DNA of 63,435 nt, filler included, from Octopus bimaculoides (GCF_001194135.2; 6 parts of 5 records of this genome joined end to end with filler, not necessarily neighbours in it); one strand, 5' to 3'. Positions 1 through 63,435 are shown, counted from the whole stretch's first letter. A program made the numbers and translations. The notes: generated by a model from the sequence alone, not told the origin.

Positions 1-35
<35 letters not shown>

Positions 36-61
36 ACATATATGTGTGTGTGTGTATTTCT

Positions 62-235
62 TTGTGTTTGTGTTTTCTGCACCACCATTTGACAACTGGT
101 GGTGGTGTACTTAGTCAAGGTAACATAGCGGTTCTAGATTAGAACACGAGAGGCTAAGTACCGGGTCCCCTTTGTTCGACTAACAACCCCTCAAGTTAGT
201 GCTCTGCACGTCTACAGTTCACTGACTTAAATATG
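62..235 (+). mobile_element. Degenerate 3' half of SINE family A
   Basis: CACCACCATTTGACAACTGGTGGTGGTGT..TAGCGGTTC..TTTGTTCGACTAA matches the 3' half of the better copies at 3101 and 56961. Confidence 0.5.
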
Positions 236-433
236 CAATAGAAAAGCGACGAAAAATATATAAGAGTATTGATTGTTACCCCTTGATTGACCCTGATATG
301 GATGACGCTTGACTAAAATAATTCCAGATGCACTACGCGAACATTTTCAACGTGCATAACAATATATCAGTAACTGTTAGCTCTTTTTCTTTAACTCTGC
401 ACAGAACACAAAGATGCCGGGCTACGTTTAACA

Positions 434-522
434 GCCTAATATCCAGAGTAGTCTCTCTGTTTCTCTCTCTGTCTCTGTCTCTCTCTCTCTCTCTCTTTCT
501 CTCTGTCTCTCTCTCTCTCTCT
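434..522. repeat. (CT)n/(CTGT) microsatellite
   Basis: Directly visible. Confidence 0.9.
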
Positions 523-2814
523 CATTGCCTAGCGTATAGTATTTCTATATTGAATTTTTCACAACGTCATTGACAAGTAACGTGATGCTGATTATTTCAC
601 AGGTCACCTCAATTTGTGCCTTACGAAGGATACAAAACTAACATTATACTGAACTGAAGATAAAAATTAAATGCTTAGATTAAAATGTCGGAGAAGATAA
701 CTAACTAATAAAAATAAAATGAAGAATCAATATTAATTGTTTTCTGTGTTCTTTATGCCCACAAAATCAGGCACTAAAATATGGCGAATCCAATTATAAG
801 TTTATATTGTAATATTTCATACTTAAAGCTGACTAAAGAATTTTAAAAAATGTATAAAAATAAAGAAATGCAATTATCTCTAAAAACAGAGAAACAAAAA
901 TCAAAATGACACTGAAAATTCTAAATGAAATTAATAGATTTATTACAGTGAAACTGTAATTTATTTCAATATAATTTCAGAAGGAGATATACATGTGTGT
1001 GTTTGNNNNNNNNNNNNNNNNNNNNNNNNNNNNNNNNNNNNNNNNNNNNNNNNNNNNNNNNNNNNNNNNNNNNNNNNNNNNNNNNNNNNNNNNNNNNNNN
1101 NNNNNNNNNNNNNNNNNNNNNNNNNNNNNNNNNNNNNNNNNNNNNNNNNNNNNNNNNNNNNNNNNNNNNNNNNNNNNNNNNNNNNNNNNNNNNNNNNNNN
1201 NNNNNNNNNNNNNNNNNNNNNNNNNNNNNNNNNNNNNNNNNNNNNNNNNNNNNNNNNNNNNNNNNNNNNNNNNNNNNNNNNNNNNNNNNNNNNNNNNNNN
1301 NNNNNNNNNNNNNNNNNNNNNNNNNNNNNNNNNNNNNNNNNNNNNNNNNNNNNNNNNNNNNNNNNNNNNNNNNNNNNNNNNNNNNNNNNNNNNNNNNNNN
1401 NNNNNNNNNNNNNNNNNNNNNNNNNNNNNNNNNNNNNNNNNNNNNNNNNNNNNNNNNNNNNNNNNNNNNNNNNNNNNNNNNNNNNNNNNNNNNNNNNNNN
1501 NNNNNNNNNNNNNNNNNNNNNNNNNNNNNNNNNNNNNNNNNNNNNNNNNNNNNNNNNNNNNNNNNNNNNNNNNNNNNNNNNNNNNNNNNNNNNNNNNNNN
1601 NNNNNNNNNNNNNNNNNNNNNNNNNNNNNNNNNNNNNNNNNNNNNNNNNNNNNNNNNNNNNNNNNNNNNNNNNNNNNNNNNNNNNNNNNNNNNNNNNNNN
1701 NNNNNNNNNNNNNNNNNNNNNNNNNNNNNNNNNNNNNNNNNNNNNNNNNNNNNNNNNNNNNNNNNNNNNNNNNNNNNNNNNNNNNNNNNNNNNNNNNNNN
1801 NNNNNNNNNNNNNNNNNNNNNNNNNNNNNNNNNNNNNNNNNNNNNNNNNNNNNNATATATATATATATATATATATAACGTACACACGTTTATATATATA
1901 GACACAGGTACACACACACACGCACACGCACACGAAAATATATACAGGTGTATGCCTGAGTGTGTCAAACAGATGTCTAAATCTCCATTTGAGAGTCTGC
2001 AACATATAATGTGAATTCTTACGATTCAATTCTAAATTTATTTATCATTTACGAAATATTTTGCTAATAATAAGAAACAAGAGAGTAAAATAAACACAAA
2101 TATGAGCTCCTGGACCAGAGTCATAAAAACAGTTATCCTTATTTTCAGTAGCTGAATGCTGTAGTATGTTTATGCGTATGTTGCTATTCGTTTTCTCTGC
2201 GTATTTATTTCCTAGAGCTACTTATTTTTGTTTCTATTTTCATTTATTAATTTCACTTTTGTCTTTATAATTCACGTAAATAAATTATGAAAAGTGAGAT
2301 GCACACTGCAGCAATTTATTACTGTGAACAACGTGAGAAAATATAATTAAGTGAATATCAATTATATACATTAATTAACCAGCTACTTCAGTTCAGTTTT
2401 CAATAATTACCCTATTCGTTTAGCCAAACTCTGACTAAAATAGGAAAACTACATACCAACAAAAAAAGAAAAAAAGAATAGACATTCATACAGTTAGTTA
2501 GATAGGAACAAATGCATGAATTACTATGAGTCTTTACATGTTGATATTTATAGATAGGTATATGATAAAACTATTAAAAATAACAGTCAATCAAAATATT
2601 ATTTTAGAAAGTCCACCATTATTTATCTGTTTTATCTTCCAAATACATTTCCCAGCTTCACATGCACAGACTGGGACCCTCATAAATGAGCATGCAATAC
2701 ATACTTATGTACTTGTGTACATATATCTCTGTGTGTGTGTGTGTGTATGTGTGTGTGTATGAGTGTGCGTGTGTGTGTGTATGTGTGGGTTTGTGTGTGT
2801 TTGTATGTGTGTGT

Positions 2815-2846
<32 letters not shown>

Positions 2847-3100
2847 ACATATATGTTATTTTATCTTCCGTTAGGAAGTGATCCACAAATATTGCTGCAG
2901 CTCTATTCATTTGCAATTACTCACTCAAAATCCGTTAGCAGGTACTCCAGGACACACCAGTCATATAAGTCACAGAAGATAAAAAAACACATATACATGG
3001 CTGACCGACGACACATTTTCTGCAAAATATGGGTAGTTTGTCCTATTCATGCTATATTATTACCATTATCCTGCGTTTGAGAATAAAAAGATTAGTTCCT

Positions 3101-3468
3101 TAGCTTGCTTACCAACCACATGGTTCCGGGTTCAGTCCCACTGCGTGGCACCTTCGGCAACTGACTTTTACTATAGCCTCGGGACGACCAAAGCCTTGTG
3201 AGTGGATTTGATAGACGGAAAGTGTAAGAAGCCCGTCGTATATATGTATATATATACGTGTGCGTGTGCGTGTGCGTGTGCTTGTGTGTCTGTGTTTGTC
3301 CCCCACCATCACTTGACAACCAATGGTGGTGTGTTTACGTGCAGGTAACGTAGCGGTTCGGCAAAATGAGACCGATAGAATAAGTATTAGGCTTCCAAAG
3401 AATAAGTCCTGGGGTCGATTTGCTCGACTAAAGGCGGTGCTCCAGCATGGCCACCGTCAAATGACAGA
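3101..3468 (+). mobile_element. tRNA-derived SINE, family A
   Basis: B-box-like GGTTCAGTCCC, internal (TA)/(TG) tract, 3' part GGGGTCGATTTGCTCGACTAAAGGCGGTGCTCCAGCATGGCC; several similar copies in the window. Confidence 0.85.
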
Positions 3469-4200
3469 AATTTGGAAATGACATGCTGTATTGCTTGCCA
3501 TTCGCGCTGGAAGGTCCAATACGATCATTTTAAAGTGTTTGGGTGTGAATATTTGGAGAGAGCAATCTGAGGACATGTACCGAAAGTAATAAAAATCAAA
3601 CACCCAGTCAACATCATGGTGTTTGTTGTGATCACTAGTGATGGCGAAGTTATGCCTCCATTCATCTCCCCACACAGCCTCAGCCTCAACACGGAGGCCG
3701 ACATCAAGTATCATGAGGAGGTAATGCTGACCTGGATTAAAAGGGTGGCTGCTGGACGACCCTATGTCTGGCAACAGGCATCTGTACCATGTCACACAAG
3801 TTGGATTACCCATTCTTGGCCGTCAGATTATTTCTGCAACCACATCACCCCTAACGTCTGGCCACACAACTCCCCAGACTGAAAACCCTCTTGACTATGC
3901 GTGGAGAGCAGTTAAGCGAGAGACCAACAAAACTATTTGTAACACCAAAAATGAATTAAGGCAAGGACTATGGCAGTATTCACCAACTTAAACATGGAGA
4001 CTATCCAGAAGAATTGAAGGAGATTCCCAAGATGTCTGGAGGCTGTGGTTGAAGCCAATGGCGCTTTTATTGAATATATTCACTCTTCAGCATTTCAAGG
4101 TATTTTTAGGTAATTCTGGCAAATATATCTGTTAAAATGCGATGTTAGCGTCATTTTCCTTTTTGCGTAATTTAGACGACAGCTTATTCACTGCACCCTG
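3465..4200 (+). mobile_element. Tc1/mariner maT (DD37D) internally deleted transposon, copy 1
   Basis: KHPVNIMVF..RPYVWQQ..WPHNSPD-NPLDY motifs with stops and a frameshift; right end ..CACTGCACCCTG followed by TA; homologous to 55439-56302. Confidence 0.85.
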
Positions 4201-5089
4201 TATTTGTATGTATGTATATTTACGTGCATTGGATCTAAGAATGCCATCACCAGGTTGACATTAATATAGATATGTAAACACGGGCGGTCATGAGTCGAAA
4301 ATGCCTATTTGTCTTCCCTTAATAAGGAAAATCTATGTGCAACAATGCATGTTGTTTTTATAAGTATGTTGCGTATTCTTCATTTTTGGAGGTATCGTGT
4401 GAATTTCTCCGACGAACAGAATCGAACCAATGGATAGGCATTATAATTCTCGCACACTATCTTGAAAATAACCCTATGTTTTATACTTGTACGTGATGCC
4501 TATACGGCCTAAATGATACGTTGCTCCATAACATCTCATGGAAGGACAAAGAAAGACGTTTCGAGTCCTTTGAATTCATATTATGATTTTGGTTCGCACT
4601 ATATCGACTTATTTTAGATTTAGGCAACTCGTATTAGAAAATATCAAAAACGTTAAAACTATGTGAGTAGAAAAATTAAATTAGGATTACTATTTGTACA
4701 TCTGCTTCAGTGTTTTAATCTCTTAAAACTTTAAATCTATAAATGTTTTAATATTATTTGTTCCTATATAATCTGCCAGATTGAATTAGTATAAAATGAC
4801 AGCTAAATTTTGTCTTTATTAATTGTATTATGCATTGGGTTCTTTCCACTTAATTATTTGTTATATTTAACTTATATTCTACAATATTTTCTCAAAGGGA
4901 AAGTAAAACAGCTTATCAATAAATTTAAGATATATAATTATTCTTCATCGAAAAATACGATTCACTTCAATAAGAGAAAACAGCAATGCCGGCACTGACT
5001 AAAGAACTGCCTGATCTTCAATGAATTTTACAATCTAAATGTTGTAAAGCTGCCCTTATTGAAAGACCTTGACATCAATCTCCCTCCCC

Positions 5090-5223
5090 TATTTCACTTC
5101 ATCTTTCTCCCTATCTCCCTCTGTCTCTGCATCTATCACTCTCTCCCTCTCTCTCTGTCTGTCTGTATGTCTCTCTGTCTCTCTCTCCCTCTCTGTCTCT
5201 CTCTGTCTCTGTCTCTCTCTCTT

Positions 5224-5255
<32 letters not shown>
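5090..5255. repeat. (CT)n-rich microsatellite
   Basis: Directly visible. Confidence 0.9.
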
Positions 5256-5258
<3 letters not shown>

Positions 5259-6650
5259 CAGTCGTTCCAAATGTGTCACTCTTTAAACACGAACGATTTC
5301 CTACCCATCCATATTTCAAGAATTCACATCGTTTCCCACATTATTTGCATAGTCTAACAAATCACCAATCACAATTATAGCCTATGTAAACTTATTTCTA
5401 CCACAGACGTATATCAGACGTATATCAGAGAATTTTATCTTCTAATTGTCTGTGACTGAAAAAGTGAACATGATTTTCTTAAGTATCGACACACATACAC
5501 AAACTCACACATGCATACAGAAATATATGTATGTAAGTATGTATATATGCATGCATGTGTGCATGTATATATANNNNNNNNNNNNNNNNNNNNNNNNNNN
5601 NNNNNNNNNNNNNNNNNNNNNNNNNNNNNNNNNNNNNNNNNNNNNNNNNNNNNNNNNNNNNNNNNNNNNNNNNNNNNNNNNNNNNNNNNNNNNNNNNNNN
5701 NNNNNNNNNNNNNNNNNNNNNNNNNNNNNNNNNNNNNNNNNNNNNNNNNNNNNNNNNNNNNNNNNNNNNNNNNNNNNNNNNNNNNNNNNNNNNNNNNNNN
5801 NNNNNNNNNNNNNNNNNNNNNNNNNNNNNNNNNNNNNNNNNNNNNNNNNNNNNNNNNNNNNNNNNNNNNNNNNNNNNNNNNNNNNNNNNNNNNNNNNNNN
5901 NTATGTATATATATATATATAGTTTTAGGTAAAAGAACCAATGTTCATGAGCTCATCGACGAAAATTTACTTTCACATATAGAAAAAAATAATAAGTAAA
6001 AGCACAATAAATAAGTATAATATAATACAAAGTAAATGCCATAAGATAATGATAATAAAACGACTACACGTGTTTCATAACCAATTTTCAAATAGAAAGA
6101 ATATTTAAATCGATTAAAATTATCGAAAATGTATTCTATTCGAAAATATAGCTAATCTTCAGGTCAAAATACAACAATAATAATAATAAAAGAATGTATA
6201 TATCAACCAACAATAAATAACAAATGAACGTATACAAACGTTCCAAATTAACTTTACGTTTATTATAATATAATCTAACAGGAAATTTATATGCAAATCT
6301 AATTTTAATGAATATTTCGTTTAAAATACAATTTGAACCACGTTTTAGGTTAAAATAATAAAGATAGCAGTAGCACATATTTAGACGATGCTATAGTTAA
6401 AACTAAAAGATGTTAGACTAAAACGTTTATTTGAAAGTATTCTCGTGAAAATATTCCGTAAAGAAAAAGAATAGAATAAATAGATATAAAAACACGAATG
6501 AACATTTTATTATGAATGAAAGATTAAACTTTATATAACTTAGATCATAATAAAACAATTAACTATAATGTATAATCAAACAATAGTGTATAAATTACTA
6601 ATATCTGTATTGACTGAATATACCTAAAGTTTTTTAATAGTTTTTTAATG

Positions 6651-8860
6651 CAAAAAGGGTGTGAACATAGGTCATATGGTTGTAGAGATCAGCTACTCGT
6701 CAATAAGAATATCTAGAAAGAATGTCACATACGACACAAAAACCTGTCGATAACCTAGATAGACTACAAAAAAAGCTTTTGATAGTCTTCCATATAGCTG
6801 GATTAATAAATGTCTGGACATATACAAAATAGCACCTACTCTGTGAAACATCTTGTCTGCAAATATAAGATTATGGAGAAACACACTGAGTTTGAACGGT
6901 GACAATGAATCTCTCAATGCTTAAGATGTAAGAATTTCATGAGGCATTTTCCAGGGTGACTCTCTGTCACCACTCATCTTTTGTCTAGTGTTAATGCCTC
7001 TCTCGAAACTGTTCGATGATACACATTACGGCTACAAAATATTTGATAAAAATATAAATTATCTCATTTACATGGATGATATGAAGTTCTTTGAAAGAAA
7101 AATACCTACAACTACATGGCTTACTAGCGACTGCTAAACAATTCAGTGATGGCATCAGGAGGCAATTTGGCCTCGATAAATGTACAAAAGCTACTTCTAT
7201 CAAAGGAGAAATGACAGAAACATCCAACGTTAATCTTGGGCAGCAGTGATGAGGGAAAGGATCTGAAGATGTTATCGCAGTGGAAGGGCAATACTGAAGA
7301 TAGAGGTGAATGCAAGAAACAGGATCAAAGCGACCAATACTTTAGCCATACCGGTCGTGACTTACTGTTTCAATATCATTAACTGGTCAATTATGAAATA
7401 TGAAATTTGAAATACTAGGAAATATGTAATCTTGACAAAAAAGTACGAAATTTGTTGTCAATGTATAGAATGAATCACCCAAAGTCAGATATAGAACGGT
7501 TTTACCTACCAAGAAAAGAGGGTGGCTGCGGACTTTTACAACTGGAATTAACGATGAAGATTGCCAAATCTGGCCTAGACACCTACCTGAAAAACTCTGA
7601 TGACTGGATGTTAAAACTTGTCTAAAAGCATGGAAACAAGAAAACATCATACACAGTAACGCAACTGGCAAAGGAATATCGAAGTGAATTCTAAATACAG
7701 CAAATTCCAGAATCAGACGTATCAGAAACCAATACAGAAAAAGCTAAGCGTTTGAAAACTTGTGTTAAACTACTGCTTTAGAAATTCTTACTGACAAATG
7801 GCAAGAAAAACCTCTCGATAGCAAGTACCCAAAGAGAGCTAATATTGCCGATGTTGACAAAGCCCTTACCAATTCATGGCTAGTGTCTTCTGGCTTAAAA
7901 TCAGACAGAGAACTGTTTATCATAGCAGCCCAAGATCAATTCCTACCTACAAGGAACTACCAGGCCAACATATTAAAGAACGGCAGTAGGCAGACATGTC
8001 ATGTATGTCAACAACAAAATGAAATCATTGATCATGTCTCCTTGTGCTGTCATCTTGCGCCCACAGCGTATCTCAACAGGCATGATAGAGCGGCACAATA
8101 AATTCACTGGATAATTTGCAAAATCCTGGACCATGATAAAATTCATGATAAAAACTGGTGGGAATGCAAACCATATCCAGTGCTTGAAAATGGTCACATC
8201 TCATGTCTCTGGAACTTCCCCATTCAAACTGACAGAAAGACAGATGCGAATAGGACAGACATTATATTAAAAGACCAACAATCATGCCTCCTCATTGATA
8301 TAACTTTATCAATCGACATAAATGCCGGTCAATATCTATCAAACCTGTGCAAGAGTAAATATTTTGAAATAGAAATTGGCAAATGTGATTGTCTTCCATA
8401 TAGCTGGATTAAGAAATGCCTGCACATGTATAAAATGGCACCTACTCTGTGAAACGTTTTGTCTGTAAATATGAGATCATGGAGAACCACACTGACTTTG
8501 ATTAGTGACAACGAATCTCTCAATGCTGAAACAATACCAGTTGTAATAGGTGCCCTAGGAATCATAGCAAAAGGGGCTGATTGCTACCTAGATCAGATAC
8601 CAGGAAACCCCAAAATGGCAAAAATTCAAAGGTAGTGCTCATGGGAACTGCCCATATCCTACGTAAAGTTCTCTGTCATCACAGATTTTAAAACAAATTG
8701 AAATGTTTTCTTAAACATTCTCTAGTACAATATTATTTGCAAAACCAAATATATGACAACCCTCGCCATAACACCAACATGGATTTCTTGCTTGTTGTCT
8801 CTTGAGGTCTCTGGGTGAAACTTGGAGCCACTTTATACAAATACAATGCAAAAGTCAAAC

Positions 8861-8922
<62 letters not shown>

Positions 8923-8933
8923 GCAATAATAAT
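6651..8933 (+). mobile_element. R4/Dong-like non-LTR retrotransposon (RT + CCHC + restriction-like endonuclease), 5'-truncated and pseudogenised
   Basis: Translated motifs QKGC..SYGCRDQLL, IDYKKAFDS, GIFQGDSLSP, YMDD, LAIPVVTY, LPRKEGGCGLLQLE, FIIAAQDQ, CHVC..EIIDHV..C..RHD, LWNFPIQTD..RTDI..LID, IPVVIGALG; 3' (AAT)n tail at about 8866-8933; many stops and frameshifts. Confidence 0.92.
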
Positions 8934-9864
8934 TGCATCCATTTTGTAGTCCGGGTCTCATACGGTACATCCGTACATAAAGTTCTGTCTCACTAAAGAT
9001 CCTGATTTTCGGCTGTCATGCTGTTATAAGCCCCTTTGGTTACGGAATGAAACAATGCTACAATTTTTACTTACTATTATATTTCTATAATAAGAATTGC
9101 AAACATTTCTAAATATAGACAAATAACTGTTTGGAAAAAAATTAAAAATTTTAAAAAAATATTGTTGTGGAAGTGAATATATGAACAGGGATGGATTGGG
9201 GTACATTGGCTTTAAGACAAATGAATGATACTAGAAAAAGGAAGGGCAAGATATATAAGCAAGGTAGTAGGTAAAGAATATTTAGCTGGATAGCTTAGGT
9301 TGGGATGCGTATACACACATGCGCACACACAACCGCTTGTACATATATTTAGACAAGGGCCGTTGTCTCACCAACCCATATGTAAATTTCGGCTGTAGCT
9401 CGTATAATTTATGACTGGAAGACAACCTCACCAGAAATCTGTCGTCACAATCATCTCATGACTAGGGCAGCTCCCAGACAGTTTGTTCCGACCCATATGT
9501 ATAGCACTGATGGTGAATCACACACCCGTACGCCTGTATATGCATACACACATGCATACATACACTCACACATATATGTTCCTACATGATTCTTTTGAAC
9601 GCAACTGGGAATCATGAAACTACGCAAACTAAAAGGTACTAAAATATAGTCTCTAAACTAACATAACTCATGAATTATCTACAGAGGCACAAAATATGCC
9701 TTTGTATATTTTTACACCTGTGTACAGATATTCATGTTCATATATTAAGATATGTAACCTTACAAAGCATCTGTATATTAATAATAATATAAGCCAGCAA
9801 CTACATGCTTGACAAACTAACGACGCAGTAGTGATGCATAGATCTAATTGGGTTGCAGGAATGT

Positions 9865-10043
9865 GTATGTGTCACGCTGAATATCCCCGAAAACTACGTT
9901 AAGGGTGCACGGGTCTGTGGAGTGCTCAGCCACCTGCACGTTAATTTCACGTTAATTTCACGTTAATTTCACGAGCAGGCTGTTCCGTTGGTCGGATCAA
10001 CTGGAACCCTCGATGTCGTAAGCGACGGAGTGCCAACAACAGC
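9865..10043 (+). mobile_element. 3' half of SINE family C, with an 11-bp triplication (CGTTAATTTCA)x3
   Basis: GTGGAGTGCTCAGCCAC..GAGCAGGCTGTTCCGTT..GTAAGCGACGGAGTGCCA shared with 60620-60949. Confidence 0.8.
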
Positions 10044-10211
10044 AATATATATACCTGTATATATATATATATANNNNNNNNNNNNNNNNNNNNNNNNNNN
10101 NNNNNNNNNNNNNNNNNNNNNNNNNNNNNNNNNNNNNNNNNNNNNNNNNNNNNNNNNNNNNNNNNNNNNNNNNNNNNNNNNNNNNNNNNNNNNNNNNNNN
10201 NNNNNNNNNNN

Positions 10212-10245
<34 letters not shown>

Positions 10246-11591
10246 TGTATGTGTGCGCGCGTGTGCGTTTGTGTACTCACACACACGCATATAAATATAT
10301 ATATGTAGGTGTATGCATCCATATTTGTCAATATATATGTGAGGGGAAGCGTGAATCAGCAAAAGACATTTAACTAATTCAAAATCCAGTTGAAATATAT
10401 TTGACAGATTCGAACCTTCATGAATTTTTCACTTTAGTTTGTCAGAGAAACAAAATAATCGCTTACAATCGGGTGTCTTAAGCACGTTAGTCAGAAATAC
10501 CTTCCCATGAGTTGATTGATTCCTATAGAATCCCTTACGTGAGCCTGGGCTGATTAAGAAGCAATACTCACTTTATCGTAATTTATCAATAGCGCATGTT
10601 GGCTGCCACGCTGGTCCAAATACGTGAGTCTCATTCCTTTATAGTCTCTCTACTTTATCCACTCAGTTACGATAAAGTACATTGTTGACCTCGACAAGAT
10701 ATTAACTCACAATGTACAATATCAGAAGAAATGCTTCTGTGCATTTTGTCCGATGCGCTATAGATTCTGCTATTCCATCACCTAAAGTGAATTTAGGTGT
10801 AACGCCAGGAGATGCGTGTAAAATGTATACCCTCAGAGTAGAAAATCGGTTGTTGTTAATTATTATATTTTCGAGAATGCTAATGAACCATATTTTGCAT
10901 TATATGCTGCTTTATAACAAGGCAGTAGAATGCTAGCTTCTATAGAATGACTTACAGCATGCAGTGATGTGTTGCTACTCTCATATTATGTGTATGATAC
11001 GTCTGACATCGTGTATACACTTCTTCTAAATATATTACTGTCACCCTAACGAAAATATTGCTCCCTTACTAAACTTTGCGTCTATTCACGGGAACATTAA
11101 GTTTCGTATACAAGTATATTATGTGTAACATGCAAAAAGGTCATATTAATTCGTAATGTTTCGTGCAAAACAGAGTGCACTAATACATCGATATCGCAAT
11201 GCTCAGCATATCTGCTGACTTTCTATGGGCAACGTTTGTAGAGAATGGTAGCAAGTCTCTTAAGTGTGTGTGGGCATGTACAGTAAATATTGTCATGGTA
11301 TTCTATGTAAAAGCTAAGCGTAAGCGATACTGTGAAGCAAATATTCTGCGATAAAACAAACCGATCGCACATTATTATGCATGTGATATATTTATGTTAA
11401 ACTTTCCATACGTTTGAAACGATACTGCCACAAAAGAAATATCGTTTATGTAATTGAACGAAATTCTTTAGATATCGTATTTGCTTGAGAAAAGATAGGA
11501 ATGAAAGAAAACGATTACTTTGATGAATTTCATATGAAAAGGAATAAAGTGAAACCTAACAGATACACACACATATGCACACACACAGAGA

Positions 11592-11622
<31 letters not shown>

Positions 11623-12744
11623 GTATATATATANNNNNNNNNNNNNNNNNNNNNNNNNNNNNNNNNNNNNNNNNNNNNNNNNNNNNNNNNNNNNNNNNNN
11701 NNNNNNNNNNNNNNNNNNNNNNNNNNNNNNNNNNNNNNNNNNNNNNNNNNNNNNNNNNNNNNNNNNNNNNNNNNNNNNNNNNNNNNNNNNNNNNNNNNNN
11801 NNNNNNNNTATATACATATATATATATAAAATATTGATTATAGAATATTTTTAAACACATGTCTCAGAATTTCCTGAGATAATATGGATATGTCTTTTCC
11901 AAGTACGTGTTTCACTAGCATTCTATCTATAGAGTGGGAATGAAAATCCTATTACGAAACGTTGACGATTTCTGAAGTAGAAAATGCATGTTCTAGCAAA
12001 ATATAAGGTATAAGAAATTCACATTATAAATATAAAATCAAATCATGTATTTCTATATGAGTGTCAATTAAATGTAAAAGGTACTGAAGCTATATTCCGA
12101 TCTTACTATTGTGCATGAAAATAAAGTTACTTGAACTGGGGCATAAATAATACCCTCTAATATACCAGGTTGCGACAAAGAGCTTTGTTTCGGATTTTCA
12201 CGAAGGTATTTGGGAGTTTGTATCGCTAGGTTATATAATCAATTTCACACAACTTTTTCAATCGTTGCTGAATTATTTATTGTATATTTTCATATTTAAT
12301 TTATAAACTTCATCTATTCTATAAAAATAAACAATTATAGCAAGAGAGGCAGTATTAATACCTAGGCAAAATATTCACCACTTAAAAGTGGATCTTACAT
12401 GAGAACACATATATTCCAACATTTACCAAGAGAAAAATCTCTCATATGGTTACATTGTACATAAATAGCACATCCTAACAATCGCCAGTGACAAGCAGAT
12501 ACTGCTACTTCTGCTTCTCGGACAACTGGATTATGTGATTTCAGCTTGGTTTAGCCATTTTACGCTATATGTGGCTTGAGAGCAAAGGCAGCGGCAAGAG
12601 AAATAACCGATAGGGAAGACTGAGCAGTTGTCAACGTACGTAGTAGGTGAAATCATAAACTCAAAAATGGGATCCCTGCTGATATGATGTGACCCAATAA
12701 TACTAGGGGCCAACGATATCCACTGGGAAACAACAACAACAATA

Positions 12745-12930
12745 CGACGGAATCGCCTGAAAAATGCTTAGCAACATTCATTCCGAGTTATGTGTTCAAA
12801 TGCCGCAACCGTTGGATTTGTCGTTGTTAACTTAGGGTCGATACACTAAGTACCAGTTGAACACTGGTGTCATGTAATTGACTTAGTGCTCCCCCTATAT
12901 TCCTGGCCTTCTGCTAACATGATAAATCAA
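12745..12930 (+). mobile_element. Degenerate SINE family B
   Basis: AAATGCTTAGC..GTTCAAATGCCGC..AAGTACCAGTTGAACACTGG resemble copies at 38138 and 32041. Confidence 0.55.
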
Positions 12931-13644
12931 TATGTTGGGTAAATAATTTACACTATGTATTTATATATATGAAGCAAATATTTTAGAATACATTTTCTAT
13001 AAGATACGTTTTCCAAATTCAATTTTTTCAAAAATACCTTGGCGTATATATTCACAAAGTATGTGCAACATAAATACCTTTAAGAAGAGAAAGGAAAAAT
13101 GATCACAGGTAACTTCATGCCTTTCCTATGAGATCCAGGCATCAGTGTATATAATCATGTGCGTAGTGTATCTGTATTCAGATACTGCTTGTGCATTGAA
13201 AGTCCAAAGACAGCTTTCAATGACAGCTCTCATCTATCTGTCTCCTCGCACTGTCAGTAAACTCCAAGTTTTAATGTAGCAGATTACGCAGCAGCATATC
13301 TCTGCAGTTTGCCAGGGCCTCTAACATTGCAGCTCAGTGAATTCCCGGTCAGAGGTGTGTGAAGAGGAATTTTTCTGCATATTAATAAAATTTGCTAAAG
13401 GACGACTTTTGTTATTGTGAAACTGTAACTACTACAATTATGAATTACAATCATTTAAATAATTGGAAAAATCAATTTCTATGGACGGTGTATATTTTAT
13501 TGGATCATGATATATTTAGCTGAACATTTAAAGATAAGTAGCAAGTCGATTATCAAGGAGATTCAGCTGAAAGGGGAATTCTACCCGACTATGTTCCAGG
13601 TAAATGGTAGGTTGTGAACTCTTTTAGTAATCCGCTTTGCCATT

Positions 13645-13775
13645 CATTTGTTGACCCCAAAAGGGTGAAAGCAAAGTCGGAATAAAAATAATAGTATAAA
13701 TTCCGCCGATAAAAAAATAATATTTTTTTTTATCGGCAGAATTTCAACTCAGAACGTAAAGACAGACGAAATAAA
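13645..13775 (-). mobile_element. Degenerate SINE family B containing a palindromic rearrangement
   Basis: TTGACCCCAAAAGGGTGAAAGCAAAGTCG..CGGCAGAATTTCAACTCAGAACGTAAAGACAGACGAAAT matches family B. Confidence 0.65.
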
Positions 13776-13979
13776 AATTTTAACGAAGTTATTAAGAAAT
13801 AGAATGTGACGGAGAAAGAAGGGACATGGGAATATTTTCCAGTGACATTTGTAGTGATTTATTGTGATATGTATTAAATGTACTTGTATACCATTTTCAT
13901 TCATAATATGCCACATTCACAAACACATTGTCATACGTTTGTTCCAGAAAAAAAGAAATATTAGAAATATTATATCGAA

Positions 13980-15188
13980 CTAGCAGAAGTACCCGACGTT
14001 GCTCGGATTTAAAATACTACAATGTTTTGATAATTAGTATAATTCCTATGTCATAAATAACGCTAGCGCTAAACTGTAACAAAATTGGTCACTTATTGTA
14101 ACAAAATTTTAACAAAACTGTCGCAAATAGTAACAAAATTAGTCGCCGGGCAACGATGAAGACAAGCGGTAACAGTTTGATATGAAGTCTTGAGAAGGGA
14201 TTTAATGTGTTCTCAGATGGTGTATCAATCACGTGTGCCCTTAAGTATGTATAGTAGAGAAGGGGTATCACGGCTGTAGGCGACAACGTGGCGGGAATTA
14301 AGTAAACAGTGTTAAAAAAAGGGGGTGCGCATAAATAGTGTTCACGCCCACATGTCACAGGTCATGTTCGCAGTTCACCACGCTTCACACACCGTGAACA
14401 GAGGGTAATATAAAGAAAATGTGATGCTTAAGTGTTTGGATGAGGGGCATTATTACGACAGGCAATAAGAGGAGGAGGTTTAAGTAAATACTAATGTATA
14501 TCGATAAAACCAGTGAGCTAAATATTGGCGTATGAGTAAACGGCAGAAGTGGTAAACAAAAATAAAAGAAGTTTCATCGAGTAACTTCCAAATTTAATGC
14601 AAATAAACTTGACAAATCATTAGTTTAAATCAGTGAATTAAGCATGGGTAATATTCTTGACAAACTCGCAGCGAATCAGTTTCGGAACTGGAGAAGTTGT
14701 AGGCAAAAAAACGAATTTTACGCAGTTATTCGCAGACTTTTCCCTTTCAACGCGGATTGACTTGACAAAAACATAAGTTTAGAGCAATTCTTAAAGCATG
14801 AGTAATTTCTGTGTAAAATGTGGAGCGAATGGGCTGGAACCTGCGGAAGTTATTGGCAAAAGACATATTTTTACGCAGTTATTCGTGGATTTTTCACAAT
14901 TACCGCGGATGTACTTGACAAAACAATTCTTATGTCATGAGTAATGATCATTTCCAATTTAGAGGAAATCGCTCGATAACCAAGGGAATTATGGGCAAAG
15001 AATGGTTTTTCTGACCCCTTATCCGCAGTTCTGGAGGTACACAGGAGGGGTCTGGAGAATATGAAGTAGATCGTGACCACTCTTGCAACATAAGCTATCA
15101 GTGTGTCAAGTTTGAGGGAAATCTGTTGAAAAATATGGAAATGCATAAAGCGCATACAAACAGAGACAGACACACAGACATCTTCTGT

Positions 15189-15190
<2 letters not shown>
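13980..15190 (-). mobile_element. Non-autonomous Helitron-like element with internal ~155-bp tandem repeats
   Basis: Minus strand starts with a (CTGT)-like tract next to (TA)n and ends CCGAGCAACGTCGGG (hairpin) - TACTTCTG - CTAG followed by T, the typical Helitron 3' end; about 3 diverged units marked by CTTGACAAA near 14608, 14760, 14915. Confidence 0.7.
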
Positions 15191-15219
<29 letters not shown>

Positions 15220-18200
15220 TATAATTTGCCATACATAATTTTATGTTCAACAAGTTAGAAATTCTATAAGAAAAGTACCCACCACGTAAATACATACAAA
15301 GTGCATTAAGTTTATACATATTTTCACTATAACAAGTCATTATAATGAAAGACAAAAATATGATATGCAATGATTAAGCGGAGAGATATATTCTGTTGGC
15401 CAATGGCAACTTAAAACACGGCTAAGACAACAGAAAAATAATCATGTTTATATGAATATGATGTATTAGATATATCTAAGGAGATATTTAGTGAATTGGA
15501 ATTTTGCGTAATAACTCTCACGAAATAAAGCTATTCGAAGTATATTTTACATTTACTTCATATGTTTTCCAAACATATGATCATATTGTCGTAATGATAA
15601 ACAAAGCTAGAAATATTTAAGTCATGTAATTTCAAGCCAATTTTTTTTTTTAATTCTCTTAAAGAGTTCATGAAAGAAATAATACGAGATAAACATTACA
15701 TGAGGACATCAAATTTATAATTGCAACATTTTTCAACTTGCCGATGTTAAGAAACTGTGAACCTACGATGGAATTATTACATTGTAGTTTTGTGTTAGTA
15801 ATATCATTTCTTTTGCCTTGAATTTGCAGATAGTTAGGTTTAACTTCTGCGCGTCACCTATTTTTTTTTTCATATGTGTGCCACGTGATATTTTATGTAC
15901 CCGTCAGTAGCAAAAGCATATAGAGGGTATTCACACGAGTAAATGTACCGAAAATTTCTCTTTCATGCATTATGATTTTTTTTTTTATTTTTCATTCTGA
16001 TAAGCTAATAGCTGTCTTGCATTTCTCATTGCTGCTAGGAGTACAACATAGACATTACTATTTCGGTAAAGAGGTATATAGCAAATAATATTCTTCAATA
16101 ATTGTTATTCTCTTCTTGTAGGAGTGTTACACAATATGAAAAATACAGAAGTGATATTTCATGTACATTTCATATATTAATTTGGTTTAAGCATGTTTTC
16201 ATAGGATGCACCATACAACTAATTCATTTTTTGAAACCCTCCAAACATATTTACGTTACTTGTTCATGAAGAAATACTTTGAATATATATAATATATATA
16301 ATATTAGAGACAAAATCCAAAATTACAGGTAAAGACTCAATTAAAATCAATTTATAAAAAATTAAAATTAAATTGAGCTTTATAGATAAAACTGTGTATA
16401 TATATATAAAGTTTAATCTTTTATTCGTGATAATTTTTTTCTTACCTAATTTTTCCATTCATATTTTTATTTTTACGTTTGTAGAAATAAATATTCTTAT
16501 ATTTTTCTATTATTCAATTCATTTTTAATGATAATTAAATAAACGTTTTTAGCTTTAACTATTACACCGGTTAAATATGTACTAATTTTATCTTCATTAT
16601 TATTTTAAACTTAAACTTCGTTCAAATTGTATTTAAAACAAAGATAATTTAAAACAATGATAATTTATGTAAGCTGTTTTTTGTATATAATATNNNNNNN
16701 NNNNNNNNNNNNNNNNNNNNNNNNNNNNNNNNNNNNNNNNNNNNNNNNNNNNNNNNNNNNNNNNNNNNNNNNNNNNNNNNNNNNNNNNNNNNNNNNNNNN
16801 NNNNNNNNNNNNNNNNNNNNNNNNNNNNNNNNNNNNNNNNNNNNNNNNNNNNNNNNNNNNNNNNNNNNNNNNNNNNNNNNNNNNNNNNNNNNNNNNNNNN
16901 NNNNNNNNNNNNNNNNNNNNNNNNNNNNNNNNNNNNNNNNNNNNNNNNNNNNNNNNNNNNNNNNNNNNNNNNNNNNNNNNNNNNNNNNNNNNNNNNNNNN
17001 NNNNNNNNNNNNNNNNNNNNNNNNNNNNNNNNNNNNNNNNNNNNNNNNNNNNNNNNNNNNNNNNNNNNNNNNNNNNNNNNNNNNNNNNNNNNNNNNNNNN
17101 NNNNNNNNNNNNNNNNNNNNNNNNNNNNNNNNNNNNNNNNNNNNNNNNNNNNNNNNNNNNNNNNNNNNNNNNNNNNNNNNNNNNNNNNNNNNNNNNNNNN
17201 NNNNNNNNNNNNNNNNNNNNNNNNNNNNNNNNNNNNNNNNNNNNATATATATATATATATAAACGATATAAACGTATAAATCCTCAGATAATAGTGCTCT
17301 CACTCGGAGCGTTTTAATCTTTATTGAAGTGACTATAACTGACCTGTATATAGCTTTGGTTTGGAACGTGTTAGGTAGGTGCAAAAACAAAATAATTCAG
17401 AGGAGGAAGAAGAAAATATCAGAAGTTCTGTGCAATATACAATCGATAACGTTTAAAATGAAATGATTATCAGGAAACCTCAACATTTAAGTGCAAAAAT
17501 TGATAACATGTTAAACATAGTGATACTGATAATAATGGCGATGGTAGAAAAATATGCTGATTATTAGGGCGATGATTGTGATGCTGAAGCCAATAATGAT
17601 GATATGGATAGTATATTCGAAATTCAATTTCAGATTTCAAGTAGCAAAATAATATTTGAAGAAATAACGATATAGTAATAAACTACGAAATTAATGTATG
17701 CATATGTATACATATGTGTACATACGTCTGTGTGTTTGTATGTGAGTATATATACATATATGTACACACACATACGTGTATAAGTATATACGTATGTATA
17801 AGTATGTAAATATTCATGTCTGTGTGTATATATATATATGTCTGCGTATATATGTATATATGTATGTATATCTTCATTGCATTTTTATTTTTGTAAATAT
17901 CTGCATTGGGATAATTATTAAATATCCTAGAATATGATTCGTATTATGAATACTAGATTCTTGGCGAGCTTAGCAAAAATTCATTTTAATTTAATTATAC
18001 ACATTAAACATTTGACACTATTTTGCAATAGTACTAGATTGTTTATTTTGCTTTAGTTTTAGCAACATTTTTTTTATCAGTGTAATTAATGTTCAACATT
18101 AACGTTCATACGATCAATATAACCACATGCAATCAAATAAGATTTGAGATATTTATTATATTTCTTAATGTAGTTTACTCCATAAATATGCTGTACCGCA

Positions 18201-21200
18201 GTGTCTTTCGATTTACTAGTTTGATGACTGAAATTTACATCACATATAAGCATGAAAATATTTTGCATGCTGTTTATTCAAGTAGATTCAATTTTATTTT
18301 TCTAGGAGAAACTTTTTTTCTTTAAGGTTGTAATTTATTTCATTCGGAACAAAGTCACATTACCTATAAACTTAATGAGGAAGTCACTTATATCGAAAGT
18401 GATGTAGTACCAGCACTTTCCTAATTTACTACTAGATGATAACTTACAGTGCCCACCATAGCCAGATTCAAATCGGTGCTTCAAGGGGAATTAATAAATC
18501 CAAAAATTCACTTTGACCATGTCTCACAGAATTTATCAAACCATAGCTCTTGTATGGGTCAAACAGTAAAGGTCTTTTTTTCAGATTAACATAGTAACAG
18601 ATTGAATTCGTGTATATTAGATACATTTAAAAGATTTGTGTAGAATCTGAAATGGTAGTGTTTATCGTATAGATGAGTATCTTGTTAATTGTAGTTGCTA
18701 TAGTTTTCTACCGTGTTAACCTCCGTAAGATTCGATAAAATATAGGGAACCGTTCATATTTTGGACATATGAAGTGAAATTCTTTACATTAGTAACAATC
18801 ATTGAACTAATATTTCTAATATGTAAAATATGTGATTCAACGGCTTAACAGGAAGTACATGTTCGTCACATGTACTTTTCACTCTCCCAGGAGCTGCCTT
18901 TTCACTCAACTAGGAGCTGCCTTTTCACTCTCCCAAAATCCATGGGCTGTCTTTAAAATGAATTTCGTCAATCACTAAAATTAAATATCTGGGTTTAGTA
19001 CATAGGCTATTTCCCTCCATCAAAGGCTGTGGTTCAGGATCTCTATAAGAACTATTTTATTTTGGAATGATTGAATCATACAGTGTCGGAATCCATTCAG
19101 CTAAAAAGAAAAAAATGAAATCGTGTAACTCTTATGTACAGCTTTCTATTAGAGTGATATCAAGATTACCAGTTCAGAATCAATGAATTGAATGAAAACA
19201 GTTACAACATCGGATATGTTCAAATACACGCATCTCAACAATTTTTGAAAATGTCACTATATTAGCAACTTTTTTATTATCTAAGTGTGAAGAAAGTATA
19301 TTATTGCACATTTATTTTCAGGAACTATGCTTAAGAATTACATGTAAAATGTTGATCAGCCATATCCACCTCGCTTTTCTATATCTAACACTAGTTTCTC
19401 GCTCAATATGCCTTCTTTTAGAACCGTAAATTGTTAAGAGTCTTAGTTGCGTTGTCCAATATACAACGCTGATTGATTCTACAGAAGTTGGCGTCAGAGA
19501 AAAATTAAGGCGGCAATTGATTAAAGCATGTAACATTTTGTGTCCAAATCATGCCGGCACTTACTTTTGTTCTGTTGCTTTTGAGGCTGAGACAATACAA
19601 CTGATGTCAACTACTGGTCTTTCACGTTCGATAATATAAACGTAATGATGATTTGGGTTCAAATTTACGACTGAAACATCCAAGTCTTTGTTGCGCGCCT
19701 ATTTTGAAATCGTTATATATTGAGTTATTCTCGATTGGAATAGATGAAATCATACTAAAGATTTTAACAGTAATATAATTTACACATTTTAGTGATTGCA
19801 TGTCCAAGTTTTAACTAAAATACCACATTGATAACGTAATGCAATTTCATAAAAAGAAAAGTAATATTCGAAGATTGTTTGAAAACTCCGATAAGCAGCA
19901 GTTACTTGACAAAAAAGTAGATTCTAGTTAGTGACATCAAAGTTAGTTCTACAAGAATTTATAGTGAAAAAACATAATTGTAGTACTTCACAGGAAATGA
20001 ACGCATATACTTTGCATTTAATGTTTTTTTGTTCAACTTCATTCGTAGAATTTCGTCTTTCTTTTTCTGAAGCGTTCTATTTTCTTCAAATTTATTTGCA
20101 CTTAATTGGAATTGACATTTAACATACCGTGAGGTAGAAGTCTTCAGCGACCTTCTTCAGATTTGTTGGCAGATTCTTACACCAAACAGATTGATGATCA
20201 TCTAACAGTGTGTTTGTGTGTACATGTATATACGTATTTCTGTGTACGCGTATATATGTTTCTATATACATATATTTGCGCCTATGTCTGAACATATATA
20301 CATGTATGTATATATATATATATATATTTNNNNNNNNNNNNNNNNNNNNNNNNNNNNNNNNNNNNNNNNNNNNNNNNNNNNNNNNNNNNNNNNNNNNNNN
20401 NNNNNNNNNNNNNNNNNNNNNNNNNNNNNNNNNNNNNNNNNNNNNNNNNNNNNNNNNNNNNNNNNNNNNNNNNNNNNNNNNNNNNNNNNNNNNNNNNNNN
20501 NNNNNNNNNNNNNNNNNNNNNNNNNNNNNNNNNNNNNNNNNNNNNNNNNNNNNNNNNNNNNNNNNNNNNNNNNNNNNNNNNNNNNNNNNNNNNNNNNNNN
20601 NNNNNNNNNNNNNNNNNNNNNNNNNNNNNNNNNNNNNNNNNNNNNNNNNNNNNNNNNNNNNNNNNNNNNNNNNNNNNNNNNNNNNNNNNNNNNNNNNNNN
20701 NNNNNNNNNNNNNNNNNNNNNNNNNNNNNNNNNNNNNNNNNNNNNNNNNNNNNNNNNNNNNNNNNNNNNNNNNNNNNNNNNNNNNNNNNNNNNNNNNNNN
20801 NNNNNNNNNNNNNNNNNNNNNNNNNNNNNNNNNNNNNNNNNNNNNNNNNNNNNNNNNNNNNNNNNNNNNNNNNNNNNNNNNNNNNNNNNNNNNNNNNNNN
20901 NNNNNNNNNNNNNNNNNNNNNNNNNNNNNNNNNNNNNNNNNNNNNNNNNNNNNNNNNNNNNNNNNNNNNNNNNNNNNNNNNNNNNNNNNNNNNNNNNNNN
21001 NNNNNNNNNNNNNNNNNNNNNNNNNNNNNNNNNNNNNNNNNNNNNNNNNNNNNNNNNNNNNNNNNNNNNNNNNNNNNNNNNNNNNNNNNNNNNNNNNNNN
21101 NNNNNNNNNNNNNNNNNNNNNNNNNNNNNNNNNNNNNNNNNNNNNNNNNNNNNNNNNNNNNNNNNNNNNNNNNNNNNNNNNNNNNNNNNNNNNNNNNNNN

Positions 21201-22769
21201 NNNNNNNNNNNNNNNNNNNNNNNNNNNNNNNNNNNNNNNNNNNNNNNNNNNNNNNNNNNNNNNNNNNNNNNNNNNNNNNNNNNNNNNNNNNNNNNNNNNN
21301 AATCGAGTAATCGAGTGAGTTTTGTTGTGGGTATGAGGAGCTGTGGTGTTTCCGTCGTGTTGTATATTACGTCAATGTCTGTGTTACATGATTCGATAAT
21401 AATATATAAATTATAAATAAAACCAATATCTGCCACAACGCTAAGTAACGCTTGAAGTATTGCAGCATATTCCCTGTAACATGTCGCAATTGGGAATTCT
21501 ATTCAATACAGAAAAATAGGAAACGTTTCTTTGTAAATAATATGTTATATCTCTTAAATTCAAAATGGCGATGGCGAATAAGTCTTACAAGCCTCTAAAA
21601 GTTTTACAACAACATGTATTCTATGAACTGTATTATAAAGCAAAGTACATAATGCAGATAGATGAAATAATCTCAGGCAATTATCCGTCATCGCTGTACA
21701 TCGTATTCTAATAAAAACCATAAAAACCTAGTTAAATGGACAAAATTACATAACGTACACGTAGTGATAAAAGAGAATCTGTTGTGGCGAGGAGTGGCCA
21801 AAGATACATACAAGCTGGTTGGCCTAAAGTAGAAGACTTCTTATGTCTCCCTTTTGTCAGGAGCAGTGTGATATAAATATATTCTTGTATTTTTAGTAAT
21901 CATTCGACATGAAAATTTATTTTATAGGCACCGAACCGCTTGGAATTTCCATTATTATTTTTTTCCTTTAAACTCATTTGCAGCTCTTTCACATTTTCTA
22001 TATATTTAGTACGTAGATCATAAAGTTGTTTAAAAAAAGAACTCTTTGAAAAAAAACTTAGAATTTTAAAAAACCTGAACTTTAAAAAAATCTGTTTGAG
22101 GAAAGATGTGCGGCCACCGAAGGCGACAGAATAAGTTTCTTCTTTCCGTATTCCATGAAACGATTGTAAGAATATATCACTTCATTATATTTTCATTTCA
22201 TTCGTGAACTGCTTTATTTTTATTTCTTTCGAGGACAAATTTTACTTAATTCTAAATCTTTTAAACATATCAGCTGCTCGTGGTTTTAATTTAATTTATT
22301 CTATCTGATGTAATTTTTTGTATATATCTGCGTGATGGCCCAACCTGTGCTTAGAATAAAAAATATATATGTATATATTTGATTGTATTCCCAATTTGAA
22401 TATATACTGGCCGGACTAGGAGGATGATAAACAAATCTGTCTTCTCTCCCTCCTTGAAATTTAATATATATACATACACACATACATACATACATACGTA
22501 CATACANNNNNNNNNNNNNNNNNNNNNNNNNNNNNNNNNNNNNNNNNNNNNNNNNNNNNNNNNNNNNNNNNNNNNNNNNNNNNNNNNNNNNNNNNNNNNN
22601 NNNNNNNNNNNNNNNNNNNNNNNNNNNNNNNNNNNNNNNNNNNNNNNNNNNNNNNNNNNNNNNNNNNNNNNNNNNNNNNNNNNNNNNNNNNNNNNNNNNN
22701 NNNNNNNNNNNNNNNNNNNNNNNNNNNNNNNNNNNNNNNATATGCATATGTATATGTACTTATACGTGT

Positions 22770-22935
22770 ATGTGCGTGTCTTTGTGTTTGTATTTCTCTC
22801 CACCACCCCTTTGCAACCGGTTTTTGTGGTTGAGAAAGCGAATCCGTTAGAATAACTATCAGACTTACAATAATGTAAATACTGGTGTATTCAACGAAGC
22901 CTGACCAGCATGGCCGCAGTCCAAAGATTGAAAAA
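22770..22935 (+). mobile_element. Degenerate 3' half of SINE family A
   Basis: CACCACC..CAACCGG..CCAGCATGGCCGCAGTC. Confidence 0.5.
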
Positions 22936-23159
22936 ATTATGTTTATTTATCGCTACTAATTTCGACACATTTCTGTATTAGCTGTACGTCCCCGAGGACA
23001 TTGTTTAAAATAATTTCTAGAGCGATCGTATAAGTTGCAAAACTTTCACACAAACTTTGTTAATTACACATTTTTATAAACATCTCAATTATGCGCATTA
23101 TATACATTATTTAAATTATTTACATTCGACGGATATTTGTCTTCATCTTGTTTGTTGTT

Positions 23160-23388
23160 AACAACGTTTTGGCTGATATACCCCACTGCATTTTTCATGT
23201 GTCTTGGGGAAATTTCGAACCTGGGTTCTCATTCCTAAGGTACTTTTCGATGTCATTATTATCATTATTATTAACATTATTATTATTATTAATATTGTTG
23301 TTGTTGTTCAGGTCACTGATTGGAATAGAACTCGGAATCTTGGGGTTAGTAGCCTGCGCTCTTAAATCCCTACGCCATATGCCCGTGG
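23160..23388 (-). mobile_element. tRNA-derived SINE, family D, with internal (AAT/AAC)n
   Basis: Minus strand GGCATATGGCGTAGGGATTTAAGAGCGCAGGCTACTAACCCCAAGATTCCGAGTTCTATTCC has A/B-box-like spacing, followed by a trinucleotide tract and a distinct tail. Confidence 0.65.
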
Positions 23389-23821
23389 ACAAATATCCGT
23401 CGAATGAAAATAATGTAAATAATGCACATAATACCTCCTCTCTTAAATATAGAACTGCACCTCAATTATGTCATTTATAAATACATGGATTAGAATGATA
23501 TATTTTTACGTTTATACATGGGTACAAATATGAATTTATGTAACTATATATCTATATATTTATATGGATATCTCTTTCATTCTCTGTAGGTACACACACG
23601 CACACACATAAACACACATGTCAATCTATTCAATCTATCTTGCTCGTTTAGAGTGCGTATTTACAATCATACAAAACGCTGATGCCCTGGCTGTGAATTA
23701 AGGAGTCTATTTTAGGAACGAGATTCAATAACTATAACATGTTTGTGTACGAATGTGATTAAATATTTATGCATGCATGCATGTATATAAATACACACTC
23801 ACATAACTACGCGTATACATG

Positions 23822-23859
<38 letters not shown>

Positions 23860-23959
23860 NNNNNNNNNNNNNNNNNNNNNNNNNNNNNNNNNNNNNNNNN
23901 NNNTTAATTAATTAANNNNNNNNNNNNNNNNNNNNNNNNNNNNNNNNNNNNNNNNNNNN
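23860..23959. other. Assembly placeholder N44-TTAATTAATTAA-N44 (12-mer also at 33155, 50934, 56819, 61405)
   Basis: Identical 100-bp construct five times; the 12-mer has stops in all six frames. Confidence 0.95.
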
Positions 23960-23988
23960 ATATATATACATATATATACATACATACA

Positions 23989-24020
<32 letters not shown>

Positions 24021-24169
24021 CACATGAAAAATGGAACAAAAACGCAATAGCAAACAATAAAACATTCGGACAGATAGACGATACAAAGACGGACAGGAGA
24101 AACAACAATTAGAAGGACAGGGAAAAAAAAAAAGATGGTTCATTCTTGGCTTTCTTTCTTCAGTCAAGT

Positions 24170-24660
24170 TACCAGATGTCCTTACTGTTTCGGGCAGTTA
24201 CACTTGAGACAGTTCGATCTGGTTGCCCCCAGAAAAGTCTAAGCTAAAGCATTAGATTTTTTGTAAGAGAGCTAGCGAATGTGTACGGCAACAATGACAT
24301 ACACACACACACAAAAAAACGGAGAACATGGTACACAATTACAAATACAAGAATATAACAAGGAATCAAACTGAGCTGGCGTGTATGAAGTGAAATCATA
24401 AAGGCAGGAACATAGGAGATGGACATAGGAAGTGTTGGCGGTCAGCAGTCAGGCCAAGAAAGAAAGATCATGGCTGACCGAACACCGGTCACAAGGAAGT
24501 AGGAGAGAGGGGTAGGGGGAAGCGGGATTGAAGGATTAGAAAAAATCAAAGAGACAATGGGAAAAGTGCAGGGAAGATAGACGAGGAGCAATAGTGGGAG
24601 TTAAAGACAGGACCAAGAAACGCGCAGGAGAGAGGGGAGACTAAAAGATAGAGTAAAAGA
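24170..24660 (-). mobile_element. Possible 3' region of a Penelope-like element with a decayed hammerhead motif
   Basis: Pyrimidine-rich minus strand ending in GGGCA..TGCCC-GAAAC-A-GTA; no coding remnant seen. Confidence 0.35.
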
Positions 24661-24668
24661 GTCGAAAG

Positions 24669-24711
<43 letters not shown>

Positions 24712-25064
24712 NNNNNNNNNNNNNNNNNNNNNNNNNNNNNNNNNNNNNNNNNNNNNNNNNNNNNNNNNNNNNNNNNNNNNNNNNNNNNNNNNNNNATGAA
24801 TGTAGTAATGTGTGTGTGTATATATTATGAATCGAGTAATGTATATATTATGAATCTAGTAGTGTGTGTGTGTGTGTATGTATGTATGTATATGTATATA
24901 CATACGTATATGTATACAGGCATGCATACGTATGTGTGTGTGTGTGTCTGTGTGTGCATTGTGCATAAAGCAACATGGTGGGCTTGAGGTGTTAGAGGCG
25001 ATAAACAAATACACACGCACATACACATGCACAAATGCACATTATATAGACGGAGAGTATTGCC

Positions 25065-25230
25065 ATGTGCTTTAGAATTTCACTTCGCTACCACTTGGTT
25101 TCGGGTTCAATCCCACTACGGTACTTTTGCTTTGTGTCTTTTACCTTTTTACTAAAGGCCTCGGACCCGACCGATGCCTTCGCGTTTGTGCTTGTCCTTC
25201 CGCTATTTGATAACCAATGTCGGTTTATTT
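25065..25230 (+). mobile_element. Degenerate 5' half of SINE family A
   Basis: GGTTTCGGGTTCAATCCCACT..GGCCTCGGACCCGACCGATGCCTT. Confidence 0.55.
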
Positions 25231-25486
25231 ATGTTCTCATAACTGAGCATTCCGATAAAATATTCGATGCAATATGATCGATTTGTCTGATAAATCCTAC
25301 CATGCAGTATGTATATATATCTCGGCGAGTAACTTTCTAGGTGCGATCCCATGGTCGTTCATGACCGAAGGGGGTCTTTACTTCTTTACTAATCATGATA
25401 CAACCTTAAGAGGTGGAGGCAGTTTTATTAAATCAAGTAAGTTGTATTGTATTTGATACACCTACATTTGTTTATGCCCCGCCTAC

Positions 25487-25547
<61 letters not shown>

Positions 25548-26052
25548 AGTGTCGCAGTGTTGTTTTGGTTTTGTTATTTGTTTTGTCCGAAGCACACAAA
25601 ATCCCACATTTATGAGAAAGAGTATGAGACAATCATCTCTTTCACTTGAACGGGGTCTTGTACTATCATATGACAAACAACTATATCTCGAACGAAATGC
25701 ATTAAATTACATCAGCTTTAGCTTCGGCCTATGAGGTTTCGAGTTCACGTTACATTTCTCTAATGTTGGAAAAGGAAGAAACCAGTAATGTATTAGGATT
25801 AATTTTTACACTACAAAAGTTAACTTAGGAGAAAAAACAATCACCTCTTGTGATCTCTTTAGTTCCATTTTATTGCTGTCGTATGTATGTATGTATGTAT
25901 GTATGTATGTATGTATGTATGTTATCAATCAGTTTCATTTCTGTATTTCTTGTCAATAGAGAAAGAGCCGGACTCTAGCATAGATTCAAGGTTCCTTCAT
26001 TGGAACTTTTATCAACATCATCTAGGTATTTGTGCATATGTGTGTGTATGCA

Positions 26053-26210
26053 CAGATTTGTATGTTTGTTTTATGGATGCGTTTTTATGTATATATTTTC
26101 ATGTCTAGGCGTATGCATATGTATTTATGCGCAGATTTGTATGTTTGTTTTATGGATGCGTTTTTATGTATATATTTTCATGTCTAGATGCATGCATATG
26201 TATTTATGTG
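26053..26210. repeat. 79-bp tandem duplication (2 copies)
   Basis: CAGATTTGTATGTTTGTTTTATGGATGCGTTTTTATGTATATATTTTCATGTCTAG starts at 26053 and 26132. Confidence 0.9.
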
Positions 26211-26485
26211 CCAACATTTTTGAAAAGTTTTACATATCTTTACAGTTCCATTGATGGCTTGAATCTGTAGTCTTCTAATCAGCCGTTTTCTTTCAGGTTT
26301 TGAGAACCCTAATTTTTCCAGTATGTCACTATTCAGTTTTATTTCAAGATTTCTTGCCAATAGAGAAAGAGTAGGGTTCTAATCTAGATCTAAGGCTCCT
26401 TCATTGGAATTAGGGGGTCGCAAAAAGTTATAAAATTGCGCATTAGCTTTGATTAACTGCTGTCTATCGAGATAGTTCGAGACTC

Positions 26486-26698
26486 ATGTTTTCAATACCA
26501 GACTGGTTGTTTTATCAAGCAGTAGGCTTTTTCCAAGAACTTAACAAACCAGAGGTGGTCATTTTCTCAAGTTATTTATTCGTACGGAGTCGTAAAAAGG
26601 AAAGGTCTGTTTTTACCTATTTACAGAGAACTTTAACTAGGCGCAGTACAACACTGATCGAGCCAATACCAAGTTACTGCTTCGAGGTTTTGTATTAG
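26486..26698 (+). pseudogene. Possible highly decayed hAT (Buster/Charlie-type) transposase C-terminal remnant
   Basis: IPDW, FSSYL and IEP.. weakly recall the hAT dimerisation-domain consensus; nearby GGGGTCGCAAAAAGTT and TTGAGAACCC resemble hAT ends. Confidence 0.3.
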
Positions 26699-26949
26699 TA
26701 GCAAGAAACAGGCTCATCCTTCTCACAGGCTTCAATGAAAATGTAATCTGAAATAAATTTGTTTCTTTCATTAATGTTTTTAACCTAGTAGAGTTAAATG
26801 GGTCGCCATAAACTGGTGTCATAAATAATGCGTCGTGTCTCTAAAACGTTTGGGAACAACTGGGCTAGTGTGATATGAGAGTGAATTTGTTGGGATTTTG
26901 TTGTTGCATGTTTGTATTTTCTTAGATTCCGAGCAATCACGTAGAAGAC

Positions 26950-27015
26950 TAGTCTACGAAATACCACCGCTAAGCATTTCGTCGAGAGCACTAACGATTC
27001 TACCAACTCACCACC

Positions 27016-27018
<3 letters not shown>
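26950..27018 (-). mobile_element. SINE family B head fragment
   Basis: CCGCTAAGCATTTCG..CTAACGATTCTACCAACTCACCACCTTA. Confidence 0.6.
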
Positions 27019-27086
<68 letters not shown>

Positions 27087-27087
27087 T
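27017..27087. repeat. (AAT)n microsatellite, 5' flank of R4-like copy 2
   Basis: Directly visible. Confidence 0.95.
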
Positions 27088-28560
27088 ACAAATACCTAGG
27101 GGTAATTGAAGGGGACAATATCAAGCACTCAGTGATGAGGGAAAGGATCAGAAGAGAATGTTACGCAGGGTGAGAGCAATACTGAAGACAGAGCTGAACG
27201 CGAGAAACAGGATCGAAGCGATCAATGCTCTAGCCATACCAGTCGTGACTTACAGTTTCAACATCGTTNNNNNNNNNNNNNNNNNNNNNNNNNNNNNNNN
27301 NNNNNNNNNNNNNNNNNNNNNNNNNNNNNNNNNNNNNNNNNNNNNNNNNNNNNNNNNNNNNNNNNNNNNNNNNNNNNNNNNNNNNNNNNNNNNNNNNNNN
27401 NNNNNNNNNNNNNNNNNNNNNNNNNNNNNNNNNNNNNNNNNNNNNNNNNNNNNNNNNNNNNNNNNNNNNNNNNNNNNNNNNNNNNNNNNNNNNNNNNNNN
27501 NNNNNNNNNNNNNNNNNNNNNNNNNNNNNNNNNNNNNNNNNNNNNNNNNNNNNNNNNNNNNNNNNNNNNNNNNNNNNNNNNNNNNNNNNNNNNNNNNNNN
27601 NNNNNNNNNNNNNNNNNNNNNNNNNNNNNNNNNNNNNNNNNNNNNNNNNNNNNNNNNNNNNNNNNNNNNNNNNNNNNNNNNNNNNNNNNNNNNNNNNNNN
27701 NNNNNNNNNNNNNNNNNNNNNNNNNNNNNNNNNNNNNNNNNNNNNNNNNNNNNNNNNNNNNNNNNNNNNNNNNNNNNNNNNNNNNNNNNNNNNNNNNNNN
27801 NNNNNNNNNNNNNNNNNNNNNNNNNNNNNNNNNNNNNNNNNNNNNNNNNNNNNNNNNNNNNNNNNNNNNNNNNNNNNNNNNNNNNNNNNNNNNNNNNNNN
27901 NNNNNNNNNNNNNNNNNNNNNNNNNNNNNNNNNNNNNNNNNNNNNNNNNNNNNNNNNNNNNNNNNNNNNNNNNNNNNNNNNNNNNNNNNNNNNNNNNNNN
28001 NNNNNNNNNNNNNNNNNNNNNNNNNNNNNNNNNNNNNNNNNNNNNNNNNNNNNNNNNNNNNNNNNNNNNNNNNNNNNNNNNNNNNNNNNNNNNNNNNNNN
28101 NNNNNNNNNNNNNNNNNNNNNNNNNNNNNNNNNNNNNNNNNNNNNNNNNNNNNNNNNNNNNNNNNNNNNNNNNNNNNNNNNNNNNNNNNNNNNNNNNNNN
28201 NNNNNNNNNNNNNNNNNNNNNNNNNNNNNNNNNNNNNNNNNNNNNNNNACTACCTAGCTCAGATACCAGGAAACCCCAAAATGGCTGAAGTTCAAAAGAT
28301 AGTGCTCATGGGAACTGCCCATATCCTACGTAAAATACTGTCTATGTGATCTCAAATTTTAAAGCAAACACATAATTTTCTTATGGTTTCTTAAACGTTC
28401 ACTTGATAAAAACTGTACAAGTCCAAATATATGGTACCCTAGGCATAACACCTACATGAATTTCTAACTTGTTGTCTCTTGAGGTCTCTGGGTGAGACTT
28501 GGATCCAACTTGTACAAATGCAAAACAAAAGTCAAACATAAAATAATAATAATAATAATA
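27088..28560 (+). mobile_element. R4/Dong-like retrotransposon copy 2, 5'-truncated, middle in an assembly gap
   Basis: YKYLGVIEGDNIKHSVMRERIRREC..RVRAILKTELNARNRIEAINALAIPVVTYSFNIV; after the gap the same C-terminus and 3' UTR as 8584-8865, ending in (AAT)n. Confidence 0.92.
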
Positions 28561-28772
28561 CGGTTAGAGTTAGAGTTAGGGTTGAGGTTAGGGTTACAGT
28601 TAGCGATAGGTTTAGGGTTAGGGTTAGAGTTAGGGATAGGGTTAGGGTTAGGGTTAGGGTTACGATTAGGGATAGGGTAAGGGTTAGGGATAGGGTTCGG
28701 GTTAGGGATAGGGTAAGAGTTAGGGTTAGGATTAGGGTTAGGGTCAGGGTTAGGGCTAGGGCTAAGGTTAGG
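28561..28772 (+). repeat. Degenerate (TTAGGG)n telomere-type array, about 35 hexamers
   Basis: Directly visible; G-rich strand is +. Confidence 0.95.
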
Positions 28773-28809
28773 TATTTTTTCCAATGTCCGGTGTTATTTT
28801 CTTGTGTAC
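28773..28809 (-). repeat. Single inverted copy of the 38-bp satellite unit
   Basis: TATTTTTTCCAATGTCCGGTGTTATTTTCTTGTGTAC is the reverse complement of the unit at 28813-29310. Confidence 0.9.
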
Positions 28810-28812
28810 AGA

Positions 28813-29310
28813 AACACGGGACATCGGAAACAAAACGTAGACACGAAAATAACACAGGACATTCGAAACAAAACGTAGACAGGAAAATAACACGGGACAT
28901 TGGAAACAAAACGTAGACAAGAAAATAACAGGGGACATTGGAAACGAAACATAGACAAGAAAATAACACGGGACATTGGAAACAATACGTAGACAAGAAA
29001 ATAACACGGGACATGGGAAACAAAATGTAGGCAAGAAAATAACACGGGACATCGCAAACAAAACGTAGACAAGACATTAATAACACGGGACATTGCAAAC
29101 AAAACGTAGACAAGAAAATAACACGGGACATTGCAAACAAAACGTAGACAAGAATTAACACAGGACACTGAAAACAAAACGTACACAAGAAAATAACATG
29201 GGAAATTGGAAACAAAACGTAGACAAGAAAATAATACGGGACACTGGAAAAAAAACGTAGCCAAGAAAATAACACGGGACATTGGAAATAAAACGTAGAC
29301 AAGAAAATAA
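28813..29310 (+). repeat. 38-bp minisatellite, 13 units, consensus AACACGGGACATTGGAAACAAAACGTAGACAAGAAAAT
   Basis: Unit starts at 28813, 28851, 28889, 28927, 28965, 29003, 29041, 29082, 29120, 29157, 29195, 29233, 29271. Confidence 0.95.
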
Positions 29311-30619
29311 CCCTAAACCTAACCCTAACCTTCACCCTAACCCTAACACAAACCCTAACACTAACCCTAACCTAACACAAACCCTAAACCAAACACTAAC
29401 CCTAACTCTAACACTAACCCTAACCTTAAACCTAAAACTCACACTAACCTTAACTCTAACCGTCACCCTAACTTTAACCCTAAATCTAACCCTAACCCTA
29501 ACACTAAACCTAACCCAAACCCTAATCCTAACCCTAACGCTAACCCAAACCCTAACCCTAACCCTAACACAAACCCTAACCCAAACGCTAACCCTAAACC
29601 TAACCCTAAACCTAACCCTAACCATAACCCTAAACCTAAACCTAACCCTAATTCTAACACTAACCCTAACTCGAACACTAATCATAACCCTAACCCTAAC
29701 CCTAACCCTAACCCTAACCCTAACCCTAACCCTAACTCTAACCCTAACCCTAGCCATTGCCATAGCCCTAACCCTAGACGTAGCCCTAACCTTAACCCTA
29801 AACCTAACCTTAAACCTAACCCTAACCCTAATCCTAAACCTAACCCTAACCCTAACCCTAACCCTAACGATAACCCTAACCCTAACGCTAACCCTAACCC
29901 TAACCCTAACCCTAACCCTATCCTTAACCCTAACCCTAACCCTAAACCTATCCCTAACCCTAATCTTAAACCTAACCCTAACCCTAACACTAACCCTAAC
30001 ATTAACCCTAACCCTAACCCTAAACCTTACCCTAATGCTAACCCTAAACATAACCCTAACCCTAACACTAACCCTAAACCTAACCCTAACCCTAACCCTA
30101 ACCCTTACCCTCACCCTAACACTAAACATAGCCCTAACACTAACCCTAACCCTAAACCAAACCCTAACCCTAACGTAATCCCTTACCCTAACCCTAACGC
30201 TAACCCTAACCCTAACCCTTACCCTATCCCTAACCCTAACCCCAACCCTAAACCTTACACTAACGCTAACCCTAACCCTAACCCTAACCCTAGACCTAAT
30301 CCTAACCCTAACACTAACCCTAACCCTAACCCTAAAGCTAACGCTAACCATAACCGTAAACCTAACCCTAGCCCTTACCCTAACACTAAACCTAACCCTA
30401 ACCCTAACCCCAACCCTAACCCTAACCCTAACGCTAACCCTAACCCTAACCGAAACCCTAACCCTAACCCTAACCCTAACCCTAACTCTAACCCTAACCC
30501 TAACTGTAACCCTAACCGTAACCCTAACCCTAAACCTTACGCTAACCCCAACGTTAACTTTAACCCTAAACCTAACCCTAACCCTAACCCTAACCATAAC
30601 CCTTACGCTAACGGTGACA

Positions 30620-30659
<40 letters not shown>

Positions 30660-30769
30660 CCCTAACAGTAACTCTAAACCTAACCCTAACCCTAACCCTA
30701 ACACTAACCCTAACCTTAACCCTAACCCTAACCCTAACCATAACCATAACCCTTACGCTAACGCTAACA

Positions 30770-30809
<40 letters not shown>

Positions 30810-30820
30810 CCCTAACCCTA
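29311..30820 (-). repeat. Degenerate (CCCTAA)n telomere-type array, about 250 hexamers
   Basis: Directly visible; variants include CACTAA, CGCTAA, CTCTAA, ACCTAA, CCTTAA, CCATAA; G-rich strand is -. Confidence 0.97.
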
Positions 30821-31409
30821 GAATTTAAAATCACTTTAACTTTCTAAGACATTTCAACGCTTCTAAATGCAAACTTTGTTTGTTTGTTTACGTTAGTCGT
30901 AACTTGAATTTAACATTATTATTATATTATATTATATTTAAATATAGGCCTAAAAATATTATTGTGTATTGACCTTTACTAATTAACCAAATCATATAAT
31001 ACGCTTTAATTTGGATACAAATATGAATATATACATTAAAAAATTTTCACAAAATAAATCTAAATTTACAAACCTAACATAAATTAGATATAATATAGAT
31101 GTAAATAACATACATTATATTATATTATATAATATTTAAATATCAGTTTAATAATAATATTGAGTATTGATCTAAATTAATCGCATGATATAATACATTT
31201 TAGTTTAGACACAAATTCTATAAATCTATCGATAACAGCAATTTTGATGACGTAATATACCGAATAAATCCACGTACGAATCATAAATATATAATGTAGA
31301 CCTACATGGGAATATTACATGTTAGATCCCAATATACGGCTAAATATATAATACTATACTATATAATAACTAGAAATCAATATCTAGATATAAGCAATAA
31401 TATTTATTT

Positions 31410-31714
31410 ATTGACCGTTCTAAAGCCTAGCCAGGTCCATGGGTCCGGTTTCCCGGTTTCTATAGCGTATGTGTTCCCTCCAGCTGGACGGGACGCCAGT
31501 CCATCACAGCATTACTCAAAAATCAGAAAGAAGGAGTCAGAGATAGTTGGGGCGAAAGAGTAAAACAGGCGTCGCCACCACTCCGTGCCGGAGCCTCGTG
31601 GTGCTTTAGGTGTTTTCGCTCAATAAACATACACAACTCCCGGTCTGGGAATCGAAACCGCGATCCTCTGCCTGCGAATCCGCTGCCGTAACCACTGGGC
31701 CATTGCACCTCCAC
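31410..31714 (-). mobile_element. tRNA-derived SINE with a family C head and a different 3' tail
   Basis: Head GTGGAGGTGCAATGGCCCAGTGGTTA..GGTTTCGATTCCCAGACCGGG shared with 60620; tail GATGGACTGGCGTCCCGTCCAG.. Confidence 0.8.
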
Positions 31715-31827
31715 TAAGCAATAATATAATTGCTTTAATAACCTTTTAATAATATACATATACACTTATGAGCTAATGAAGTAACTTTAGAAGGAAACAT
31801 CTATATACACACGCTCAGACATATATC

Positions 31828-32275
31828 TCTTTCTTTATCGCTCACAGGTTAAACATAGGGGAGACAAACAAGGACAGACAAAAGGATTAAGTCGATTACA
31901 TAGAACTCAATGTATAACTGGTACTTATTTAATTGACCCCGAAAGAATGAAAGGCAAAGTCGACTTCGGTGGAATTTGAACTCAGAATGTAACAGCAGAC
32001 GAAATACCGCTAAGCATTTCGCCCGGCATGCTACCGTTTCTTATTTCTTTATTGCCCACAAGAGGTTAAACATAGAGGGGACAAACAAGTACAGACAAAG
32101 GGATTAAGTCGATTACATCGACCCCAGTGCGTGACTGGTACTTAATTTATCGACGACGAAAAGATGTAAGGCAAAGTCGACCTCGGCGGAACTTGAACTC
32201 AGAACGTAACCGCAGACGAAATACTGCTAAGCATTTCGCCCGGCGTGCTAACGTTTCTGCCAGCTCGCCGCCTTA
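31828..32275 (-). mobile_element. SINE family B head-to-tail dimer
   Basis: Two copies of the ..GTTCAA.TTCC.CCGA.GTCGACTTTGCC..AAGTACCAG..TAATCGACTTAATCC body, joined at 32041. Confidence 0.9.
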
Positions 32276-32883
32276 TGTGCATACACACACACACACACAC
32301 ANNNNNNNNNNNNNNNNNNNNNNNNNNNNNNNNNNNNNNNNNNNNNNNNNNNNNNNNNNNNNNNNNNNNNNNNNNNNNNNNNNNNNNNNNNNNNNNNNNN
32401 NNNNNNNNNNNNNNNNNNNNNNNNNNNNNNNNNNNNNNNNNNNNNNNNNNNNNNNNNNNNNNNNNNNNNNNNNNNNNNNNNNNNNNNNNNNNNNNNNNNN
32501 NNNNNNNNNNNNNNNNNNNNAATACATAAATAATGACTTCCATATATACATATACACATACACATACATGCACGTGCATACACAGATATACATAAATTTC
32601 ATTTCAGCTTTATTTATTTTTATTTTTATTTCTTATTTCTGTTTATTTTATTATATACTTTATCATTTACTTTTACTCTTATATACTTTAATTTATTATT
32701 ATCATTATTATCGAATTTGAAAATAAATATGAATATCAAAGAATGTGCAAATAAACACACACGCTCACACAAATAATAAACATGCCTTTATCTTAGTCTA
32801 TACGTGGCCAGAAATATGTATGTGTTACCTCTGATATCGATAACAAAAACATGATGTGATAGGATATAACTGTGAATATATCA

Positions 32884-33073
32884 CTCTTTCACTCTTTTAC
32901 TTGTTTCAGTCATTTGACTGTGACCATGCTGTAGCACCGCCTTAGTCGAGCAAATCGACCCCAGGACTTATTCTTTTGAAGCCTAGTACTTACTCTATCG
33001 GTCTCTTTTGCCGAACCGCTAAGTTACGGGGCCGTAAACACACCACCATCGGTTGTCAAACACAGACACACAA

Positions 33074-33110
<37 letters not shown>

Positions 33111-33210
33111 NNNNNNNNNNNNNNNNNNNNNNNNNNNNNNNNNNNNNNNNNNNNTTAATTAATTAANNNNNNNNNNNNNNNNNNNNNNNNNNNNNNNNNN
33201 NNNNNNNNNN

Positions 33211-33291
<81 letters not shown>

Positions 33292-33672
33292 CACAGAGAC
33301 ACAGAGAGAGACAGACAGACACACACACACGCACACACACACACAGACACACAGACACGCACTATCTCTCTCTCACAGAAACACAACACACACACTCGCA
33401 TATATATATATAGTTGAATAAGATAGAGTCAACAAGGAGTACAGCTTGACAGTTATTTTTTTAAACACTACACATGTTTCCATAGTTCTTCATATATCCA
33501 AGAATTTGATTATGCGATGGGTTTCTTTTCTTTCAGTTTCCGTGTACAAAATCCATTCGCAGTATTTGGTCGGCTCGGAGCTATAATAGTAAACGCTAGC
33601 CCAAGGTGCCACGATGTATGAAAGAATACGGAACCATTTAATTGCGAAGCAAACTGCTTAACATACAGCCAC
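32884..33672 (-). mobile_element. SINE family A split by microsatellites and a gap (3' half 32884-33080, 5' half about 33515-33672)
   Basis: Both halves match 56961-57345; whether they belong to one copy is uncertain. Confidence 0.7.
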
Positions 33673-36600
33673 ATAAATAAATACATACAAATACGAAATT
33701 ACTTAATGAGGGAAACTTCACAGAAATTTGTCGGATGCATTACATTTCATTTCTAAATATGTTGTGTGAGTGTAGAGAATCTACAAACGTTTGAACTCAA
33801 TGTTTGATTAAAGTAAAGATTCGCAATACAAAACAAAATCCTTAATTCTTCCTGGGATGCTATGAAGAATCTATGATGGAACAGTTTGGCATCTGNNNNN
33901 NNNNNNNNNNNNNNNNNNNNNNNNNNNNNNNNNNNNNNNNNNNNNNNNNNNNNNNNNNNNNNNNNNNNNNNNNNNNNNNNNNNNNNNNNNNNNNNNNNNN
34001 NNNNNNNNNNNNNNNNNNNNNNNNNNNNNNNNNNNNNNNNNNNNNNNNNNNNNNNNNNNNNNNNNNNNNNNNNNNNNNNNNNNNNNNNNNNNNNNNNNNN
34101 NNNNNNNNNNNNNNNNNNNNNNNNNNNNNNNNNNNNNNNNNNNNNNNNNNNNNNNNNNNNNNNNNNNNNNNNNNNNNNNNNNNNNNNNNNNNNNNNNNNN
34201 NNNNNNNNNNNNNNNNNNNNNNNNNNNNNNNNNNNNNNNNNNNNNNNNNNNNNNNNNNNNNNNNNNNNNNNNNNNNNNNNNNNNNNNNNNNNNNNNNNNN
34301 NNNNNNNNNNNNNNNNNNNNNNNNNNNNNNNNNNNNNNNNNNNNNNNNNNNNNNNNNNNNNNNNNNNNNNNNNNNNNNNNNNNNNNNNNNNNNNNNNNNN
34401 NNNNNNNNNNNNNNNNNNNNNNNNNNNNNNNNNNNNNNNNNNNNNNNNNNNNNNNNNNNNNNNNNNNNNNNNNNNNNNNNNNNNNNNNNNNNNNNNNNNN
34501 NNNNNNNNNNNNNNNNNNNNNNNNNNNNNNNNNNNNNNNNNNNNNNNNNNNNNNNNNNNNNNNNNNNNNNNNNNNNNNNNNNNNNNNNNNNNNNNNNNNN
34601 NNNNNNNNNNNNNNNNNNNNNNNNNNNNNNNNNNNNNNNNNNNNNNNNNNNNNNNNNNNNNNNNNNNNNNNNNNNNNNNNNNNNNNNNNNNNNNNNNNNN
34701 NNNNNNNNNNNNNNNNNNNNNNNNNNNNNNNNNNNNNNNNNNNNNNNNNNNNNNNNNNNNNNNNNNNNNNNNNNNNNNNNNNNNNNNNNNNNNNNNNNNN
34801 NNNNNNNNNNNNNNNNNNNNNNNNNNNNNNNNNNNNNNNNNNNNNNNNNNNNNNNNNNNNNNNATATATATATATATACATACTGACATATACGTCAGTT
34901 CTTTTGAAGCTGATCTATAAACATACGATATTCCTGCTATGACGATTCCTTTCTTTCAGCGCTATGAATAACACACACATACCCAATGCTACCACTATTA
35001 TATAAGGCAATGGTGTGTGATTTATCAGAGCTTTAAGTATTAATTTTGCGCTGGTGCAGATGATCCTGTATTGGCTCGCGGCATTAAAAACACCGCTATT
35101 GAGGTGTGCTTGTAACGGTGCAAACGAAGACGGTAACAGTGACAGTGATTTTAGAAATGCTTTTGATAACGATGGTATTGGTCATATCTTCATTGTAATT
35201 TACTTACTCAATAGTAACACGGTCTTCGCTAACACCAAAATTACCCCATTCATCATATTGCTGATTAAGCTAACGAGAAAGTCACAAAGAAGTGGATTGC
35301 AGTTTTAGAATCAGTAACCAAAATCTCGATCAAATAACGCACCGACAATTAAATTATAAGAAGTAGTTTTAGATTTAATGTGTGCGAATGAAAGACGAGA
35401 AAATGTGGATCAGAACATCTTTGGCCATGATCTAATCGATGAGGGCTGACTGAGAGTTAAACAATAACAGTGGTGATGACGATGAAGACAACAATGATAA
35501 TAATGATGATGACGACAGAAGAGAAGTAAAAGAAAAATGAAGACTATATGAGTTTGCTGAAAAAAAATTTCTTCAAAAATCATCTGAAGAAAGGCTACAC
35601 TCAAGACATCGCAGTCATTATCAAAGCCACTGAACAGAATAGTAAATTTAGGGATGAGGGAGGTCACCTTCATTGATAGTGTAAATCCATCACTTAAAAA
35701 CTTATTTACTATTGCAACTAATACGAGGCTGTACATGTCGCAGCTTCTCTTATCACCACAAATGTGGGCAAAGGACGAGGGCTCATAACTATCCTCCATC
35801 TTTTATTGATAAAAGGGTTTAACCTCAAAATATTGATAAATATGGGAAAATTTTATACCACTGTTTCTGTTCTCCTTGTTTCCACTCCTTTACTTCCAAA
35901 ATTGCATTGTACAGACTCTGTAAAAATACTAACCCTTTCTCACAATGTCTCCTGCTTAATATTTAACTTTTTCTCGTCATGTGATTTAAAAATTTATACG
36001 GCAATTGTGTTAGAGCCGTTGATATTTTAATTGTTTTTTTGGTATAGCTGTATGTAAATTTGATAGCAACAATTGTACAGCTGTCTGTGAATGTATAAAT
36101 TTGACTGGTTGTTTTAATTTTGCAACATGTCAAGATTTATGGAGTCAAGATTTATATTTTGTACTAAATGCATTTTCTTATCTATTCATAATGGATCTAA
36201 AGCTTGGCCAACGGTAGTGCAATAGAAAGATATAGTATTTTGGTGCATGTATTTGCTGCACATAAAATCAAATATTAAATATGAAGTATTTCTCTGCTAT
36301 GAGCTCTCGTACTTGTTGACGGTGAACCGTCAATCGATTATTACTAAAATTTAGTTTTATTTTCATTACATTAACTACACTAAATAACATAAATTAAATT
36401 TCTTGATGCAAAAGTATAATAAATCTTTACGTAAATAGCTGTCCGGACACCTATTATGTATTTACAATGAAATTATACGCAATTCGCAGTTAGTGTTAAT
36501 ACAATTCCTGATTGTTGAAATTGTATTTCTAACAAGTAATCTGGCACTAGTTATAAATTATTTTAATGACTTTTATTGACTTTAGTGTTTAATCATTTTG

Positions 36601-37939
36601 AGTGCTTTGAGTGATGTCTTCATTTTTTTTTCTGCAATAGAATAATCTCATGAATGGTGTATGTTTCTGTAATTCTTATTCGTTTATATATAATATAGAT
36701 TAAATTATATATTTACTTTTGTATGCTTTAAATGACATGAAGTAGGCAACAAATTCTACTTTGAGTCTGGTAGGCTGAAGTGGATATCGGTCTCAATGTT
36801 CTTTTTAATGATTAAAATGTCTGCTGCCAAGTGGAATCGTTTTAAACTATACAATTGTAAAATGAATATTTTTGTATATACTATTAATTTGAGTTTTGTA
36901 CTCCATGAGTTGATCGAGACTATACACGTATTGCATAAAACGATCATCTATGTATAATTTTCAGGGTGTTTAGTAATTATTCGTAATTGGTGGCAACCAG
37001 ATTGTTCGTGGATTTAGATTTCTAATATTAGTATAAGTTGAGGAAACCACTGTTCCCATCGTGGTCAACATACATATTTGTTTGTAAATAGTGTCACTGA
37101 ATTCGAAATAATCATTTTGTAGGAACATTTTCATTCCTCCAACAATAAATCTTTTCTCTTTTCATTCATGTATTTAGAATTCTTTCAAGCGAGAATTCTA
37201 TTGCATAAGATTCGTATTCATGTGGAATTATAAAGGCTTCCTACTGAAAATCATATATATNNNNNNNNNNNNNNNNNNNNNNNNNNNNNNNNNNNNNNNN
37301 NNNNNNNNNNNNNNNNNNNNNNNNNNNNNNNNNNNNNNNNNNNNNNNNNNNNNNNNNNNNNNNNNNNNNNNNNNNNNNNNNNNNNNNNNNNNNNNNNNNN
37401 NNNNNNNNNNNNNNNNNNNNNNNNNNNNNNNNNNNNNNNNNNNNNNNNNNNNNNNNNNNNNNNNNNNNNNNNNNNNNNNNNNNNNNNNNNNNNNNNNNNN
37501 NNNNNNNNNNNNNNNNNNNNNNNNNNNNNNNNNNNNNNNNNNNNNNNNNNNNNNNNNNNNNNNNNNNNNNNNNNNNNNNNNNNNNNNNNNNNNNNNNNNN
37601 NNNNNNNNNNNNNNNNNNNNNNNNNNNNNNNNNNNNNNNNNNNNNNNNNNNNNNNNNNNNNNNNNNNNNNNNNNNNNNNNNNNNNNNNNNNNNNNNNNNN
37701 NNNNNNNNNNNNNNNNNNNNNNNNNNNNNNNNNNNNNNNNNNNNNNNNNNNNNNNNNNNNNNNNNNNNNNNNNNNNNNNNNNNNNNNNNNNNNNNNNNNN
37801 NNNNNNNNNNNNNNNNNNNNNNNNNNNNNNNNNNNNNNNNNNNNNNNNNNNNNNNNNNNNNNNNNNTGTAAGATTTCTCATTCATTACTCTCATGACAAC
37901 AAAACATGCGCCGATAATTATTATTTCTGTTATTATAAA

Positions 37940-37964
37940 AGTAGTAGTAGTAGTAGTCGTAGAC

Positions 37965-38032
<68 letters not shown>

Positions 38033-38033
38033 T

Positions 38034-38082
<49 letters not shown>
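37940..38082. repeat. (TAG)n microsatellite
   Basis: Directly visible. Confidence 0.95.
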
Positions 38083-38083
<1 letters not shown>

Positions 38084-38137
38084 TCAGCAGAGAGTCGAAC
38101 TAAACGCGTTTATAATATTTTGCATTAACTTAATTGT

Positions 38138-38540
38138 GTGAGCTGGCAGAATCGTTACCACACCGGGCAGTTACGTTCTGAGTTCAAATTCCACCGAGGT
38201 CGACTTTGCCTTTCATCCTTTCGGAGTCGATTAAATAAGTACAAGTTACGCACTGGGGTCGATATAATCGACTTAATCCCTTTGTCTGTCCTTGTTTGTC
38301 CCTTCTATATTTAGCCCCTTGTGGGCAATAAAGAAATAAGAATCGTTACCACACTGGACAAAGTGTTTAGTGACATTTCTTCTGTCTTAATGTTCTGAGT
38401 TCAAATGCCGCTGAGCTCGATTTTGCCTTTCATCCTTTCGGGGTTGGTAAAGTAAGTACCAGTTGAACACTGTGGTCAATGTAATCGATTTAATAAACCT
38501 CCCCCAAATTTGCTTGTGTTGTACCAAAATTTGAAAACAG
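38138..38540 (+). mobile_element. SINE family B dimer / nested insertion
   Basis: AGAATCGTTACCACAC duplicated at 38148 and 38339, flanking the first body. Confidence 0.9.
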
Positions 38541-51834: not shown

Positions 51835-52225
51835 TTTGGTAAGAAGCTTGTTTTCCAACCACATGCCTCTGTATTCAATCTCGCAGCAAGGTACCTTGGG
51901 CGAATGTCCTCTATAGCCTCGTTCAACCAAAGCCATGTAAGAGGATTTAATGGACGAAAACATGAAAGAGGCCTATCGTATGTGTGTGTGTGTGTGTTGC
52001 GTGCGTGCGTGCGTGCGTGTGTGTGCATGTGGATGGGTGCGTTTGTGTTTGTCCCCCACCGATATTAGCTTGTTTACGCCCACGTAGCGATTCGGTAAAC
52101 CAGTCCGATAGAATAATTACCGGACATATCATTCAAGTGATAGGGTCGATTCGTTGGGCCAAAAACCTCTCAAGACAATGTTCCAGTATGGCTGCAGTAC
52201 TACGACTGAAACAGGTAAAAGATAC
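51835..52225 (+). mobile_element. Diverged SINE family A
   Basis: CCAACCACATG..CCTTGGGCGAATG..internal (TG)n..GGGTCGATTCG..CCAGTATGGCTGCAGT. Confidence 0.7.
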
Positions 52226-52535
52226 AAGACTTAAAAAATAACAAATAACTAATAAAATATTGCTAAAATTACTTATTAAAACAGAAAGCTCATTGAAGAA
52301 TGTAGTCCTAAATATAGAAAAGAACAGGTGTCTCTGCTTGATTACGTCACTGATCAGGAATGACCTGAGGCAAAACAATAATACCGATTGTGCTCAATTT
52401 CTGATTGAATGTTTGTTTTCCTTTCAATTGCTAATGATTTTGAGAAAATCTGGAATATCTCTTCTCAATAATATATTGTAAACTATATCCCTACCTATTT
52501 ACGATCACGTAAGCATTAAATATATCAAATATATA

Positions 52536-53449
52536 TTGGGTCATCTCATAAATAATGCGGTTTTTTCAATTGCATAAACTAAAAGTCGGAAGGGGACGGG
52601 ATAAATTACTTGCATCAACTTACTATAAAAGCAGGTAATAATTTTACTTTGGGTTTATTCTTAGTACAAGTTTGAATAATGCAGTTTGATTTTAACTGTT
52701 ATATTTTCAAAGCTATAATGGAAGTGACAAAGGAGCATATTCGGCATATTTTGCATTATCAGTTCAATAAAGGCAACAACGCAAGGGAAAGTGTGAGGAA
52801 CATTAATGCAGTATATGGGGATCGGACAATAAGTGGAAGCCAATATGGTTCCAAAAATTCCGAGCCGGAAACTACAGCCTAAAAGACGATCCTCGTCCTG
52901 GAAGATTTGTAGAACTCGGCGAGGACGTCCTGCAAACTCTGGTGGAACAAAATTCCATTGTAACTGTTGAAGAACAAGTAGAGAAGCTTGGATTTGATCA
53001 TTCAACCATTCATCGACACCTGGGTGCCATCGGAGAACGACCGTCTTCGGTTTCAAAACGAAAGATATTCTTCCATCAGGATAATGCTCGACCACATACA
53101 GCGAGAATGACATTCCAAAGGGTGGAACAGTTTCAATGGAAACGATGCCCCACCCACCATATTCGCCAGACAATGCCCCGTGTGATTATCTTTTATTCTG
53201 AAGTCTTCAAAATCATTTGGACAGAAAAAATAGGAATTCTGTAGAGAGGTCAGAACAGTAATGGAGAAATATTTTTCGTCACGGACAATGATGTTTGGAA
53301 GGGTGGCCTTGCAAGTCTACCAGATAGATGGAAAAGCATTGTATAAAATGAAGGAGAGTATATTTTAGATTTAAAAAGGGCTTTGTCTATCTTAATTTTG
53401 AAAAATAAAAGAAGTCTAAAAAACCTGCATTATTTATTGGATGACCCTG
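52536..53449 (+). mobile_element. Mariner (DD34D-type) transposon, internally deleted, TIRs retained
   Basis: TIRs TTGGGTCATCTCATAAATAATGCGG and CTGCATTATTTATTGGATGACCCTG with TA flanks; MEVTKEHIRHILHYQFNKG, HQDNARPHTA and a frameshifted HPPYSPD.AP.DY; WVPHEL region absent. Confidence 0.92.
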
Positions 53450-53576
53450 TATATATATATAATTTTAAAAAAGAAACGAAGAAAAACACAAGGAAAACCA
53501 ACAACGCGAGGACATGGGACATGCAAAGTATTAAAAGACGCTCAGGGAAGGAAAGAAAGGGTGTTTCACGTTTCTA

Positions 53577-53616
<40 letters not shown>

Positions 53617-53619
<3 letters not shown>

Positions 53620-53891
53620 ATAACTTGTTCAAGATGTGGACAAAACTATATAGGCCAACCAAGGAGACGACTTAGACGGAGAACTACACTGCATAAGGAA
53701 CAAATTCATTTCCCAAGGTATAGAAAGATACCATTAAGCGAACACATAGAGAAGTGTGCGGGTAATCAACAACTAAGCTACACGTTTTCCCCATCTACCA
53801 GTGCAGATAAACAATCTCTATACGAGACCGATTAAATAACGAGAATATATTTGTTGAAAAATACAAACTGCACCTGAATATGAACGCATAA
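53617..53891 (+). mobile_element. Penelope-like element GIY-YIG endonuclease C-terminal fragment
   Basis: ITCSRCGQNYIGQ..LRRR..H..QI..SEHIEKC then, frameshifted, VFPIYQ..E.IFVEKYK..LN*; begins at a (TA)n tract. Confidence 0.82.
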
Positions 53892-55394
53892 CCAATTTTG
53901 AATTTTATTGATATTTTAATTCATGAACGCATTACCAACAATATCACGCTCGAACGGTTCGCCTCTTGGAGGACACTCCATACTGCAAGACGACATAAAC
54001 TTTATAATTGGGAGTTGTGAATAATGACGTTCTGAATGAAGTATTTCTTCAGGGGCAAATATATTTTCTAATTTGCGAACTTTAATAATAGTTTTTTTTT
54101 TTCTTTCTTGAAGCAGTGCAATGCTAGTTTGTACAAATCCTTAGAAATAACAGTCGAGCAATATGAAAACCTTCTCAGCAAAATTGAGCATCTTAAGGAA
54201 CTATAATACGTTTAAAATACAATACAAAGCACGATGCTTTGAGTTGACTTATGTATTAACACGTTGCTTTTCTACTATAATCTAGGAAATGATTGGCAAC
54301 GACAAGCATTGAGTTACGAAGGCAGTAGCTTCGATTTCGTAGTTTTGTTTCTAATAATTATACACACCAGTGAATTCGTAGAATCGTTAGCACGCCGGGC
54401 AAAATACTCAGCAGTATTTCGTCCGTATTTACGTATTAAATGAAGCAGATTGGATGTTAAAATGGATTACGTTTGTATTTCATATTCCCAGACAATTGTT
54501 TCGGACAAAAGGATCAATATTTCAATAAAGAGAATATCATAAAGGTCGAATTTGCACTCTTCAGTAGGTGAGATTCAAGGTAAGAAAAAATAAACAAAAA
54601 GACGTTTAAAATATACATTCTTTCAGGTATTTATATATTCATTCCTCTACGCACGATTATTTAAATCGAAACTAAAAACATTAAAGGATTTGGCTGGTTA
54701 CATATCTAATATTTAAATTTTTGACTTCCACGCTATTAAATCAAGTATATATCTATTTTTAAAACTCACTATAGAAAATATTGGTCAAGATCTATGTGTA
54801 TTCACGTTCAGAAATACCAAATAAGGAATTATATGTTATTTGAAATTCATATTTAAAAATGTGTTAACCGTCATCTGTCATTTCTACTATGTTTATAAGT
54901 AAATAAGAAGCCAGTACTAGCATATGAGATTGATTAATAGTTTATATAGTTTTGTTTTTTTTAAGTACTACGTAAAAGTCAATAATCCATAGACAATATA
55001 GTTATTATATGTCGCTTTCGTTATCTAAAACATCTAGATAAATTTTAAAAAGATGAACCTTACGAAATACGTACAAACTTGAGTAAAGATGTATTAAAAG
55101 GGAACCACTTACGTGACTGTCATGAAATATAATAATGTGGAATTGATCTATATTATGTATTGAGAAAAAGTTTTTTAAAAAATTAAATGATTATTTCCTC
55201 GATATGTTTATGTTTTATATTATGTTTTTCAAAGGAGGAAATCTAAAAAACATATGGTATGTGTTTGTAATTAATGCAGGAGAGACAACATTTTAAAAAC
55301 CTTAGATATTAGCTATATTTTTCTTTTAAGATGCAAACATACCTATATATATACTTATGTGTATGCATAAAAAAAAGGTAAAAAAAAAGGAAGT

Positions 55395-55430
<36 letters not shown>

Positions 55431-55438
55431 AGCACATT

Positions 55439-56302
55439 CAGAGGTGCGATGGGTAAATTGTCACCATATTTTAATTTAGCGCATGCGCGTTGTTTGTTTG
55501 TGATGTTGTCGACTACACAGTATAGTAGGGTCAGTTGCGTACCGTCTGTGAGACAAACAGCACCATGACGCAATTCGCTCTACCAGAAATCTGGAAATGA
55601 CATGCTGTACTGCTTGGCATTTACACCTGAGGTTCCAATACGAACATTTCAGAGTGTTTGGGTGTCAGAGGTCATCTACCGAGAGTGATAAAAATCAAAC
55701 ATCCAGTTAACATCATGGTGTTTGTAGTGATTACTAGTAATGGCGACGTTATATCTCCATTCATCTTCCCACACGGCCTCACACTAAACACGGGGGCCTA
55801 CATCAAGTGCCTGGAGGAGCTAGTGCAACCTTGGGTCAAGAATGTGGCTGCTGGGAGACTCTATGTCTGGCAACAGGACTCTGCAGCATGCCACACAAGC
55901 AGGAGAACCCAATCATAGCTGTCGGACAATTTCTGCGACCACACCACTCCTAACATCTGGCCATCTAACTCCCCAGACTGCAACCCCTTTATTATTATGT
56001 GTGGAGTGCAGTTGAACGAGAAAACAACAAAACTCCTTGTAACACTAAAGTTGAACTGAGGTCAATGAGTATGGCAGCATTCACCAACTTAAGCAAGGGG
56101 ACTGTCCAGAAGTGTTGCAGAAGATTCTGAAGTCGTCTGGAGGCTGTGGCTGAAACCAATGGCGATTTTATTGAATAAATTTACTCTTTAGTATTTCAAG
56201 GTGTTTTTTATGTAATTTTGGTAAATATATCTGTTAAAATGAGATGTCAGTGTTATTTTCATTGTTGCATAATTTAGACGATAGCTTATTCATCGCACTC
56301 TG
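55439..56302 (+). mobile_element. Tc1/mariner maT (DD37D) internally deleted transposon, copy 2, both ends present
   Basis: Imperfect TIRs CAGAGGTGCGATG and CATCGCACTCTG followed by TA; WQQDSAACH..WPSNSPDCNP gives 37 residues between the second D and the third-D position. Confidence 0.9.
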
Positions 56303-56374
56303 TATCTGTTTATGTGTGTATGTGTGTGTGAGAGAGAGAGCTTTTGTGTGTGTGAGAGAGAGAGAGAGAGAAAG

Positions 56375-56411
<37 letters not shown>

Positions 56412-56960
56412 CGTGGTGAGTGCGTAACTGCGTGTATGTGTGTCTATCTATCTATGTGTGTAAGTATATATGTGTGAGTAATGCACAACACAGCGTATAT
56501 TGGTCAATATAAAATTTAATGTAGATGTACCAACAATTTATTAATTATTAGTATGGCTACGATATATAAGTAAGTGTTTATATCTCTGGGGAAGTTTGGG
56601 TGGTTTGTTCAAACAACATTTATCTCTGTTTGAAGATTCATCAGAAGAAATATTTTCATTTTCTACCGACAGAGAAATTGATACCTTATATTTATTTATA
56701 TCCAACAGAAACCAGGCCTGATGAAACTAATCACAGAATTCACTATGATTTTTCTGCCCATTGAAATATATAGANNNNNNNNNNNNNNNNNNNNNNNNNN
56801 NNNNNNNNNNNNNNNNNNTTAATTAATTAANNNNNNNNNNNNNNNNNNNNNNNNNNNNNNNNNNNNNNNNNNNNTATATATATATATATATATATATATA
56901 TTTAAATAGACATACATACACACATGCGCACACGTCCAGGCGCGCCCAAGCACTCACACA

Positions 56961-57342
56961 TTCTTTTATTCTTTTACTTGTTTCAGTCATTTGACTGCGG
57001 CCATGCTGGAGCACCGCCTTCAGTCAAACAAATCGACCCCAGAGCTTATTCTATGTAAGCCTAGTACTTATTCTATCGGTCTCTTTTTGCCGAACCTCTA
57101 AGTTATGGGGACGTAAACACAACAGCATCGATTGTCAAGCGATGTTGGGGGGGACAAGCACAGACACACAGACATACATATACATAAATATACAACGGGC
57201 TTCTTTCAGTTTTCGTCTACCATATCAACTCACAAGGCTTGGTCGGCCCGAGGCTATAGTAGAAAACACTTGCTTAAGATGCCACACAGTGGGACTGAAC
57301 CTGGAGCCATGTGGTTGAGAAGCAAGCTTCTTAACACACAGC

Positions 57343-57345
<3 letters not shown>
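56961..57345 (-). mobile_element. Full-length tRNA-derived SINE, family A
   Basis: Minus-strand head GTGGCTGTGTGTTAAG..GGTTCAGTCCC, internal (TG) tract, tail ..GTCAAATGACTGAAACAAGTAAAAGA. Confidence 0.88.
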
Positions 57346-57373
<28 letters not shown>

Positions 57374-58826
57374 ACACACATACACACACACATACACCCC
57401 CCCACACATATATACATACATTCACAAATAGGCGCTATCGTTTGAGTTAGGTTATTACTCAAATTATATTAAATACACACACACATACACACACATGCGC
57501 ACACACACATATGTATATACATACATATTCAGTATTTATACAGGCATGTTTGTGTGTTTGTGCACGCTCACGTGCCCATGTCTGTGTGTACATGAGCAAT
57601 CGCGTCTGTGTGTATGTATATATGTATGCGTGTCTATGCGTGTGTATATGTATACTCTCATCCACATCACAACAGATAAATGGATGATTGCTCGGCAATT
57701 TTTTCTTTATAATTTTGAAATTATTCCTCATTTTATTTCGAAACGCTTTTGTTTTCTTTCATAAAATGTATATGAACGTGTGCACGTATTTTTATTTATG
57801 TATATTTTGAACTAAATTCAGCTACAAATATGTTTATACACTCTCTCTTTCACGCTCTTTCTCATGAAATATACATACATACACGCACACACACATATAT
57901 AATATATAAGCACATAGACCCGNNNNNNNNNNNNNNNNNNNNNNNNNNNNNNNNNNNNNNNNNNNNNNNNNNNNNNNNNNNNNNNNNNNNNNNNNNNNNN
58001 NNNNNNNNNNNNNNNNNNNNNNNNNNNNNNNNNNNNNNNNNNNNNNNNNNNNNNNNNNNNNNNNNNNNNNNNNNNNNNNNNNNNNNNNNNNNNNNNNNNN
58101 NNNNNNNNNNNNNNNNNNNNNNNNNNNNNNNNNNNNNNNNNNNNNNNNNNNNNNNNNNNNNNNNNNNNNNNNNNNNNNNNNNNNNNNNNNNNNNNNNNNN
58201 NNNNNNNNNNNNNNNNNNNNNNNNNNNNNNNNNNNNNNNNNNNNNNNNNNNNNNNNNNNNNNNNNNNNNNNNNNNNNNNNNNNNNNNNNNNNNNNNNNNN
58301 NNNNNNNNNNNNNNNNNNNNNNNNNNNNNNNNNNNNNNNNNNNNNNNNNNNNNNNNNNNNNNNNNNNNNNNNNNNNNNNNNNNNNNNNNNNNNNNNNNNN
58401 NNNNNNNNNNNNNNNNNNNNNNNNNNNNNNNNNNNNNNNNNNNNNNNNNNNNNNNNNNNNNNNNNNNNNNNNNNNNNNNNNNNNNNNNNNNNNNNNNNNN
58501 NNNNNNNNNNNNNNNNNNNNNNNNNNNNNNNNNNNNNNNNNNNNNNNNNNNNNNNNNNNNNNNNNNNNNNNNNNNNNNNNNNNNNNNNNNNNNNNNNNNN
58601 NNNNNNNNNNNNNNNNNNNNNNNNNNNNNNNNNNNNNNNNNNNNNNNNNNNNNNNNNNNNNNNNNNNNNNNNNNNNNNNNNNNNNNNNNNNNNNNNNNNN
58701 NNNNNNNNNNNNNNNNNNNNNNNNNNNNNNNNNNNNNNNNNNNNNNNNNNCAAAACGTAGTTCTAGCTTTATTTTATATATCTTATACTTTGGGGCTATA
58801 ATCTCTTCTTCAGGACAAGTGTGATT

Positions 58827-58890
<64 letters not shown>

Positions 58891-59670
58891 GCAAACACAC
58901 ACACACACAGAGACACGCGTGCGCGCGCACACACGCATAATGTTTGTTTTTATGTTGTGTTATATTTAAAGACAATTTAACTCGATATTTTTAGTAAAGT
59001 ACACATTGCTTGTCTTTTTCTTCTGAAAGTCTACACATGCGCGCGCGCGTGCGCGTAAATATGCATGTCGACTTGTTACTCAATAACTACAATTTCAAGT
59101 ACATCCGTGGACCACTGCTTCCGTTCGTTTATTCACTCATTCTTACACACTTATTGATCCACACCTACATGTATAAATCCGTGCACATATCTAAATGTCT
59201 CTGTTTATGCGCGTGTTTCTGTGTATGTGTGTTCGAGTGTGTGTGTGTGTGCGTGTGTATACCGATATACATATGTTCTTGTATTCATTTTGTATCATCT
59301 CCAGTTTTCCTTTCGACCCCAGATTTCATATACTTCTTTTATAAAATGAGTGCACTGGAAAATTACGATGTTAAGGCCTATGTCTAAATTTTCTCTGTAT
59401 ATTTATCTAACTATTTATCTCTTCCTGTCCTCTCTCTTACACACACACATAACAGACATGTAAAACCAGACGATCGTGCACAATCGAGATAAAGGCGAGA
59501 AGAAACTACCGCAACTACCGCACATCGACTGAATATGTATGACAATATATGTCTAATATTTATTATAGTTTCATGTCAACGACTTCGAAATTTTACCTGG
59601 ATGTAGCTTATATAAACCGTGAATATGTCAATATAGCACTGTGAATTAATATATATATATATATATACTG

Positions 59671-59706
<36 letters not shown>

Positions 59707-60619
59707 NNNNNNNNNNNNNNNNNNNNNNNNNNNNNNNNNNNNNNNNNNNNNNNNNNNNNNNNNNNNNNNNNNNNNNNNNNNNNNNNNNNNNNNNNNNNNN
59801 NNNNNNNNNNNNNNNNNNNNNNNNNNNNNNNNNNNNNNNNNNNNNNNNNNNNNNNNNNNNNNNNNNNNNNNNNNNNNNNNNNNNNNNNNNNNNNNNNNNN
59901 NNNNNNNNNNNNNNNNNNNNNNNNNNNNNNNNNNNNNNNNNNNNNNNNNNNNNNNNNNNNNNNNNNNNNNNNNNNNNNNNNNNNNNNNNNNNNNNNNNNN
60001 NNNNNNNNNNNNNNNNNNNNNNNNNNNNNNNNNNNNNNNNNNNNNNNNNNNNNNNNNNNNNNNNNNNNNNNNNNNNNNNNNNNNNNNNNNNNNNNNNNNN
60101 NNNNNNNNNNNNNNNNNNNNNNNNNNNNNNNNNNNNNNNNNNNNNNNNNNNNNNNNNNNNNNNNNNNNNNNNNNNNNNNNNNNNNNNNNNNNNNNNNNNN
60201 NNNNNNNNNNNNNNNNNNNNNNNNNNNNNNNNNNNNNNNNNNNNNNNNNNNNNNNNNNNNNNNNNNNNNNNNNNNNNNNNNNNNNNNNNNNNNNNNNNNN
60301 NNNNNNNNNNNNNNNNNNNNNNNNNNTTAATTTGCGGTCCATGGGAAGAGCCGTTTTAACGATGCGTCCTGCCCAGCTCTTCGAAACGCCGGTGTTAAAA
60401 CGGGGGTAGCTGATGAAGTAGAATGTTCTCTATGTGGCTTGTGTGTTTTCTCGTCTCTGTTTTGTTTGCAATGTCCTGTATCCAGATATGCACCTATACA
60501 TACAGGTGGATGTCGGTATGCACATACCTGTACGTATATATGCATATACTCATTTACTATTTGTTTATATATATATATATATATATATATACATACAGTA
60601 TATACAGTATATATCCTTT

Positions 60620-60949
60620 GTGGAGTGGCAATGGCCCAGTTGTTAGGGCAGCAGACTCGCGGTTTCGATTCCCAGACCGGGCGTTGTGAGTATTTACTGA
60701 CCGAAAACACCTAAAGCTCCACGAGGCACCGGCAGTGGGAGCGGGAGAACCCTGCTGTAATCGTTTACCACGAATTTCAGTCTTTCTTCCTGTTTCTGTT
60801 GTACCTGTATTTCAAAGGGGCCAGCTTTGTCCACATTCTGTACACGTGTATGTGGAGTGCTCAGCTACTTGCTCGTTAATTTCGCGAGCAGGCTGTTCCG
60901 TTGATCGGATCAACTGAAACCCCGTCGTCGTAAGCGACGGAGTGCCACA
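60620..60949 (+). mobile_element. tRNA-derived SINE, family C
   Basis: Head TGGCCCAGTTGTTAGG..GGTTTCGATTCCC, tail ..GTAAGCGACGGAGTGCCACA. Confidence 0.85.
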
Positions 60950-63053
60950 TGTATATCCTATGTTTACAATTCGATGTATGACTATTACTGTTGAAAATAA
61001 AGCTCCTCGTAGATTGTCATTTCTCACATCTTTAATTATCTCTTACTCGTTCCTTCTGTCTCTTTCTCTTTTGTCTTCTTGTTTCTCCCTATTGCTTTCC
61101 CGATCCTCTTTGTCTCTGCTTGTCTTTGGCTTGCTTTCTACTTCTCTCTCAAAATACTTACAAAATGTCACGCCGCCTATCAAACTTGAGACATTACTTC
61201 TCAGTAACGTAACGCAAGAAAGTGCTTTCTTGAATAACACTTGGTAAACCAAATCCCAAACAAATCACGATGGTGAAATGTACGTAGAAACAAATGATGT
61301 ACGCTTGCGTTTATCATAATTTCTCATACGTACATACATATATATATATATATATATATANNNNNNNNNNNNNNNNNNNNNNNNNNNNNNNNNNNNNNNN
61401 NNNNTTAATTAATTAANNNNNNNNNNNNNNNNNNNNNNNNNNNNNNNNNNNNNNNNNNNNTATATATATATATATATATATATATATGATAACGTATATG
61501 CATACATGTATGTATATTTGTATATATGTATGTATTTACATATGCATGCCTGTATGTATGTATGTATGTATCTTTGCATATAAGGAGTCTAAAGAAATAA
61601 CAGCTTTACTTTCATGTATGTATGAAAGGCGTGACTGTATTCGTGATTGATGCTTCTAGTTTGTAAAATAAATATTTTACAGACTCTTTTTAATCCTGTT
61701 ATGGAGCTTAAATATTCGTATTAACTGACTGATTTGAAGTTTTCAGCATTCATTCTTTCATATGCACAAAAGTTATGCTTGAGCATTCGATCGTAATAAC
61801 ACAGCACACTCATATGACTACAGATTCTAAGGACGGTTCATTTTCTGTGAATGATGACTGAGACACAGTCCCACAAGCTAGTTTGAGTTACATGATAGAT
61901 TTCAATATTGTGACAATAGCTGGATATTATGGCGGCTAAGAAACTGCTGTTGGAGAGCTGTCATGTAGAATGTGTAGTCACAATTGCTTTTACTGAAATT
62001 TGCACAAATAGAAAAAAGACACTAACAAATTGTTTTAAAATTAGCCAATGGAGATTTCGATTAGTGACAGAAATAAGAAACGGATAATTGATTTTGTTTT
62101 TGAGGGATATAACAGATTGGTGCAATATGAATTGCCTCTCGAACAGGTGACAAAAGTGGTTACACTCTCCGGATGATTAAGATGATGTTCGTTCTATTGA
62201 GAATGTTTCAGTTAACATTTGGCAGAAAATGTCCCTTATCTATGGTCATATAGATAAAACTAGACAGTATGGAGGATTTTTCGTTGTTCCCGAATTTCAT
62301 ACACTAATTAAACCATACGTTGAAGATATTGGCAGTGAGTCACTTGTAATTCCTCGAAAAACTTACGTGTAATGGAACGGTCACCCAATTGAGAAGTGCT
62401 TTGGGAAAGTAGAATCTTAATGGACAGTGGATTGATTGCAGTAGTTTCATGTAAGTTCCAAAACTCGAACTTAACTCGGAGTAGATATACTATTCATTGT
62501 ACCAATTACTTCATATTTACAAATGCTTGCTAGCTTCTACAATATCGAGTAGTGATCTCATTACAAATGTTAACTAGATGACCCTCAATGTGGACAATAA
62601 CAACACAAATTCGAATGATAATCACTTGTTGTTAGAAAACATGGCCGCATCACTTCTCGTGTAAATACATCTAAACGATCAAATCTGCTTTTTACGACAG
62701 TAAAACATTTTCCATTGTGTGAGAATATCTATAACATTAAATGATGACGTAAAACGAACACGATAGCGTAATAATTATCGAATCGTTTAAATAGATAAAT
62801 ATAAACTAACATTGCACTACGAAAATTCAGCGCGTTTATAGCATTGGCTTAATTGCAATTTTTATGTTGGGTGTAAAGATTTATAGATTTCCATAGATTC
62901 GATTCATAGATACGAAAAAGAATTTAAATTAAACGCAAGTATACAACTGCAGCGGGCTAATATATACATCTAGTTAACTGTACAGGGCAGCACAATTCTA
63001 GTTACATACCTCTGTGACTCTTTTCTAAAGTTTATTCATATATATAAATTCTG

Positions 63054-63435
63054 ATGGAAATTTCATCCAAACTATCAATCCTCATCACAACGATAGAAAC
63101 ACAATCCTCTATCTTAAAAGAAATAGAAAAACAATCAACAGATGGAAAACTCATCAACGAACATATAAACAATGAAATGAAGAATCTCACGGAAATCATA
63201 CCAACAATTATAAAGTCTACCAAAGAAAATCTACCACAACCTCCGTGGATATCAGAAATAAATGAAAGAAATCTGGAAAATGAAGCCCACCGAAAAAGAA
63301 AAGAAATTTGGCAGACATGGAAGAAATCTCTCAATATAAGAAAACAAAACTTCTGGAAAGCATATAAATGCGAAAAATATGCCGAAACACACTCAGAATG
63401 GATTTCCTTAACGGCACCCATACTTCCTCGGAAGT
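63054..63435 (+). CDS. Open reading frame running off the window edge, probably a retroelement ORF (unassigned)
   Basis: 127 stop-free codons from ATG 63054: MEISSKLSIL..QPPWISE..WQTWKKSLNIRKQNFWKAYK..EWISLTAPILPRK; A-rich sense strand like LINE/PLE ORFs; absent from the ORF track, presumably because no stop is in view. Confidence 0.5.
   Translation, partial: MEISSKLSILITTIETQSSILKEIEKQSTDGKLINEHINNEMKNLTEIIPTIIKSTKENLPQPPWISEINERNLENEAHRKRKEIWQTWKKSLNIRKQNFWKAYKCEKYAETHSEWISLTAPILPRK

Follow-up and report, generated by a model that had tools for sequence, protein, structure and literature searches.

Head-to-head telomeric arrays around a locus-specific 38-bp minisatellite in Octopus bimaculoides, a candidate interstitial scar of break repair

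How do two telomeric arrays come to face each other inside a chromosome, with copies of one short repeat between them? The question is raised by a locus at positions 28561-30820 of the window, the 63,435-nucleotide stretch of Octopus bimaculoides DNA (GCF_001194135.2; six parts of five records joined end to end with filler) that we analyzed. A preliminary description of this DNA had read the locus as five parts, namely a TTAGGG array, one inverted 38-mer, GTAC, 13 further 38-mers, and a CCCTAA array. Two origins were offered for it: (a) a fusion of two chromosome ends capped by the same repeat, implying a capping mechanism other than telomerase, or (b) a fold-back or MITE-type element with modular arms. 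Reading of the sequence together with Tandem Repeats Finder confirmed the five-part layout, and the features are as follows.

28249-28561, plus strand: left flank, the 3' portion of a highly abundant dispersed repeat with an (ATA/TAA)n tail up to the array; summed contig depth 1-2 x 10^6 versus about 45 for single-copy DNA
28562-28772, plus strand: left telomeric array, GGTTAG x35.2 (Tandem Repeats Finder, 78% matches, score 247)
28768-28809, minus strand: single inverted 38-mer unit, 34/38 to the consensus; the minus strand reads GTACACAAGAAAATAACACCGGACATTGGAAAAAATAC, then directly CTAACC...
28805-28810, no strand: TGTACA palindrome at which the 38-mer orientation flips, with exact contigs across it
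28806-29311, plus strand: 38-bp minisatellite, 13 units and a partial 14th, with unit boundaries read from the sequence
28813-29311, plus strand: the same repeat as called by Tandem Repeats Finder, 38-mer x13.1, consensus AACACGGGACATTGGAAACAAAACGTAGACAAGAAAAT (88% matches, score 768)
29308-30820, G-strand on the minus strand: right telomeric array, TAACCC x252.3 (Tandem Repeats Finder, 80% matches, 0% indels, score 1876)
30821-30945, plus strand: right flank, a truncated second dispersed repeat with an (ATTAT)n tail; depth about 3.3 x 10^5 on 30829-30894

The polarity is head-to-head, as had been described: both G-strands run 5' to 3' toward the center. The inverted unit on the left arm is recognizably the same 38-mer as that on the right, and the two telomeric arrays are separated by a spacer of 535 bp. 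The arms had been said to meet at GTAC. That position (28806-28809) holds, and the four bases are the inner part of the larger palindrome TGTACA, where the microhomology between the arms amounts to 2 to 6 nt. Both arms begin at the same position of the unit (GTA...). Some units of the minisatellite depart from 38 bp, with 31 bp in the first, 41 bp in unit 8, and 37 bp in unit 10; a 33-nt unit pattern had 13 matches against 0 expected. At the inner junction on the right, the 38-mer and the CCCTAA array overlap by TAAC (29308-29311). The hairpin at the center is weak (-13.9 kcal/mol, z = -3.0), and the cruciform suggested earlier has small potential. The locus was also called gap-free. This is true of 28249-32302, while the surrounding piece (23960-33110), scaffolded from short reads, is interrupted by three N gaps, at 24712-24796, 27270-28248, and 32303-32520.

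We asked whether the inversion exists outside the reference by using Logan contigs, which are assembled per run and independently of the reference assembly. The center (28766-28924) was crossed exactly in X1 (186 nt, depth 52.9), X2 (188 nt, depth 60), X3 (186 nt, depth 81.6), and X5 (174 nt, depth 52.4), as well as in the shallow run X10 (160 nt, depth 7.6), and it was crossed with two mismatches in X4 (depth 57.9) and X8 (depth 48.3). The single-copy baseline, taken from the unique right flank at 30838-31369, was 45.3 in X1, 53.7 in X4, and 19 in X9. The junction of the left flank with TTAGGG (28532-28634) was exact at 1x depth in X1, X2, X3, and X5, and the junction of the 38-mers with CCCTAA was spanned by 143-nt contigs reaching about 31 nt beyond 29316. 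Independent contigs confirm the right arm for its first 35 nt or so, to about 29347. Across six to seven runs, the center, both inner junctions, and the left outer junction were single copy.

A word index gave the same picture. In the 2015 sample, center words were at 0 in two runs and were all present in the third, so that absence from one old run is weak proof. Shared words in another organism were confined to X11 and were telomeric words alone, with no flank words. Since contigs cross the inversion at single-copy depth, we conclude that it is a genomic single-copy structure and not a misassembly, and the earlier suggestion that reads might lack the inversion at GTAC is refuted.

These data also bear on the idea that the locus is a mobile element of fold-back or MITE type, its arms modular, or else an artefact of assembly. 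Such an origin is very improbable. It would suit the inverted arms of similar composition and a scaffold built from short reads with N gaps. However, the diagnostic junctions lie at single-copy depth in several samples, and center words occur in runs of 10 samples from 4 studies, well beyond one assembly. We found no target-site duplication at 28557-28561 and 30821-30825 (AATAC versus AGAAT), and the arms, of 211 and 1513 bp, are not mutual copies. Origin (b), a family of fold-back elements, fails on the same three counts of single-copy junctions, missing duplication, and dissimilar arms.

The next question concerns the 38-mer itself. Of its 38 bases, 34 come from the interior of a dispersed repeat that is present in roughly 10,000 copies. 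One stretch of the array, 29088-29121 (GGACATTGCAAACAAAACGTAGACAAGAAAATA), matches this repeat with a summed depth of about 5.5 x 10^5 in X1. About 90 nt of the parent repeat were recovered, from loose contig ends. Its own flanks (...GGTGCATATCTGGGTACA on the upstream side, TAATAACCAGAGTACAGAAAACACACA on the downstream side) show no tandem or telomeric sequence, and it carries TAATAACC at the place of the TAAC overlap of the right junction. Contigs across the unit-to-unit boundaries had 1 to 1.5 times single-copy depth, the long ones about 1x, while the high-depth matches to the 38-mer were 34-nt pieces with non-tandem flanks. A genome-wide or subtelomeric 38-bp satellite was rejected on these two observations. 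The 38-mer is thus a minisatellite that arose locally by amplification of part of the interior of a dispersed repeat, and its tandem array and fold-back occur at no other locus. The unit's conserved 24-mer had 0 matches in a scan of metagenome contigs, and a search of the piece 23960-33110 found no further copy of the parent repeat.

This origin removes the basis for origin (a), in which two ends would have been capped by the same repeat without telomerase: the supposed cap is a local tandem copy of a repeat of about 10^4 copies whose flanks elsewhere are non-telomeric. A 38-mer occurring mostly without telomeric repeats, together with a unique junction, had been named at the outset as the finding that would speak against the proposed structure, and it is essentially what the reads show. 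A capping repeat other than TTAGGG, or a transposon with telomere modules, would be striking if real; the reads show neither.

We then considered the DNA on either side. The left-flank repeat continues into the N gap at 27270-28248, with loose ends at 28249/28250, and its 5' part is lost there; its other copies diverge from the locus past 28560. The right-flank repeat is truncated exactly at the edge of the telomeric array, and other copies extend upstream as ATCCTGCGATAGAG-AATTTAAAAATCACTT. Unique single-copy DNA occupies 30961-31390, beginning 140 bp from the right arm. At the left outer junction (...AATAATA|(C)GGTTAG), 2 nt are in telomeric register if the C is a mutated G, and at the right one (CCCTA|GAATTT), 1 to 3 nt are; with A/T-rich flanks, the chance of such matches is not negligible at either. 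Both outer junctions adjoin ordinary dispersed repeats rather than subtelomeric blocks. The locus thus has telomeric hexamers away from a chromosome end, bordered left and right by non-telomeric DNA, which places it among interstitial telomeric sequences (ITSs). TTAGGG is the experimentally determined telomere motif of cephalopods (PMC13218726).

Head-to-head telomeric repeats call to mind a fusion of chromosome ends, here one in which a telomere had become critically short (the 211 bp on the left) and the joint took up filler. The human fusion ITS at 2q13 shares the (TTAGGG)n-(CCCTAA)n polarity, the degenerate units, and array lengths from hundreds of bp to over 1 kb. Unequal arms would suit the fusion of a short telomere, and the array lengths are nearer to the fusion class of ITSs than to typical short ITSs. 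Nevertheless, we regard a fusion as improbable. The 2q13 arrays abut and are flanked by subtelomeric duplications, whereas here the 535-bp spacer lies between the arrays, which directly adjoin ordinary dispersed repeats followed by unique DNA; there are no subtelomeric duplications or mosaics of degenerate repeats, and single-copy DNA begins close to the right arm.

The ancestral fusion sites of the muntjac (PMC2760882) also differ from our locus in lacking such a spacer. They resemble it in that a telomeric array adjoins a tandem satellite at an internal site. However, muntjac satellite I is a genome-wide centromeric repeat of 12-105 kb with one telomeric block in head-to-tail arrangement (PMC2760882), while the tandem repeat here is confined to the locus and is enclosed by two telomeric arrays in inverted orientation. 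Octopod karyotypes are reported as uniformly 2n = 60 (PMC5646656), and a fusion recent enough to have decayed by only about 11% is hard to accommodate in so uniform a count. A polymorphic allele in one sample, probably a deletion and described below, is likewise hard to square with a structural role. The locus is a caution against reading every head-to-head pair of telomeric arrays as a chromosome fusion.

The age and make-up of the two arrays were compared next. The left arm comprises 35 units over 211 bp and is 12.3% diverged from the canonical unit, with the ATAGGG variant enriched; the corresponding CCCTAT was significantly enriched in the left arm (p = 0.002). The right arm comprises 252 units over 1513 bp, 127 of which are perfect, with a per-base divergence of 10.9% from CCCTAA. 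It holds the hexamer register over 1.5 kb with a single 1-nt deletion. This degeneracy in both arrays had been noted before as fitting an old structure, and the measured divergences agree with that view. C-to-A substitutions accounted for 65 of the 164 differences seen in the right arm and for 1 of 25 in the left (p = 2e-4), the right-arm variants being chiefly CACTAA (19 units) and ACCTAA (17 units). Shared variant units at a lag of 25 revealed an internal duplication of 25 units (150 bp) in the right arm, 30594-30665 versus 30744-30815, and no other lag rose above shuffles in a search for higher-order periodicity. Because only the one duplication was found, higher-order amplification does not explain the excess of variants. 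The C-to-A asymmetry could reflect strand-dependent damage to the G-strand, or an array that was rich in variants when it was made.

Aligned in the register of the junctions, the left and right arms were identical at 155 of 204 positions, compared to an all-offset mean of 160.4 (sd 3.6); this register ranked 203 of 217, and the best of all registers reached 84% identity. The left arm as a recent inverted copy of the right arm was therefore rejected, since no register gave excess similarity and the variant spectra differ. Divergence being alike, in-register similarity lacking, and spectra different, the two arms appear from their sequence to be similar in age and independent in make-up.

These comparisons weigh on the main rival to our preferred reading, in which a one-sided ITS underwent inverted duplication by fold-back. 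This history would start from a copy of the dispersed repeat with a few 38-bp units, followed by (CCCTAA)n and the right flank. A break left of the array would fold back at TGTACA and be copied in reverse over one unit and about 35 telomeric units, the product would be joined to the left flank, and decay would come later. We consider this history possible but rather unlikely. It would account for the shared start position of the arms and for the TGTACA between them. The two junctions of 38-mer and telomeric array can, moreover, be aligned if one 18-nt deletion is allowed (GAAAATAACCCTAA versus GAAAAAATACCTAA). However, the left arm is no more similar to the start of the right arm than to its other registers, and the variant spectra differ both in C-to-A changes and in CCCTAT. 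It follows from these two observations that a duplication, if there was one, came before almost all of the decay.

Sample S6 provided evidence of polymorphism that touches the same question. In its run, X6, the left junction drew no contig when likeness was relaxed to 99%, and the center and 28899-29069 drew none down to 88%. Instead, X6 contains a 163-nt contig of depth 130.7 made up of 16 nt (TGCATATCTGGGTACA), positions 29201-29316, and 31 nt of CCCTAA array. The 16 nt are the native upstream flank of the dispersed repeat, and they abut unit 11. S6 appears to be without the left arm and the center. This contig has the simple form that a fold-back history postulates (native upstream flank, units 11-13, and CCCTAA, with neither left junction nor center), and it therefore counts in favor of that history.

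However, S6 carries the private variants of units 11-13 found in the reference, with 1 mismatch in 116, while units 1-10 differ mutually by about 12% and the left arm is decayed to a similar extent. The S6 form is thus not the ancestor of units 1-10 and a left arm that decayed later. For the same reason, we believe that the S6 allele is probably derived, by deletion or replacement of everything left of 29201. Its simplest reading would be that unit 11 recombined with a copy of the dispersed parent repeat, or that a template switch occurred between the two. The S6 haplotype as the ancestral state was set aside as a simplest reading on account of the shared variants. X6 also contains the unit 8/9 junction (29093-29152), which is hard to place in the proposed deletion allele.

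Our preferred reading, held tentatively and with a little less than even confidence, is that the locus is an old, non-functional ITS left by double-strand-break repair of a chromosome. The anatomy requires two facing G-strand 3' ends, both bearing non-telomeric DNA. Telomerase would have seeded TTAGGG arrays on two facing 3' ends, the left at the A/T-rich tail of a dispersed repeat (28561) and the right inside another dispersed repeat (30821), the two flanks being putative neighbors before the event. Seeding on each facing end would make the G-strand run from each flank to the center. As two G-rich ends are unable to anneal to each other, they would have been joined through filler, taken from a common dispersed repeat, by microhomology-mediated end joining. 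TAAC and TGTACA would be the microhomologies used, with a snap-back (inverted) copy at TGTACA. The filler would then have grown, or grown further, into the 38-bp minisatellite, and the arrays would since have decayed by about 11-12% per base. Seeding of both ends, the order of these events, and the snap-back step are what we infer from the finished structure, as is the direction of the polymorphism in S6.

Several observations support repair of a break. Both G-strands point to the center, the outer junctions lie at ordinary dispersed repeats with a few nucleotides that may be in telomeric register, and the inner junctions show microhomology in the TAAC overlap and in TGTACA. The spacer is unique (depth 48-82 versus 45-54 for single-copy DNA), and its parent exists in about 10^4 copies elsewhere. 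The arms are alike in age and independent in make-up, and transcription is absent. In ITSs documented from primates, rodents, and horse, the repeats were added by telomerase to a 3' end on which a few in-register nucleotides lay exposed; such nucleotides were found at the break in 78% of telomerase-made ITS insertions, and about 29% of insertions involved complex rearrangements (PMC7215372).

Other features sit less easily with repair of a break. Among break-repair ITSs, an array of 252 units would be one of the longer ones. The unit position shared by both arms (GTA...) is more natural for a true fold-back copy, and junctions that can be aligned with an 18-nt deletion favor inverted duplication of one junction. 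A C-to-A excess in the right arm only is unlike neutral decay of two arrays of equal age. Finally, the S6 haplotype could be ancestral, which would turn the history into one of two steps.

In a third history, the spacer would be the relic of reverse transcription that telomeric ends primed on dispersed-repeat RNA. The two G-strand 3' ends would each prime at a UAACC-like site, in the manner of endonuclease-independent retrotransposition and twin priming, and the cDNAs would meet at TGTACA, leaving filler that is antisense on the left and sense on the right. Twin priming of L1 was reportedly described by Ostertag and Kazazian in 2001, and endonuclease-independent L1 insertion at dysfunctional telomeres is said to have been reported by Morrish et al. 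in 2007. Common to those systems and our locus are mobile-element sequence on a G-strand 3' end and opposite segments that meet at a microhomology. Here, the filler on each arm is attached to the G-strand 3' end and is antisense to the direction of synthesis of its strand, as twin priming predicts. The TAAC overlap of the right junction, where the parent repeat has its matching bases, fits as well.

We nonetheless judge such bridging to be quite improbable. In contrast to L1 twin priming, the locus shows no evidence of reverse transcription, no poly(A), and no element end, and the parent is a candidate retroelement only, known from some 90 nt of loose ends. Its other copies are non-tandem, and 13 units would need a separate expansion. 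Capture of filler at the DNA level gives the same junctions without an RNA step. The known classes of telomere-specific or telomere-primed retroelements (TRAS/SART, Athena-type Penelope-like elements, and endonuclease-independent L1) were rejected as an identity for the locus, which has no open reading frame beyond those made by its repeats and no hammerhead, and whose repeat orientation is opposite on its two sides. If telomere-primed bridging were true, a mobile element would have repaired or capped telomeric ends in an animal with telomerase, and the locus would still be fragile, as the S6 deletion allele suggests.

Returning to repair of a break, the closest documented counterpart is a horse locus (Fig. 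4a of PMC7215372; model of Nergadze and colleagues). Common to both are internal arrays and ordinary flanks, and a few nucleotides at the break, in register in the horse, may be so here. In the horse, an inversion with short inverted duplications likewise created head-to-head stretches with non-telomeric DNA between them. The octopus arrays are far longer (35 and 252 units) and far more decayed, the insertion here is a candidate one, and the spacer is a 13-unit minisatellite from a dispersed repeat (PMC7215372). By this analogy, the locus is best filed as a candidate complex break-repair ITS, of a kind already documented in horse. Its size and a minisatellite spacer of traceable origin are unusual. 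A literature search for octopus or cephalopod ITS reports and for the flank-repeat string returned nothing specific.

We also looked for signs of present function. Words sampled from 28766-29316 were at 0.00 in 15 RNA runs of the species, and the open reading frames at the locus were repeat-generated frames only. Rfam at a permissive threshold and a tRNA scan of the piece returned only sub-threshold, low-complexity miRNA-like matches, with no hammerhead and no tRNA-derived feature at the locus. A reverse-transcriptase-like fragment at 27090-27269 was not significant in Pfam. The locus is untranscribed in these runs, and no evidence of a present function was seen in these searches. We propose that it is now a neutral, somewhat unstable scar.

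As a read-supported, complex head-to-head interstitial telomeric scar outside vertebrates, with well-preserved junctions, the locus is a possible marker for how ITSs arise in molluscs and a candidate fragile or polymorphic site. The piece in which it lies, 23960-33110, is dense in microsatellites and dispersed repeats, another of which is found at 32880-33060.

The two telomeric arms of the head-to-head structure differ strongly in their substitution spectra. In the right, CCCTAA-type arm (29311-30820), C to A changes, equivalent to G to T on the G-strand, made up 65 of the 164 changes, and transversions outnumbered transitions by 121 to 43. In the left, TTAGGG-type arm (28562-28772), just 1 of 25 changes was C to A (Fisher p = 2e-4 for the difference between arms), and transversions and transitions were about equal. 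Strand-asymmetric damage could be one source of this contrast. Alternatively, the right arm could have been rich in variants from birth.

At the centre of the structure (28766-28929), where the 38-mer copies change orientation, we identified a second allele carrying two single-base differences. This allele was seen in contigs of 243 and 227 nt (sequencing runs X4, X8, and X44), and the word share of the centre was 0.61 with it versus 0.92-1.00 in other samples. Sample S6 (run X6) apparently lacks the joint between the left flank and the TTAGGG array, the centre, and 38-mer units 1-7; the native upstream flank of the dispersed repeat from which the units derive is joined at 29201 instead (region 29201-29316). 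A simple deletion allele does not account for S6 still having the unit 8/9 junction (29093-29152).

For telomere-like words from the two arms (28605-28650 and 30763-30828), the depths added up to 10^7 in organism A's runs and to 10^8 in those of organism B. Because of these depths, we suggest that both genomes hold megabases of telomeric or telomere-like DNA, possibly including many ITSs. The surrounding sequence carries further repeats and a retroelement-like fragment, as follows.

26033-26208, 79-bp tandem unit, 2.2 copies, 92% match
27017-27269, perfect (TAA)23 microsatellite, then a reverse transcriptase-like fragment
31420-31700 and 32880-33060, two more very abundant dispersed repeats, depths up to 8 x 10^6
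31846-32258, 217-bp tandem unit, 1.9 copies, 86% match

The 32880-33060 repeat may correspond to a common octopus SINE. The fragment following (TAA)23 resembles the C-terminus of reverse transcriptase from a retroelement (..YKYLGVIEGDNIKHSV.. / ..NARNRIEAINALAIPVVTYSFNIV). It contains a frameshift, continues up to the N gap at 27270-28248, and gave no significant Pfam match. The 79-bp repeat is embedded in AT-rich, TG-rich surroundings. Much of the 217-bp tandem repeat resembles a dispersed repeat, and the motif CCGCTAAGCATTTCG is common to it and to 26968-26982.
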